Positions 1 through 64,000 of a stretch of 64,000 bases of DNA are shown in pieces. The stretch is taken from positions 1,056,001-1,120,000 of the forward strand of contig CBDCVK010000010.1 in the NCBI GenBank assembly GCA_965223005.1, in the 5' to 3' direction. The first letter of the stretch is position 1, and each line of letters opens with the position of its first letter. The notes under the pieces were generated by a model. That model ran no database searches and had not been told where the DNA came from. It was given only the letters and a program-made list of their open reading frames with translations. The DNA comes from Terriglobia bacterium (GTDB lineage: Bacteria; Acidobacteriota; Terriglobia; JAJPHL01; JAPKYU01). A program made the translations under genes and the position numbers.

Positions 1-373
1 TCTTCTCGATCCGCTCCAGGTCCTGCTCGGTGAAGCGCTCGGAACGCTGGAAATCATAGAAGAATCCGGTGTCGGTGGGCGGGCCGATGCCCAGTTTGGT
101 TTCCGGGAACAATTCCAGCACGGCGGCGGCCAGCAGGTGGGCGCTCGAATGGCGGTAGACTTCCAGTGCCTCTGGGTCTTTCTCGGTCAGGATTCGAAGC
201 CGGGTATCCTGCTCCAGCGGGCGCTTCAGCTCTACCAGATTCCCGTTGACCTGGGCCACCAGCGCGGCCTGAGCCAGCCGTGGGCCCAGCGAGCGGGCTA
301 CCTCCAGAGGGGTAGTGCCCTTTTCGCAATCCTGCCCACTGCCGTCGGGGAGAGTAACCTTGATCGTCGCCAT
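1..373 (-). CDS. thrS: Threonyl-tRNA synthetase, N-terminal part (runs off the window edge)
   Basis: Manual translation from ATG at 373: [12 protein letters not shown]...[40 protein letters not shown], i.e. TGS plus editing domain with HxxxH. Not in the ORF track. Confidence 0.93.
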
Positions 374-516
374 GTCCGATTCGTCTGAATGCGCGTAAGC
401 CCCTTAAGGTATCAAAGATCGCCTGGCATGCGAAGTAGGAGGCACCCGCCGCCGGCGCTTCCGATCGGCATTGGCCAGGTATGATATAAGCTCCACGTTG
501 CCGGCCTGAGCGTTCT

Positions 517-2073
517 ATGTTTCGGAAAGTGTTGATTGCTAATCGTGGCGAGATCGCGGTGCGCATCCTCCGCGCCTGCCGGGAGATGGGTATCGCAACC
601 GTAGCCGTCTACTCGGAAGTGGACCGCGCGTCGCTTCACGTGCTGCGCGCCGACGAGGCCTACTCCATCGGCCCGGCGGCGGCCCCGGAAAGCTATCTGC
701 GAATTGACCGCATCCTGGAGGTAGCCAAGCGGTCCGGCGCCGAGGCCGTCCATCCCGGCTACGGGTTCCTGGCCGAGAATCCGGAGCTGGCGCGAGCTTG
801 CGAAGCGAGCGACATCGCGCTGGTTGGCCCTAGCTCGGCGGCCATGGATCTGATGGGCTCCAAGACGCGCTCCCGCCAAGCGATGAAGGCCGCTGGCGTC
901 CCGGTGGTGCCCGGCACCCACTCGAGCGTGGAATCCACCGAGCAGGCGGCGTCCGTGGCTGCTGAGCTGGGCTACCCGGTGATGGTGAAAGCGGCGGGCG
1001 GCGGCGGCGGCAAGGGCATGCGTCTGGTTCAAGACGCTGCCGGATTGCCCGCGGCCTTCCGTGATGCGCGCTCGGAAGCGTTGAACGCCTTCAATGATGC
1101 GGAAGTGTACCTGGAGAAGTACCTGGAACGGCCGCGCCACATTGAAATTCAGGTGCTGGGCGACCTGCACAGCAATCTCGTGTATTTGGGCGAGCGCGAG
1201 TGCTCCATCCAGCGCCGCCACCAGAAGCTGGTGGAGGAATCCCCTTCCCCGCTCGTGGACGAGCCGCTGCGCAGGCGAATGGGGGAAGCGGCAGTCCGGG
1301 CGGCGCGTGCCGCCGACTACTGGAACGCCGGCACGGTGGAATTCCTGGTGGACCGCAATCGCAATTTTTATTTTCTTGAGATGAACACCCGGCTCCAGGT
1401 GGAGCACCCGGTCACAGAGATGGTTACCGGACTGGACCTGGTGAAGCTGCAACTGGCGGTAGCGGCCGGCGAGCCGCTCCCGTTTACCCAGAAACAGGTG
1501 CTGGCCGGACGGCATGGCGCGGCGCTCGAATGCCGGATTTACGCCGAAGACCCCGACAATCAGTTCTTTCCTTCTCCCGGCATGATCACCGAGCTGGTCG
1601 CTCCGGGCGGGCCGGGGGTGCGCGAGGATAGCGGCGTCTACCCCGGCTGGACGGTACCGGTCGAGTACGACTCACTCATCGCCAAGCTCATCACCTGGGG
1701 CCGTGACCGCGGTGAAGCCATCCAGCGCATGCGCCGCGCCCTGGACGAATATTTCATCGCGGGCATCAAGACCACCATTCCGTTTTTCAAGCGCCTGCTG
1801 GAAAATCGGGAGTTCGTGGCTGGCGAGTTGGATACCGGCCTGCTGGACCGGCTGCAGGCGGCCGCGCCGACCTCCGATCCAGGCAGGACTGCGGACCTTG
1901 CCGATATCGCCCTGATCGGTGCCGCGCTCTATGCCGCCGGGCGCAACAGTCGCGGGAATGGGCAAGGGCAAGGGAATACGTCACAGCGGGATTCGGGGTC
2001 GCGGACGAGCGCCTGGAGGCAACAAGGCCGACATGAGCTCATGCGCATCCCGGTTTTCAGATCGCGCAAGTAA
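517..2073 (+). CDS. accC: Acetyl/propionyl-CoA carboxylase biotin carboxylase subunit
   Basis: KVLIANRGEIA, HPGYGFLAEN, GGGGKGMR, ECSIQRRHQK, EMNTRLQVEHPVTE motifs. Confidence 0.93.
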   Translation: MFRKVLIANRGEIAVRILRACREMGIATVAVYSEVDRASLHVLRADEAYSIGPAAAPESYLRIDRILEVAKRSGAEAVHPGYGFLAENPELARACEASDIALVGPSSAAMDLMGSKTRSRQAMKAAGVPVVPGTHSSVESTEQAASVAAELGYPVMVKAAGGGGGKGMRLVQDAAGLPAAFRDARSEALNAFNDAEVYLEKYLERPRHIEIQVLGDLHSNLVYLGERECSIQRRHQKLVEESPSPLVDEPLRRRMGEAAVRAARAADYWNAGTVEFLVDRNRNFYFLEMNTRLQVEHPVTEMVTGLDLVKLQLAVAAGEPLPFTQKQVLAGRHGAALECRIYAEDPDNQFFPSPGMITELVAPGGPGVREDSGVYPGWTVPVEYDSLIAKLITWGRDRGEAIQRMRRALDEYFIAGIKTTIPFFKRLLENREFVAGELDTGLLDRLQAAAPTSDPGRTADLADIALIGAALYAAGRNSRGNGQGQGNTSQRDSGSRTSAWRQQGRHELMRIPVFRSRK

Positions 2074-2096
2074 AGCTCCGTCGTCGGTTTCTCTCT

Positions 2097-2858
2097 ATGG
2101 CTCCTGAAAGTTCTTCTCTGAAGGGGCGGGTGGCGGTGGTGACCGGAGCCAGCCGCGGGCTGGGCAAAGCTATGGCTGCAGCGCTGGCCGAAGCCAACGC
2201 CTCGGTGGTGCTGGTCAGCCGAGACCTCCAGACGCTGGAAAGAGTGGCGGGCGAACTGGCCGGCGGCGCGCGCCACCTCTGCTGCGCGGCCGACGTCGGG
2301 GACCCGGCCGGTGTGGACACGCTGGCCTCCCGCGTGCTGAACGAATTTGGCCGCGCCGACATCTTGATTAACAACGCCGGGACCGTTAGTCGCAAGACGC
2401 TCGAAGAATCTCCTTTCGAGGAGTGGCGGTCGGTCATCACCACAAACCTGTTCGGCCCCATGCTTTGCTCGAAAGCCTTCCTGGCGCCAATGGTCCGGCA
2501 GTCTTATGGGCGCATCCTGAACATTGCCTCCATCATGGCTCACATCGCAATGCCTGGACGCACCGCCTACTGCGCCAGTAAAGGTGGGTTGGTGGCGATG
2601 GCGCGGTCGCTCGCTCTTGAGTTAGCCCCACACGGCATCACCGTGAACAGCATCAGCCCAGGCCCGTTTGTCACTGAAATGACCCAGCCGCTGCGGGAGG
2701 ACGCAGTTAAGAACCAGGAGTTTGTCAGCAAGATTCCGCTGGGGCGCTGGGGCCGGGGAGGCGACATCGGCCCTCTAGTCGTGTACATGGCCTCCGAGGC
2801 CTCCGGCTTCATCACCGGCACCGACATCGTGATTGACGGCGGCTGGACAGCTAACTAG
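2097..2858 (+). CDS. Short-chain dehydrogenase/reductase (SDR)
   Basis: TGASRGLG, NNAG, YCASK, DGGW. Confidence 0.9.
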   Translation: MAPESSSLKGRVAVVTGASRGLGKAMAAALAEANASVVLVSRDLQTLERVAGELAGGARHLCCAADVGDPAGVDTLASRVLNEFGRADILINNAGTVSRKTLEESPFEEWRSVITTNLFGPMLCSKAFLAPMVRQSYGRILNIASIMAHIAMPGRTAYCASKGGLVAMARSLALELAPHGITVNSISPGPFVTEMTQPLREDAVKNQEFVSKIPLGRWGRGGDIGPLVVYMASEASGFITGTDIVIDGGWTAN

Positions 2859-2963
2859 CGGCCCGCTCATAGCTTGCAGTCACCCGCGCGGAACGCCTGC
2901 TGGAGAGCTACGAGCCACAAGCTGCCGCCCACGGCGTGCAAGCTACGAACCACAGGCCACAAG

Positions 2964-4118
2964 CTACGGGCTAAACTGCGCGGAAGTCTTGGCTGGAGGT
3001 GCTGCGGGAAGGCTGCTGCCAGGAAAATAATAGCCCGGGCGGGTGCGCACCTTAACTTCAGGCCGATCCACGACCACCCTGATGCGGTGAAAGCCGGCCT
3101 GGTTGAGATTGTTCGGGCGGTAGGTAATCAGGTACTGGCTGCGCAGTTCTCGAGAAATCTCGCTCACCGCTCGCTCCACCGCACGACTGGAGAACCCGTC
3201 CAGGAGCACCGCGCCAGTCGATTTGGCAAATGCTTCCAACGGGTGATCCCAGAAGATGTTCTTCACGCCATGGAAGGCTTCCACCAGCAGGTTGCCAATG
3301 TTGACGGTGGGGCCGGTCGCCAGTTCCATAGAGGGCGTCGGCGGGATCCCGGGAATGGTGCCGGTGGCCCCTGGCGGGAAGCGCGAGGGAGGAGGTGGGG
3401 GTGGTTTCCGGGTCAATTGGGCGCGGACCGTGCTGAGTCCCACAGCATAAATAGAGATATTGGCCCGTTGTGCCTCCTGCATCACGAACCCTAAGTTCGC
3501 CTCACTGCCCATGTCGCGGCTTTCCGCAATAGCCAGAACCACTTTGCGCCGTCCCAGGGGACGAGTGCTGAGCATGGACAGGGCACGAACCATCGCATCG
3601 GTCAGCCGCGACTGCGAGCTGCCCGGCTTCAGATCCTTGAACACTTTCTCCACCCGTTCCGGGTCGCGAGTAAAGTTCTGAACCACCTCTACCCGGTGAT
3701 CAAACCTAATCAGGGCGGCCTCGTCATTTTCTCCGAGCAGCAGATTGGTGAACAGCGGTGCCGCCTTCTTCACCTGGGGAAGCAAAGGTTCCACCCGGGA
3801 GCTAACGCTAAGCAGGATGGCCACTGAAAGCGGCATCTCGGTCAACTGCACTTTGATCTGCTGGCGAATCGTGTTGTCGAACAGCAGAAAGTCTTCCGGC
3901 CTCAGGTTCAGTACGAATTCGTCGTACCCGTCGGTGACGGTGACCGGAGCCATTACCTCGGTTACTCCGACGCGGAAGGTGGGGATCCGCTGTTGGCTGT
4001 CTGGTGGTGGCGCCGCGGTTGGCGGCTTCGCTTCTGTGGGCGGTGTTTGCGCCGCAGCCGCCGCAGCCAATGCTACGCAGAGGCACAGCAGGGAGGGTAG
4101 CCGCCAGAAGCACTTCAT
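2964..4118 (-). CDS. Acidobacterial VWA-domain protein with signal peptide
   Basis: Signal peptide; TFRVGVTEVMAPVTVTD and ELRSQYLITYRP...VRTRPGYY are typical of the acidobacterial VWFA-related family; start chosen at MKCF. Confidence 0.85.
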   Translation of the reverse strand: MKCFWRLPSLLCLCVALAAAAAAQTPPTEAKPPTAAPPPDSQQRIPTFRVGVTEVMAPVTVTDGYDEFVLNLRPEDFLLFDNTIRQQIKVQLTEMPLSVAILLSVSSRVEPLLPQVKKAAPLFTNLLLGENDEAALIRFDHRVEVVQNFTRDPERVEKVFKDLKPGSSQSRLTDAMVRALSMLSTRPLGRRKVVLAIAESRDMGSEANLGFVMQEAQRANISIYAVGLSTVRAQLTRKPPPPPPSRFPPGATGTIPGIPPTPSMELATGPTVNIGNLLVEAFHGVKNIFWDHPLEAFAKSTGAVLLDGFSSRAVERAVSEISRELRSQYLITYRPNNLNQAGFHRIRVVVDRPEVKVRTRPGYYFPGSSLPAAPPAKTSAQFSP

Positions 4119-4391
4119 CCCGACTATTCTACATTCATTTCGAGTGGGGTGCACCTAGTTGCGGTGGGATTGATCGGCCAGGCGGGGGCGTCGCCGGCCC
4201 TGGGAGCTCATTGCGCTGCCTCTGCGCCAGCTGCGACAGGGATTTTTCCTGCTTGAAACGTCAGGACGAGCGCTTAGACTATACTCCCTTTGCCGGCGTG
4301 CCTGCGGGCAGCTTCCAGCCGCGCAGGGCACGCCAGGGGCTTCTGATCGTCGCGCAAAGCGAATGCAAATCCCGGAAAAGGAGAGCGAACC

Positions 4392-5786
4392 ATGGCACTC
4401 TTGAAACCTGACCCAACGTTTTACCCTTCCCCCAAGATGGCGATGCAGGCGCCAGCTGAAAAGCTGGCCTATCTGGCCCTGCTCAATCCGAAGCACAAAG
4501 GCCAGCACGACGCTATCGCGGTGGTGGATGTCGACCCTAAATCATCTAGCTATAGTCAGGTAGTTGGCCAGGTGGAGATGCCCAAAGCAGGCGATGAGCT
4601 TCACCACTTCGGCTGGAACGCCTGCAGCGCCTGCCTGTCCCCCTACGCGCCGCATGCCCATCTGGAACGGCGCTACCTCGTCGTTCCGGGCCTTCGCTCC
4701 TCCCGGATTCACGTCATTGACACGAAGCCTAACCCCCGGAAGCCGAAGATCGTCAAAGTGATTGAGCCGGAGACATTGGCGAAGCGCACGGGCTACAGCC
4801 GGCCGCACACGGTTCACTGTGGTCCGTGGGGTATCTACGTCAGCGCGCTCGGCTCACCGACCGGCGAAGGGCCCGGCGGTGTCTTCATGATGGACCAGGA
4901 CAACTTCGAGGTGCTGGGAAAGTGGGAGTTGGACCGTGGCCCCCAGTACCTGGCCTATGATTTCTGGTGGCATCTGGGCTACGACGCCATGGTCACCAGT
5001 GAGTGGGGCACGCCGAACATGATCGAACAGGGTGTGAACCCAGAGATCTTGCTCAAAGGTGGTTATGGCCACAAGCTCCACATCTTTGACTTAAACAAGC
5101 GGCGTCATCTGCAGGAGCTGGATTTGGGCGCCGAGTATCAGATGGCCTTGGAGCTTCGACCGGCCCACGACCCCACCAAAGCTTACGGTTTTCTGGGCGT
5201 GGTGGTCTCGCTCAAGGATCTTTCAGCGTCAATCTGGTTGTGGAACCTGGAGAACGGCAATTGGGGCGTGCGCAAGGTCATCGAGATCCCGGCCGAGCCA
5301 GCCGATCCGGACAAGCTGCCGCCGATGCTGAAAGACTTCAAGGCGGTGCCGCCGTTGGTGACCGACATCGATCTCTCTCTGGACGATCGCTTTCTCTACG
5401 TTTCCTGCTGGGGGACGGGTGAGTTCATCCAGTACGACGTGACGGATCCGTTCAACCCCAAGAAGACCGGCTCGGTGCATCTGGGTGGCATCGTGCGGCA
5501 CGCAGCGCACCCCAAGAAGCCCAAGCAGGCGCTGAATGGCGGGCCGCAGATGGTCGAAGTGAGTCGCGATGGCCGGCGGATCTACTTCACCAACTCTCTC
5601 TATGCTTCATGGGACGAGCAGTTCTATCCGGAAGGCATCCGAAGCTGGATGGTGAAGCTGAATGCCAAGCCGGAGGGTGGCATGGAGATTGACCCGCGCT
5701 TCTTCCTGGAGTTCAAGGAGTTGCGCAGCCATCAGGTCCGCCTGGAAGGCGGCGACGCTTCCTCGGACTCTTACTGCTACCCATGA
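4392..5786 (+). CDS. Selenium-binding protein SBP56 / methanethiol oxidase family
   Basis: DELHHFGWNACSAC, PHTVHC, YDFWW, GGPQMVEVSRDGRRIYFTNSLY, GGDASSD. Confidence 0.92.
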   Translation: MALLKPDPTFYPSPKMAMQAPAEKLAYLALLNPKHKGQHDAIAVVDVDPKSSSYSQVVGQVEMPKAGDELHHFGWNACSACLSPYAPHAHLERRYLVVPGLRSSRIHVIDTKPNPRKPKIVKVIEPETLAKRTGYSRPHTVHCGPWGIYVSALGSPTGEGPGGVFMMDQDNFEVLGKWELDRGPQYLAYDFWWHLGYDAMVTSEWGTPNMIEQGVNPEILLKGGYGHKLHIFDLNKRRHLQELDLGAEYQMALELRPAHDPTKAYGFLGVVVSLKDLSASIWLWNLENGNWGVRKVIEIPAEPADPDKLPPMLKDFKAVPPLVTDIDLSLDDRFLYVSCWGTGEFIQYDVTDPFNPKKTGSVHLGGIVRHAAHPKKPKQALNGGPQMVEVSRDGRRIYFTNSLYASWDEQFYPEGIRSWMVKLNAKPEGGMEIDPRFFLEFKELRSHQVRLEGGDASSDSYCYP

Positions 5787-6436
5787 GCGAGGGGGCGTCG
5801 TGGGCCTGGCCCGCCTTGCTCCTGTTGGGCGCCTACCACGGCATTAATCCGGGCATGGGCTGGCTGTTCGCCGTCGCACTCGGGATGCAGGAGAAGAGCC
5901 GTGGAGCCGTCTGGCGGGCTTTGCCCCCCATTGCCCTGGGTCACGGTGTGGCGATCGGTCTGGTGCTGCTGGTCGCCGGGCTGGTCCAGGTGGTCGTGCC
6001 GCTGGCTTACCTGAAAATTCCAGTCGCCCTGCTCTTGTTTGCTTTCGGCCTGTATCGCTTTTTGCGCGGTCGTCACCCCCGGTGGGGCGGAATGCAGGTC
6101 GGGTTCCGCGACCTCACCATCTGGTCCTTTCTGATGGCCTCGGCTCACGGCGCCGGCTTCATGGTGCTGCCGGTTCTGCTCGCGATGCCTTCCGGAGAGG
6201 CCGCCGGACACTCCCTCGGGGGCCATCATCTCGGGGCGAGCGCCTTCCAGGGACCGTTGACAAGCCTGCTGGCGACGCTGGTTCACACCCTGGGCTATTT
6301 GCTTGTCACAGGACTGGTGGCCTGGCTGGTCTATGAGAAGCTCGGGCTGGCTCTGTTGCGGAAAGCCTGGCTGAATCTCGACCTGATATGGGCCTTCTCA
6401 CTGATGGCGACCGGCTGCCTGACACTGTTGATCTAG
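5783..6436 (+). CDS. Integral membrane protein coupled to the SBP56 gene
   Basis: 4-bp overlap (ATGA); about six hydrophobic segments; GAYHGINPGMGWLFAVA, ASAHGAG. Confidence 0.8.
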   Translation: MSEGASWAWPALLLLGAYHGINPGMGWLFAVALGMQEKSRGAVWRALPPIALGHGVAIGLVLLVAGLVQVVVPLAYLKIPVALLLFAFGLYRFLRGRHPRWGGMQVGFRDLTIWSFLMASAHGAGFMVLPVLLAMPSGEAAGHSLGGHHLGASAFQGPLTSLLATLVHTLGYLLVTGLVAWLVYEKLGLALLRKAWLNLDLIWAFSLMATGCLTLLI

Positions 6437-6470
6437 CAGGGTGCTTCATCCAACTGCATCCAGCAAACTG

Positions 6471-6848
6471 CTAGTCGAGGATTGCCGTGCCCCAGGGGTT
6501 GTCGATCACCAATCGCCACGTCCCATCCGGTTGCCGTCGTGCAACGTCGGAGCTCGTCCCCGTCATGGTCAAGGGTTTGCCGTCCGGCCCGGTACCGTTC
6601 AGGGTCCACTTGACCAGTGACAGCGCGAGGTCACCGGCCGTGATCATTTCGCTTTTCTCCTGCGTCAACTTTGGCTTCATTCCCAGGAAGGCGCCCAGTG
6701 CCTCGCGCAGGGCGGCCATGCCGTGCGCCGTCTTGCCAGGCTCGGCGACAAGCGCGGCATTGGGCTCGTAGAGGGCCAACGTGGCATCGAGATCGCCCGC
6801 GTTGAAGGCGCGAAAGAATGCGTCGAGCAATGCTTGTGGAGTTGTCAC
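6471..6848 (-). CDS. SnoaL-like/YybH (NTF2-fold) protein
   Basis: FNAGDLDATLALYEPNA...DVARRQPDGTWRLVIDNPWG; GTG start after a GAGGAGG RBS. Confidence 0.85.
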   Translation of the reverse strand: MTTPQALLDAFFRAFNAGDLDATLALYEPNAALVAEPGKTAHGMAALREALGAFLGMKPKLTQEKSEMITAGDLALSLVKWTLNGTGPDGKPLTMTGTSSDVARRQPDGTWRLVIDNPWGTAILD

Positions 6849-6884
6849 TGACAGGCTTTCCTCCTCATCGTGTTTGTTAGGCAG

Positions 6885-6977
6885 TGGCGGTGAGGGAGGG
6901 ATTCGAACCCCCGGTCCCGGGGCTACCAGGACAGCCGCTTTCGAGGCGGCCCGATTAAACCACTCTCGCACCTCACC
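6885..6977 (-). tRNA. tRNA-Ser(CGA)
   Basis: Acceptor stem GGTGAGG/CCTCACC, discriminator G plus CCA, anticodon loop CT-CGA-AA, long variable arm, GTTCGAATC T-loop. Confidence 0.95.
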
Positions 6978-7002
6978 GCAAGGCGGGAACGGGCAGTCCG
7001 GT

Positions 7003-7461
7003 TCAGGAAAGGCGTTTCTGCTGAAAAAAGCTGCGGATCAACTCCGCGCATTCAGCGCTAAGAACCCCACCGGCGACCTCCACCCGGTGGTTCAGTCGGG
7101 TATCATCGGCCACCTGGTAGAGCGACCGAACCGCCCCGGCCTTGGGGTCGTCGCAGCCGTACACCAACCGTGCCAAGCGCGCCTGCACGGCCGCCCCGGC
7201 GCACATAACACACGGTTCGATTGTAACATACAGCGTACATAGGGGCAGGCGGTGGTTGCCCAGCCGCCGAGCGGCTTCGCGCAGTGCCAGGATTTCGGCG
7301 TGCGCCGTGGGATCGCGATCGGTGATGTTGCGGTTGTGGCCGCGTCCCACCACCTGGTTTTCCGAGACCACCACCGCTCCGACCGGGACCTCTCCTTCCC
7401 GCAGGGCGGCTTCGGCTTCCTCCAGCGCCAGGCGCATGAATTGCTCATCCACAGCTGCCAC
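7003..7461 (-). CDS. tadA: tRNA adenosine(34) deaminase
   Basis: GEVPVGAV, DPTAHAE, EPCVMCAGA, LNHRVEV. Confidence 0.93.
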   Translation of the reverse strand: MAAVDEQFMRLALEEAEAALREGEVPVGAVVVSENQVVGRGHNRNITDRDPTAHAEILALREAARRLGNHRLPLCTLYVTIEPCVMCAGAAVQARLARLVYGCDDPKAGAVRSLYQVADDTRLNHRVEVAGGVLSAECAELIRSFFQQKRLS

Positions 7462-7506
7462 TCCAGGATTCTAGCGCGGCGGCCGCAGACATGGCGGGGA
7501 AAAGCG

Positions 7507-7532
7507 GGCCCCTCGCTGCGCTCGGGATGACA
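7507..7532. repeat. REP-like short intergenic element
   Basis: CCCTCGCTGCGCTCGGGATGACA resembles the common TCGCT..GCTC.GGATGAC palindromic repeat; single copy here. Confidence 0.4.
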
Positions 7533-7553
7533 AAGGGAGCGGTGGGGGGAGCC

Positions 7554-8952
7554 TCAGAGGCGGTATTTCTTGGCGTAGTGGCGGAAGGAGCGGTAGCTCA
7601 TGTGGAGCAGTTCAGCGGCGCGCGTGCGAACGCCACCGGCGCGCTCGATCGCCGCTTCAATGTAACGGCGCTCCAGTTGGGTGATGTGCTGTTCCAGGTC
7701 CAGACCTGCATCAGGCAGAGAAGGCAGCGGGGAGGGGACGGCGGAGCCGTCGCCGCTGGCGGCGGCCGCCACCCCTTGCGGCGCGACCCCGGAGACGCGT
7801 TCGGGCAGCGTCCACACCGCAACCTCCTCGTGTTTCTCCAGGGCGACGGCACGCTCCAGGGCGTTTTCCAGTTCCCGCACATTGCCCGGCCAGTCGTACC
7901 GTTCCAGGCACTTCATGGCCGGCTCGTCAATCTTGTGGACCGGTTTGTTCATCGCCCGAGCAAACTTCTTCAGGAAGTGGACGGCCAGCAGGCGGATGTC
8001 CTCGCGGCGCTCTCGGAGCGGCGGCAACTCCACCGGGATGACACTGATGCGGTAGTAGAGGTCCTCACGAAAGGAGCCTTCCTGGACGCGTTGGTGAAGG
8101 TCCTTGTTGGTGGCCACGATCAGGCGCACGTCTATCGGCACCTCCTCGCTGGCCCCGATCGGACGCACCAGCCGCTCCTGCAACACACGCAGCAGCCTCA
8201 CTTGCATCGCCAGGCTCGTCTCGGCGATCTCGTCCAGAAACAGGGTGCCGGTGTCAGCGTACTCAAACAGCCCCTTCTTATTGGTGGTGGCTCCGGTGAA
8301 GGCGCCTTTGACGTAGCCGAACATCTCGCTCTCGAGCAGTGTTTCGGGGAAGGCGCCGCAGTTGACCGAGACAAACGGGCGGTCCCAGCGGCCGCTGGCG
8401 GCGTGAATGGCGCGGGCCACCAGTTCCTTGCCGGTGCCGCTCTCGCCGGTGATCAGGATGGTGCTGTTGGTGGGGGCGACGGTGGCCACCAACTCCTTTC
8501 AACGCCTTGATGGGCGGGCTCACCCCCAGCAGGCTGTCCAGGCTCTTGCGCAACTCGCGCTTGAGCGCACGATTTTCCTGCCGCAGGCTGCGATCCTCGA
8601 CTCCCCGGGCCACAGTGACCCGCACTTCGTCCACCAAGTTGGGAGTCTTGATGATGTAGCGGAAGGCGCCCAGGTTCAGGGCTTGCACTGCCGAATCCAC
8701 CGAGGCATAGGCGGTCACCAGGATGACCAGGGTCTCAGGCTGGGTCTCGCGGACGTGTTGCAGGACATCCAGGCCGCTGCCCTGCGGCAGTTTGATGTCG
8801 GTGATGACGATGTCGTATATGTTGGAGAGCAGTCGGCGATGCGCCATCTCCAGCGAGGTGACCGTTTCCACCCGGTGCCCCTGCTTGCGCAGGGCGATAT
8901 CCAGCATTTCGCAGATGGATTTCTCGTCATCCACCACCAGCAGGTGGGCCAT
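7554..8952 (-). pseudogene. PilR/NtrC-like sigma54-dependent response regulator, split by a +1 frameshift near 8498 (possibly a sequencing error)
   Basis: Receiver domain (8952-~8500) and AAA+ domain ([27 protein letters not shown]) are in different frames; removing one A from TTGAAAGGAGTTG restores [10 protein letters not shown]. Confidence 0.85.
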
Positions 8953-8955
8953 GGC

Positions 8956-10687
8956 TCACTCGGTTGCGGCGCTCCGCGTATGCGCGAACGGAATGGATCC
9001 GGGCTCGGAGGCACGAGGAAGGTTCGGTTTCCCCAGGGTCAGCGGAAGCTCCAGCTGGAACACCGAACCTCCTTCGGGTACCGATTCGACCCCGACCGTT
9101 CCCTGGTGCGCCGTGATGATTTCATACACAATCGCCAACCCCAGGCCGGTGCCATTGGTGAAGGCGGACTGGAACGGCTCGAAGATTTTTCCCGGAAGGG
9201 CCGGGCTCAGCCCGACACCGGTGTCGTGGAAGCGGATCACGCCATGCCCGTCGGCGCGGACCGTTTCCACCTTCAGCTTGCCGCCCTCGGGCATGGCCTT
9301 CAGCGCGTTGTCGCAGATATTCCAGAAGACCTGCTTGATGGCGTCGAGATCCACCTGGGCCACCAGCGGCTCGGCCACAAAGACGCGCTCGAAGCGGATG
9401 CGGCCCGCGTCGGGATGGTTCTCCAGCAGGACCAGTGTTTCTTCCAGCAGCCCATGCAGGTCAGCCGGGCGAAACTCATAGCGGCGTTCCCGGGAATAGC
9501 TCAGAAAATCGGAGACGATGCGATCCAGGCGCTGTGACTCCTTCACGACGATCCCCACCAGTCGCTGCTGTTCACTGGGGAGCGAGCCCAGGGTGGAAAA
9601 GACCTTGATGGAGCCGGCGATCGAGGTCAACGGGTTGCGAATCTCGTGGGCGATGGCGGAAGCCATGCGGCCCAGTGCCGCCATGCGCTCCTTCAGCCGG
9701 ACCTCTCGCTCCAACCGCTTCAGTTCGGTCAAGTCCTGAAAAAAGTAGACGTGCCCCTGCGAGGCATGTCCCTGTCCGCTGCTGTCAGGCCAGGTGAGCT
9801 CCGACACGCTCACGCGCAGGTATTTCTCCTGCCCGCCGGGAGTGAAGATCTCGACCTCCTGTGCCGGGGCATTCAGCGATAGGCGAGCGAATTCCGGCAG
9901 CACCTCCGCCAGCGGCCGACCCACGGCGGCAGCAGGCGAGCGCTCCAGGGTCAGCGCGGCGGCCCGGTTCAACAGCAGTACGCGTCCCCCCAGGCCGGTG
10001 GTCACCAGCCCGCCGGCCATGCTGTCAATCACGTTCTCGTTGAACGCCTGCAGGTTCTCCAGCTCGCCGCTGGCGGCCTGAAGCCGGGTGCCAGTCTTGC
10101 GCAGGTTCTCCACCAGACTGCTGGAAAGGTAGGCCATCGCCAGGAAGGCAAACAGGTTGGTAAAGATTCGCACCTGCAAGTCCTGCAGCTCCGGCGTCAT
10201 TTCTGAAAGCGCAAGGAGAAAATCCTTCAACTCGTTATACAAGGAGAGTTCCAGCGTGGCCCCGGCCAGAATGAAGCTGAGGCTGGCGACCAGGTACGTC
10301 CCCGCCCTCGACAGCGAGATAGCCGCCAGGATGATCACCAGCGGGTAGAGGAAAAAGTAGGGGCTGCCCACCCCCCCGCTGAAATGGATGACCGCCGTAA
10401 TCATGCAGATGTCGCAGATGATCTGCAGGTAGGACTGCATGGTGTAGTCGGTGGAGAGTTTCAGCAGCAAGCTGAAGAAGATGGTCAGCGCATACCAGAA
10501 CAGGACAGTGAAGACGAACCATCGGACCGGGATCTGAGCCTGGGTTAACTGCGCCACCGCCAGTTGGATGCATCTGAGCCTGGGTTAACTGCGCCACCGC
10601 CAGTTGGATGCCGAGCAGGAACGTAATAATGACGATCCGGACGCGGATCAGCCACAGCAACCACTGCCTCTGATTTAGCGCTTCCAT
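8956..10687 (-). pseudogene. PilS-like membrane sensor histidine kinase, frameshifted by a 40-bp tandem duplication
   Basis: TM region, PAS, AHEIRNPL H-box, N/G boxes (DTGVG, GTGLGL); the N-terminus MEALNQRQWL is out of frame. Confidence 0.85.
10532..10611. repeat. Perfect 40-bp tandem duplication
   Basis: ATCTGAGCCTGGGTTAACTGCGCCACCGCCAGTTGGATGC at 10532-10571 and 10572-10611. Confidence 0.95.
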
Positions 10688-10705
10688 CCCCGAGCGATCG
10701 CGGCC

Positions 10706-10714
10706 ATTATAGCA
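10706..10714 (-). promoter_or_regulatory. Extended -10 promoter of the pilS/pilR-like operon
   Basis: TGCTATAAT on the minus strand, about 20 bp upstream of ATG 10687. Confidence 0.55.
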
Positions 10715-10842
10715 CCCGAGGCTACGGGATGTTGCCGTCGGCTACCTGTGGTAGCCGGAAGTGTAGCGCATTCCAATTCCTTGCAAGCTGTTCTATCATT
10801 AGGAGAAAACTGCCGATCTCCGATGAAGCTCTGGAGGTTTGA

Positions 10843-11451
10843 ATGAACGCACTAGCCTCTGTTCACACCCTGGTGGTGAGCCAGAAAAAGGAATGGGGAG
10901 AAATTCTCAGTGGTTTTGAGACGAGAAACCGCTACGTGATTCTCTCGGAGCTGGGGGACGAGCTCTACTTTGCGGCAGAAGAGAAGGGCTCCCTGTTGCT
11001 CCGTTTGTTTCTTAAAGCCTTGAGGCCCTTCACCATCATCGTGACGCGCACCGACGGCAGCGTTGTCCTTCGACTGGAACGGCCCTTCCGCTTCTACTTC
11101 CACAAGATCGACGTGCGTGACGCCCAGGGAAGGTTGTTAGGGACTGTGGACCGCGAATTTTCTGTGGTGCGGCGGCTCTACCGGGTCTCCGACGCCACCG
11201 GAAACGTGACCTGCCAGCTGTACGGACCCATCCTTCACCCGTGGACGTTTCAGATCCGTGAGCGGTTCGGTGACATTGAGCAAGAGTCGGGCAAGATCAC
11301 CAAGAGATGGAGCGGCGCCCTGAAGGAGGTCTTCACCGCTGCGGACAACTTCGCCATCGAAATGCCTCCTGGCAAAAGTGTAGAGGCTAAAAGTGTGCTC
11401 CTGGGCGCAGTCTTCTTGATCGATTTTATCCACTTCGAGAGGCAGGGATAG
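10843..11451 (+). CDS. Phospholipid scramblase-family (tubby-like) protein
   Basis: QKKEWGEILSGFETRNRY, ITKRWSGALKEVFTAADNF, LLGAVFLIDF. Confidence 0.85.
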   Translation: MNALASVHTLVVSQKKEWGEILSGFETRNRYVILSELGDELYFAAEEKGSLLLRLFLKALRPFTIIVTRTDGSVVLRLERPFRFYFHKIDVRDAQGRLLGTVDREFSVVRRLYRVSDATGNVTCQLYGPILHPWTFQIRERFGDIEQESGKITKRWSGALKEVFTAADNFAIEMPPGKSVEAKSVLLGAVFLIDFIHFERQG

Positions 11452-11597
11452 GTTCGAGAGGAAGGATAATTTCGAGAGACAGGGATAGGCCCGGCAGGGT
11501 CAGCCCTGGGCGCGATGGGTCGCTCAAGCCGTCAGGAGACCTCCAGCCCGGCACTTCCTCCGCTCGAAGCGAACGCTTCTCCTCTTACCGAGCGGTT

Positions 11598-11668
11598 CAG
11601 CTACCCCGCAGGCAATCGATGCGCCTCGATCCCCCGCACCATTGCCCCCAACAGCCGCAGCGTCAGAT
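11598..11668 (-). mobile_element. Remnant of an IS1380-like transposase C-terminus
   Basis: Minus strand reads LTLRLLGAMVRGIEAHRLPAG*, resembling from memory the IS1380-family tail HLTRRLFGxMLRRIxALPxPAG. Confidence 0.45.
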
Positions 11669-13168
11669 CGGAGTGCAGACCGACTTCACTTCGGTGTACG
11701 CCTCGAGCACTTCATGTCCCATCTCGCGCCCCCATCCGGATTGTTTGTATCCGCCGAAAGGCAGCGCCGCATCAAAGATGTTGTAGCAGTTGATCCAAAC
11801 GGTGCCCGCACGGAGTTGAGAAGCAATGCGGTTTGCCTTTTGAATATCGCGGGTCCATATGCCTGCCGCTAATCCGTAGATCGTGTCGTTTGCTTGCGCA
11901 ATGAGTTCATTTGCGTCACGAAACGGAATGGCAGTTACTACCGGGCCGAAGATTTCCTCTTGGACTACCTTCATTCTTTCGTTGGTATTCACCAACACTG
12001 TCGGCTTTACAAAATATCCCTTCTCGCCGAGCCTGCTGCCTCCAACGACTGCCTTGGCTCCTTCTGAAAATCCGGATTCCAGGTAACCGCAGACCCGATT
12101 CAATTGTTCCTCGGAAACCAGGGGGCCCATATCAGTGGAGGACTCCAAACCAGGGCCGACATGGATTTTTTGGGCTTGTTCGGCGATGCCTTCCACCACC
12201 TTGTCAAATGATCCTTTCTCGATGTACAGCCGGGACCCGGCAGAGCAGCACTGACCGTGGTTGAAGAATATTGCGCTCGCCGCGCCAGGAATCGCGGTTT
12301 GCATATCAGCATCGTGCAACACAACGTTCGGCGATTTGCCGCCAAGTTCCAGAGAGACCTTCTTGAGATTTCCGGTGGCCGCTTGAATGATCAGCTTTCC
12401 TACCTCGGTGGATCCAGTGAACGCAACTTTATCCACTTTCGGATGAGCGGCTATCGCTGCGCCAGCCGTTTCTCCGTATCCTGGAACGATATTGACAACT
12501 CCGTCAGGGAATCCTGCTTCCTGAATCAGTTCGCCGAGTCGAATAGAGGTGAGAGGCGTCTGCTCGGCCGGCTTCAAGACCACCGTGCAGCCAGCCGCCA
12601 GCGCCGGGCCAAGCTTCCAGGCGGCCATCAAGAGCGGGAAATTCCATGGGATGATCTGTCCAACAACCCCCACCGGCTCGCGCAGGGTATATGCGAGGTA
12701 TTTCACGCCGGGGGTGTAGGGGACAGAAATTGGAATCGTATTTCCTTCGATCTTTGTCGCCCACCCGGCCATATAGCGAAATAGGTCGACCGCAAGTGGT
12801 ACGTCGGCGGCGCGGGCAACTTTGAGCGGCTTGCCATTGTCCAGAGACTCGAGTTGAGCGAACTCTTCCAGATTCTTTTCTAGGAGATCAGCGAGCTTCC
12901 AAATGAGACAGCCGCGCTCCGAGGCAGTGAGCCTTGACCACGGCCCGGTGTCAAATGCAGCCCGGGCCGAGTTAACTGCGCGATCGATATCCTCTCGGTC
13001 TCCCTCGGCAACCTGGGAAAGAACTTCTCCGGTCGCCGGATTATAGGTTGCAAATGTCTTTCCCGACGCAGATTGCACCCACTTTCCATTGATGAGCATC
13101 TTTTGAGTTGTTGAAACAAAGCGGGTTACCTTGTCATCCAACTTATGGGTTTGCGTGGCAGTGGCCAT
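11663..13168 (-). CDS. Aldehyde dehydrogenase (betaine/phenylacetaldehyde type)
   Basis: IPWNFP, FTGSTEVG, LELGGKSP, GQCC, EEIFGPV, PFGGYKQSG. Confidence 0.95.
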   Translation of the reverse strand: MATATQTHKLDDKVTRFVSTTQKMLINGKWVQSASGKTFATYNPATGEVLSQVAEGDREDIDRAVNSARAAFDTGPWSRLTASERGCLIWKLADLLEKNLEEFAQLESLDNGKPLKVARAADVPLAVDLFRYMAGWATKIEGNTIPISVPYTPGVKYLAYTLREPVGVVGQIIPWNFPLLMAAWKLGPALAAGCTVVLKPAEQTPLTSIRLGELIQEAGFPDGVVNIVPGYGETAGAAIAAHPKVDKVAFTGSTEVGKLIIQAATGNLKKVSLELGGKSPNVVLHDADMQTAIPGAASAIFFNHGQCCSAGSRLYIEKGSFDKVVEGIAEQAQKIHVGPGLESSTDMGPLVSEEQLNRVCGYLESGFSEGAKAVVGGSRLGEKGYFVKPTVLVNTNERMKVVQEEIFGPVVTAIPFRDANELIAQANDTIYGLAAGIWTRDIQKANRIASQLRAGTVWINCYNIFDAALPFGGYKQSGWGREMGHEVLEAYTEVKSVCTPI

Positions 13169-13352
13169 TGCCTTTCCTCCTTTATGTTGAAACGCTCACA
13201 GGGGCGCCTCCAGCCAGATAAAGAATGCGTGAACCCTGGCGCGGACCCCATTTATTACGCCCCCCAGTCCTGAATTGCAAGGGAAATGGTCAGCCCAGAC
13301 GGGATACTGAGAACGCCAGAGTGCTCACTCCAAGGGCCTACCTCGGCAGGTT

Positions 13353-14204
13353 CTATTTGGGGTGCTTGGTGCGGATGGCCTTGGCGCGGGCTTCCAGCTT
13401 GGCCGCCTCACCATCATCGCGCTTCGTCTTGCGTAGCATCTTGGCGTAGTTCTCCAAGATGGTGGCCACCTTGGGATGCTGCGGTCCTAAGGCGTTCTCA
13501 GAAATCGCCAGTGACCGCTTATAAAGCGGCTTAGCCTCTTCGTGCGCGTTGTCGTTGTAGTAGAGGAACGCCAGGTTGTGGAGGCTCTGACCCACGTCCA
13601 GATGCTGCGGCCCAAGGGCCTTCTCTCGGATGGCCAGCGCGCGTCGGTAGAGCCCCCCGGCCTTGCGGTATAACGTCGCGCGACTGGTCTGATCCCGCGC
13701 GCGCCCGCCCATATCGTGATACAGCTCCGCCAGGTTGTCGATGCTCTTGGCCACGTCTGGATGTTGCTCCCCCAGGGCCTTCTCCCGGATCGCCAACGCT
13801 CGTTGGTAAAGCGGCTCGGCTTCTTTGTACTTGTCCTGGGCACGATAGAGCGCCGCCAGGTTGTTGAGGCTTCGGACCAGGTCCGGATGCTCCTCTCCCA
13901 GGGCTTTTCCTTTGATCGCCAACGCACGTAGGTAGTGCGGCTCGGCCTTCGCGTACTTTCTCTGCGCTTGGTAGAGCGCCGCCAGGTTGTTCAGGGTTGT
14001 GGCCAGGCGGGGGTCTTCCTGGCCGAACTTTTCCGCCTCCTTGAGTGCAGCCACCCATTGTTTCTCAGCTTTGGCGTACTGACCACTTCGGTAAGCCTTG
14101 GCGCCGGCCATGATGTACTTCTGCCATGCGTCGCCTTGGGCCACAGCAAAGGCAGCCAAACACAAGATTGCCAGCAGCAGCCATGAAATTCTTGTTCTTG
14201 TCAT
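13353..14204 (-). CDS. Secreted TPR-repeat protein (kinesin-light-chain-like repeats)
   Basis: Signal peptide; repeated LNNLAALY...ALAIREKALG.HPD. Confidence 0.9.
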   Translation of the reverse strand: MTRTRISWLLLAILCLAAFAVAQGDAWQKYIMAGAKAYRSGQYAKAEKQWVAALKEAEKFGQEDPRLATTLNNLAALYQAQRKYAKAEPHYLRALAIKGKALGEEHPDLVRSLNNLAALYRAQDKYKEAEPLYQRALAIREKALGEQHPDVAKSIDNLAELYHDMGGRARDQTSRATLYRKAGGLYRRALAIREKALGPQHLDVGQSLHNLAFLYYNDNAHEEAKPLYKRSLAISENALGPQHPKVATILENYAKMLRKTKRDDGEAAKLEARAKAIRTKHPK

Positions 14205-14428
14205 ACTGGTCTCTAGTCTCCTTAACTGTACGAGGGCCGGTCTTCAGCTCCCCTCAGACGATGATACAACTATTTGGAAATCCGCGGATAGCCTGTATTT
14301 TGGAATCCGGATAGCTTGGCCGAAGCTTCCGTTTCAAACCAGCCCTGCATCCTCCCTCAACTCACACACAGCCATTTGCAAAGGCCTGACTCCGTGCACT
14401 GTTTGACATTAGCCCGGGGGCAAGGATA

Positions 14429-14830
14429 TTGTGCTCGGGCTCGCCGCTGGCTGGGCGGCTGGAACAGGCTGTGGAAGCGGAACTGGAGCGTCGTGGGGAA
14501 TGCTTGGTCTTTCGCGTCAAAGGAGACATGCGCCTATGGAGCCGTCCCGAGCAGGCAGAGAGCCTGCTGGAGAAGTTTCGCTCGGGGCTGGGCAATCCTC
14601 CGGCACAACTGGTGCTGAGCCTGGGCGGTGTGACTCAAGTAGACACGCGGGGGATCATGGCGCTGGCTTCGGTGCTGGAGGAATGTTCCAAGCGGAAGAT
14701 TGAACTGAAAATCGTGATGCCCTCCGGGGTGGCCGCCGAGCCGATGCGCTACGTGCGCATCTTCGCGCCATGGCCTTCATTTCCCAACGAAACGGCAGCC
14801 TTGCAGGCAGTGGGCGCACCGCCCCCGTGA
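14429..14830 (+). CDS. STAS-domain (anti-sigma antagonist-like) protein; start uncertain
   Basis: VFRVKGDM...LVLSLGGVTQVDTRGIMAL. Confidence 0.65.
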   Translation: MCSGSPLAGRLEQAVEAELERRGECLVFRVKGDMRLWSRPEQAESLLEKFRSGLGNPPAQLVLSLGGVTQVDTRGIMALASVLEECSKRKIELKIVMPSGVAAEPMRYVRIFAPWPSFPNETAALQAVGAPPP

Positions 14831-14854
14831 GCGTGGCGGGCCTGCTGGAATAGC

Positions 14855-15022
14855 TCAACACTCCGCGCTGGCCTCGGTTTGATCAAACTGGCGGAAGCTG
14901 CACTTGGGGCAGGGCGGCAGCAGTTGTCCCTTCTTCAAGCTTAAGACGTTGCCGCACTCGCCGCACTTGTAATTGGCGTCTGCCGGCGTCGTTTGAAAAC
15001 TGGAAAGTCGTTCGGTTTCCAT
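14855..15022 (-). CDS. Small zinc-ribbon protein (55 aa)
   Basis: YKCGECG...LPPCPKC; AAGGAG RBS before METERL. Confidence 0.75.
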   Translation of the reverse strand: METERLSSFQTTPADANYKCGECGNVLSLKKGQLLPPCPKCSFRQFDQTEASAEC

Positions 15023-15241
15023 CGAGACTCCTTGTGCTTCGGGGATTCCACCTCGGTCTGCGCTCCCGGACAGGCTCCCCGGCCAACGCCCCCAAAGGCG
15101 CGAACAGTCCAAAGGCGCGAAAAGTAAAGATACACTTGACCGGTTTGCCTTGTATTAGGTTAAAGTATTCGGTTCCAAGGTTGCCAGGTTGGATGGAACT
15201 CAAGGCCTGATGTTTCCCGACTCGAGCGAGGATATCTTACC

Positions 15242-16030
15242 ATGGCGCTAGCGTTGGCCCTAGTGTTGGCCCTGATCACCATTTCCAGCATGCTTGTGTT
15301 CGCCGGGCAGTACTGGTGGTTTCCCGTGCTGGCCTCCGAACACGGGGGCGCCATTGACCAGCAGATCGTCTGGACGTTCGTGCTTTGCGGCGTCATTTTC
15401 TTCGCGGCACAAATCGGGCTGGGATGGGTGATCTTCCGCTACCGCGCGCGGGGCCAGCAGACCCAATACTCGCACGGCAGCAACCGGATGGAAGTGGCCT
15501 GGACGATAGCCACCGCCATCATGTTCATCGGGATCAATCTGCTGGGGCAGAAGGTTTGGGCCGAGCGCTACTTCGCCAGTGCGCCGCGCGGGGCTATGCA
15601 GATTGAGGTGGTGGGCCAGCAGTTTGTCTGGAACATTCGCTACCCGGGCCCGGACGGCAAGTTCGGCCGCACCGACATCCACCTGGTGAACGATGCGGCC
15701 GGCAACCCCTTGGGCCTGGATGACACGGATGCCGCTGCCGGCGATGACATTGTGGTGCCGACTATGGCGGTGCCCATCAACCGCCCGGTGGAGCTGATCC
15801 TGCGCTCCAAAGACGTGACCCACAGCTTCTTTGTGCGCGAGTTGCGGCTCAAGCAAGACACCGTGCCGGGCATGGTGATCCGCGCGCATTTCACTGCCAC
15901 CCGGGTCGGCCAATACGAGATCGTCTGCGCCGAGCTCTGCGGCCTGGGGCACTACAAGATGCGCAGTTTCCTGGATGTGCTTTCGGAGCAAGACTATGAG
16001 AAGTGGTTGGAAGAACGAGCAGTTGAGTAA
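15242..16030 (+). CDS. coxB: Cytochrome c oxidase subunit II
   Basis: DVTHSF and CuA motif CAELCGLGHYKM. Confidence 0.93.
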   Translation: MALALALVLALITISSMLVFAGQYWWFPVLASEHGGAIDQQIVWTFVLCGVIFFAAQIGLGWVIFRYRARGQQTQYSHGSNRMEVAWTIATAIMFIGINLLGQKVWAERYFASAPRGAMQIEVVGQQFVWNIRYPGPDGKFGRTDIHLVNDAAGNPLGLDDTDAAAGDDIVVPTMAVPINRPVELILRSKDVTHSFFVRELRLKQDTVPGMVIRAHFTATRVGQYEIVCAELCGLGHYKMRSFLDVLSEQDYEKWLEERAVE

Positions 16031-16067
16031 CGGCCGGAGGGGCCGGCGGGGCTAAGGAGGACCAGCG

Positions 16068-17812
<1,745 letters not shown>

Positions 17813-17813
<1 letters not shown>

Positions 17814-18457
17814 TGCCGGTTGCTTCTGAAACTGTGGAGAAAGTTCCGGGCGTCGGGGGACGTGGCCCGCGCGACGGCGGCTTCGGTGATGAAGGAGGCC
17901 GTGCCGGTCCCCAACCCAACCGGCGCGTCTACCGCACGGGTATCTGGATTGCCCTGGCGCCCATCATGATGATGTTTGTCGCCTTTTCCAGCGCCTACAT
18001 CGTGCGCCGCGGCCTCGGCAGGGACTGGCAACCTCTGGAGCTGCCTGCCATCCTGTGGCTGAATACGGCGCTGCTGGCAGCCAGCAGCCTGGCCCTGGAG
18101 CGCGCTCGCGATTGCTTGAACCGCGGGCTGCGAGACGGGTTTAGCCGCTGGTGGTCGGCGACCACAGCCCTAGGCGTGGCGTTCCTGCTCGGCCAACTGG
18201 GTGCATGGTGGCAACTGACGGATCGTGGCGTCTATCTGGCCAGTAATCCCAGCAGCTCGTTCTTTTACTTGTTGACGGCCACTCACGGCCTGCACCTACT
18301 GGGCGGGGAAGTGGCGCTGTTGTATGTGGCCTTCCAGGCGGCGCGCTCGGGAGTGGGTCCGGCCCCGCGCACCGCGGTGGACGTGAGCGCCGTCTACTGG
18401 CATTTCCTGGGCGGCTTGTGGGTCTTCATCTTTTTGCTGCTTCTGGTTTGGAGGTAG
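17813..18457 (+). CDS. Heme-copper oxidase subunit III (first copy)
   Basis: SSFFYLLTATHGLHL, YWHF. Confidence 0.88.
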
Positions 18458-18463
18458 GGAAAA

Positions 18464-19087
18464 TTGTCTGACGCAATAGCACAAGCTCGGGCGGAGATTT
18501 GGGGCGGCGGAGTACGCCCCTATGCCGTGCCCTCCAAGAAGCTGGGCATGTGGCTGTTCATCATCTCTGACTCACTCACCTTCTCCGCGTTATTGGTTAC
18601 CTACAGCTACGTGCGCCTGGCCAGCGTTGACTGGCCCACCCCGTTTCATGGCTCCAGTATCGCGCTGGCCAGTGTCATGACCTTTTGCCTGCTGTCCAGC
18701 AGCTTGACCATGGTGATGGCGGTTGCCGCTGCCCATCAGGACCGTCGCAAGCAGGCCGCGCGGTGGCTTTTCGCCACCATCGCGGGCGGCCTGGCGTTTA
18801 TTGTTCTGCACGTGAATGAGTGGCTCGGTCTGATCCATGAGGGGATGACCCCGTTCAGCAACCCGTGGGGTACGCCCTTATTCGGAGCCACCTTCTTTGC
18901 CCTGACCGGCCTGCACATGACCCACGTCGCCATCGGTGTGATTTACCTGACGATCGTGGCCCTGGGGTTCCGCGCCGGTCGCTGGAGTGGAACGGACGTG
19001 GAGGTCAGCGGGCTGTACTGGCATTTTGTGGATTTGGTCTGGATGTTCATTTTCCCGCTCGTCTACTTGATGTCGACCAAGATCTAG
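18464..19087 (+). CDS. Heme-copper oxidase subunit III (second copy)
   Basis: KLGMWLFIISD, TGLHMTHV, GLYWHFVDLVW. Confidence 0.9.
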   Translation: MSDAIAQARAEIWGGGVRPYAVPSKKLGMWLFIISDSLTFSALLVTYSYVRLASVDWPTPFHGSSIALASVMTFCLLSSSLTMVMAVAAAHQDRRKQAARWLFATIAGGLAFIVLHVNEWLGLIHEGMTPFSNPWGTPLFGATFFALTGLHMTHVAIGVIYLTIVALGFRAGRWSGTDVEVSGLYWHFVDLVWMFIFPLVYLMSTKI

Positions 19088-19106
19088 CGGGCAGGGAAGG
19101 AGGAAT

Positions 19107-19418
19107 ATGAGCGCGCATAGCGAGGAGCACGCTGGAGCCGGGAACAAGCTGTATTTGTTCGTCTGGGGCTGGCTACTCGGCCTCACCGCGGTGGAGATAT
19201 TCCTCGCCTACCTGCAGATGCCGCCGGTACCGATGCTCACCCTGCTGATGGGCCTCTCCATCGTCAAGGCTGCCCTGATCATGGCCTACTTCATGCACCT
19301 GCGCTTCGAGCGGCTGCGGTTGGTGCTGACGTTGGTGCCCGCGCTGGTGATCACCATCTGCCTGCTGTTCGTGTTTTACCCCGATAGCCTCCGCATCCTG
19401 GAGTTGGGCCAGCCGTGA
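19107..19418 (+). CDS. Cytochrome c oxidase subunit IV family
   Basis: LTAVE, KAALIMAYFMHLRFE. Confidence 0.88.
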   Translation: MSAHSEEHAGAGNKLYLFVWGWLLGLTAVEIFLAYLQMPPVPMLTLLMGLSIVKAALIMAYFMHLRFERLRLVLTLVPALVITICLLFVFYPDSLRILELGQP

Positions 19419-19708
19419 CCTTTCCTCGTGCCCTCGCGCTCGCTGTCCTGCTTCTGGCGGTCACTGCTGCCCCGGCCGCCGCGCAGTGCGCCATGTGCTA
19501 CAGCACGGCCGCGGCCCAGGACTCGGAGGCTATAAAGGCACTGAACCTGGGTATCCTGGTCTTGCTGATTCCTCCTGTGGCCATCATGGTCGGCATCCTC
19601 TTGCTCGCCTTCCGCTACCGCAACTCCGATCACACGAAAGCGGAACAGACTCGCTCTCCTCAGCCCTCGCGGAAATCGTTTCAGGTGGTCTCCTCACCCA
19701 CCGTCTAA
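19415..19708 (+). CDS. Small membrane protein at the end of the cox operon
   Basis: Signal peptide, AQCAMC motif, ALNLGILVLL TM segment; overlaps the upstream stop codon. Confidence 0.7.
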   Translation: MTFPRALALAVLLLAVTAAPAAAQCAMCYSTAAAQDSEAIKALNLGILVLLIPPVAIMVGILLLAFRYRNSDHTKAEQTRSPQPSRKSFQVVSSPTV

Positions 19709-19757
19709 TCGCGCGTCATTGCGGCACGGTTCCCTCAGTGCTCGAAGGTAGGAGAAC

Positions 19758-20495
19758 ATGCTGCTGAACTTGGAGACAGATGCATTGCTCGTCGTAGACG
19801 TGCAGCCTACTTTCATGCCCGGTGGCGGCTTGCCTGTGGCGGAGGGCGATCAGGTCGTGCCAGTGGTGCGGAAACTGATGCAGCGCTTCCCGACGGCGAG
19901 CCGCTTCGCCACCAAGGAACAGCACCCTCGGGGGCATATTTCTCTGGCCAGCTCCTATGTCGGCTCTGCCCCAATGGCGCTGCTGACGGGGGCCACGGTC
20001 GCCACCTGGACCGACGCTCGGCATTGCCTTGCCCCGAACGCCCAGTTCACGCTCGCCGATTTGAAACAATACCTCAGCCAGGTGCAGGTGCAGATGCTTT
20101 GGCCCGATCATGCCCTTGCCGGCACGGCGGAAGCGGAACTGCACCCGGCGCTTTCGGAATCGGAATTCGCCTTTGTCCAGGTGAAGGGTATGGACCCGAA
20201 GTGCGACTCCTACAGCGGCTTTTTCGACAACCTCCGGCGTCCCAAGAGCCTGGCCGACCAGCTCCGGCAGAGCGGCATCCGACGTTGCTTCTTCGTGGGG
20301 TTGGCGTTCGACTACTGCGTGGGCTGGTCGGCTGAAGGGGCGGTATCCGAGGGCTTTGAAGCGGTGGTCGTTGAGGATGCGACGCGAGCGGTCAGGTTTC
20401 CCACCGGAAGCGTCGACAAGATGCGCGCCTCCTTCCGCGAGAAAAACATTGCCGTGGTGCGCTCGGCCGACCTCAAGATGTCCACCGTGGGCTAA
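19758..20495 (+). CDS. pncA: Nicotinamidase/pyrazinamidase (isochorismatase family)
   Basis: VVDVQPTFMPGG, HPRGH, WPDH, DSYSGF, GLAFDYCV. Confidence 0.88.
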   Translation: MLLNLETDALLVVDVQPTFMPGGGLPVAEGDQVVPVVRKLMQRFPTASRFATKEQHPRGHISLASSYVGSAPMALLTGATVATWTDARHCLAPNAQFTLADLKQYLSQVQVQMLWPDHALAGTAEAELHPALSESEFAFVQVKGMDPKCDSYSGFFDNLRRPKSLADQLRQSGIRRCFFVGLAFDYCVGWSAEGAVSEGFEAVVVEDATRAVRFPTGSVDKMRASFREKNIAVVRSADLKMSTVG

Positions 20496-20519
20496 CTTTA
20501 CCTTTGCCCGGAGGGCGCG

Positions 20520-22673
20520 ATGAAGGCAAGAAGAGTCTTTCTATTTTTCAGTTTACTTCTCGTCAATAGCGAAGCAGGAATTTCCGGTCAAGCTGGTTCA
20601 GGCCCACACCTGGGACAGTCTATCTCCGTAGATGTCGCGAAGAATCTGGACCGGTTGATCGCCGAAGAGGACACAGATGGCGACAAGAAAATTACAGTTG
20701 AAGATACTTATGTAAAAGAAGAGGAACGTGGAGATAAGCGTTTTTGGCTCTTGTCGACAACCGAGAAATGCTACGAAGTGATCGGAACATATTATTTGTC
20801 CAACTTGCTCCAGGAACTGAAGCTGGCCCAGGAGGCTGGATCTCAGCACGCACAAATTGAGTTTCAGAAACTCTTTGAGAGTCCTGTCCGGCGAGTTTCC
20901 CGCTCCATTCGTGAACTTTACTGGGATGGCCTGACGAGGCGCGTCGATGAGAAGAACCTTGAGCAGGCCTTAAGGGACGAGAAAGTTACAGGTAGCGGGT
21001 TGCACTACCTATATGTGCCTGCTGGGGATCCGGAGGCCTATGAGTACTTTTCGAAGGTGGCCGAGCAGCAACCAGACCGTCGGCTGCGGGTGGAGCGCCT
21101 GCCGAGGCGGATCACACCACAATACGTCAGACAAAATCTTGAAGGCAGACATGGGCTTTTGTGCCTGGCGCTGGAAAGGACATCAAAAGGTGAGCACCGC
21201 GGAGTTCCGTTTGTGGTGCCGGGAGGGCGTTTTAATGAAATGTACGGCTGGGATAGCTACTTTGAAGCGCTAGGTTTGCTGGAAGATGGCCGCGTCGATC
21301 TAGCGAAAGCCATGGTGGACAATTTCGTTTACCAGATTACTCATTATGGCAAGATCCTGAATGCCAACCGCACCTATTACCTCACGCGTTCCCAGCCTCC
21401 TTTTCTTACCTCGATGGCGTTAGCGGTCTACGATCGCCTGCCAAAGAGGACCGAAACCAAGACCTGGCTCAAGAACGTTCTTCGAGCGGCAATCAAGGAC
21501 TACTACACGGTGTGGATGAGCAAACCACGATTAACCGAGACTGGGCTCAGCCGTTACTACGGGAGTGGCCTCGGACCACCTCCGGAAGTCGAAGAGGACC
21601 ACTTTGATGCGATCTACAAACCACATGCAGATCAACGCAAGTTGGACGTGCGAGCATTCGAGAAGAAGTATAACGCCGGTGAAATCAGAGTCCCGGAACT
21701 GGACGAGTTCTTTGTTCACGACCGATGCGTCAGGGAATCGGGACACGACACAACCTACCGCTGGAGTTGGGACGGAGATCGCTGTGCTGATTTTGTCACA
21801 ATCGACCTCAATTCGCTCCTCTATAAGATTGAGGTAGATATAGCAAACACGATAGAAAAGGAGTTCGGTGGGACGCTGAGGCGAGCCGACGGTTCTGTCG
21901 AGACCAGTTCGATTTGGGGTAGACGAGCAGCAAAACGTAAGGTTCTCATCAACAAGTACCTCTGGAATAATGAGCGAGGCATGTTTTTCGACTATGACTT
22001 CAGAAATAAGAAAAAGCAGCATCTCTTTGTGAACGCCACCACGTTGTATCCTCTCTGGGCCGGCTTGGCATCTCCGGACCAGGCGAAAAAGGTTGTGGAA
22101 AACGCCTTGCCGATGCTGGAACAGGCGGGGGGCATCGTAGGTTCAACCAAGGAATCGCGCGGTCCACTCTCGGAGTCTCGACCGGCGCGCCAATGGGACT
22201 ATCCCAACGGATGGGCACCACATCAGATGTTGGCCTGGCGTGCGTTGTTAAATTACGGCTTTAATCAAACTGCGCAACGTGTAATTTACCGCTGGTTATA
22301 CACAATTACCAGAAATGCGGCAGATTATAACGGGACAGTTCCAGAGAAACTGGATGTGATCACAAGATCGCATAAGGTCTTTGCGGAGTATGGCAACGTG
22401 GGAGTGGAGTTTGCCTATATTACGAAGGAAGGCTTCGGCTGGATGAACGCATCCTACCAAGTGGGACTTAGACTTCTCTCGGCGGATCTACGGATGCATC
22501 TGGAGCGGCTTGTTCCTCCTGAGTGGCTCTTGCCTTTCTTCAATATTCCCACAAGCTCTCAGGGCATCTCCCACCCGGCATATCCCCACCACCGTTTGCC
22601 GGGCAGCTTTTTCGGAATAAGTGGCTTTAGAAACTCAATCGACTTTTCAAGTCCCTCTTTGACATCAAAATAA
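20520..22673 (+). CDS. Trehalase (GH37, neutral-trehalase type)
   Basis: DTDGDKKITVED, PGGRFNEMYGWDSY, RSQPPF, RESGHD, QWDYPNGWAPHQ, EGFGWMN. Confidence 0.92.
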   Translation: MKARRVFLFFSLLLVNSEAGISGQAGSGPHLGQSISVDVAKNLDRLIAEEDTDGDKKITVEDTYVKEEERGDKRFWLLSTTEKCYEVIGTYYLSNLLQELKLAQEAGSQHAQIEFQKLFESPVRRVSRSIRELYWDGLTRRVDEKNLEQALRDEKVTGSGLHYLYVPAGDPEAYEYFSKVAEQQPDRRLRVERLPRRITPQYVRQNLEGRHGLLCLALERTSKGEHRGVPFVVPGGRFNEMYGWDSYFEALGLLEDGRVDLAKAMVDNFVYQITHYGKILNANRTYYLTRSQPPFLTSMALAVYDRLPKRTETKTWLKNVLRAAIKDYYTVWMSKPRLTETGLSRYYGSGLGPPPEVEEDHFDAIYKPHADQRKLDVRAFEKKYNAGEIRVPELDEFFVHDRCVRESGHDTTYRWSWDGDRCADFVTIDLNSLLYKIEVDIANTIEKEFGGTLRRADGSVETSSIWGRRAAKRKVLINKYLWNNERGMFFDYDFRNKKKQHLFVNATTLYPLWAGLASPDQAKKVVENALPMLEQAGGIVGSTKESRGPLSESRPARQWDYPNGWAPHQMLAWRALLNYGFNQTAQRVIYRWLYTITRNAADYNGTVPEKLDVITRSHKVFAEYGNVGVEFAYITKEGFGWMNASYQVGLRLLSADLRMHLERLVPPEWLLPFFNIPTSSQGISHPAYPHHRLPGSFFGISGFRNSIDFSSPSLTSK

Positions 22674-23542
22674 TCGCACTCCATCTCGATCGAGAGGGCC
22701 CCTTCGTAGCCGACGAACTGCAAAGCCGATAGGAAGTCGCGCCAGAACAGCTGGTCGTGGCCCCACCCGACCAGCGCGAACACCCAGGAACGCCCACCAG
22801 GTGTCATATGGGACGCGGGGTCAAGGAGGCCTTGTACTGCCATTCGGCCACGATCAAAGCGAATATCTTTGACGTGAACGTGAAGGATTGCATCGGACAA
22901 GAACTTGACCACCTCGATCAAGTCCATGCCCTGCACAAACAGGTGCGACGGATCCAAGTTGCAACCGATCACCGGTCCAACCGCCTCGCGCAGCCTCATC
23001 AGCGTCTGCGGGGAGTAGACGAGATCACAGAGCTGGGGCTCGACCGCCACCTTGCAGCCGTGGTCCTCAGCAATCTTTCCGTGTTCACGCCAATAGGGGA
23101 TCAGGCGCTGTTCCCACTGCCAACGCGTAATGTCGTGGCTGAAGGTCTTGGTAGAGTCGGCGACCCAATAAGGGGTCGTCTCCCCGGGACCAGCCTCTGG
23201 AAGACCGGACAATACCACCAACCGGTCGACACCAGCCGCTTCCGCCAGTCGGCAAATCTCACGGAACCCCCGGGAGTACGCCTCCGCCACCTTCTTGTTG
23301 GGCGACAAGGGCTCACCATGCGCACAGAACGCGCTTATTTCCAGCCCGTGCTGTTTGAGCTTATCCAGCCATCGGTTCAGCTCGCCTTTGTCCTTGAGAA
23401 GCTTTTCGGTGTCGCAAAACTTGCGTGCGGGCTCTTCCAAAACCCCAACCTCAATCGTCTGCACGCCACGCTTCTGGAGGAAATCCAGCGCCTCCTCGAA
23501 CTCAAAGCACAAAAGAAAAAAGGTATTGACGCCAAGTTTCAT
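22559..23542 (-). CDS. Sugar phosphate isomerase/epimerase (xylose-isomerase-like TIM barrel)
   Basis: NLDPSHL, HVHVKD, GALSIEME; GGAGG RBS before MKLG. Confidence 0.85.
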   Translation of the reverse strand: MKLGVNTFFLLCFEFEEALDFLQKRGVQTIEVGVLEEPARKFCDTEKLLKDKGELNRWLDKLKQHGLEISAFCAHGEPLSPNKKVAEAYSRGFREICRLAEAAGVDRLVVLSGLPEAGPGETTPYWVADSTKTFSHDITRWQWEQRLIPYWREHGKIAEDHGCKVAVEPQLCDLVYSPQTLMRLREAVGPVIGCNLDPSHLFVQGMDLIEVVKFLSDAILHVHVKDIRFDRGRMAVQGLLDPASHMTPGGRSWVFALVGWGHDQLFWRDFLSALQFVGYEGALSIEMECDYFDVKEGLEKSIEFLKPLIPKKLPGKRWWGYAGWEMP

Positions 23543-23646
23543 ACGAACTTCCCTCCGAAAGGGTCGCCAGGCTGATGGGCCGGGTTGATGGCCAGGTTGA
23601 TGGCCAGGTTGATGGGTGGTGGCACCCTTTGCCGCTTCTTCATTTC

Positions 23647-24534
23647 TCACCCGATGCCGATTTCGCGCAGGTAAGCACGTGTCCGCTTGGCGATGGGTAG
23701 CGGTTTATCGAACGCCGTCGGATACATGTCCTGTTCCACAATCGCCCAGCCGTCGTAAGCAATCTCCTGCAGTGCATCGCGATAAGCGACAAAATCTACC
23801 ATCCCTTGGGCCGGTTCGCAAAAGATGCCCATTTCGGTGGCCTTGTTCAAGGGTATGCGTTCTGCCGCCACTTTCGCGCGGATCTGGGGGTCAATGTTCT
23901 TCAGGTGCATGTACCGGATCCTAGCGTGATGTTTCCTCAGAAAAGCAACAGGGTCTCCCCCGCCATAGGCATGGTGACCAGGGTCCAAGCAAAGGGAAAC
24001 GCGCTGCGGGTCAGTCTGTTCCAAAAGGGCTTCGATCTGGTGCTCATGCTGGACATGGGTCTCGACATGGGGATGAAAAACGAGGTCCAGCCCAAAGCGC
24101 TCGTGGACCAGATCGGCCAGTGTCTGTGTCGTATGGATCAACCTCTTCCATCCGTCTTCGTCAAGACGGCTCGGGCCCGTCGGCTTGCCGGTGTGCAGAT
24201 CGATGTAGACGTCGTCGAGGAGCATCACATATTTTCCGTCCACACCCGCCATCATTGCACCCACTTTGAGCGCCTCTTCTTTTATGACTGGCCACAACGC
24301 CGGATCTTCCAGCGGTAGCATCACGTCGCATGCGACTGCCTTCAGATTTCGCCGTTCCAGTTCCGGGCGAAGAATCTTCGGATCCGTGGGCAGATAGCCG
24401 TACGGGGCAAGTTCGATCCACTCATAATCTGCCTGGATGAGTTCATCCAGAAATCGCTGCCAAGGGATTTGTTTAGGATCGCTGGCAAAGTTAACGCCCC
24501 ACGAGCAGGGTGATGAGCCGATTCTGACTTTCAT
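23647..24534 (-). CDS. Inosose dehydratase-like (IolE family) TIM-barrel protein
   Basis: PCSWGV, ELAPYGYLP, FHPH, CLDPGHHAY, HLKN, VEQD. Confidence 0.82.
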   Translation of the reverse strand: MKVRIGSSPCSWGVNFASDPKQIPWQRFLDELIQADYEWIELAPYGYLPTDPKILRPELERRNLKAVACDVMLPLEDPALWPVIKEEALKVGAMMAGVDGKYVMLLDDVYIDLHTGKPTGPSRLDEDGWKRLIHTTQTLADLVHERFGLDLVFHPHVETHVQHEHQIEALLEQTDPQRVSLCLDPGHHAYGGGDPVAFLRKHHARIRYMHLKNIDPQIRAKVAAERIPLNKATEMGIFCEPAQGMVDFVAYRDALQEIAYDGWAIVEQDMYPTAFDKPLPIAKRTRAYLREIGIG

Positions 24535-24623
24535 GATGTTAATTGCGTCGCGCCGACCGGCCTCCTACCATGAGGAGGGTGCTGTCACCCGTTAAGGCGA
24601 ACCGAGTTCGTCGTGCCCCTACA

Positions 24624-25409
24624 TCACGTCGTGTGCTTGGCCTGGCTGGCTCTTTTCCAGGTGGCGGCGAGTGGTTCGATTTCGCTTCCCACGATCACCC
24701 AGGACGCGCCTTGCTTGATGGCGTCCGGCACGCCGTCAGGCGAGGAGACCAGAGCGCCATAATGGACACCTCGTTGGCGACAGACCTTGCGAACGTGCTC
24801 AACCAACTCCCGGAATCGCTCATGGTGGGTCTGCCCAGGAATCCCCAAATCAAGCGACAGGTCGGTTGGCCCGATCATCACACCATCGACGTCGCCCCCA
24901 TCGACGTCGCCCAAAGATACGAGTTCATCCAATCTGCGGATGGCCACCTCCGACTCGACCTTCAGAATCAGAGAGATTTGCTTATCGTAGTCGGCGACCT
25001 CCTCGGCAATGGGCCGAGCCGCGTATAGATTGTGACCGGCCGTACCACACCGGCCCCGCTTGCCTTTGGGAGGATGGCGCACCGCAGCGATCGCCCGTGC
25101 CACGTCGTCGGTCGTTTCGACGTGAGGGAGCACGATGCCGGACGCGCCGGAATCCAAGGCATGATCGATTGCGTGGTAGCTGATGTCCTTTGTGGTGACC
25201 AGCGGCGCCATGCCGGTGAGCCGCGCGACCTGCGCGAGGTCGTGAATGGTTTCCGGATTATGGGGGCGGTGCTCCACGTCAAGCATGACAAAATCAAGAC
25301 CGGCGGCGGCGGCGATCTCGATCGTTGCAATGTCGGTGCTGTACAAGATCATGGTGCCGACGGCCACGCCACCAGCCTGCCATATCTTTTTGAGAGGATT
25401 CACGTCCAT
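24624..25409 (-). CDS. HpcH/HpaI aldolase family
   Basis: DFVMLDVEH, LPHVET, PPKGKRG, IGPTDLS. Confidence 0.88.
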   Translation of the reverse strand: MDVNPLKKIWQAGGVAVGTMILYSTDIATIEIAAAAGLDFVMLDVEHRPHNPETIHDLAQVARLTGMAPLVTTKDISYHAIDHALDSGASGIVLPHVETTDDVARAIAAVRHPPKGKRGRCGTAGHNLYAARPIAEEVADYDKQISLILKVESEVAIRRLDELVSLGDVDGGDVDGVMIGPTDLSLDLGIPGQTHHERFRELVEHVRKVCRQRGVHYGALVSSPDGVPDAIKQGASWVIVGSEIEPLAATWKRASQAKHTT

Positions 25410-25631
25410 TTGGTCAACCAGCCTATTCGCAGTTCAATTTACCCGTTATCGCCTCGACTCGTACGACCAAAACATCGACGATCTCGGGGCAAACGCATCT
25501 TAGGCTCCTCTCAGCCGCCCGTCAAGCAGCTCTTCGTCGGATCGCCGGCCGATGGAAACCCAAATTCATGCTGGTTCCTGCGCCAGGGCATATAATATAG
25601 GCTGGAAGTTAGCATCGCCCCAGGAGAGTAA

Positions 25632-26345
25632 ATGATGAGTGTGCAACTTGAGTTCGTCGGCCACGCTTGCTTCCGGCTGTGGGAAAATGGCCGTCCCGTC
25701 CTTGTCACCGATCCGCTCCGCTACGAACAGTTGGGTTTGTCCGATCCGGGAACGCGGTTCGAAGCCGACACCGTGATTGCCAGTTCATTGACGGACGAGG
25801 CGCATTCTAACATCGGGCTCGTGAAAGGCAGTCCCCGCGTGATTAACGCGCTCGATGTGGCCCAGGGCAAGACCAAGGCGAAGATCAGCGGGCAACCGGT
25901 TCTCACGGCTCAGGCCCGCGAAGATCCCAAGCACCCCGAACACGAGCCCATGGACAACGCCCTGTACGCGTTCAAGTTTGGCGACCTGTGGTTTGTCCAC
26001 ATGGGCGACGTCGGTCCCCACCAACTGCCGCACGACCAGCTGGCGCCTTTCACGGGGCACTGCGATGTCCTTTTCGCGCTCACGGGCGAGCAACTCACGC
26101 CGAAACACGAAGAGCTGGACTCCTGGATCGATCTCCTCAAACCGAAGTGGCTCGTGCCGATGCACTACAACATCCCGCCGGTGTCGTTCGAGATGTCCAA
26201 GATCGACGACTTCATCGAGCACCGAGCCGATGATCCTGTTTTCTTCGTGCGCCACCACACGGTCGAGTTGCCACTGCCGACACCGAAGGAGGGCCGACCC
26301 ACGATCGTCGTGCTCGACCCCTCGGCGTACCAGCGGTCGGGGTAA
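25632..26345 (+). CDS. Metallo-beta-lactamase-fold protein (degenerate HxHxDH)
   Basis: GHACF, TDP, HMGD, VPMHY. Confidence 0.75.
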   Translation: MMSVQLEFVGHACFRLWENGRPVLVTDPLRYEQLGLSDPGTRFEADTVIASSLTDEAHSNIGLVKGSPRVINALDVAQGKTKAKISGQPVLTAQAREDPKHPEHEPMDNALYAFKFGDLWFVHMGDVGPHQLPHDQLAPFTGHCDVLFALTGEQLTPKHEELDSWIDLLKPKWLVPMHYNIPPVSFEMSKIDDFIEHRADDPVFFVRHHTVELPLPTPKEGRPTIVVLDPSAYQRSG

Positions 26346-26625
26346 AGGAACCGGTGGATCGACCGAAGGTCTCCGCGTCATCATCATGGTGACGAGAATG
26401 GCCTGTCTGCCCGTGGTTGTTTGCTTCTGTGGTCGCACTGGCGTCCGGTTGAGGCAAAGGGCTGGCATTGATTCGTAGAGGGATTGTCCCCGAGCATCCA
26501 GAGGCGGTTCCTTCCCGGGTTCGAGCTTCGGGCCTCCCGGCCAGGAGCATAGGTAAATTTTCAACTCTTCAAGTCTTCAAGTCTACAATTACGTCCTGGT
26601 ATAAAAGATTGCTGGAGGGAGCTTT

Positions 26626-28161
26626 ATGACGATTGCATTCGCCCGTCGTGCGGCAACTTGCCTGCTCGCGGCTTTTCTTTTGGCGGGGACAGCACGCGCC
26701 GGGGAGCCCGACTCGGAGGCTCAAACATTTCCCTACAATGACGTGCGGAGGAAGCTGGAAGAACATCAGGTCCGTATCCGGGAACTGGAACGCCTGCTGA
26801 AGGAACAAGAACGTCTGCTGCGAGCCCTGCAACAACAATTGGCCGAGCAGCGAACCCACTCGGCGTCGGGGCCGCGCTCGGCCTCGGCCTCAGAACCACT
26901 CGGGCACGGCGTAACCGCCCAGGAAGAGGTGAACCGCACATCCGGGGAGGTGAATGCCCCGGCTAAGTCGCTCGCGCCAGTACGGTCCGACGTGCAAAAG
27001 CCTGCGGAAGCTCAACACGAGCAAGAGAAGGCATCGCCGCTCACCGCTGGATGGACCGGCAGCCACCCCTACATCCGCAGTGCCGACGGTGATTTCACCA
27101 TGCAGTTTGGAGGCCGCATGCAGTTTGATTGGCGCAGCCACACTGGAGAGGTCACCCCGGCAGGGACGTTCTTAATCCGCCGAGCGCGGCTGGAGGCGGA
27201 GGGGCAATTGTTTAAACACTATGAGTACAAGGTGCAGGCCGACTTCGCAGAGGTCGGCACCACGCTGCTGCGCGATGGGTTCCTGAACATCAACTACATC
27301 AAGCCTTTCCAGGTCAAGTTTGGGCAGTTCAAGGCCCCCTTCAGCCAGGAGCAATCGCAATCGTCGAAATACATGGATTTTGTCGAGCGCTCCAGCGTCA
27401 ACAACCTGGCGCCGGGTCGCAGTCAAGGTCTGATGATCCACGGGGAAGTGACCGATGGTGTTTTCCAGTACGACCTCGGTGCCTTCAACGGGCGCGGCGT
27501 GCTGTTGAGGGCGACGGCCACGACGCCCGAGACGTTCTTGCGCTTGCGCTTCACCCCCTTCAAGAAGGGGGGGGGGCCAATCCCGAAGAACTTCAGTTTT
27601 GGCGGTGCCGTGTCGCAAGGGCGCAACCGGGGCGGACTTAACTTCGGCGGACGCACAGCCAGCCGCAGCATCACCTTCTTCGACCGAGTGCCGGTGAACG
27701 GCAAGGTCCAGCGCGCTAACGGGGAATTCTGGTGGAATCATCGCAACTTCTCCTTGCGGGGCGAGTACGTCCAGACAAACCAGTTCCGGGAAGGGCTCGA
27801 CGCCGGCAGCGGAAACCTGCCTGGTGTGGTTGGTAAGGGGTATCTGCTGCAGGCGAGTTATCTACTGACCGGTGAGGAAAAAGGGCGGCGAGGAATCGGC
27901 CCCCGGTCGGCCTTTCTGGGAGACAAAGGCGGTCTCGGCGCCTGGGAACTGGCCTTCCGCTATGAGAACCTGCAAATGCACGATGCGTTCAATCCCAACC
28001 GACACGAGGCCTACACCTTCGGCCTCAACTGGTGGCTGACCAAATTTGTGCGCTACCAGTCGAATTTCATTCTGGAGCGGTTCAAGGACCCCAGCCGGGC
28101 GCCGACCCCTGGCAAGCGGGACCACTTCAGCTTTCTGAGCCGGATGCAGGTGATCTTCTAG
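26626..28161 (+). CDS. Phosphate-selective porin OprO/OprP family
   Basis: Signal peptide, coiled coil, GGRMQFD, RRARL, GQFKAPFS, GAWELAFRY, GLNWW, terminal Phe. Confidence 0.85.
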   Translation: MTIAFARRAATCLLAAFLLAGTARAGEPDSEAQTFPYNDVRRKLEEHQVRIRELERLLKEQERLLRALQQQLAEQRTHSASGPRSASASEPLGHGVTAQEEVNRTSGEVNAPAKSLAPVRSDVQKPAEAQHEQEKASPLTAGWTGSHPYIRSADGDFTMQFGGRMQFDWRSHTGEVTPAGTFLIRRARLEAEGQLFKHYEYKVQADFAEVGTTLLRDGFLNINYIKPFQVKFGQFKAPFSQEQSQSSKYMDFVERSSVNNLAPGRSQGLMIHGEVTDGVFQYDLGAFNGRGVLLRATATTPETFLRLRFTPFKKGGGPIPKNFSFGGAVSQGRNRGGLNFGGRTASRSITFFDRVPVNGKVQRANGEFWWNHRNFSLRGEYVQTNQFREGLDAGSGNLPGVVGKGYLLQASYLLTGEEKGRRGIGPRSAFLGDKGGLGAWELAFRYENLQMHDAFNPNRHEAYTFGLNWWLTKFVRYQSNFILERFKDPSRAPTPGKRDHFSFLSRMQVIF

Positions 28162-28269
28162 GCGTCTAAGCTTTCCTAGCCCGTACCTGAAGACAAGCCA
28201 CCGCGCGCTGGCTTGTGGAGAGGGGTGTTTGCGTTGGTCAAGAGGGCTTTGGCAATTCAGCAAAGCAAT

Positions 28270-29910
28270 CTAGGCCGACAACCTCTTGGTTCGGGAAAGA
28301 TACTTTTCAGCCCTTTCAATAGCTCGTTTCTCGGCCTCTTCTTTGGTGGAACCATCAGTCCGCGTTAAACATGCTCCTGGGTCCACATTGTCGGCCTTGC
28401 AATAGTACCTGTCTCCTAGCTTGTAAGAGGTAAGCCTTGCTGGCCAGCCTGCCAATTCGAGAGTCCTTTCGGAATATTCGGTAGGTCTCATGAGCTTGCT
28501 CGCTTGGGCTGTCTCACCTCCTAGGATCTCGAACCCTGATTTCTCCCATGCAGTAATCCCGCCAAGCAGGTCACACACATCCTTGATCCCAAACTGTCGA
28601 AGCAAGCTCGCAGCCATGGAGGAACGGTAGCCTCCTGCACAGTGGACAACCAGATTCTTGTCACGGGGCAGCTCCCCGATTCGTTCTCTCAGACGGGTCA
28701 AAGGAATGTGAAAGCTCCCTTCGATCCGCTTTTCCTGTCTCTCCTTGTCGTTGCGAACGTCCACAACCAGAGGCGGAGTCTCACAGGCCAGTTGTTCGGC
28801 GAGTGTCGTTGCCGTCAACCGGGTGACACGTTGAACGAGTTCGGGATACGAGCGAGCGGCCTCCATGCCGCCCTTCAGATAGCCAGCCAAGTGGTCGAAG
28901 CCGATGCGGCCGAGGCGCATCGCTGCCTCCTTTTCGGATCCGGGCGAAGCAATGATCATGATTGCCTTTTGCATATCGAGCAACGTGCCGGCCCAGCTCG
29001 CAAACTGCCCGGCCAAGCCGATGTTTATGCTGCCGGCAAGGTGGCCGCCTGAGAATTCTGTCGGATCGCGCACATCTACAATTTGTGCTCCGGAGTTGGC
29101 CATTTCGAGGAATTGGGGCAACTTGATCGGTCTCAAATGCTGTTCTAGACTCTCCTCCAGAGTTGGCCGCTCTTTCGCGTTGAGGATCGCGTCATAAGTG
29201 AAGTAGGACGGAGCGTCAGGCTGTTCAGCGGTGACCAGTTGTACGAACTCCTTCTTACTCATGGGTTGTAGCGCGTAGTTGTACTGGCGCTGGGCGCCAA
29301 TCGTGGATACGGTTTCGGTGCTCAATTGCCTTCCACATAAAGATCCCGCCCCGTGCGCCGGATAAACCAGTGTTTCATCCGGCAGTTTCATCAGTTTCTG
29401 GTGCAGCGAATCGTAGAGCAGGCCAGCGAGCTGTTGTGCCGAAAACCCAATGGACGCCCTCAAATCCGGGCGACCCACATCGCCGATAAAGAGTGTGTCA
29501 CCGGTGAGGACCGAGTACGGTTTCTGAGAGTCTGAGGCCAGATCGTAAACAACTATCGAGATAGATTCTGGTGAGTGACCGGGTGTCTCGAGGATACTCA
29601 GCCTTAGCGTTCCAAATTCCAAACTGTCGCCATCTTTGAAACCGATGAACTCGTATTCGGCCTTCGCTTGGGTTCCCAGGCAGATTTTGGCTCCGGCACG
29701 TTCCCTCAGCTCCACATGCCCCGCGAGGAAGTCGGCGTGCAGATGGGTAAGGATAACGTGACTGATCTTCAGCTGTTGCTCCGCGGCCTCTGCCAGATAT
29801 TGGTCAATATCACGCTGAGGATCAACGATGACCGCCGTCCGGCTCCCCTCATCGCCTACTAAATAAGAAGCATGGGCGAGACAGCCGAGATAATACTGCT
29901 TGAGGATCAT
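28270..29910 (-). CDS. MBL-fold persulfide dioxygenase with two rhodanese domains and a C-terminal extension
   Basis: THLHADF, TPGH, TGDTLFIGDVGRPDL, HGAGSLCG, HCAGGYRS. Confidence 0.9.
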   Translation of the reverse strand: MILKQYYLGCLAHASYLVGDEGSRTAVIVDPQRDIDQYLAEAAEQQLKISHVILTHLHADFLAGHVELRERAGAKICLGTQAKAEYEFIGFKDGDSLEFGTLRLSILETPGHSPESISIVVYDLASDSQKPYSVLTGDTLFIGDVGRPDLRASIGFSAQQLAGLLYDSLHQKLMKLPDETLVYPAHGAGSLCGRQLSTETVSTIGAQRQYNYALQPMSKKEFVQLVTAEQPDAPSYFTYDAILNAKERPTLEESLEQHLRPIKLPQFLEMANSGAQIVDVRDPTEFSGGHLAGSINIGLAGQFASWAGTLLDMQKAIMIIASPGSEKEAAMRLGRIGFDHLAGYLKGGMEAARSYPELVQRVTRLTATTLAEQLACETPPLVVDVRNDKERQEKRIEGSFHIPLTRLRERIGELPRDKNLVVHCAGGYRSSMAASLLRQFGIKDVCDLLGGITAWEKSGFEILGGETAQASKLMRPTEYSERTLELAGWPARLTSYKLGDRYYCKADNVDPGACLTRTDGSTKEEAEKRAIERAEKYLSRTKRLSA

Positions 29911-30089
29911 GACCTCTCCTTCCGATTAGAAGGGGAATTTCCGATTTCGGCCTACTGCGTGCACGATAAGACACCCACAGCCAGCCGACGCATGACCACG
30001 AAGCACGCCGGGTTAGGGTAACCTCCTCGGGAACTCAGACGAGTGGAATCGGCTCTCAAGGTCGAGCAGTCGCGGCGCCAAAACTTAAG

Positions 30090-30749
30090 CTACTTCGGCT
30101 GGGCGACGATGCGAAGATAAGGCTTGGGCGCCTTCCAGCCGCCGGCGAATTTCTGTTTCGCGTCCGCGTCCGACACCGACGGCAGGATGATGACATCATC
30201 GCCCTGCTTCCAGTTCACCGGTGTAGCAACTTTGTGCTTGGCCGTGAGCTGCATCGAATCAAGGACCCGCAGTACTTCGTCAAAGTTGCGGCCGGTGCTC
30301 ATTGGGTAGCTGAGCATCAGCTTGATCTTCCTGTCTGGACCGATCACGAACACCGTGCGCACGGTGGCATTGTCCGCCGCGGTACGGCCCTCAGAGGTAT
30401 TCCCGGTTTGGGCCGGCAGCATCCCATAAAGCTTGGCGACTTTGAGCCCCGGGTCGCCGATCATCGGGTAGGTCACCTTGTGGCCCTGAGTCTCCTCAAT
30501 GTCCGCTGCCCACTTGCTGTGATTGTTCACCGGGTCCACGCTCAACCCGATGATCTTGCAGTTTCGCTTCTCGAATTCGGGTTGGAGGCCTGCCATATAG
30601 CCCAGTTCTGTAGTGCACACCGGAGTAAAGTCTTTCGGGTGTGAAAACAAAATCGCCCAGCCGTCGCCAATCCATTCGTGAAAGTTGATCATGCCCTGGG
30701 TCGTTTCGGTGGTGAAATTGGGTGCTTCGTCATTTATGCGTAAGGACAT
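30090..30749 (-). CDS. 1-Cys peroxiredoxin (Prx6)
   Basis: FSHPKDFTPVCTTE, YPMSTGRNFDE, ATPVNW. Confidence 0.93.
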   Translation of the reverse strand: MSLRINDEAPNFTTETTQGMINFHEWIGDGWAILFSHPKDFTPVCTTELGYMAGLQPEFEKRNCKIIGLSVDPVNNHSKWAADIEETQGHKVTYPMIGDPGLKVAKLYGMLPAQTGNTSEGRTAADNATVRTVFVIGPDRKIKLMLSYPMSTGRNFDEVLRVLDSMQLTAKHKVATPVNWKQGDDVIILPSVSDADAKQKFAGGWKAPKPYLRIVAQPK

Positions 30750-31115
30750 CGTTCGCCTCCTCCGACAGTTTACTCGCGATTTCCGATTTGGATTTGCCCC
30801 AGCGAAAATTCTACATCTGCCAACCTCGAAGCCGATGCCGCCGAGGTAGGTAGAGTAGACCCAGGAGGGCCCCCAAAGCAACACCGTCACCATCGCCGTG
30901 CAGTAGTCTGCTTCGCCTCGGTCCAAGTCTCTGAGTACAAGACGCTTGCCTCAGGTTCAGTGGACTAGTCCCTCTAGGCGGTTAGCGTTTACTTGTGCTT
31001 CAGAACGAACTGAGAGGCTTCAGGTGTCAGGACCCGCCGGAACCGACAGCGTCAGCCTGTCGAGGTGAATTGATGCCGTCCCATGCGCAAATGCACCGCG
31101 GATTCACTAGAGATG

Positions 31116-32715
31116 TCATCCCGCCACTCCGAGCGGGGAGAAATAGATCATTATGAGGACGATGACCGAAATGATAATCGCCGTGTGGATCACCTCCTTG
31201 TAGCTCCAGCTCGCTCTGGAGAGCGCCCTGTCTTGTGCCAAGGTTGTGGCGTAGGTCAGTCCCCTCAGCCTCTGTTCCGATGGGTTCTCTGTCAGGAGGC
31301 TCACGATGGTCATGATGGCGACGGCGATGAGGAACAAAACTGGCGCAAAGTATAGGAAGTTAATCCTGGCATAGGCATGGAGCAGCGGTACCCCTTCCAC
31401 GGGGAAGACCTCGACGGCGAGCTTGCTCATGCCCAGAAGGAAGCCGGCGATCAGCGCCGAGAGGGCACCCTTGCCGTTGATCCGCTTGAAGAAGACGCCG
31501 AGCAGGAAGACCGCCGTGATCGGCGGAGCAATGTAAGCCTGTACGTTTTGGAGGTACTTATAGAGCGAACTCTCCTCCGACATCCCCTTCAGAACCGGAA
31601 TCCAGGCGATCCCCAGGGCGACGACGACCGTCGTGGCGATGCGTCCCACGCGCACCAGCGTCGCCTCGGTGGCTTCGGGTCGGAGCTTCTTGTAGATGTC
31701 CATGGTGAACAGGGTCGAGCAGCCGTTAAACACCGCAGCCAGCGAGCTCATAAGCGCCGCGATCAAGCCGCCGGCAATGAGTCCCCGCACGCCCACCGGG
31801 ATCAGAGTCCTGACCATTGTAGGGAAGACCTGGTCCGCCGTCTCATAGTGGAGCTTGCCCTGCTTGTTCAGGGCAAAGGCGATGATCCCGGGGACGAGAA
31901 AAATAAAAAATGGGAGAAGTTTCAGGTAGCCCGCAAAGATCGTTCCCCTGCGCGCGTTTGCTTCGTCCTTGGCCGCTAGTGTCCGCTGGACGATGCACTG
32001 ATCGGTGCACCAATACCAAATGCCGACAATGGAGCCAGTGAGCAGGAGGCCGAGCCACGGAAAACTGGAGTCGAGTGGCGGCCACATGTTGAGGTGATCC
32101 TTGCCCACCGTCGACAGCACGTTGTCCCATCCCCCGACCTCCACGATTCCCACGATCGTCACTGTAATCGATCCCAAAATCAGGACGACTACGTGCACCG
32201 CATCTGTGTACACGATAGCCCGAAGCCCGCCGAGCATGGTGTACAGGCCCGTGAGGAGCACGACCACGAGCGCGCTGGTCCAAAACTCCACCCCCATGAG
32301 CGATTGGAAGACAATCGCGCCGGCGTACACAGTGACCGATACCTTCGTGAGCACGTAAGCGATGAGCGAGATCACGGACAGAAACCAGCGCGCCTTCGGC
32401 GTGTAGCGGAGCTCCAGGAACTCAGGCATCGTGAAGACCCGGCTGCGCAAGTAGAACGGCACAAAGACCCACCCCAACAGCAAGACGCACCAAGAGTGGA
32501 GCTCGTATTGGCCGAGCGGCACGCCGCTGCTTGCTCCGGTGCCGGCCAAGCCCACGATGTGCTCGGAGCCGACGTTGGAGGCAAGGATGGAGGAGCCGAT
32601 CACGTACCAGCCCACATGCCCGCTTGCGCATCACCCGGACGGCAATGCCCATGACAACCGCAAAGTAGAGCGCGACGACCGCCCAGTCCAAGGCTTGGAA
32701 CATCTCCATCGTCAA
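31116..32715 (-). pseudogene. Sodium:solute (sugar/inositol) symporter, frameshifted near 32620
   Basis: ASNVGSEH, WYWCTDQ, AALMSSL; N-terminus out of frame and the usual DYFLAG segment is missing. Confidence 0.8.
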
Positions 32716-32895
32716 TGCTCTTTCTTGCGCGAGCGCCTCAGTTGATTGCCATTGGGTCGTTCATGCATGCCAAATTGTGGAAGGTTTACTGGACTTTTCC
32801 TACCGGCTCGGGGTGGCAACGAGTTTCTGGACTTTCCCCATCGGCTCGGGCTCGGTCACTGGTCTGTTCGGAGGTTGCCTTTGGAAAGCCTAGTT

Positions 32896-34284
32896 CTACG
32901 CCCTCAGGTCGTAACACAGCAGCCGCGGACCTGCCCCCGACAGTATGTCCCGAGTGTTCTGCGCCACATATAGCAGGCCCCGGCTGAGCACCGGGAACGT
33001 CCACGACTCGCGCGCCCCAAACAGCCATGTCCTCGATACCATCTTGTACCCCTTAGGTGTCAGGTCCATCCACAGCAGATGTCCCAACTCCCCCAGGCAC
33101 AGGAATTGCCCGTCCGCCGCCAGCAGCGATCCCCGGTACGTTCCGAGGAGTTCCTTCCGCCGCTTGCCTCCCACCTCAAACGTCTCCGTCCATTCCGGAG
33201 TTTCTTTCCACAGCACTTTCCCGCTCGCCGCATCCAGGCACCCCAGCGATGCGTCCGGCCGGTTCCGCCCGTCAAATCCGTACAGGTAACCTTCCTGGTG
33301 AATCGCTGTGTTGAAGTGCAGCCCGAAATCCTTCCTCGTCCACACCACCCTGGGCGTGAAGTCCGGCCGCAGCTCCAAAAGCGCGCTTCCTTTGCGATAA
33401 CTCGCCGAAACGAACACCTTGTTGTCGAATGCCACGGGGCACGACGCATTGACCGACTCATAGCTGCGGCTCCGCCATGGGAACACAAAATCCAACTTCC
33501 CGGTCGCCGGGTCAATCGACAGCAGCCCGCCCGTTGGCGGCTTCGACTCGCCTCCCGCAAACACAAACACCCGCCGCTTTCCGTGGATCACCGCCGGCAC
33601 TGGTGACGCGTAACTGGGACCCCACTGCTTCCCGGCGCGCCAGACTTCGCGACCCGTTGCCTTGTCCAGCCCCGCCACGCACGGTCCGCCCGGCGCGCCC
33701 ACGTTGACAATCAGCAGCTTGCCTTCCACCAACGGAGTCGATGCGGTCCCGAAGAAATCCTGCCGCACCTTGTAGTCGGCGGGCAGGTTCCGTTTCCAAA
33801 CCAGCTTCCCCGATTCAAGCTCCAGGCAATGCAGCTTCCCTTCGGCCCCCATCGTGTACACTCGCTCGCCATCGATGACCGGGCTCGACCGCGGACCGTT
33901 GTTATACCCGTACCGGTCCTTGTACGCGGTGGCATATCGAAACTGCCAGTGCCTCGACCCCGTATCCGGGTGCAGACACTCGACGATTTCCTCGTTCTTC
34001 AAGCGATGCAGGAGCAGGAGGCGTTCACCCGCGATGGCCGGCGACGCGTATCCGGTCCCCTTAGCAAACTCCCACACCAGCGGAGGCGGCAGCTTTCGAC
34101 TCAGCATGGTCTCCGTCGACACCGCATTGTGCGACGGCCCCAGAAACGCCGGCCAATCGTGGGTCACCGCGCCTTTCGGCAACGGTTTCGGCCGTCGGTG
34201 CACGCGGGCCTGACCGTAGGCGTCGCGCACCGCCAGCGCCCCTATTCCTATTAACAATTGCCGCCGGCTGAGTCCCGTTCTCAC
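32896..34284 (-). CDS. PQQ-binding-like beta-propeller protein with Tat-like signal; start uncertain
   Basis: SRRQLL, DWPAFLGP, GYASP, GPRSSP, repeated G...W blades. Confidence 0.85.
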   Translation of the reverse strand: MRTGLSRRQLLIGIGALAVRDAYGQARVHRRPKPLPKGAVTHDWPAFLGPSHNAVSTETMLSRKLPPPLVWEFAKGTGYASPAIAGERLLLLHRLKNEEIVECLHPDTGSRHWQFRYATAYKDRYGYNNGPRSSPVIDGERVYTMGAEGKLHCLELESGKLVWKRNLPADYKVRQDFFGTASTPLVEGKLLIVNVGAPGGPCVAGLDKATGREVWRAGKQWGPSYASPVPAVIHGKRRVFVFAGGESKPPTGGLLSIDPATGKLDFVFPWRSRSYESVNASCPVAFDNKVFVSASYRKGSALLELRPDFTPRVVWTRKDFGLHFNTAIHQEGYLYGFDGRNRPDASLGCLDAASGKVLWKETPEWTETFEVGGKRRKELLGTYRGSLLAADGQFLCLGELGHLLWMDLTPKGYKMVSRTWLFGARESWTFPVLSRGLLYVAQNTRDILSGAGPRLLCYDLRA

Positions 34285-34366
34285 GCTGCCAACCCCTGCA
34301 ACACCGAACGCCATGACATCGAATGCATAATGCCCCTCTCTCAACTTATCTCTCCAATCCGTCGTT

Positions 34367-35110
34367 TTATTCTCTCATTACTTCGTAGATCCTTCGGGCC
34401 CGCAGGAAGGTCTTGATGACTTCTTGAAAGATGCGCGCCGCCGTGGGGCGTCCTTCAGCATCCCACAGACGAGCTACCAGGCGTCCCGACCGGCGTACTT
34501 CGTAATGAATGGGCACCGCCACGGTTTGGCCGGCGGATTCGAGGCGCAGCGAGGAGCGGAAACGGCCCAGGCGTTGGCTCGCCAGGCGCACAAAAAGACC
34601 CGTCGAGCCTCCGGCCACCAGCGATCGAGATTCTCCCAGCACGTCCACCGCCGCGTCGGCTCCTGACACCGAGAAGCGGTGCGGCTCTCGGGTCTGGTTG
34701 GCGAGAATCAGCAGCAGATGATGGGAGAGCTTACCCTGGGTAAGAATAACCGGTTCGGCAGGGCCCTGGGTCTGCCAACCGGAGCGGCTCAGAGTTACGC
34801 GGGCAATGCGGCTGCCTGGCAACTGCGAGTAGAGTTTCGTGAGCAGCCGTTGCATCTGGTCTGGCGCTACGTCTCGACCCCCCATCCGATGGGCTTGCCA
34901 ATAGAGTTCAATCGCTCGGGCCCGGTCGGAGGTGCTGTCCTTCATGGAATCGAGAGCGACTTCCTGAAAATGCAGGGCGAGCTGCCGGGATTCGCTTGTC
35001 CCTTCCAGAAAGGGGGATTTATGGGCGAGAAGGGTACTGAAGAGAAGCAAAAGGAGCAGAAAGATTCTTATACCCCAATCCATCATTCGGGAGGTTTTCA
35101 TCAATTTCAT
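34367..35110 (-). CDS. Secreted hypothetical protein, probably C-terminally truncated
   Basis: Signal peptide; ends soon after DAEGRPTAARI, which looks like the start of a further domain. Confidence 0.5.
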   Translation of the reverse strand: MKLMKTSRMMDWGIRIFLLLLLLFSTLLAHKSPFLEGTSESRQLALHFQEVALDSMKDSTSDRARAIELYWQAHRMGGRDVAPDQMQRLLTKLYSQLPGSRIARVTLSRSGWQTQGPAEPVILTQGKLSHHLLLILANQTREPHRFSVSGADAAVDVLGESRSLVAGGSTGLFVRLASQRLGRFRSSLRLESAGQTVAVPIHYEVRRSGRLVARLWDAEGRPTAARIFQEVIKTFLRARRIYEVMRE

Positions 35111-35556
35111 AGCTCCTCCTCCTGTTGGATCAACGCTGATGTCTTAATCTTCCTGTAAAAGGAGCCTGGTGTATAACCTCTTTTCAATGAAGTTGTCCTG
35201 CAAAAACACTTATCGAGAAGGAGGGACACACCGGATGCAGAGGAAGGTAACACCCAGCGAGGAGTTCGAGAAGGATTTTTTTCAACGAAGAGCCGAGGGG
35301 CAAGCTTAAGGAGGGGCTTCCGCCTTTTCCGTGTGGACGTTCGTGTGGACAACGGTCGACCGCCGGGATGATCGCAGCATTCGAACTGCCAAAACGAGCC
35401 GGGATTCCCCTCCATCGTGGCCATGGCGATGTGAGCTTGGCACAAGAGGGCGACTGGCGTATCATTAAGTGCGCAAAGCTAAAGAGTGCGCAAAGCTAAA
35501 GTTGAAATCGGAAATTCCGGTTCAGCAATCGGATTTCAGGGGAGAAGAATAGCTCC

Positions 35557-37176
35557 GTGCGTGTGCACTTGGTCAATCCAAATCACTTATCGTTTGGTAT
35601 AGGCGTTATTACGCCACGATGGCTCTACGTAATTGCCGCTGCTACCCCATACGCCTTCGGAGACCCCCTACTTGTCGACGAATCGCTCGAGCCAACCGAC
35701 TTCACAGAGATCAAACCGGGCGACGTGGTTGGAATCGGGATCCATAGCGGCAATGCTCTGCGCGGCTACGAAGTAGGGCAGATGGCTCGTGAGCGCGGAG
35801 CTTACGTGATCTTCGGTGGCATTCACACCAGCCTCTACCCGGAGGAAGCGTACGAGTTAGGAGGTGCACACGCAGTAGTGAAGGGCGATGGAGACGTGGT
35901 TTGGGCGAGGGTGCTGGCCGATTGCACGAACGGAGGGCCCCAGCACCTCTACGAGGGCGGGCGCATCGAGGCCGACCAGTTCCTGCCAGCGCGTTGGGAG
36001 TTGCTGCCGCCCGATAGATACATGTGGGCCTCGGTCCAAACCGTACGCGGATGCCCGAAGCACTGCTCGTTTTGTTCAGTCTGGCGCACGGACGGCCAGC
36101 GCCCACGCCAGCGTGTTTCGGACGTGATCATTCAGGAAATTGTCGAACTGCGCCGCAAGGGATTTCGGTTCATTGCGCTCGCCGACGACAACTTTTATCC
36201 GGTTACACTTGAGGACCTGAGACTGGCCGAGCGTCAGAACAACCAACAACGGCTGAGCGAGCTGCTGGCCCTGCGCGAAGAACGGTTCGAATTGATGTCG
36301 CGCCTGGCCGAGCTGCCCAAGGACATGGTGTTCTTCACGCAAATCACCATGGAGGCGGCAGACGATCCCGAATTCCTAGAGGCAATGCGCAGAGCCAAGA
36401 TCAAGGGAGCGCTGGTGGGAGTTGAATCGGTCACCCCGGAAGGACTGAAGGCTGTCCACAAGGAGTTCAACTCCGCGGGCGACAGCCTGGTTCGTCAGCT
36501 CGGCACTTTTCGGGAACACGGTGTACACGTCCTGGGCTCATTCATCTTTGGGCTCCCCACCGACCGGCCGGAAACCTTCGAGGCTACGGTCACGCTGGCC
36601 CAGGAGGCCGACTTGACCTTTGCGCAGTTCGTGCTGCTGACGCCCTTCCCCGGAACGGTGGATTTCCAGCGCTGGGAGAAAAGGATGGAGAGCGATACCA
36701 CCCGGATTGCCGGCATTCCGCTGACGCGCTACTGGCTGATTCCCCAGGCTCTTCGACCGAAGATGTACATGTCCCATCCGGTCATGTCCGCCAACGAGAT
36801 CCGTCGGCGCACCCAGGATGTTTGGGACTGTTTTTATCGCTTGCGATCGATTTGGAAGCGATCCCTCTTCATAAGGTCCTTACGTGCCCGGCTTACTTTT
36901 GTGTTGATTTCAAAACTCTACCGACAGATGTACGCCAACACCGGCATCGCCGCCGACAGCGCCCAGGTGAATCGCGCCGCTAGGTGGGCGCGGTGGCTGG
37001 CGAAACCCTGCCGACGATTGTTTCAGGCGGCCCCCATGCCGGAGTTGAAAGTGCCGCGGGGGCCGTGGCAGCAGCCGGAAGGTGCCTTAGGCGAGAAGGA
37101 CCGGGCGTCTGCTTGGCAGGATCACGCCTCTAAGGAGCGAGACCGCGGCTCAGTCAAACTTAAAGTGGACGCCTGA
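35557..37176 (+). CDS. B12-binding radical SAM protein
   Basis: GGIHTS, RGCPKHCSFC (CxxxCxxC), DDNF, GVES, FIFGLP, TPFPGT. Confidence 0.9.
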   Translation: MRVHLVNPNHLSFGIGVITPRWLYVIAAATPYAFGDPLLVDESLEPTDFTEIKPGDVVGIGIHSGNALRGYEVGQMARERGAYVIFGGIHTSLYPEEAYELGGAHAVVKGDGDVVWARVLADCTNGGPQHLYEGGRIEADQFLPARWELLPPDRYMWASVQTVRGCPKHCSFCSVWRTDGQRPRQRVSDVIIQEIVELRRKGFRFIALADDNFYPVTLEDLRLAERQNNQQRLSELLALREERFELMSRLAELPKDMVFFTQITMEAADDPEFLEAMRRAKIKGALVGVESVTPEGLKAVHKEFNSAGDSLVRQLGTFREHGVHVLGSFIFGLPTDRPETFEATVTLAQEADLTFAQFVLLTPFPGTVDFQRWEKRMESDTTRIAGIPLTRYWLIPQALRPKMYMSHPVMSANEIRRRTQDVWDCFYRLRSIWKRSLFIRSLRARLTFVLISKLYRQMYANTGIAADSAQVNRAARWARWLAKPCRRLFQAAPMPELKVPRGPWQQPEGALGEKDRASAWQDHASKERDRGSVKLKVDA

Positions 37177-37590
37177 TTCGACCGCGCGTACCCCCACCCT
37201 CGCTTCCACTCCCTCCTGCACCGCCTAGACTTCTCGGAGTAGGCCGCTCGCGTTGACTTGCCTGCGGGGGCGAGTTCAATGGAGTTCGGCTGCTCAGCCC
37301 AAAAACCGTTGAGCTGATCACAACTGATCATATACGAGACACTCCGGGATTCGACGCGCCGGCGGGATTTGGCCTCGGGTTCAGTGTGGTTCGTGACGCA
37401 GGCGATCTCGTCGAAGTGGGCTCCGTTGGTAGCTTGGCCTGGGGCGGGTTTTGGTACACGACCTTCTTCATCGACCGGCACTCCCATGAGAAGGCCCGCG
37501 AAGCCTTCCGGTTTACATCCGGGAGCTCGAAAAGCGACCACCTCCCGTCGCTCCTGGACTAGAGCGGCAAAATCCGTGGAAGGTCTTCGC

Positions 37591-38610
37591 TCAGTAGCCC
37601 TTCTGCTTATCCACAATGTTGATCAGGGGTAAGCCCTCCGTAAACCGCCGGGCGTTTTCCTTTAGCAGGGACATCCGCCGATCCCAAATCTTATCCGATT
37701 GGCCGGCAATATGGGGAGTAATGATCACGTTTCCGAATTGCCACAAGGGGTCTCCCTTGGGGAGAGGCTCAGGATCGGTGACGTCTAAGCCGGCACCAGC
37801 CAGGCGTTTTTCATCCAGTGCCTTCACCAAGGCGTTTCCGTCATAAGTCTTGCCACGAGAAACGGCAATGAAATAGGAACCTTTCTTCATCATGCCGAAC
37901 TCCTCCGGCCCCATCATACGTTCCGTCTCCGAAGTGTGCGGCGCCGCCATGAAGACGACATCGGCCTGAGGCAGTACCTCGTGCAATCGGTCGGGCAATA
38001 CCACTTTGTCCACGAAAAACATATACGGAATATCTTTGGGGTCAACTGCCAGCACTTTCATGCCAAATGCGGCGGCCCGTTGGGCAATCTGCGTACCGAT
38101 GCCCCCCAGCCCGATGATCAGCGCCGTCTTGCCATTCAATTCGATCGCACGCCCCTCACCCTGCTGCCACTCCTGCTTCATTCGCAGAGGGATAAACTCA
38201 TTCAGCCTGCGCGTGAGCGCTAGCAACATGGCCATGGCATGGTCGGCAATCTCCGGACCCTGGATGATCTTAGCGTTGGTAAGCGTGATGTTGCTGTTGA
38301 GAAGTTCGGGAAATAGATATCGCTCAACTCCTGCACTGTAAACCTGGATCCATCTGAGCTTCTTTCCAGCCCGGACTAGATCCCGATTGCAAATGCCCAT
38401 CAGCCCATCGGCATTGCCGATTTGCTGCAAGGCTTCACCAGGACTCAAAACGCTGACGAAGCTGGCGCGGGCAGCAGCCTTCAGTTCTGAAACCTGAGCA
38501 GCCGACAGACCCACGACGACAATTTTGGGCGTCCCCTGAGCGTCAGCTGCGAACGGCAGCAGCCCAAGGGCTACCCAAAAGGCGACAGAATAAAGTCTCC
38601 TCATGACCAC
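37591..38610 (-). CDS. D-2-hydroxyacid dehydrogenase with signal peptide
   Basis: GLGGIG, VSRG, GAGLDVTDPEPL, ITPHIAG. Confidence 0.9.
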   Translation of the reverse strand: MVMRRLYSVAFWVALGLLPFAADAQGTPKIVVVGLSAAQVSELKAAARASFVSVLSPGEALQQIGNADGLMGICNRDLVRAGKKLRWIQVYSAGVERYLFPELLNSNITLTNAKIIQGPEIADHAMAMLLALTRRLNEFIPLRMKQEWQQGEGRAIELNGKTALIIGLGGIGTQIAQRAAAFGMKVLAVDPKDIPYMFFVDKVVLPDRLHEVLPQADVVFMAAPHTSETERMMGPEEFGMMKKGSYFIAVSRGKTYDGNALVKALDEKRLAGAGLDVTDPEPLPKGDPLWQFGNVIITPHIAGQSDKIWDRRMSLLKENARRFTEGLPLINIVDKQKGY

Positions 38611-38723
38611 CTCCCTTCATAGGAAGACGCTACCACCGTGCCACCTGAAGGGCAAGTTTGGCCGGTCCGCTTAGTCTGGGAGGTTCATGCGGCGCAGCAG
38701 GTCCTGGAAGCGGGGGTTGAGGA

Positions 38724-38928
38724 TCAGTTTTGTTCAGTGGGGACGAGGCGCTTTATCTCTTCAAACCAGTTGAGCACGACGTTGATTTGCCTCAGTGCCT
38801 CCTGCTCGCTTTCCTTGATCATCAGGAACCGCTGACCGTCGGGCGTGATGTCGTAGTTTGCGAGGGACAAGGTGGCCATTTGGAATTGTTACTTCGAAGA
38901 GCAGCCTGGGAGTGCCCGCGCTGAAGGA
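38724..38928 (-). pseudogene. Orphan C-terminal fragment of a TolB-like propeller (kinase-associated) gene
   Basis: YDITPDGQRFLMIKESEQEALRQINVVLNWFEEIKRLVPTEQN*, closely similar to the C-terminus of the gene ending at 62326. Confidence 0.85.
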
Positions 38929-39529
38929 TCGTCAAATGAACGCGAGCGACGATGTGCATGTAGCCCCCTGCCGTCGCGTACCGATCTGCGGCAGCGGCCC
39001 TGATGTGAGCGAGCGCGTCGGCTTTTCGCCCGAGCGCATCGAAATGCAAACCGACATACAGGTGGGCGTAGAACTTCGATTGGCCGCCGGCGCCGGCCAT
39101 GGCCAACACCTTGTCGGGGCTGATCGCGCCTTGGAACATCTGGTAGACCTCGCGCATCGGAACGCGCGCGTCGGGTCCCACTGGCAGAAGGGCCGCCCTC
39201 GCCTTCTCGACCGATTCCGCACGCGTCACGCAGAGAAAGTGCCAGGCCGCGTTTTCCACGTCGTTCGGGTTCACGGCGCGGTGGGATTCAAACTGCGCGC
39301 GACAGTCACGGTAGCGACCTGCGTAGTACAGAGCGATGCCGCGCTGCCAGAGATAGGGCGCCTTATCAGGCACAAGCTTGGCCACATTGTCGAACTCGGC
39401 GACCGACTCCGCTACGCGGCCGCCCTGGAAATGGGCAATGGCACGATCGAGGGCACGTTCCGCCGCCGACTGTGCGTTGGCCGCGGCGGCGAACGCGAAC
39501 ATCGCCGACAGGGTGAGAATTTGGCGCAT
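38822..39529 (-). CDS. TPR/NlpI-like hypothetical protein; the 3' end runs into the remnant
   Basis: PYLWQRGIALYY, VNPNDVENAAWHFLC, DARVPM, FYAHLYVGL. Confidence 0.75.
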   Translation of the reverse strand: MRQILTLSAMFAFAAAANAQSAAERALDRAIAHFQGGRVAESVAEFDNVAKLVPDKAPYLWQRGIALYYAGRYRDCRAQFESHRAVNPNDVENAAWHFLCVTRAESVEKARAALLPVGPDARVPMREVYQMFQGAISPDKVLAMAGAGGQSKFYAHLYVGLHFDALGRKADALAHIRAAAADRYATAGGYMHIVARVHLTILQRGHSQAALRSNNSKWPPCPSQTTTSRPTVSGS

Positions 39530-40013
39530 CCGGGCCGGGGTCGACGACCGGATGACGGCCGACATTTTGGCCTTCGCGTCAGCGGCGGAGATCGAGACAC
39601 ACGAGGGTGTTTTCGTTTCGCACATAGAAGCCTTCGAGCTGGTGCTTCTTGAGCTCTTGGATCTGAGCTTCGCTAACGGTGACACGGTCGCGGTCGAGGA
39701 CTTCTTTGATGGCGGAGTAGAACTGACGGTTGGTTCTGACCTGGTCGGGAACGGGCTGATCCCGTGGTATGGGAGCATCGTAAGGCGTCTGAGCAGCGGC
39801 GGCCACCGACAAGATGTAAAGAAGGGCAGGGATGCGTTTCATGACGCCGAACATCCTAGCACCGTCCACCCTGACGGTGAAGCGTTAAACCAGCCCGTCC
39901 CTACGTCCGTAAGAGTGGTGTGGAGAAGAGCGGTCGCGATGGGTCAAAGCAATGGCCTGTTGGTGCCATGAGTCCGCACCGCGCCTGGCCTCAAGAAGGT
40001 AATATCGGCAGGT

Positions 40014-41045
40014 TTACACGATGTGAAAAGGTACGACCCGACTCTCGTTTGCAGATCGATAGATGGCCTGCATGATGGTGACGTCCCTCAAGCCATCGGC
40101 GCCGCTGGGTTCGGGGTCGCGGCGGCGGCGGATGGCATCCGCAAAGGCGTCGAGCTCGAGAGCGAACTCATCCAGTGGTCTAAACTTCTTTTCAAACCAC
40201 CGCCCACCGATCTCTCCGAACATCCGGCGCTCTATGCCGACATGGAATACCGGGTTGACAGTGGCCCAGCCTTTGTCGCCGATAACGTGGAAAAATGATG
40301 ACGCCGCGCCGCCGAAACTCGAGCTAGCCTGAAGGATGACTCCCCCGGGAAACTTGAGCTGGAATGCGATATGTTCCTCAACCTCGCGAAAGCCTGCTGG
40401 GTCGTGGGTCCATGTATAGGCGAGGGCCTCCACCGGATCCCGCCCCAAGAGCCAGCGTGATGTGTTGATGCAATAGATCCCCAGGTCGAAGAGAGAGCCG
40501 CCGCCCGCCTGTTTCTTTTCGAAGTGCCATGGCAGGGCGCCAGGTGTGCCTGGAGAGAAATTGATCGTAAACGCCGAGTGCAATAATTTCAGCCGGCCGA
40601 GTTTGCCGCTCGTAAACAGTTTCTTCAGCAGGAGCGTCGCGGGATCGAAATATTTGCGGTATGCGATCATAAGCCGGACGTTGCGGGCGCGGCAGGCTTC
40701 GATGATTTGCCGGCATTCCCCGGCCGAGTTCGCCATGGGCTTTTCGCAAAGGACGTGTTTGCCAGATTGGGCGGCTCGTATCGAGTATTCTGCATGCGTC
40801 CCGTTGGACGTGGCAATGAAAACAGCGCTCACCTTGGGGTGGTTGAGAGCAAGGGCATAGTCGTCGTACGTGTAGTAATCGCTGGCCCCGAACTTCCGCG
40901 CCAGTCGACGGGCTTTCCGCGCGTCCCCGCTTACCAGCGCCACGAGCTTGGCTTTTTTGCTGTGGCGAAAGGCCGGCAAAACGGCGACCTCCGAGATATG
41001 TCCAAGGCCAACTACCGCGTAGCCAATCCGCGTCTTAGGTGACAT
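40014..41045 (-). CDS. Gfo/Idh/MocA oxidoreductase (glucose-fructose oxidoreductase-like)
   Basis: GYAVVGLG, HVLCEKPMA, GGGSLFDLGIYC. Confidence 0.9.
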   Translation of the reverse strand: MSPKTRIGYAVVGLGHISEVAVLPAFRHSKKAKLVALVSGDARKARRLARKFGASDYYTYDDYALALNHPKVSAVFIATSNGTHAEYSIRAAQSGKHVLCEKPMANSAGECRQIIEACRARNVRLMIAYRKYFDPATLLLKKLFTSGKLGRLKLLHSAFTINFSPGTPGALPWHFEKKQAGGGSLFDLGIYCINTSRWLLGRDPVEALAYTWTHDPAGFREVEEHIAFQLKFPGGVILQASSSFGGAASSFFHVIGDKGWATVNPVFHVGIERRMFGEIGGRWFEKKFRPLDEFALELDAFADAIRRRRDPEPSGADGLRDVTIMQAIYRSANESRVVPFHIV

Positions 41046-41403
41046 TTATCCCTACACCTCCCGGTCGACCGACCGCCGCCGGTCAATAGGTAGTTGCATT
41101 ATCATCCCGTTGTCAACTGGCCGCAGTAGGGGGCGTTTCGGCGGGCGGAATTTTGGGGAGGTATATATGAAAAAGCCGAGGGGCCGGCGGCTAGGCTACT
41201 CGGGGGTATTGGCCCAGCCTCAGCATAGCCGCGCAGGGGCCTTCGTGCCGCTTTTCGCCGCCGAAGAACGCTCACCTCAGGCAGACCGGATTTCATGATT
41301 GCCCTTAGCCGCGGAAATGTTGCACAGCCGTGTAAACGCGGACTGCTGCAACCTAAGCAACACACTGCGGCACGGTGTTATCCAGGTCCTGACAACCGTA
41401 TAG

Positions 41404-41511
41404 CTCACGGAGTTTCTTCCCGCAAGGCTAAGTAAACGCTAACCGACTCCTGAGGAACTAGCCCCGTTCCTCCTGGTGCTGGCTGGCCTCTGTCAGTCGG
41501 AAGCTAGTGAG
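41404..41511 (+). ncRNA. Candidate structured RNA, family unassigned
   Basis: Nested stems CTCAC/GTGAG, CC-GCAA-GG, CCGACT/AGTCGG, GAGGAAC/GTTCCTC in a long intergenic region. Confidence 0.45.
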
Positions 41512-42289
41512 GATTTATCTGCCAAGTCTGAGCCAACTCGGGCCATCCGGCGTCTGTTCATCCAGCCCAATCTGCAAAAACTGCCGCAAACTCTTCAGAC
41601 CGCCGCGCCGGCCGCCTGCAGGGTCTGCTGAACCGAAGTATCCCCCGTGCGCCGCAGCGCCACAATCGGTCTCCATGTCCACCGCATGCTCGGCCTTGAG
41701 AATTACTGCCGCCTGAGAAAGTATTAGCAGCGAGGCAGATTGGGGGCAGGAGGCAGACCAGACAAGTCAACGGAACGGCCAAATCGAGCGGAGATACTAC
41801 CCAGAAGAAACCATGGCGATGTGAGCTTGACTCGACAAAACGGCTGGCCTTAAGTTTTCGGGCGGAGGGAAATCTCAAATCGGAAATTCTGGTGTTACAC
41901 TTCCCTGCAGTTCTGGCCATGTGGGAGCGTCCGGGAGAGAAAGTATGGGTTGTGGCCCGACGAAGGAGGGGGTTCTACGTCCGCGCGGGAGCGGCATCCG
42001 TGCATACGGGCTTCACGGACCCACACCCGGCCCAACTGATCCGTGACATCCTCAACGACCAGAACCGGGATTCTCTCGATGAATTCCGAGTTCTGGAAAT
42101 GCCGCGCGGCTCCGCTTCTTCCAGCTACAGGAAGTGAGAATCTTATGAAGCATGGGTGGTAGCTGTTGCTGTTCAGTTCAGCAGGGCTCCGACGCCAATA
42201 TTAATGCCGTTTCCAGTGGCAATGCGGCGTTCAGGTGTTAAGGCTGAAGTCCAGGGTCGGCAGAGACGGCTTCCTTTGGAGCTACAGCG

Positions 42290-43935
42290 GTGAACATCGT
42301 CCTGCTCATTGAAACGCTGGTAGTGGCCGTTGTCGTGGTGGTCACGCTGGCTGTTCCGCCGGGCCGCGGGCCGCGCTTCCGCGCCGTGAAGCGCAAATTG
42401 GGCCGCCTCACCCGCAGGCCCTACCTTTCCGTCCTGCTGGTGGGGCTGCTGGCCCTGGCTGGTCGTGCCGCTCTGCTGCCGGTGCTGGGCATCCCCGTGC
42501 CCGGCATCCACGACGAGTTCAGCTACTTGCTGGCCGCCGACACCTTCGCCTCCGGGCGGCTGACCAATCCGACCCACCCCATGTGGATGCACTTCGAGAG
42601 CATGCACATCATCCACCAGCCCACCTACCAGTCCATGTACCCGGTGGCCCAGGGGCTGGTGCTGGCTGCCGGCAAGCTGATTGGGCATCCCTGGGTGGGC
42701 ATCTGGCTGAGTGCCGCTGCCATGTGCGCCGCCATCTGCTGGATGCTGCAAGGCTGGCTGCCTGCTGGTTGGGCTCTGCTGGGTGGCCTGCTGGCCGTGA
42801 TCCGGCTGGGCCTGTTCAGCTACTGGATGAATAGCTACTGGGGCGGGGCGGCGGCGGCCGTCGGCGGGGCGCTAGTTCTGGGGGCCTTGCCGCGGCTGAA
42901 GCGCCGCCCGCGCTTGCGGTACGCCCTGCTGCTGGGATTGGGGTTGGCGATTCTGGCCAACAGCCGCCCCTACGAGGGTTTTATCCTGGCCTTGCCGGTG
43001 GCCGCTGCCCTTCTGGCCTGGGTAGTGGGCAAGAAGCGACCACCAAGAAAGGTCTTCGTCTCCCGCGTCTTCCTGCCGCTGTTCGTGATGCTGGTGCTGA
43101 CGGCCGCCGCTATGGGCTACTACTTTTACCGCGTCACCGGCAATCCCCTCCGCATGCCCTATCAAGTAAGCCTGGAGGCGTACGGCATGGCGCCGCATTT
43201 CGTGTGGCAATCTCCGCGGCCTGAGCCGGAATATCGCCACGCCCAGATCCGAGACTACTATGGAAGCTGGAGACGCGAGTGGTATGTGCCGACCGGCTCG
43301 CTCGGTGGCTTCCTCAGCACCGCCTTGGAAAAAATCGGCACGTTCCGTGCCTTCTTCCTGGGGGCCGCGCTAACTCTACCTCTGTTGATGCTCCCCTGGG
43401 TACTGTGGGACCGCCGCGTGCGCTTCCTGCTGCTCACTGGTGGCGTGATGATTTTGGGGCTGGCGTTACAGTCCTGGACCTTCCCCCACTATGTGGCCCC
43501 TGCCACTGCCTTAATCTACGCGTTGCTGCTGCAGTCAATGCGGCACCTGCGCGTTTTGCGTTGGCACCGCCGGCCCGTGGGGTCCTTCCTGGTGGGGGGG
43601 GCCTTGTGGTGTGCGCGGCCATGTTCGTAGTTCGTATCATCGCGCCGCCCGTCTACACCTTGCCGGTGCTCCTGTGGCCGCCCTCCTGGTGCTGCCCCGT
43701 CCCCGGCAACTTGCCCCGCGCCCGCATGCTAGAGCGTCTGACTCGCTCCGGAGGACGTCACCTGGTGATAGTGCACTACTGGCCCGACCACAACCCGCAT
43801 GAGGAGTGGGTCTACAACGAGGCAGACATTGACCGGGCCAAAGTGGTTTGGGCGCGGGAGATGGACCCGGCCAGCAACGAGGCCCTGATCCGCTACTTCG
43901 AAGACCGACAGGTAATACGGCTGGAGGTTCCCTAA
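42290..43935 (+). pseudogene. Polytopic membrane protein (GT-C glycosyltransferase-like), frameshifted at the G run near 43593-43601
   Basis: [29 protein letters not shown]; C-terminus HEEWVYNEADID..VVWARE is in another frame. Confidence 0.7.
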
Positions 43936-43965
43936 CCCACATTCTTGGGGTTCAGGTCTGAACCG
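43862..43965 (+). repeat. ~104-bp direct repeat, copy 1
   Basis: Matches 49493-49595 with three differences. Confidence 0.92.
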
Positions 43966-45626
43966 TTAGGCCGCTCTCTTGGCTGGGCTGCACTGCTGCC
44001 TTGCTGCCTGACGGTCGACCCCCTAGGCAAGCATGGAGAGAAAGCGGGAGTTCCGGGAGCGTCTCCCAGCGGCACCACCGCCTCTCTGTGCCAGATCAAG
44101 TGGGTTATTCCGTGTACCCCGTGTTCTTTACCCCGGAACGCCGCGATCCGCCATCACACTGCAACACAGCTTACAACTCGTTAAGCTCTTTCTGCAGACA
44201 CTGCGCCCAGCCAGCCTGATACTCGGGATGAATCGTCTGGGCCAGAGAAAGAGCGGTCTGATACTCCAGACGCGCTTCCATCTTCCGTTTCTTTTGTGCC
44301 AGCACATAGCCCAGCGCATAGTGACTCTGAACGTTTCGGGGAGCCATGGCGACTGCCGTTCGAGCCTCCGTAAGCGCCTGGTCGAGGCGTTTGCTTCGCA
44401 CCAGTTCCCATGTCTTATTGATACGGCTCCTGGCTGACGCGAGCGCCACGTCAAAGCGTCCCTCGAAGACCAGGATAGAGCCCCCGATGGTATCTAGCGG
44501 CTGCGCCCTCCGGAACGGCTCATAAGGATTCAGTTCCCCCGGACCCCAGTATTGACCTGACAATTCGGTTCCGCTAATGAGGACGGTTCCTTGTATGATT
44601 TCTGGTATCACGTCCTGCTCTCTCTCCCGCACTGTCCCGAAGGCAGGAAGAAGCTTGCAGGGGATATCGTAGTAAGCTGGGTCTACCGTCCCGAAATAAG
44701 CGAACCAACACTGGGTGATGTGGTGCCGGTCGAGATACCGTTTCGCGGCCTTCAGCCCCTGACCCCAATCCACGTTGGAGTCGGCAAGAACCTTGTACGT
44801 ATTCGCTGGCCCGCCCCAAACCTCGTTCGAATAAGCCAGGTAGTTGGGGAATGAGCGGACCGACGAGATGGCGTGAAATAGGATGAGCGCCGCCACAATG
44901 TACGCCCAACGTCGGTGCTGCTTGGTTAGGCTCCACGCCCCCACGGCGGCGAAAACCAGAAGGAAGGGGTAGACGGGTAGGACATGTCGCAAGCCAATAT
45001 TAAGGCCTGAGGTCAGGCTCACCGCGAAGAACAGCGTGGGAGGAATTGTGACGAACAGCACTTCCCTCCGGATATCTTTGCGGCGGAGCGCTTTTGCGGT
45101 CAGCGTCAAGAAAAGCAGCAACAGCAATCCCAAAGTTGACTTGATGAGGAACGCAGCCGGGAAATAGAACCATTGGCCTCGGGGATAGATCTCTCCGAAC
45201 AGGAACGTAGGGCGCTCTTCTTCTATCATTACCTTGGCCAGCCCGTGAAGATATGACTCGGGAAGGGCCCGCCAACGCCACAGTGCCAGAATCACCTGAG
45301 ACTTCGCTGGACTCTTCAAATATTGTACGGGAGGGGTCGTCAGCCCGTGTGGTCTTGCTTGGAAGCGAAAGGCGTACAATCCCCACAGCACGGTCACGGC
45401 GATTGCCGTGATGAGCATCAGGGCAAGGGCCAAGTGCACTGTCTGTCGCTTGATGCTTTCCACTCTAATCAGCGCCCCTGGTTCCGGAACTGAGTTGGAG
45501 GAACGACCCATCAGCAACTCCGCGAGGGCCAGTGAACCGAGGATAGGAAACACCAGAATCCCGGAATGCTTCGCCGCCAAGGCCAGACCGGCAACAAGCC
45601 CACACTCTGCCAGTCGCCGCGTCGTG

Positions 45627-47499
45627 GGAGGGTGTCCTGAACTCAGTTGAAAGTTCGTAGCGGCGGTTCGGAGCCATCATACTACGCCACCTCCCGTCGA
45701 GTGGCCGACTTTGATCCTTTGCCCTGGACTGGGTAATTTAGACACTGAGGTTGGGAATTAACTACCCTGGTGTCATATGAACAAAAAACATCATCGTATT
45801 GCAGCTGACGTAAAAGCCGATATCCTACGCCGCGTCAAGGAAGAAGGCATCTCGGTGGCCCAGGCCGCCAAGGATCACGGTATTTCTGAAGGGACCATCT
45901 ATGGTTGGATGGTAAAAGGAGCAACCGGTGCCCCGCCGGGGCGGAGTTCTCCCGACTTCAGAAGCGAACAGAGAACTCCTGGAACTCGTGGGCGAGATCA
46001 CGCTCAAGCTCTCCATGACTCAAAAAAACAATTGAGCGAAGGAAGAAACAAATCAGCGCTTGCCCGAGCCCTTGGCATATCCCGCGCGAGCCTGTATTAC
46101 GTCCCAAGAATGAAGGAGAAGGACTGGCGCCTCAAGGTCCGCCTGGAAGAAGAGCTGCAGATCCATCCCTCCTACGGCTCCCGGCGAATTGCTACGGCAC
46201 TGGGACTCTGCCGCCAGCGGGCGCAGAGGGTCATGCGTCTGTTTGGCATCAAGCCCTACCGCAGGAGAGGCAGAAAATGGAGAAAATCCAAGGTTTCCCG
46301 GACCTATCCCAACCTCCTGCTCGCGGTCATGCCCGCATATGCAAACCACATCTGGGCAACGGACTTCACCGAGTTCGTGCAGCACGGAAAGAAGGTCTAT
46401 GTGGCGACCGTGATCGATCTCTACACCCGCCGGATCCTGGGAATCCAGGTTGCGGTGAGAAAGGGAGCCGCGCTCACCATTCAGGCGCTTTCCAACGCCC
46501 TGCTCCATCATCCGCGCCCGTCTATTCCACTCCGACAACGGGAGGGAGTATGACTCGATGGCGTTCACTGAAATCCTTGATGGATGCGGCATCGTGATTT
46601 CACGGAGCCGCCCGGGGTGCCCTTGGGAGAACGGATACCAGGAATCGTTCTACGACAAATTCAAGGTTGACCTGGGAGATCCGAACCGCTTCAAAACACT
46701 GGGGGAGCTAGTGGCGGAGATCTACCGCACTCTGTGGGACTACAACAACACGCGGATTCACTCCGCGCTCAACATGCCGCCTGTGGTATTCGCCAAACGG
46801 TATGCGTTAGTCGCGTAAAAAACTCTCAGAATCAGTGTCTAAAGAAATCAGTCCTTGACAGTTCAACAGACGTTCTAACTCGGCTGCGGCAGCCTCCATC
46901 GTTTCCCGGCTGACCGTGGAGCGCGACACACCCACGGTGTCCGCCATCTCCGGCAACACCCGCTGGTACTGCCGGGTCGAGACGCCCCGCAGCAAGATAT
47001 CCAACATCCGGGCCCCCAGACCCTCGCCCTCCTGCATGGCTTCGTAGGCCGGGAGGGGAACTTCTTTCCCCGCTCCCCGGCCTGGCCGCCGGAGCCGTGG
47101 CCTGTGCACGGCCAGCTTTCTCTCCTTCAGGCGCACCCGTCCCCGCTGGCGCCCATACCAGCCTACCCCACGGCGCCGCCGGCCCTGACGGCGTGGACCG
47201 GCCACCTGCGCGGCCGACAACTCCAGCACCGCTTCAATCGCCGCCCTACCCACCACGTCGATCAGCTCGTCGACGGCTAACCGCGATTGTTCGATCAACT
47301 CCACCCAGGGCAGCAGAAACTGCCCGTGGCGAGCCAGGTAGGCAGCCAGTTTGCGGGAGCTTCGGCTATCGCTCCGGCCTAGGATGTGGTAGCTTCTCTG
47401 CACGGCGGTTCCCCTTTCCAGAAAGTTTCCCAACCCGATTCTACGGAACCAGGTCAGCGAACCGCCGCTCGACTTTCAACTAAAGGTGAGACACTCTCC
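45627..47499 (-). mobile_element. IS256-family element, internally deleted, carrying a nested IS3
   Basis: Imperfect ~42-bp IRs (GGAG.GTGTC...AGTTGAAAGT..AGCGGCGGTTCG); target duplication CGTCGTG(G); transposase 5' part 46861-47433 with GVSTRQY and VSRSTVSR. Confidence 0.85.
45720..46860 (+). mobile_element. IS3-family element with frameshifted orfAB
   Basis: TG...CA ends with 29-bp imperfect IR (GGACTG...TTTAGACACTGA); HTH orfA; A7 slippery site at 46022; WATDFT, WENGYQESF, YNNTRIHSAL. Confidence 0.9.
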
Positions 47500-48194
47500 C
47501 GTCGTGGGGCTCTTGATATAGCGATAAAACGCATAAACTGCGGCAAACAGACAGAAGGTTTGAGCCATGTCCGTGGTGACTAGAGCACCATGCGCAAGAA
47601 TATTGGGATCAAAGACGACGAGGGCCAAGGCCAGGAACGCTGGCCCGCGCCCGAACATCAGGTAGGTGGCCTCAAACACCAGAACGGCTACGAGGAGCGT
47701 AAACGCGCTCCCTGCCATACGCGCTCTGAAAAGCAGTGCATCGGCATCGGTGGTGTAGAGAAATTTGCGCCCGCCGAGGTATTCGTCCCCAGCAGCTATC
47801 GTCGGCGCTTGCAGAGAAAGGTAAAGCAGTGGCAAGCTTGCCACCCATTTGGCCAGAGGCGGGTGCTCGGGATTGATTCCGAAATCTTGTGCTCGCCAGA
47901 AGCGGTAACCTGCCAGGAGATGGTAGGCCTCGTCGTAGGTCTGGGACTGCCCCTTTACGGACAGCGCCAGCTCAGCCATCAGGACTCCCGCCAAGCAGAC
48001 CACGCCTAGGATCAGAACCCGTCGGGATCGTGCACAAGATGCCATGCTGGTCCCCGGAGGGTTGTCCTGCCAGAATGCTGGCACGGCCAGCAGTTGGACT
48101 GCTCCAAGATTTTTATCGAAGCAGGTTGACCCAAGGAAACTGCCGGTTTGTCCCTTGCGCCAATCGCCCCCTGCCGCAGGTTCAATATTGGGAA

Positions 48195-49292
48195 CTAGTG
48201 GAAAAACAGCACCTTGGTGTGTACTGCACTAACATGCATATTGAACCTTTCGACGTCCTTGGCGTGAATCTGGTAACTCGGCTCGATCCCTTTGACGATC
48301 GCGGGAATCACCTTCGCGTCATCGGCCAAGTGGTAAGAGCAGATTGCCATCCTCGGCTTGAATCGCGCGATTGTACTGCCGGCCCCTCGAAGCGCACGGC
48401 GTTCCGAGCCTTCGATATCCATCTTGATGAAGTCCACACGATCCAATTCGAGCTCCTTGACGATTTCGTCCAAAGGCAGCACCGGCAAGCCCTCAATCCT
48501 CCTAGCCTTTGTCGATTCCCTCAAGAAACTCTTCATGCCAGAATTCCACTCGTCGGACTCCCGAAGCGTGAGATGCGTTTTCCTGTCCCAGACCCCGGCC
48601 TTGACCACCGTCACTCTAGCATCGGCAATCTCCTGAGCCAAGTTGGATCCCAGGCAGGCTCGGTTGGTGGGATCGGGCTCAATGGCAATGACTCGGCCCG
48701 CCCCACGCTGCAAAGCATACCTGGCAAACACCCCCACGTGTGCTCCACAGTCAATCACGGTATCGCCGGGGCGGATCACCACCTCTCTGCTCTCGTAGAC
48801 CCTCTGGACCTTCATCTCCCATACAAGCCCCATCAGGAGATTCTTTCCCGGGGCAGTCAACCAGAACCTGCCCAGTTCGGTCTCATAAAGCTCCCAGTCT
48901 CGGCCCTCCACTCCTTTTTCTCTAAGCAGTTTGGTCCTCCCCGCGACCCTTGGGTCCGGCTTCTCCAGGGTGACACAGGGAGCATAAACACTCCGATTGA
49001 TATCCTTCCATCCCACGTAAGAAAGATGCCCGGCGAGCTTTCCGTAGACAATCCTCCCCCTCCACCATACCGAGCAGGCATCGAGGCTGGACCACATCAG
49101 CCCTGTGGCCAGCATCACCGCCGCCAGCGCCCAGGCTTTCCACCCGCGGCTGGACCAGATCAGGCCGGCGGCGCCAACCAAGCTCATCAGCAAGAGCGTG
49201 TCGTGGATGCCCCCGATCCCCCCGGCGGTCGCAACCAGCGCCGCCAGCACCAAGGCTGCCTGTCGGCGTCGACGGACGGTTAGGTTTGGCAA
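48195..49292 (-). CDS. FkbM-family methyltransferase with N-terminal TM segments
   Basis: IDCGAHVG, IEP, DFIKMDIEGSE. Confidence 0.88.
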   Translation of the reverse strand: MPNLTVRRRRQAALVLAALVATAGGIGGIHDTLLLMSLVGAAGLIWSSRGWKAWALAAVMLATGLMWSSLDACSVWWRGRIVYGKLAGHLSYVGWKDINRSVYAPCVTLEKPDPRVAGRTKLLREKGVEGRDWELYETELGRFWLTAPGKNLLMGLVWEMKVQRVYESREVVIRPGDTVIDCGAHVGVFARYALQRGAGRVIAIEPDPTNRACLGSNLAQEIADARVTVVKAGVWDRKTHLTLRESDEWNSGMKSFLRESTKARRIEGLPVLPLDEIVKELELDRVDFIKMDIEGSERRALRGAGSTIARFKPRMAICSYHLADDAKVIPAIVKGIEPSYQIHAKDVERFNMHVSAVHTKVLFFH

Positions 49293-49492
49293 AGTAGTTA
49301 CCCTGAGTACGCCCTATTGTGATCTATTCTTAGCGAAAAGCCAAAGCACCTTGCCGAACTGTTCGCACCATGGGTGCCGGCGAGTTACCGCCTTTTCACC
49401 AGCAATGCCGGATGGTCCTTCCTACCGCCCCTTTGTTTACCGAACTCGTCCAGTGGACGTATAGTCGGCTTACCGGACAAGTGCCTGCCTGG

Positions 49493-49595
49493 TGGACCCG
49501 GCCAGCAACGAGGCCCTGATCCGCTACTTCGAGGACCGACAGGTAATACTGCTGGAGGTTCCCTAACCCACATTCTTGGGGTCAGGTCTGAACCG
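49493..49595 (+). repeat. ~103-bp direct repeat, copy 2
   Basis: Matches 43862-43965. Confidence 0.92.
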
Positions 49596-49778
49596 CTGCT
49601 GCTGGTCCAGGGCGTCAGCCCGAGAACGGTTATGGAGATACTTGGCCACAGCCAAATCCAAGTGACCTTCGACACGTACGCTCACGTGCTGCCTATTACG
49701 CACCGAGAAGCGATGGATAAGATGGACGAGATTCTGTCTGTGTCCGATGATGGTGTGGCCAGACTCAACGGATCCTGA
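49596..49778 (+). pseudogene. C-terminal remnant of a tyrosine integrase
   Basis: LLLVQGVSPRTVMEILGHSQIQVTFDTYAHV (LGH..Y box II); followed by GGCTGTCAA twice (49864-49884) next to the tRNA 3' end. Confidence 0.85.
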
Positions 49779-49930
49779 ACCTGACAGTCGGAGTTATCGC
49801 TTCCCGCGCCTTTGAGGGATGATCTAGCTTCCAGAGCGTTCGTTCAGCCCGATTTCCATTTGGGGCTGTCAATTTGGCTGTCAAACAGAGGATGCTGTGC
49901 GACCAACCAACACTAAATAGTTGAGAATAA

Positions 49931-50005
49931 TGGAGCCGACGGGGGGACTTGAACCCCCAACCCCCTGATTACGAATCAGGTGCTCTACCATTGAGCTACA
50001 TCGGC
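49931..50005 (-). tRNA. tRNA-Thr(CGT)
   Basis: GCCGATGTAGCTCAATGGTAGAGCACCTGATT-CGT-AATCAGG...GTTCAAGTCCCCCCGTCGGCTCCA. Confidence 0.96.
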
Positions 50006-50062
50006 CTTTGTTTCCTTGCGGTTACGAAGAGCTAGCCTGGTTCTGACCCCTTTACCTAACAT

Positions 50063-50746
50063 ATGGAGAACCTATGGCGGCAGTTCGTACAGGAAAGAGT
50101 ATATCTCAACAACGTCAGCCCTAGAACCGCCGAGTGGTACGGATGGGTGGAGAAGGCTTTCTCGCCTTACGTGGGCAAGTTCTGTGCGTCTGATGGGACT
50201 TCCAAAGAGGTCTTGAAGGAAGCCATCATTCGGATGCGGGAGAAGGGCCTGGACCCGGTTACCATCGCCGGCTACATCCGGGGCCTGAACGCCTTCCTCA
50301 GGTGGGGCCACACCGACGGACACTTTAAGGAACTGCTTGTGATTCCAGTTCCCAGGTGTGAACAGAAGCTCGTCTTACCCTTGACTCCCGAGCACGTCCA
50401 GCGGTTTCTCAAATGGAAACCTGTCCACGGTTCACAGCGCCGGACATTTGTCTTGGTTTGCCTTCTCCTCGACACAGGGATGAGGATTTCAGAAGCCATT
50501 GATCTGCGGAGGGCGGACCTGAACCTCGATGACCTGCTTATCAAGGTGAAGGGCAAGGGCGGGAAGCATCGGCAGGTGCCAATGTCATTTGAGTTGCGGA
50601 AGATACTCTTCCGGTATCTTCAGAAGCATCCGTTTGACTTGGTGTTCGCCACGAGGCATGGAACCAGGTTGACCAGGCGCAACGCTACAAGGGACCTCTA
50701 CAAGCTCTGTGACCGGCTAAGAATACCCAGAAGGGGCTTCCATACT
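50063..50746 (+). pseudogene. XerC/D-like tyrosine integrase, truncated within the HxxR motif
   Basis: LLDTGMRISE, KGKGGKHR, then GFHT followed by unrelated sequence; no LGH..Y box. Confidence 0.85.
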
Positions 50747-51830
50747 GGCCTTTTCTTCGACGGTGACGGATTTCACCTGGCAGGCAGAACTGGGAGTGCG
50801 GCTCGAATCAGGCGGTCAGGAATTGGACGCCGCAGGAAAACGCATTCCATCCCGGCAGAGGAACAGCACGCACAATCAAGGAGCGCGTTTCGATCCCACC
50901 GCTATCGGGAAGGCTTGGATCGTAGGGCATCTTCACCCAGACGACTTCGCGAGGGTCGTATTGCCGAGTGCTTTCAAAGCCGATACCACCCTGAGAGACA
51001 TTCACTGGTTCCAGCACTTCCATCTCTGAGCCGGACTCTCGGCGGATGCGAACTCGCGTTTTCATAGCCATCCGGCGGTACCTGCGATGCTCCTTTGTGC
51101 CTACTAGCTCGGTGTCCAACCCTTCTTCAGCCGTAGACACCTCGAAAGAGGGCGCTGCCACGCGTACAGCCACACCTTTGCTCTTGGTTGAGTAATACAA
51201 ACTTGTGAGCATTAGGATCGGCGGAATTCCTGAAACTATCACCATGAACCAAGCCCAAGGAGGGGTGCCGGGTGTCAAGAGATTCTTTCCCCCTCCATCA
51301 GATACTTTTCGGTGATTAAAGCTTTCGACTACAACATGCTGCATGAAACCGCCCATTTGTTCCGTGTGATAGCGGATATGCACTTCACTCCACCAGAGCT
51401 GAGAAAAGTACTCTTCCGCGCTCACTTCAACGTCCTTAGTGAATCCATCAAATCGAAATGTTAAATAATAGCGTGCAGCACCTATTACGGGAGGCCGTGT
51501 GTCTCCGAACTTGGAGAAGACTATACCAGTAGTGCTCTGAGAGGGGGAAACATGCCAGCCGAAAAGAACGAAGAGGCAAACAAGGGTAGCTGTAGTGCTC
51601 GCAAGAACCCCCCAGAATTGCAGCAAATCTAGCTCAGATAAGAAATCATGACCAATGGCGGCAGTTGTAAAAGAGAGGCATAGAAGACCAAGCAGTACAG
51701 CCGCGAGAGCAGACCAGTGGAAGGAAAAAACCAAAGAAAATAAGCCAAATAGGTAAGCAAGGCTCGACCCAGCTACGAATTCCGCAGTCACCAGCACCCA
51801 AAACTGGAAGTCAGAAGCTTTTCCTTCTAG

Positions 51831-53170
51831 CAGGATGCTGAAAAAGTCCCTGGGCGACCTCTTACGAACAAAATATAAATGAGTATAATTGTTCTCATTA
51901 TGCGAGGACACGATCTGCACCAAGACGCGATGTTCAGCTACCTGAGCCCCGAGCAACGGGTGCCCCAGGATCATCCGTTGCGGCCGATACGCCGCATGAC
52001 CGACCAAGCACTGCAACGGCTTTCGCCGCGGTTCGAGCGGATGTATGCTGACATCGGTCGCCCCTCGATCGCCCCGGAGAAGCTGCTGCGGGCCTTGCTG
52101 CTGCAGGTGCTCTACACCATCCGCAGCGAACGGATGCTGCTGGAGCAACTCGATTACAACCTCCTGTTCCGGTGGTTTGTGGGACTGAACATGGATGACG
52201 CGGTGTGGGTGCCGACGGTGTTCAGCAAGAACCGGGACCGGCTGCTGGAGGGGGCCGTCGCCGAGGCATTCTTTGACGAGGTGTTGCGCGAGGCGGGCGA
52301 GCAGGAGTTGCTGTCGGAGGAGCACTTCACGGTGGACGGGACGCTGCTGGAGGCGTGGGCGAGCCAGAAGAGCTTTCAGAGGAAGGACGCGCCGGAGGGG
52401 CCGCCGCCGGAGGATCCGGGCAATCCCACGGTGGACTTCCACAAAGAGAAGCGGACCAACGAAACGCACCAGTCGACGACAGACCCGGACGCTCGGCTGG
52501 CCCGGAAGGGCAAAGGCAAGGAGGCCAAGCTGAGCTACGTCGGGCACGTGCTGATGGAGAACCGCAACGGGCTGGTGGTGAATGTGCGGCTGACCCAGGC
52601 CACCGGCACCGCCGAGCGGGAAGCGGCCGTGGAGATGGTGGACGACATTCCGGGCCCGAAGCAGGTGACGGTGGGTGCCGACAAGAACTACGACGCCGAA
52701 GCGATGGTGCAGCAGTTGCGGGAACGGAAGGCCACGCCGCACGTGGCGCAGAACCAGGAACGGCGGCGCAGTGCCATCGACAGCCGGACCACACGGCACC
52801 CGGGTTACCAGATCAGCCAGAGAGCGCGGAAGAAGGTGGAAGAGAGTTTCGGATGGATGAAGACGGTCGGGTTGCTGCGGAAGCTGCGGCATCGGGGCCT
52901 GGAGCGCGTCGGCTGGATCTTCACCTTTACGGCTGCCGCCTTCAACCTGGTCCGGATTCGCAACTTGGTGATCGGGGCCGTCCCGCCGCGGGTAGTGGGC
53001 CCAGGGGCCGCCTGAGGAGGAGTGTGTCCAAAGGACGAAAAAGGGCTGGGAAAGGCAAAAGACAAGGCCCCAAAGGGCCAATAGCGAGGTTCACTACGAA
53101 CCGAACGGCTCAAAGAAAATTCCCACAGGATAAACGCTACTGAATTTTTTGGCCCTTTTTCAGCACCCTG
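51831..53170 (+). mobile_element. IS5-family element, apparently intact (1340 bp)
   Basis: CTAG duplication (51827-30, 53171-74); IR CAGG(A/G)TGCTGAAAAAG. Confidence 0.93.
51900..53015 (+). CDS. IS5-family transposase
   Basis: GRPSIAPEKLL, FTVDGT, STTDPDA, GADKNYD, RKKVEESFGW. Confidence 0.93.
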   Translation: MRGHDLHQDAMFSYLSPEQRVPQDHPLRPIRRMTDQALQRLSPRFERMYADIGRPSIAPEKLLRALLLQVLYTIRSERMLLEQLDYNLLFRWFVGLNMDDAVWVPTVFSKNRDRLLEGAVAEAFFDEVLREAGEQELLSEEHFTVDGTLLEAWASQKSFQRKDAPEGPPPEDPGNPTVDFHKEKRTNETHQSTTDPDARLARKGKGKEAKLSYVGHVLMENRNGLVVNVRLTQATGTAEREAAVEMVDDIPGPKQVTVGADKNYDAEAMVQQLRERKATPHVAQNQERRRSAIDSRTTRHPGYQISQRARKKVEESFGWMKTVGLLRKLRHRGLERVGWIFTFTAAAFNLVRIRNLVIGAVPPRVVGPGAA

Positions 53171-53467
53171 CTAGAGTCTTCATGTTGGTTTCGCTGGCAA
53201 GCTCCTTCAGCTTTCTGCTCGGGGCAGGAACCAGCCGTGGAAACAGTGTCGTTGTACGTCGCGAAACCTTCAAGCAGAGTCATGGACTTGGTTACATCCA
53301 AGACACTTCCTAAGCTCAGTGCTCGAAGCAAGCGAATGCTGAATCTGCTGCTTCAAGACTGACCACCAGGAACGCCCCCGTCACCTTGCTTCCTGACTGG
53401 TGGCCTGGTCTTCTTCGCACCAATTTCTCTTGAAACTCTATCCCAAACAGATTAGGATAAATGTGAA

Positions 53468-53632
53468 ATGACCCAGACTGAACTGAGGCGGTTCACAAGC
53501 TGGCTGGGCAAGCGCAGCTACAAGGTGCGCGTGAAGCGGCTGGGCCTTGAACGCATACAGGAAATTGCTCGCAAGAATGGCAAGCTTGGTGGCAGACCAC
53601 GGGGGAGTGGCAAGAAAGGAAGGAAGCAATGA
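53468..53632 (+). CDS. Small basic putative DNA-binding protein (54 aa)
   Basis: Manual translation MTQTELRRFTSWLGKRSYKVRVKRLGLERIQEIARKNGKLGGRPRGSGKKGRKQ*; below the ORF-track cutoff. Confidence 0.55.
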   Translation: MTQTELRRFTSWLGKRSYKVRVKRLGLERIQEIARKNGKLGGRPRGSGKKGRKQ

Positions 53633-53792
53633 GGCGCAGACTGCCACGAGGAGTCTTCTTGAGCGGTCAGAGTTCTTCAAGTACTCTTGGGAGCTATTGG
53701 CTATTGAGCCCCTGACAGGACATCCAGGAACACAAAGATGTTCATGGGAAGGGCGCAAAATCAACAGAAATGAGAGAGGAGGGGTTTAGCTC

Positions 53793-53831
53793 GATTACGA
53801 ATCAGGTGCTCTACCATTGAGCTACATCGGC
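53793..53831 (-). repeat. att-site copy: first 39 nt of tRNA-Thr, through the anticodon loop
   Basis: Exact match to 49967-50005. Confidence 0.93.
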
Positions 53832-53840
53832 ACTGAAGTC

Positions 53841-53870
53841 ATCATAGCAGCGCGCCGCAACGGCTGTCCA
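53841..53870 (-). promoter_or_regulatory. Probable native tRNA-Thr promoter
   Basis: TGGACA-18 bp-TATGAT with extended TG, 9 bp upstream of the tRNA 5' fragment. Confidence 0.6.
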
Positions 53871-53904
53871 CGGGCGCACGCTGAGGATCGTCAGCTGGAT
53901 CGGA

Positions 53905-54819
53905 TCAGTGAGGCGAGTCCCAGCGGAGGCCGACCGCATAAGCCATCGCATAGTGGAGCGTGTCATGGAATGCGGGCGACAGGTCGGTAAGTACGCGGCC
54001 GTACCACCGACGAGGTCGGCCAGGAGAGCGAAAGCAAGAGCCAGGCTGCAGCATCACTAGCCGGCCCTTGAAGGGCATCGAGTCGGCGGCGCGAGCGGAT
54101 CCCAGCCTCGGATACTTGACCAGTGTGTTCCACCAGCCGTCGGTCGGATCGCTCTCGTCCGGGACGAAGTGGCTGAGGCTGACGAAGGCGTTTTCGAACG
54201 GGAGCGGTTCCAGCCAGTCACAGGTTTCGGCCGGCCCCAGCAGTTCGAAAGCGCCGCGACCGATCGCGCGGCGCTTTCCGAACCCGGAGCGCCCCAGAGA
54301 GCGCAACAGCACAGCCAGCCGCTCCAGCCACTCCTCCTCGGCGCGGATGTAAAGTGACAGGAAGCGCTCCTCCTGCGGGACCTCAGGGAGCCAGGTGTAC
54401 TCTTCGACTGCAAACGGGACGGGATCAGCGCCGTCACGCGGAATCGACGCGTGCGTGGGGCGCAGGGTAATCCACCAATGCTGCCGCGGCAACGGCAGCG
54501 CGTAGCTCTGCCCCTCCCGGATGGTAACGAACTGCTGGCGCGTGACCCAGCGCGCCGCCTCCCATGTTTTGCCTTCCTCGGGCGCGCCGGCGTTACCGTC
54601 GGGAACCGCACACAGCGGGCGCGGCAGCAGGTCGGCGGGAGCGGCGTCGGAGAGCAAGAAGGGCGGGGGCCCCTGGCGGAACCGTCTGAGCAAGCGGCTG
54701 AGGGCGTTTTCTCCGGCGCTGTGGGCGATTTCCCAACACAGCGCGCCGAACACCGTGTCGGCCTGCCAGGGCGTCGCCCAAGGGGCCAGGGGCCGAAGGC
54801 AGAAGCGCGCCGATTTCAT
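53905..54819 (-). CDS. csm4: Type III-A RAMP protein Csm4 (Cas5 group)
   Basis: WQADTVFGALCW, PPFLLSDA, G-rich loop GFGKRRAIGRGAF, LSHFVP, MLQPGSCF. Confidence 0.88.
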   Translation of the reverse strand: MKSARFCLRPLAPWATPWQADTVFGALCWEIAHSAGENALSRLLRRFRQGPPPFLLSDAAPADLLPRPLCAVPDGNAGAPEEGKTWEAARWVTRQQFVTIREGQSYALPLPRQHWWITLRPTHASIPRDGADPVPFAVEEYTWLPEVPQEERFLSLYIRAEEEWLERLAVLLRSLGRSGFGKRRAIGRGAFELLGPAETCDWLEPLPFENAFVSLSHFVPDESDPTDGWWNTLVKYPRLGSARAADSMPFKGRLVMLQPGSCFRSPGRPRRWYGRVLTDLSPAFHDTLHYAMAYAVGLRWDSPH

Positions 54820-54898
54820 GCGAGTGAGGCAGGCGGCTGGGCCCGGGCAAACTGACCGCTGTGCCGTAGAGCTTGGCTGGCGGGCAGAGGACGCCGCT

Positions 54899-55567
54899 TC
54901 ATACTGTCACGCTCTCCAGCGTCATCGGGTCCACGCTGATGTTTTCAAAGCGCACTTGGCCGGAGCCCCGGCTGGCGCCGGCGCCCAGCGCTCCAATCTC
55001 TTGAATCAGCCCCAACCCTTTTCGGACAAACTCCAGCATCTTGACCGGCTCATCGCCGTCATAGACGTGAATCAGGATTTCCATCTGGAACTCAGCGTCC
55101 CAAACGCGCTCCTGCCAGCGGGGATGATCGGCGGTCCCTCGGTCGCGATCCACCAGGTTCTCCGCTTTCTCCTCGACGAGCGAGCGGCCGGCAGCCTCCA
55201 ACTCGTGCAGCTTGCGGCCGGACTCGGCCGTCAACGGCGCGTCGCGCACCACGGTGCGGGTGGGAGAGGTTTCGGCCTGAGGCCGCCTGTGGGCGCCGAA
55301 GAGAAGGCACACCAGGCAATCCTTCTGTCCGCAATTGCAGGGGTCGCCGTTGCGGCCCTTTCCCTCCACCTTCTCCAGCATGGCGCGCAGTCGGCCTTTG
55401 AGCGTGGAGCCGGGAATGTAGGGCTCGCCGTTAATGGGATTGCGGATGATAGTGAAGTCAACCAAACCTCCCTCTTCCAGCCAGCTGGGGGGCCCCCCGA
55501 TGCGCAACCCTCCATTGGGGACGCGGATCAACCCGCGCAGGCGCAAGCAGCCAACCAGTTTCTTCAT
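54899..55567 (-). CDS. csm3: Type III-A RAMP protein Csm3 (Cas7 group)
   Basis: GLRIGG...GGLVDFTIIRNP...PYIPGSTLKGRLR, C.C....C..C.LFG, EEKAEN..DR, PRWQERV, LGAGASRGSGQV. Confidence 0.93.
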   Translation of the reverse strand: MKKLVGCLRLRGLIRVPNGGLRIGGPPSWLEEGGLVDFTIIRNPINGEPYIPGSTLKGRLRAMLEKVEGKGRNGDPCNCGQKDCLVCLLFGAHRRPQAETSPTRTVVRDAPLTAESGRKLHELEAAGRSLVEEKAENLVDRDRGTADHPRWQERVWDAEFQMEILIHVYDGDEPVKMLEFVRKGLGLIQEIGALGAGASRGSGQVRFENISVDPMTLESVTV

Positions 55568-56340
55568 CGGCGCTCCTTTCTCTGATGCAGCAGGCCCCCG
55601 GCGTAGGCAACTACGGCCTGGAAGTGCTGGGCGAAGGCGAGCAGGGTCTTTTCGTCGGTGACTCGGTCCACGTTGGCCTCCAGGAACTGGCGGAACAACT
55701 CAGGGATCTTGCGGCGCGCCGCGCGCTCGGCGGCAAACGGCTTCAACTTCTGAATCTCGTTCAACACCAGCTCGATCGGCTGACCGCCGAACCTGCAAGA
55801 GGCAACCGCGCGTTTGACGTGGTTGTGAAAGGCGCGCAGCTGGTGTGCCGTAGAGTCCGTTGGAGGCCAGGCAACCCCCTGGGCAATCTGCTCGGCCCAA
55901 CGGGTGATCAGTTCAGAACGCAGCGAGCCCGCCGGCGTGAAGTAGCCGCCTTCCAGGTAGCCGGCCGGCAAGCCGTGAACCGTCTCCGGAGCAATTCCGC
56001 GACCGGGGCCGCGAGCGCGGGTCCGGGTCGCGGGCAGCCGATCGCGGCGGGGCGCGCGCGCTCGCGCGGGCTCTGCGCGGCGCTCGACCGTCTCCGGAGC
56101 CGCGGCTGCAGTCTCGGCCGGTTTTGTGGAGCTGGGCTTCTCAGCGACTTCCCCTGCTTCGGTCGCCGCTTCGGCGGTGCGCTCGGTGCGCACCGCGGCA
56201 ATGCATTCGACGCAGAGCTTGTGTTGTGGCCGCGCCGGGCGGAACATCTTGGCGCAGCGAGCGCAGGCTTTTTCCGCCGGGGGCTCCGGCGGTTCGGACT
56301 TCACGCCCGCCTTACGAAGGGCATCTTCCATACTCCCCAT
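55564..56340 (-). CDS. csm2: Csm2 (Cas11) small subunit with N-terminal zinc-finger extension
   Basis: C-terminal QLRAFHNHVK...FAQHFQAVVAY; position between cas10 and csm3; N-terminal CxxC-13-CxxC. Confidence 0.85.
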   Translation of the reverse strand: MGSMEDALRKAGVKSEPPEPPAEKACARCAKMFRPARPQHKLCVECIAAVRTERTAEAATEAGEVAEKPSSTKPAETAAAAPETVERRAEPARARAPRRDRLPATRTRARGPGRGIAPETVHGLPAGYLEGGYFTPAGSLRSELITRWAEQIAQGVAWPPTDSTAHQLRAFHNHVKRAVASCRFGGQPIELVLNEIQKLKPFAAERAARRKIPELFRQFLEANVDRVTDEKTLLAFAQHFQAVVAYAGGLLHQRKERR

Positions 56341-56355
56341 AATCGCAATCCAAGA

Positions 56356-57951
56356 TCAAGTGCCGGCGTCCAAGGATGCGTACGCCACAAGAAATTCTAT
56401 CCACGTCCGGTCGGAATTTTCATCATCCTTTAGCAGGCGGCTAGCCCAGGCCCGCGCCGGGCGATGCTTCACGCGAGGGTCCCGGACCGCCGCGGCCAGC
56501 AGCGGGCGCCCGCGAGCTTCCCCGCTTCGGCTGGAGACGCAGCCTTCGGCCAGGCGGCGCAGCCAGGCCCGGGTGACGGCCCGCCGCTGAAGCCAATCGG
56601 CCAGCGCTCTTGCGGTCTTGAGCAACGAGGCCACCCGCCCCCACTCAATCGCGGTTCCGAAGGCGTACAGACGGTTCCCGCCCGCGTCCTTGGCTTGCCG
56701 CATTGCTTCGGTGGCCAGCTCGACGCCGGCGCGCAGGGTCGCGTGTGGCGGCAACAAGCTCAGGCCGGCCGAAAACGTTAACCCGTCGCCCACGAGTGCC
56801 TGGAAATCCTGCTCGAGACGCAGCGCAAGCTCGAGCGTGTCTTTCCAGGGCCCGATCAGCAGCAGGTCATCGCCGCCGCCAAAGACCGGGAAGACCAGTG
56901 GGAAGTCGCTTTGCAGCAGGTGGTGGAGATGTTCGCCGAAGAAACCATCCAGCAGGCGGCTGAGCGCCACACTCCGCTCCGGATCCCCTGCCAGGGCGGC
57001 GAACGCCAGGGCAGCACGGTCCACGTCAGCGCAAAGATAACCCAGCACGTTCTTGCTGCCTCCGGTCCGATGCGCCAATTCCTCGAGACTGGCCGGATGC
57101 CCATTTGGCGCGGGCAGGCGGCGCAGCAGCGGCCAGGATTCACTATCGAGGCGCAATTGAACTGCAAACGCATCTGCCGGGGGCGAAAACTTCAGACCCA
57201 AGCCTGGGCCGGGCAGGTCGGCTTCCGGCTCCGGGCAAAACCAGGAGCTTTCGATGTCAGGCAGGCGAGCGGCAAGCTCGTGGTCGGCGGCGCAGGCCTT
57301 ACATAAAGTTTCTTCATCCCTAACCTGCACAGAAGTCACGGTGGCGCAGCCGGAACATAGCCCGGTGTCTGCACCGGCAGGCTCAACAAATGCCCGTCCG
57401 TTCCAACGCAAACCGATGCGCAGGGCCCCTTCCAGCGGTTGCCGGCGGCGTTGCCTAAGGCGCTCTGCCAGCTGGTCCCAAGGCAACCGGTCGCCTTCGC
57501 AGATCGCGCCAGCCAAGTGAAGTTCGAGCTCCCCTGCCGGGACCCACTGTTGGAACAACCAAATGTCAAATTCGCGCTGGAGCGATTGAAGAGTCTCTTC
57601 CCATCCTGCCTTGGCGGGCCCCACCAATAAGAATCTGCTCGCGGCACGGAGTAGGCAAACCAGACCCAACCGCTCGGTCAAGCGCCGTGCCAAGAGCTCG
57701 CCGAGCGCTGCCGTGCGGAACGAGCGCGCGCGAAGCCGTTGGGCGGCGGCTCCCGCTGCCGGAGTCGGCCGGATGACATACCGCAGAACGCCGCTCAACG
57801 TCCCTTCGACCACCAGGTTGCCGGCGCGGACCTCCGCAACCGGGGCCACCTCCGCGGGCAGCGAGCCCTCTCCACGCCAAATGGCAGCGAACTGAGGCAA
57901 GCCTCGCTGGACTTCCCCTTCTGCCGTCGCCTGCTCGAGTTCCGGTTCCAT
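56356..57951 (-). CDS. cas10: Cas10/Csm1 lacking the HD domain (531 aa)
   Basis: RLRARSF, CSGC..CKAC zinc finger, LGYLCADVD, LSRLLDGFF, FGGGDDLLLIGPW, TFSAG, AKDAG. Confidence 0.9.
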   Translation of the reverse strand: MEPELEQATAEGEVQRGLPQFAAIWRGEGSLPAEVAPVAEVRAGNLVVEGTLSGVLRYVIRPTPAAGAAAQRLRARSFRTAALGELLARRLTERLGLVCLLRAASRFLLVGPAKAGWEETLQSLQREFDIWLFQQWVPAGELELHLAGAICEGDRLPWDQLAERLRQRRRQPLEGALRIGLRWNGRAFVEPAGADTGLCSGCATVTSVQVRDEETLCKACAADHELAARLPDIESSWFCPEPEADLPGPGLGLKFSPPADAFAVQLRLDSESWPLLRRLPAPNGHPASLEELAHRTGGSKNVLGYLCADVDRAALAFAALAGDPERSVALSRLLDGFFGEHLHHLLQSDFPLVFPVFGGGDDLLLIGPWKDTLELALRLEQDFQALVGDGLTFSAGLSLLPPHATLRAGVELATEAMRQAKDAGGNRLYAFGTAIEWGRVASLLKTARALADWLQRRAVTRAWLRRLAEGCVSSRSGEARGRPLLAAAVRDPRVKHRPARAWASRLLKDDENSDRTWIEFLVAYASLDAGT

Positions 57952-58003
57952 CTTCCCGGGGGACGATGCGTGTCACGACAGGTGAAAAAGCACTAAGAGC
58001 GGC

Positions 58004-58031
58004 AGTCTATCCGAGAGACCGGGCTTTGCAA
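58004..58031 (-). promoter_or_regulatory. Candidate sigma70 promoter of the cas10 operon
   Basis: TTGCAA-16 bp-TAGACT, about 52 bp upstream of ATG 57951. Confidence 0.45.
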
Positions 58032-58149
58032 GCCAATTATAATCGTGTCCGAGGACGCATGATGCTGTCCTTCTCGAACTGGCTTTCGAGGCCCAGCGCG
58101 TCTTAACTCAGAGCCAGGTCAGTGCCAGCGACTGTGCCAGCCAGCAGCC

Positions 58150-58803
58150 ATGCCTGAGCTCCGAACCGCCTGGGTGACCTTCGACTGCTACGGCACCCTG
58201 ATTGACTGGGAGTCAGGCATTCAGCAGTTCCTGCGCACCCACCCAGGTCGGGATGACCTGCTGGCGGAATGGGAAGAGATCCAGGTCCGCATGATCCAGG
58301 GTCCTTACCGGCCCTACAAGCAGGTCCTGGCTGACAGCCTTCGTGAGACGCTTCAGGCGCACGGGCTAGAATTTCGGCCGGAACTAAGCGAGGCTTTCAT
58401 TCGCTCGCTCCCCAGGTGGAAGCCATTTTTGGAGACGAATTCTGCGCTTGAGGCTTTGCGGGCCAGGGGGCTTAAGCTCGGCATCATCTCCAACATTGAC
58501 GATGACCTGCTGGCCCAGACAGTAGAACAGTTCACCGTTCGCTTTGACCTGCTAGTGACCGCCCAGCAGGCGGGCGCCTACAAACCGGCCCACGCCGGAT
58601 TTCGGCTGGCGCTGTCGCGGATTGGTCTTCCCGCCCGTCAGGTGACCCACGTGGCCTTTGGCGACCGCTACGACCTGGCCACCGCCCGGGCCTGCGGGAT
58701 GCAAGTAGTTTGCGTGAACCGCCAAGGCAAGGCGTTGGCCACACCCGTCGACGCAGGAGTTCCAGACCTGTCGGGGCTGGAGGAAGTCATCATACGGAGT
58801 TAA
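58150..58803 (+). CDS. HAD-family hydrolase (haloacid dehalogenase type II-like)
   Basis: TFDCYGTLIDWE, ISNIDD, AYKP. Confidence 0.9.
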   Translation: MPELRTAWVTFDCYGTLIDWESGIQQFLRTHPGRDDLLAEWEEIQVRMIQGPYRPYKQVLADSLRETLQAHGLEFRPELSEAFIRSLPRWKPFLETNSALEALRARGLKLGIISNIDDDLLAQTVEQFTVRFDLLVTAQQAGAYKPAHAGFRLALSRIGLPARQVTHVAFGDRYDLATARACGMQVVCVNRQGKALATPVDAGVPDLSGLEEVIIRS

Positions 58804-58822
58804 CAGGCGGAGTTAACAGGAG

Positions 58823-60046
58823 CTATCCGCTGAGAGCAATGGCCTGAAGGGCACGGACTTCGCCGCTGCGAAATTCGTATTTCTCCAGGCGGGTGGTGTT
58901 GACCCCCTGCTCCACCAGCGCGGGTACGTCCAGCGCCGCTTCGGCGCGGTCCAGTTCTTCCGGGCGGGCGTGCAGGGCCGGAGCGCGCGGCTGAAACAGT
59001 GGGCAGCAGTCCTGGAACGGCTCGGAGGAGATGGCGAAGCTGCCCAGGCGCTCGGCCACTTGCAAGATTTCCAGCTTGTCCTCGCCTATCAGCGGGCGGT
59101 AGACGGGCAGCGTGGCTGCCCGGTCAACAGCCTGCAAGTTGTGCAGGGTTTGTGACGCCACCTGGGCGACGCTGTCGCCGGTGATCAGGCCCAGGGCGTG
59201 CTCGCGGCGGGCCAGACGCTCGGCGATCCGCAGCATCATGCGGCGGTAGAGCAGAATGCGATAGGGCTCCGGCGCGGCGGTCACGATCTGCCGCTGGATG
59301 GGCTCGAAGGGCACCAGGTAGAGGCGCGCCGTGAACTGGTAGGGGGCCAGAAGCCGTACCAGCTCCTGCACGACGGGGGCGGAGGATTCACCCGGCCGCG
59401 AGGGGAGCGCGTGAAAGTGAGTAAACACCACGTGCACGCCCCGCTTCATCATTTTGTAGGCGGCCACCGCGGAGTCGTAGCCACCCGAAAGCAGGCACAC
59501 CAGCCGGCCCGCGGTGTTGGCCGGCATGCCTCCTGGGCCGGGCAGCTTCTCGCTATAGATGAGCGCCGAACCGGCGGTGATCTCCACAAAGCAGGTGAGC
59601 CCTGGGCGGCTCAGGTTGACGCGAGCGCCGGGATGGCCGGCGGCCCGCAGGCGATCCAGCAGGTACTGCCCCGCCAGACGCTCCATCTCCGAGGTGCCAA
59701 GGGGGAAGGACTTGTCGGCGCGCTTGACGCGTACGGCAAAGCTTTCAAACCCACGCCCGCCAACCTCTTCCCAGGCCGCGGCGCAGATTGGTTCCGGGTC
59801 GGCCTCCACGCGCCGGGCGACCGCGAAATAGACCAGGCCAAACACGCGCCCGAGCCGCGCGACGGCAATTTCCACCGATGCATCTTCCAGAAGGTCAACC
59901 AGGATGCGGCTGTGGGCGATCCGCGCGTGATGCGGAAGCGGATCCAGGCTCTGCCGGACGGCGATCAATAACTTGCCCAGGAAGAAGTTGCGGTTCCCTC
60001 CCTTCAGCCACAACTCGTGAAAGTGCAGGACCAGAGTGCGCGTCAT
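58823..60046 (-). CDS. thiI: tRNA 4-thiouridine synthase (THUMP + PP-loop, no rhodanese domain)
   Basis: ELWLKGGNR, LLSGGYDS, TGDSVAQVASQTL, RPL, DCC. Confidence 0.92.
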   Translation of the reverse strand: MTRTLVLHFHELWLKGGNRNFFLGKLLIAVRQSLDPLPHHARIAHSRILVDLLEDASVEIAVARLGRVFGLVYFAVARRVEADPEPICAAAWEEVGGRGFESFAVRVKRADKSFPLGTSEMERLAGQYLLDRLRAAGHPGARVNLSRPGLTCFVEITAGSALIYSEKLPGPGGMPANTAGRLVCLLSGGYDSAVAAYKMMKRGVHVVFTHFHALPSRPGESSAPVVQELVRLLAPYQFTARLYLVPFEPIQRQIVTAAPEPYRILLYRRMMLRIAERLARREHALGLITGDSVAQVASQTLHNLQAVDRAATLPVYRPLIGEDKLEILQVAERLGSFAISSEPFQDCCPLFQPRAPALHARPEELDRAEAALDVPALVEQGVNTTRLEKYEFRSGEVRALQAIALSG

Positions 60047-60131
60047 CCGATTGCTCTAATTGTAGCGCACGGAGCGAAAGGAGAGTGTTGGACGATGCTA
60101 TGGAGGCCGGAATGCTACAGAGGCCGAAATT

Positions 60132-61682
60132 TTACAGGGGAATGTTGCCGTGCTTCTTCCGCGGCATGGTGTCGCGCTTGTTCTCGAGCATCCTCAGGCC
60201 CGTGATCAGCTTGGGGCGGGTGAAGCGTGGCTCGATGACGGCATCAATGTAGCCGCGCTCAGCGGCGATGTAAGGATTGGCAAAGCGCTCACGGAAATCC
60301 CGGGTTTTCTCGCCCCGCATGGCGTCTGCGTCCTGGGCTGCCTGGAGGTCGCGGCGGTAGACGATGTTCACCGCGCCTTCCGGGCCCATGACGGCGATTT
60401 CCGCCGTCGGGTAGGCGTAGTTGATGTCGGTGCGAATGTGCTTAGAGCCCATCACGCAGTAAGCCCCGCCGTAGGCTTTGCGTGTAATAACAGTCAGCTT
60501 GGGCACCGTAGCCTCGGCGAACGCGTAGAGCAGCTTGGCCCCGTGTCGGATGATTCCGCCGAACTCCTGCTGCGTGCCCGGCAGGAATCCGGGGACGTCC
60601 ACAAAGGTGAGGAGGGGAATGTTGAAGGCGTCGCAGAAGCGCACGAACCGCGCGGCTTTGACCGAGGAGCTGATGTCCAGCGTGCCGGCCATCATCGCCG
60701 GCTGGTTCGCCACGACGCCCACCGGGCGTCCGTCCAGCCGCGCGAAGCCCACGACGATATTTTGCGCGAAGTGCTCCTGCACCTCGAAGAAGTAGCCCTC
60801 GTCCACCACCCGGTGGATGATTTCCTTGATGTCGTAAGGCACGTTGGACTCGTCCGGCACAATGCCATCCAGCGCAGGATCGGCTCGGTCCGCCGGGTCG
60901 GTGGTGGCGCGCCGCGGCGGGTCCTCCAGGTTGTTGGAAGGCAGGAAGCTGAGCAGCTCGCGGATCATCGACAGGCACTCGGGATCGTCGCGCGCAATGA
61001 AGTGAGCGACGCCGCTGACGGCATTGTGGGTCATGGAGCCGCCGAGCTCCTCCTTGGTGACCTGCTCGTGAGTGACGGTGCGGATCACGTCGGGCCCGGT
61101 GACGAACATGTAGCTGGTGTTCTTCACCATGACCGTGAAGTCGGTGATGGCGGGCGAATAGACGGCGCCGCCTGCGCACGGGCCCAGAATGGCGGAAATC
61201 TGAGGGACTACGCCGCTGGACAGGGTGTTGCGCAAGAAGATGTCGGCGTAGCCGGCCAGCGACGCCACACCTTCCTGGATGCGGGCGCCGCCGGAATCGT
61301 TCAGGCCCACCACCGGCGCCCCGTTCTTCACAGCCAGGTCCATCAGCTTGCAAATCTTGGCCGCATTGGTTTCCGACAACGAGCCGCCGAAGACGGTGAA
61401 GTCCTGGGCAAAGACGTACACCAGTCGCCCCTCAACGCGGCCGTAACCGGAGACGACCCCGTCGCCCAGCAGCTTTTGCGATTCCATGCCGAAGTCGGTG
61501 CAGCGGTGGGTAACCTGCTTGTCCAGTTCTTCAAAGCTCCCCTCGTCCAGCAGCAGTTCGACCCGCTCGCGGGCCGACAGCTTGCCCTCGCGGTGCTGCC
61601 GCTCGATGCGTTCGGGGCCGCCGCTGGCTTCCGCCGCCGCGTGGCGCCGGTGCAATTGTTCCAGACGCTGTTCTCGGGACAT
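60132..61682 (-). CDS. pccB: Propionyl/methylmalonyl-CoA carboxyltransferase beta subunit
   Basis: [54 protein letters not shown]. Confidence 0.93.
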
Positions 61683-61880
61683 GCCGTCATTCTAGTCCAA
61701 AGTTGAATGCCGAGGGTCCAAAGTCCTTGTCCGAAGGCATTTCACTGCCCGAAGGCATTTCAATGTTGGTTATGAGGCTTCAGGCGGGGACGTGACCCCA
61801 AAGATTGTTAGGAGCCGCCGGCGTGGGTGCTATACTCAATCACGCGGGCAACAAGTTACAAGCAAACGCGAAGGCAACAA

Positions 61881-62207
61881 ATGGTCAAGCACTTGCAAAC
61901 GGCATCGCTGATTTGTTGGGCAATTTTCGGCTGGGCCATTGCGGCTGAGCTGGATTTGTTGCCCCGTCTGGGCGAGTTAGCCTGGTCTCGCTGGCAGGTC
62001 AGCTTGCTGGCTGGGCTTGCGCTCTGGAGCACCGGGGACCGCCTGGCGGATTGCCGCTGCCGCTGCTGCGGAGCTTCCGAGGTGCTTCTTCGCGGGCTGT
62101 TGACGCGGTCCCACGAGCTGCTGTGTCACCGTTGCCTGCGCTGGAATCCTTCGCTGGGCTCGCAGGCTCCGGCCCCTTCCCAAGCCTCGCTATCCTCCGA
62201 ATCTTAG
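61881..62207 (+). CDS. Small membrane protein with possible zinc ribbon
   Basis: Two hydrophobic segments, CRCC...CHRC; TGCTATACT extended -10 upstream. Confidence 0.5.
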   Translation: MVKHLQTASLICWAIFGWAIAAELDLLPRLGELAWSRWQVSLLAGLALWSTGDRLADCRCRCCGASEVLLRGLLTRSHELLCHRCLRWNPSLGSQAPAPSQASLSSES

Positions 62208-62325
62208 CACCCCATCTTAGAAGAGGATAAGCAGCCACACAGACTGGCAGACCTGTGCCGCCATGTCATGAGCACTCGGGAATCGAGGCCAGTTTGAAAG
62301 CGCGGGTTGGAGTCCGGAGGCGAGA

Positions 62326-64000
62326 TCAGTTTTGGTCGGTGGGGACGAGGCGCTTCAGCTCTTCAAACCAGTTGAGCACCACGTTGATTCGCGTCGCTTC
62401 CTCCTGCTCGCCTGGCTGGATCATCAAGAATCGCTGGCCGTCGGGCGTGACGTCGTAGTTTGGGGGAGACCAGTTGAAGTCGTTGTGGTACCGTCCCTCA
62501 AACAGTAGCGTGGGGGTGCCCGCACGAAAGGTTGGCTGCGTTGTAACCGGAACGGCCATCATCTTGTTGCCGTCGCGGTAGAACAGTTCCCTCCCGTTCT
62601 TCGCCCAGAGCGGCTCATTGCCGCCTTCGGTGGAAATCTGCCACTTGCCGCCGGGGCCGGGATACGGCTGCACATAGACTTCGTTCCGGCCGGACTCATT
62701 GGACGTATAGGCGAGCCAATGCCCGTCCGGGGAGAACACCGGCGCGCGTTCAACAAATTGGGTTTGGAGGAACGGGCGCGGCTTGCGCTCCCCCTGCAAC
62801 GGGAGAACCCAGATGTCCATTTCCGTGGTGGGATGAGATTCTTCAAAGGCCAGCACTTGCCCGTCCGGCGACCAGGACGAAGGCAACTGGACGCGTTCGC
62901 TTTCCGTTAGCTGCTCTACCGGGCCGCTGCCGTCGGCAGGTTTCCAAAACAGATTCGCGGGTCCGCCAGCCCGGCGCGAACCAAACGCCAACCGCTTTCC
63001 ATCCGGCATCCAGCGGGGAATATTTCCCCCTTCAAACGTCAGCCGGGTCAATGTTTTCCGGGGGATGTGGTAAATCCAGATGTCAGAGTTTCCAATCTGG
63101 ACGGCCAGCCGATTTCCGTCGGGTGAGAGGCTGGGGTCATCATAGACGCGTGGGGGCGTCGCTAGGGGCTCGACCACTCCTTGGCGATCGACCCAGACCA
63201 GCGTTCGCTGGCCGAGACCGCCCGGGATATAGACGAGCGATCCGCTCTCAGACACGCCGAACTGTGCCTGTCCAACTTCTTTAGTGTATATCGCGAGACC
63301 CTCGAGGACGACGGCCGGCGGTCCTGTTAACTGGAGCTGGTCGAGATCAAAGGGCGCCGCCAACAGCTTGTCTTCCCATCCATAGACCAAGTGGCCGGTT
63401 GGTACATACCGAGCACGCCCGCCCCGCGCGATCAGGGTCCGCCGCTCGCCAGTTTCCAGTGAAAGCAAACCGACTGAGAGACCACTTTCTTTCCCAACAG
63501 TAAATAGCACCGCCTTGCCTCCCGGGAGGACCTGAGGCCAAGCATAATAGTGTTCCACATCTTTGACCGCACTGGTGATCACCTCAGGGGTACCCCCGTC
63601 GGCCGAAACTCGAATAAGACCGTAGGAACCTCCGAAAATGAGAGCATTCCCGTTCGGAGTCCAGCTTAGACCGAGAGGCCCATAGCCTGCTATTTCTCTG
63701 TAGTTGCACAGGGTCCGGAGGGCTCCCCCGGAAAGCAATACCTTCTTTAGCAGTCCGTCCTCTCCGCCGAAGGCGAGCCACTTCCCATCGGGAGAAAAAG
63801 CACCATGGAACACTCCCGCAGTGCCCGGAATCAGCCTGCTCTCCAGTTCGTTTAAGCGCCGCACGTAGAGCTGCCGGCTGTCTCCTGTGAGGGCGACGTA
63901 AGCGATCTGTGTGCCGTCGAGTGAAATCTCCACCGCCGGATTGATCTCCCAAAAGGTTTGACCTTGCGAGAGGTTAATGACCAGTCGGCTGACGGGCCGC
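62326..64000 (-). CDS. TolB-like (PD40) beta-propeller region, usually the C-terminus of acidobacterial Ser/Thr kinases; 5' end outside the window
   Basis: Repeated SPDG blades, ESGRNEVYV, terminal INVVLNWFEELKRLVP. Confidence 0.88.
   Translation of the reverse strand, partial: RPVSRLVINLSQGQTFWEINPAVEISLDGTQIAYVALTGDSRQLYVRRLNELESRLIPGTAGVFHGAFSPDGKWLAFGGEDGLLKKVLLSGGALRTLCNYREIAGYGPLGLSWTPNGNALIFGGSYGLIRVSADGGTPEVITSAVKDVEHYYAWPQVLPGGKAVLFTVGKESGLSVGLLSLETGERRTLIARGGRARYVPTGHLVYGWEDKLLAAPFDLDQLQLTGPPAVVLEGLAIYTKEVGQAQFGVSESGSLVYIPGGLGQRTLVWVDRQGVVEPLATPPRVYDDPSLSPDGNRLAVQIGNSDIWIYHIPRKTLTRLTFEGGNIPRWMPDGKRLAFGSRRAGGPANLFWKPADGSGPVEQLTESERVQLPSSWSPDGQVLAFEESHPTTEMDIWVLPLQGERKPRPFLQTQFVERAPVFSPDGHWLAYTSNESGRNEVYVQPYPGPGGKWQISTEGGNEPLWAKNGRELFYRDGNKMMAVPVTTQPTFRAGTPTLLFEGRYHNDFNWSPPNYDVTPDGQRFLMIQPGEQEEATRINVVLNWFEELKRLVPTDQN

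Follow-up and report, generated by a model that had tools for sequence, protein, structure and literature searches.

The cas10-csm2-csm3-csm4 module described here is best explained as a type III-A-like (Csm) derivative that is functional, vertically inherited and no longer dependent on a CRISPR array; we place the probability of this reading at about 60%. The module lies in a 64,000-nucleotide stretch of DNA (“the window”) at positions 53905-57951, and consists of four uninterrupted ORFs on the minus strand. Because it is intact across the order, in an array-less genome, its job is probably no longer tied to CRISPR memory. The module and its upstream flank comprise the following features:

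53905-54819, minus strand: csm4, Cas5-type subunit, 304 aa (TIGR01903, 90.9 bits)
54820-54898, minus strand: csm3-csm4 spacer, 79 nt, empty in this genome
54899-55567, minus strand: csm3, Cas7 backbone RNase, 222 aa (TIGR02582, 133 bits)
55564-56340, minus strand: csm2/cas11-like gene, 258 aa, with PF03750 and TIGR01870 matching residues 145-247 only
56356-57951, minus strand: cas10/csm1, 531 aa, without an HD nuclease domain (TIGR02578, 201 bits)
58150-58803, plus strand: HAD-family gene (type II haloacid dehalogenase-like), divergent; its place next to cas10 is conserved in family f1
58823-60046, minus strand: thiI (tRNA 4-thiouridine synthase), a housekeeping gene conserved as a flank

Assignment to type III-A is based on scores relative to the NCBIfam curated cut-offs, which all four genes exceed: 201.2 bits for Cas10/Csm1 (cut-off 170), 35 for Csm2 (30.6), 133 for Csm3 (90) and 90.9 for Csm4 (55). 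Pfam and PADLOC profile matches are concordant with these calls, including a full-length match of Csm4 to the PADLOC profile PDLC01494 (193.8 bits). An earlier note on this DNA had described four unbroken ORFs in III-A order, with a divergent HAD gene and thiI upstream; its module coordinates are exact, and both flanking genes are located as listed. Beyond thiI lies a carboxyl-transferase (pccB-like) gene. The host is a soil-type bacterium, and housekeeping genes surround the module. The GC content of the module is 0.66, compared to 0.61-0.62 for the contigs. Four RNA libraries yielded contigs that overlap parts of the module and jointly touch all four genes, with two pieces 100% identical to the window; since such contigs may include DNA, this coverage is a weak hint that the module is transcribed.

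Ten of the 11 genomes in this order (class Terriglobia) carry the module, with the same gene order. At most nine of the ten copies are intact as far as contigs reach. Two are cut by contig ends, and two show breaks: csm3 of G008 lies in two frames, and csm4 of G005 gives two HSPs, which could reflect sequencing errors or local decay. The order cas10-csm2-csm3-csm4 is maintained in the loci of all eight relatives, again as far as contigs extend. Csm3 is detected in 10/11 genomes of the order, and a Cas10 homologue in nine of the ten order relatives and in all three same-genus genomes. Outside the order, Cas10 matches occur in only 4 of 50 genomes of the same class (family f7), and these are weak (30-34% identity). 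Within the order, identity falls to 54-60% for Csm3 and 31-38% for Cas10, and the Csm3 tree agrees with taxonomy. The thiI-HAD-cas10 synteny is kept in G003 and G006, while G001 keeps thiI, with no HAD match there. These relatives are kin and are not independent observations.

Purifying selection acts on all four genes. csm3 has a dN/dS of 0.10-0.17, and the values of cas10, csm2 and csm4 are 0.17-0.32; the housekeeping neighbors thiI and pccB give 0.10-0.12 and 0.05-0.09, respectively. The earlier note had considered a decaying copy, with the complete locus in relatives and dN/dS near 1. Instead, relatives share the reduced four-gene locus, and the values are those of constrained genes.

The genome searched is a 3.24 Mb draft in 10 contigs, 96.28% complete. 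Two repeat scans, by a method that recovered arrays in control loci, found no CRISPR array in the window or the whole genome, and genome-wide family searches gave no match to Cas1, Cas2, Cas6 (two models) or Csm5. The RAMP search gave a single match, with no second RAMP found genome-wide; nine of the 11 genomes of the order likewise have a single RAMP hit. There was also no genome-wide match to TIGR02710 CARF-HEPN or Csx1 HEPN. Searches of the genome for SAVED and Csb2 are uninformative, since the controls were silent too. The lack of cas6, cas1/cas2, csm5, an array and CARF effectors noticed earlier in the window thus holds for the genome, SAVED being the exception because of its silent controls. 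An array with cas6 or csm5 elsewhere, which would mean a split III-A system, was searched for and none was found. The suggestion of an in-trans or non-CRISPR guide fared less well: the genome contains no repeat-like sequence, no handle-like motif recurs at one position next to the module, and no non-coding space adjoining the module is conserved across groups. The g1, A and B loci showed no array, flanks of up to 10 kb included.

The nearest array-bearing relatives are the metagenome loci of group C (L044, L046, L047, L051 and L057). They have the same four-gene effector set, with an HD-less Cas10 and no csm5 or cas6, and fall with the window's module in the starred clade of the Csm3 tree (98/96); a Cas11 N-terminal motif is common to both, and GGDD is intact in 2/3. 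They differ in having the type I-G genes Cas8g, Cas7g and Csb2, Cas4-Cas1, a CARF-HEPN effector and an array (with 12 repeats in L046 and, where the contig ends, 3 in L057), and their Cas11 is short (156-164 aa), without the zinc ribbon described below. Since these array-linked relatives also have just these four effector genes, csm5 was not lost in the window's module.

Group C bears on the possibility that the module is an ordinary type III interference module, supplied in trans with crRNAs from an array on an unassembled or missing replicon, together with Cas6 or Csb2. Indeed, the group C modules adjoin a I-G system whose Csb2 could process crRNA, and many type III loci without their own arrays or adaptation genes are thought to borrow the crRNAs of others, according to the available part of PMC12669027. 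Cas1 above fragment size is present in G007 and G008, both of which also have an array, on contigs other than the module's, so supply in trans is possible there. The draft state of the genome leaves room for an array, as repeats often go unassembled. We nevertheless consider this reading unlikely. Both scans were able to detect control arrays and gave none here; the genome has no detected Cas1, Cas2, Cas6 or other RAMP; and a real Cas1 is confined to those two of the 11 genomes of the order, whereas purifying selection is seen in a genus without one. Even with a crRNA, only Csm3 cleavage would remain as a usual output, because the cyclase motif has repeatedly been lost, the HD domain is absent, and no CARF effector was found.

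In Cas10, the TIGR02578 match runs from position 230 to 689 of a 753-position profile, PDB 9zs2_A aligns from its chain residue 222 onward, and the HD domain is missing across the whole clade. The protein keeps Palm1, a zinc finger (CxxC...CxxC), Palm2 with an intact GGDD (FGGGDDLLLIGPW), the DxD strand and the C-terminal helical domain. Its AF2 model has a pLDDT of 85, and the best Foldseek matches are III-A Csm1 chains (TMq 0.73-0.74). As the cyclase site still looks intact, residual nucleotide synthesis is possible in this genome, where Cas10 may, judging from its GGDD and DxD motifs, still be an enzyme. Of the 16 Cas10 sequences in the clade, 5 retain GGDD and 11 no longer have it; the losses fall on a minimum of four distinct lineages (G003, group A, G010 and G007/G008). 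With no CARF-type sensor found, this makes nucleotide synthesis unlikely as a conserved activity of the module.

A related alternative is that Cas10 is an active cyclase here, and that the module is an RNA-triggered second-messenger sensor whose effector is not yet recognized as a cOA receptor. GGDD and the DxD strand are both intact in the window, G001 and G009/L040 (G006 keeps GGDD without the first Asp of DxD), and in the array-linked group C the module comes together with a CARF-HEPN protein. However, the two HEPN families were not found in the genome (the SAVED controls being silent), most clade members have lost the motif, and in G003, from the same genus, GSNA replaces GGDD while the four genes remain intact and constrained. 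We regard this alternative, too, as improbable.

The catalytic site of Csm3 shows the opposite trend. D37 aligns to the catalytic D33 of the Streptococcus thermophilus Csm3 chain 6ifn_F, and this Asp is present in 29/29 aligned sequences; the CxC...CxxC motif is also retained. Cas11 is unusual in architecture. An N-terminal helix (MGSMEDALRKAG) is followed by a CxxC-x13-CxxC zinc ribbon, a disordered Pro/Arg/Ala-rich linker of ~55 residues, and a helical bundle at about residues 121-258. The AF2 model gives a pLDDT below 50 for residues 66-120 and of 84-97 for the Cas11 domain, and the top five Foldseek matches are all Csm2 chains. The zinc-ribbon/linker insert is found in 12/12 array-less clade members and 0/3 array-linked relatives (alignment A3), and its distribution marks it as a clade-specific gain.

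This insert could be a docking element, which raises the possibility of a target-RNA-activated sensor acting by direct protein contacts with partners encoded in or beside the operon, by a logic like that of the TPR-CHAT protease on type III-E. Candidate partners would be a kinase-TPR protein (G003), an ankyrin protein (G001) and a REC-LuxR regulator (family f2). In two genomes of the genus, differing signaling-type genes fill the slot between csm3 and csm4: G003 has an 832-aa Ser/Thr kinase-TPR gene there, and G001 a 387-aa ankyrin/DUF2059 gene. A REC+GerE response regulator lies directly 3' of csm4 in G007, G008 and G009, and after csm4 in 3/3 group B metagenome loci long enough to show it. 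By contrast, this genome has an empty slot and no such neighbor, the partners vary by lineage, and synteny within a single family is not independent evidence; we consider this reading unlikely.

Downstream of csm4, an insertion into tRNA-Thr has left a 5' half of the gene behind, with the intact copy farther on:

49931-50005, minus strand: intact tRNA-Thr (CGT)
50006-53792: inserted element, outside the cas module, ~3.8 kb between the tRNA-Thr half and the intact copy
50063-51067, plus strand: tyrosine-recombinase ORF, a truncated integrase (first 123 of 172 profile positions matched)
ending at 50808, minus strand: PilZ-domain ORF within the inserted element
51879-53015, plus strand: IS5-like transposase, with further copies elsewhere in the genome
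53793-53831, minus strand: tRNA-Thr 5' half (att repeat), the first 39 nt, 100% identical to 49967-50005
53841-53870, minus strand: sigma-70-like promoter site of the former tRNA-Thr, TGGACA-18-TATGAT (10/12 matches; consensus match only)

The promoter-like site lies 34 nt past the csm4 stop, close to the ~35 bp estimated earlier, but only the 5' half of the tRNA follows it. RNA-library contigs have breakpoints exactly at 53792 and 53831, and in two same-genus genomes a whole tRNA-Thr lies right after csm4. It is very unlikely that these genes are what a deletion or IS activity spared of a once complete III-A locus, with erosion pending: the IS5-like element and truncated integrase 0.1-3.8 kb downstream, the missing HD domain, csm5, cas6 and array, the GGDD erosion in relatives and the apparent interruptions in G008 and G005 would suit such decay, but both mobile genes sit within the later tRNA-Thr insertion rather than at a deletion scar, the same four-gene end is seen in relatives that lack the insertion, array-linked relatives carry these four effector genes only, and four intact ORFs persist order-wide, at the low dN/dS given above, despite extensive divergence.

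Compared to type III-A Csm systems, the module has the same Cas10/Csm1, Csm2, Csm3, Csm4 order, the Csm3 Asp, GGDD in this genome, and a Cas10 model that superposes on Csm1 chains. It differs in lacking the HD domain, Csm5, Cas6, an array, adaptation genes and Csm6, in the zinc ribbon and disordered insert of Cas11, in a cyclase motif that is dispensable in relatives, and in being fixed in a housekeeping neighborhood and vertical across the order. Type IV-B systems typically reside on plasmids and are built from the Csf1/2/3 protein families, not Csm; RNA cleavage by their Cas7 is not known, whereas Csm3 of the window has its conserved Asp. For a Csm-like ribonucleoprotein that works without an array, type IV-B is the best precedent in mechanism. 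The Csf module is class 1 effector-like and lacks an array, Cas6 and a nuclease large subunit; PMC7937560 describes a complex that resembles Csm in structure, has no processing or cleavage subunits and assembles on heterogeneous non-CRISPR RNA. Reduced type III subtypes, in the accessible text of PMC12669027, share an inactivated Cas10 cyclase, the loss of CARF/SAVED partners and the lack of an adaptation module. In these subtypes the HD nuclease seems to be active while the catalytic aspartates of Cas7 are gone, which makes them predicted DNA cleavers, whereas the window's module shows the reverse pattern (HD absent, Cas7 Asp kept); one of the systems described there, III-G, is Sulfolobales-specific and carries Csx26. 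Highly derived class 1 cas operons of Haloarchaea and Asgard archaea, cited in the part of PMC8730458 available, are likewise not array-linked and possibly non-defensive, but belong to other lineages and, by the cited title, have diverged Cas5/Cas7 and no III-A-type Cas10.

The earlier note had proposed a reduced or exapted complex with possible Csm3 RNase and Cas10 nucleotide synthesis. A reduced, selected, array-independent module is supported, because no array, cas6 or csm5 was found elsewhere in the genome, relatives are equally reduced, and dN/dS is low; Cas10 synthesis, given the repeated loss of GGDD, is unlikely as the conserved activity. In the array-independent reading that we favor, the four proteins would still come together on RNA of non-array origin as a Csm-like ribonucleoprotein, in which Cas10 and Csm4 form the foot, Csm3 the backbone and Cas11 the minor filament. 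Cas10 would be mainly a scaffold, and the activities conserved would be sequence-dependent binding of RNA and RNA cleavage by Csm3. We infer a role outside defense, which had been raised as a possibility and fits the housekeeping setting and order-wide vertical conservation; the complex would then serve the host cell by regulating or surveying RNA, and not adaptive immunity.

Type III CRISPR systems are crRNA-guided sensors whose outputs are an HD nuclease and cyclic-oligoadenylate signalling. The window carries four genes of such a system in the order cas10-csm2-csm3-csm4, each of them an uninterrupted ORF:

56356-57951, minus strand: cas10/csm1, 531 aa; TIGR02578, 201.2 bits (cut-off 170)
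55564-56340, minus strand: csm2, 258 aa; TIGR01870, 35 bits (cut-off 30.6)
54899-55567, minus strand: csm3, 222 aa; TIGR02582, 133 bits (cut-off 90)
53905-54819, minus strand: csm4, 304 aa; TIGR01903, 90.9 bits (cut-off 55)

All four proteins exceed the curated NCBIfam cut-offs for type III-A, and Pfam and PADLOC are concordant, confirming the four intact III-A genes that the earlier note had read from the sequence. In the csm2 product (Cas11), the TIGR01870 match and a PF03750 match of 42.2 bits are both confined to residues 145-247. Among the features by which type III-A is recognized, the window holds a Cas10 that has a zinc finger as well as two Palm domains, the GGDD motif, Csm2, the Csm3 aspartate, and Csm4; the HD domain, Csm5, Cas6, an array, and a CARF effector of the families searched are missing. 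Judged by family content, the module is a III-A derivative.

The rest of the genome is available as a 3.24-Mb draft in 10 contigs (96.28% complete, 0.34% contaminated). A k-mer chain scan that detected arrays in four control loci found no CRISPR array in this draft. Family searches of the six-frame translated genome found neither Cas1 nor Cas2, and genome-wide searches found no Cas6 (PF01881, TIGR01877), no Csm5 (TIGR01899 gives only an 18.4-bit match within csm3), and no RAMP beyond csm3 (a single match to PF03787). The CARF-HEPN family TIGR02710 and the Csx1 HEPN family PF09455 have no match in the genome; the controls of the SAVED and Csb2 family searches were silent, so the results of those searches carry no information. 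The lack of an array, cas6, and csm5, which the earlier note had reported for the 64 kb, thus extends to the 96.28%-complete draft. Apart from tandem repeats, a two-copy repeat scan of the genome returned just a single unique pair of 28-nt direct repeats (contig C8, 119412-119439 and 119505-119532, 93 nt apart), which occurs nowhere else in the genome and was rejected as a conserved guide because none of the 10 relatives from the same order has it. Several other repeat candidates, including those at C10:719970, C2:209800, and C9:1690, were rejected as arrays because they are tandem repeats without spacers. The first of these (C10:719970-720140) is a spacerless tandem repeat of ~27 nt in roughly six copies.

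Upstream of cas10 lie, in order, a divergent HAD-family gene, thiI, and a carboxyl-transferase gene. On the other side, csm4 is followed by a promoter-like site and the 5′ part of a tRNA-Thr gene, leaving no room for csm5, just as the earlier note had described:

53870-53841: sigma-70-like site, 34 nt past the csm4 stop codon
53831-53793: 5′-terminal 39 nt of tRNA-Thr, an exact match to 50005-49967 in the intact gene
49931-50005: intact tRNA-Thr

In two genomes of the same genus, the complete tRNA-Thr gene stands immediately after csm4. At this end of the window's module, cas6 or an array would not fit either. The 3.8-kb region in the tRNA-Thr of the window (within 49931-53831) is a later insertion, with a perfect 39-bp direct repeat at its ends (49967-50005 = 53793-53831). 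Its contents are a tyrosine-recombinase ORF, an ORF that encodes a PilZ domain and hydrophobic segments, and an IS5-like element (51819-53175) whose 378-aa transposase has DUF772 and DDE_Tnp_1 domains. The recombinase ORF matches only positions 3-123 of the 172 in the Pfam integrase domain, i.e., the N-terminal two thirds of the catalytic domain, and looks truncated; the insertion is probably now immobile. Near-identical copies of the IS5-like element (~1.35 kb) are found in the same genome at C10:504185-505533 and C8:18813-20168, and diverged copies occur on C2, C9, and C8. The 757-aa minus-strand ORF at 50808-53081, which includes the PilZ domain, was rejected as an effector of the module because it is mostly antisense to the IS5-like transposase and lies within the later insertion. 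The tRNA-Thr gene was rejected as a co-transcribed partner because the adjacency is limited to the window's genus and does not extend to the array-less metagenome loci of groups A and B (listed below).

When 60 relatives and this genome were searched for Cas10, 14 of the 61 matched. By family, matches were obtained in five of six genomes of the window's family, all four of the sister family, and four of six in a family (f7) of the same class outside the order, where they were weak (30–34% identity); the remaining same-class families among the 60 relatives had none. Csm3 was found in 10 of the 11 genomes of the order. In the exception, G006 (71% complete), a 4-kb contig breaks off after cas10 and the beginning of csm2. 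In G004 (72% complete), the sole Csm3 is 42% identical and a second RAMP adjoins it; this is a different type III locus. Since G006 carries cas10 and G004 has only the different locus, 10 of the 11 genomes have the module. Gene order is the same in all eight loci that were fetched, to the limits of their contigs, and the Csm3 tree agrees with taxonomy. The clade is rare in wider databases, where ten clusters at 90% identity match Cas10 at E ≤1e-5, and a search of genome contigs for related loci returned one locus, the equivalent of that in G006. The conserved neighborhood envisaged by the earlier note was found in part: thiI-HAD-cas10 synteny holds in G003 and G006, but in G001, which keeps thiI, HAD is unmatched.

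Sequence divergence between these genomes gives the following values:

dN/dS of the module genes and of two neighboring genes (Nei-Gojobori; this genome against G001, G003, and G005, with csm4 compared without G005)
cas10: 0.20-0.32
csm2: 0.22-0.28
csm3: 0.10-0.17
csm4: 0.17-0.27
thiI (neighbor): 0.10-0.12
pccB (neighbor): 0.05-0.09

The earlier note had considered that the module might be a decaying remnant. Values of 0.10-0.32 rule this out and bear out selection on the module. Its core reading, of a module that is reduced, selected, and array-independent, is supported by the lack of an array in the draft, by purifying dN/dS, and by order-wide conservation.

Two loci show breaks. In G008, csm3 (locus L016, 7499-8159) runs over two frames, with one TAA within the match; in G005, csm4 (L018, 1016-1611) is covered by two HSPs, and near-identical metagenome loci, e.g., L033, have an intact csm4. 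These breaks may reflect sequencing error or local decay. A real Cas1 is missing from nine of the 11 genomes of the order. C-terminal matches to a Cas1 profile (42 aa, 28–31 bits, in 77-aa frames) were seen in G003 (C2:1262196-1262321 and 1601762-1601887, identical to each other) and G001 (C3:432293-432415). The 3-kb loci surrounding these fragments contain no array; the fragments may be remnants of Cas1 or may belong to a repeated element.

When metagenomes were scanned with the Csm3 alignment, 26 loci were returned, which fall into four groups by identity and content:

Group A: eight loci, G005-like (array-less)
Group B: six loci, like the sister family (array-less)
Group C: five loci, ~45% identity (array-linked)
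Group D: seven loci, canonical and distant

Group C shares the four genes; its Cas10 is HD-less, and csm5 and cas6 are lacking. The module adjoins type I-G genes encoding Cas8g, Cas7g, Csb2, and Cas4-Cas1. Downstream are a gene for a CARF-HEPN protein (TIGR02710, 64.7 bits, under the cut-off; Pfam Csm6 HEPN, over the cut-off) and then a CRISPR array, with 12 repeats in L046 and three at the contig end in L057. Loci L046 (84-13749), L044, and L057 have the form of a compact I-G/III hybrid with one array of 36–37-nt repeats.

The HD nuclease domain is absent from the window's Cas10. The TIGR02578 match starts at profile position 230 of 753, the alignment to the solved Csm1 chain 9zs2_A starts at chain residue 222, and the protein has 531 aa, compared with 750–816 aa in solved Csm1 chains. 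An AlphaFold2 model of the protein (pLDDT 85, pTM 0.85) matches III-A Csm1 chains in Foldseek with TMq of 0.73–0.74 and TMt of only ~0.5, the latter because the target chains have an extra domain. All Cas10 proteins of the array-less clade lack the HD domain. In group A and G006, an acidic, Pro/Ala/Glu-rich N-terminal tail stands in its place. The zinc-finger cysteines are invariant across the aligned sequences, and the window retains an intact DxD strand and an intact GGDD motif (FGGGDDLLLIGPW), which lines up with the GGDD of 9zs2_A. Across 16 Cas10 sequences of the array-less clade, several of which are near-copies and hence not independent observations, GGDD is intact in five (the window, G001, G006, G009, and metagenome locus L040) and replaced in 11, namely six group A loci, G003 (GSNA), G010 (GVGH), G008 (GDHD), and G007 with the identical L041. 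The distribution of these replacements implies at least four separate losses, one of them inside the window's own genus. Nucleotide synthesis by Cas10, a possibility raised by the earlier note, is therefore unlikely to be the conserved activity of the clade, and Cas10 looks to be kept mainly as a scaffold.

The RNase site of Csm3 has a different fate. D37 of the window's Csm3 aligns with D33 of the Streptococcus thermophilus protein (chain 6ifn_F), which we take to be the catalytic residue, and all 29 aligned sequences, drawn from every group, have this aspartate. Because the aspartate is universal, the HD domain is absent, and GGDD is mostly lost, the conserved enzymatic capacity of the clade is, as far as active-site residues predict, the Csm3 RNase.

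Cas11 is the subunit that has grown, with 244–339 aa in the clade versus the usual ~160 aa. A short N-terminal helix is common to the clade and its array-linked relatives. After this helix, the alignment shows an insert consisting of a CxxC-x13-CxxC zinc ribbon and a Pro/Arg/Ala-rich linker in 12 of 12 array-less members versus none of three array-linked ones; the ribbon is doubled in G009 and G010. In the window's Cas11, the N-terminal 120 residues make up the additional zinc ribbon and linker. An AlphaFold2 model is confident for the ribbon and helix and for the Cas11 bundle, with residues 66-120 disordered, and the best structural matches of the modelled bundle are Csm2 chains. Searched against a library of 1.84 billion representatives, the Cas11 profile gave six top matches at 246–292 bits, four of them aligned from profile position 1, and the next match at 210 bits, in keeping with the rarity of the clade. 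The same deep search found zinc-ribbon and tandem forms of Cas11 outside the clade, too. Seven such Cas11-like proteins (P0019, P0020, P0028, P0032, P0049, P0052, and P0075) include forms with an N-terminal zinc ribbon and a low-complexity linker and some forms with two tandem Cas11 domains.

The Csm3 tree unites the window's genus with groups A, B, and C in a single starred clade (98/96) that excludes group D and G004; the tree leaves forks within this clade open, including the position of the array-less groups relative to group C. The array-less groups would be monophyletic on an argument from the shared Cas11 insert only. The simplest history would start from a four-gene Csm module working with the crRNAs of a type I-G system and with a Csm6-type effector. 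Those partners would have been lost in the ancestor of the order, after which the Cas11 insert would have been gained, with the cyclase site being lost since.

The genes around the module vary between lineages. In the sister family, a REC+GerE/LuxR response regulator directly follows csm4 in every locus that continues beyond this gene: in G007, G008, and G009 (L016 5830-6546 in G008; L017 13236-13928 and L019 5200-5934 in the other two) and in three metagenome loci of group B (L041, L043, and L048). In the window's genus, the space between csm3 and csm4 is a slot whose content varies. The slot is empty in the window, holds a gene for an 832-aa Ser/Thr kinase with TPR repeats and strong matches to the PADLOC PD-T4-6 kinase domain in G003 (L015 13147-15645), and holds a gene for a 387-aa ankyrin/DUF2059 protein in G001 (L014 7317-8480). 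Both slot genes are on the operon strand, and the intergenic stubs that flank them are homologous between the two genomes. Group A has a cold-shock-domain gene upstream of cas10 and divergent from it (L033 6668-6910, L035 463-705, and L036 6687-6929). These neighbors suggest signalling or RNA-related partners, which are lineage-specific and have no counterpart in the window.

Rfam, repeat searches, handle-like motifs, and the 28-nt pair yielded no candidate for a guide RNA. Rfam found only two tRNAs in the window. The repeats of L046, L057, the G007 array (L023), and L050, compared by blast with the whole genome, gave only GC-rich chance matches of 13–14 nt (E ≥0.24), and across 26 loci, handle-like motifs in the vicinity of the module have no consistent position. 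In four metatranscriptome libraries from three studies, contigs overlap parts of the module and jointly cover all four genes, with two contig pieces from one library being 100% identical to the window. Contigs of this kind are blind to strand, ends, and level, and uncovered parts mean nothing; they give only a weak hint that the module is transcribed, because such libraries may contain DNA.

Type III-G and III-H systems, as described in the available part of PMC12669027, have an active HD domain, an inactivated cyclase, and a Cas7 that has lost its catalytic Asp. The window's module is the reverse, with no HD domain, an intact cyclase motif, and a conserved Csm3 Asp (29/29). In its way of working, the module would come closest to type IV-B, a Csm-like RNP that has neither array nor Cas6 and, according to the part of PMC7937560 available, assembles on non-CRISPR RNA. 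The likeness lies only in the proposed mode of working; the module's proteins match Csm families, above their cut-offs, rather than the Csf1/Csf2/Csf3/Cas11 set of type IV-B, with no Csf among the matches listed. Conceptually, there are precedents in the derived, array-less cas operons of Haloarchaea and Asgard archaea (PMC8730458, in the part available). The clade is not described in the available portions of the literature searched; the supplementary locus data of PMC12669027 may include the variant as unclassified type III.

We tentatively propose, with a probability of roughly 0.3, that an order of Terriglobia has domesticated a type III effector as a CRISPR-independent chromosomal RNP. 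This RNP would be loaded with a non-CRISPR RNA of the cell and, through Csm3 cleavage, regulate transcripts of the host or of invaders, possibly with protein partners docked on the zinc-ribbon arm of Cas11. The clade keeps the RNP subunits and the Csm3 site under purifying selection despite lacking the HD domain throughout and the cyclase motif in most members, with no array in the window's draft genome and no real Cas1 in nine of the 11 genomes of the order, and this selection spans order-level divergence in a housekeeping neighborhood. The array-linked sister loci, with type I-G genes, the four-gene Csm module, and CARF-HEPN, offer a before-and-after pair for a CRISPR effector becoming CRISPR-independent. 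Should the complex form around a non-CRISPR RNA, it would clearly exemplify the domestication of a type III effector by its host, and it would be a natural, minimal, four-protein RNA-targeting Csm, which, having no collateral outputs, would be of interest as a tool. If the proposal is true, the module would stand beside type IV-B and transposon-borne CRISPR exaptations as their type III equivalent, serving its host in a housekeeping or regulatory role.
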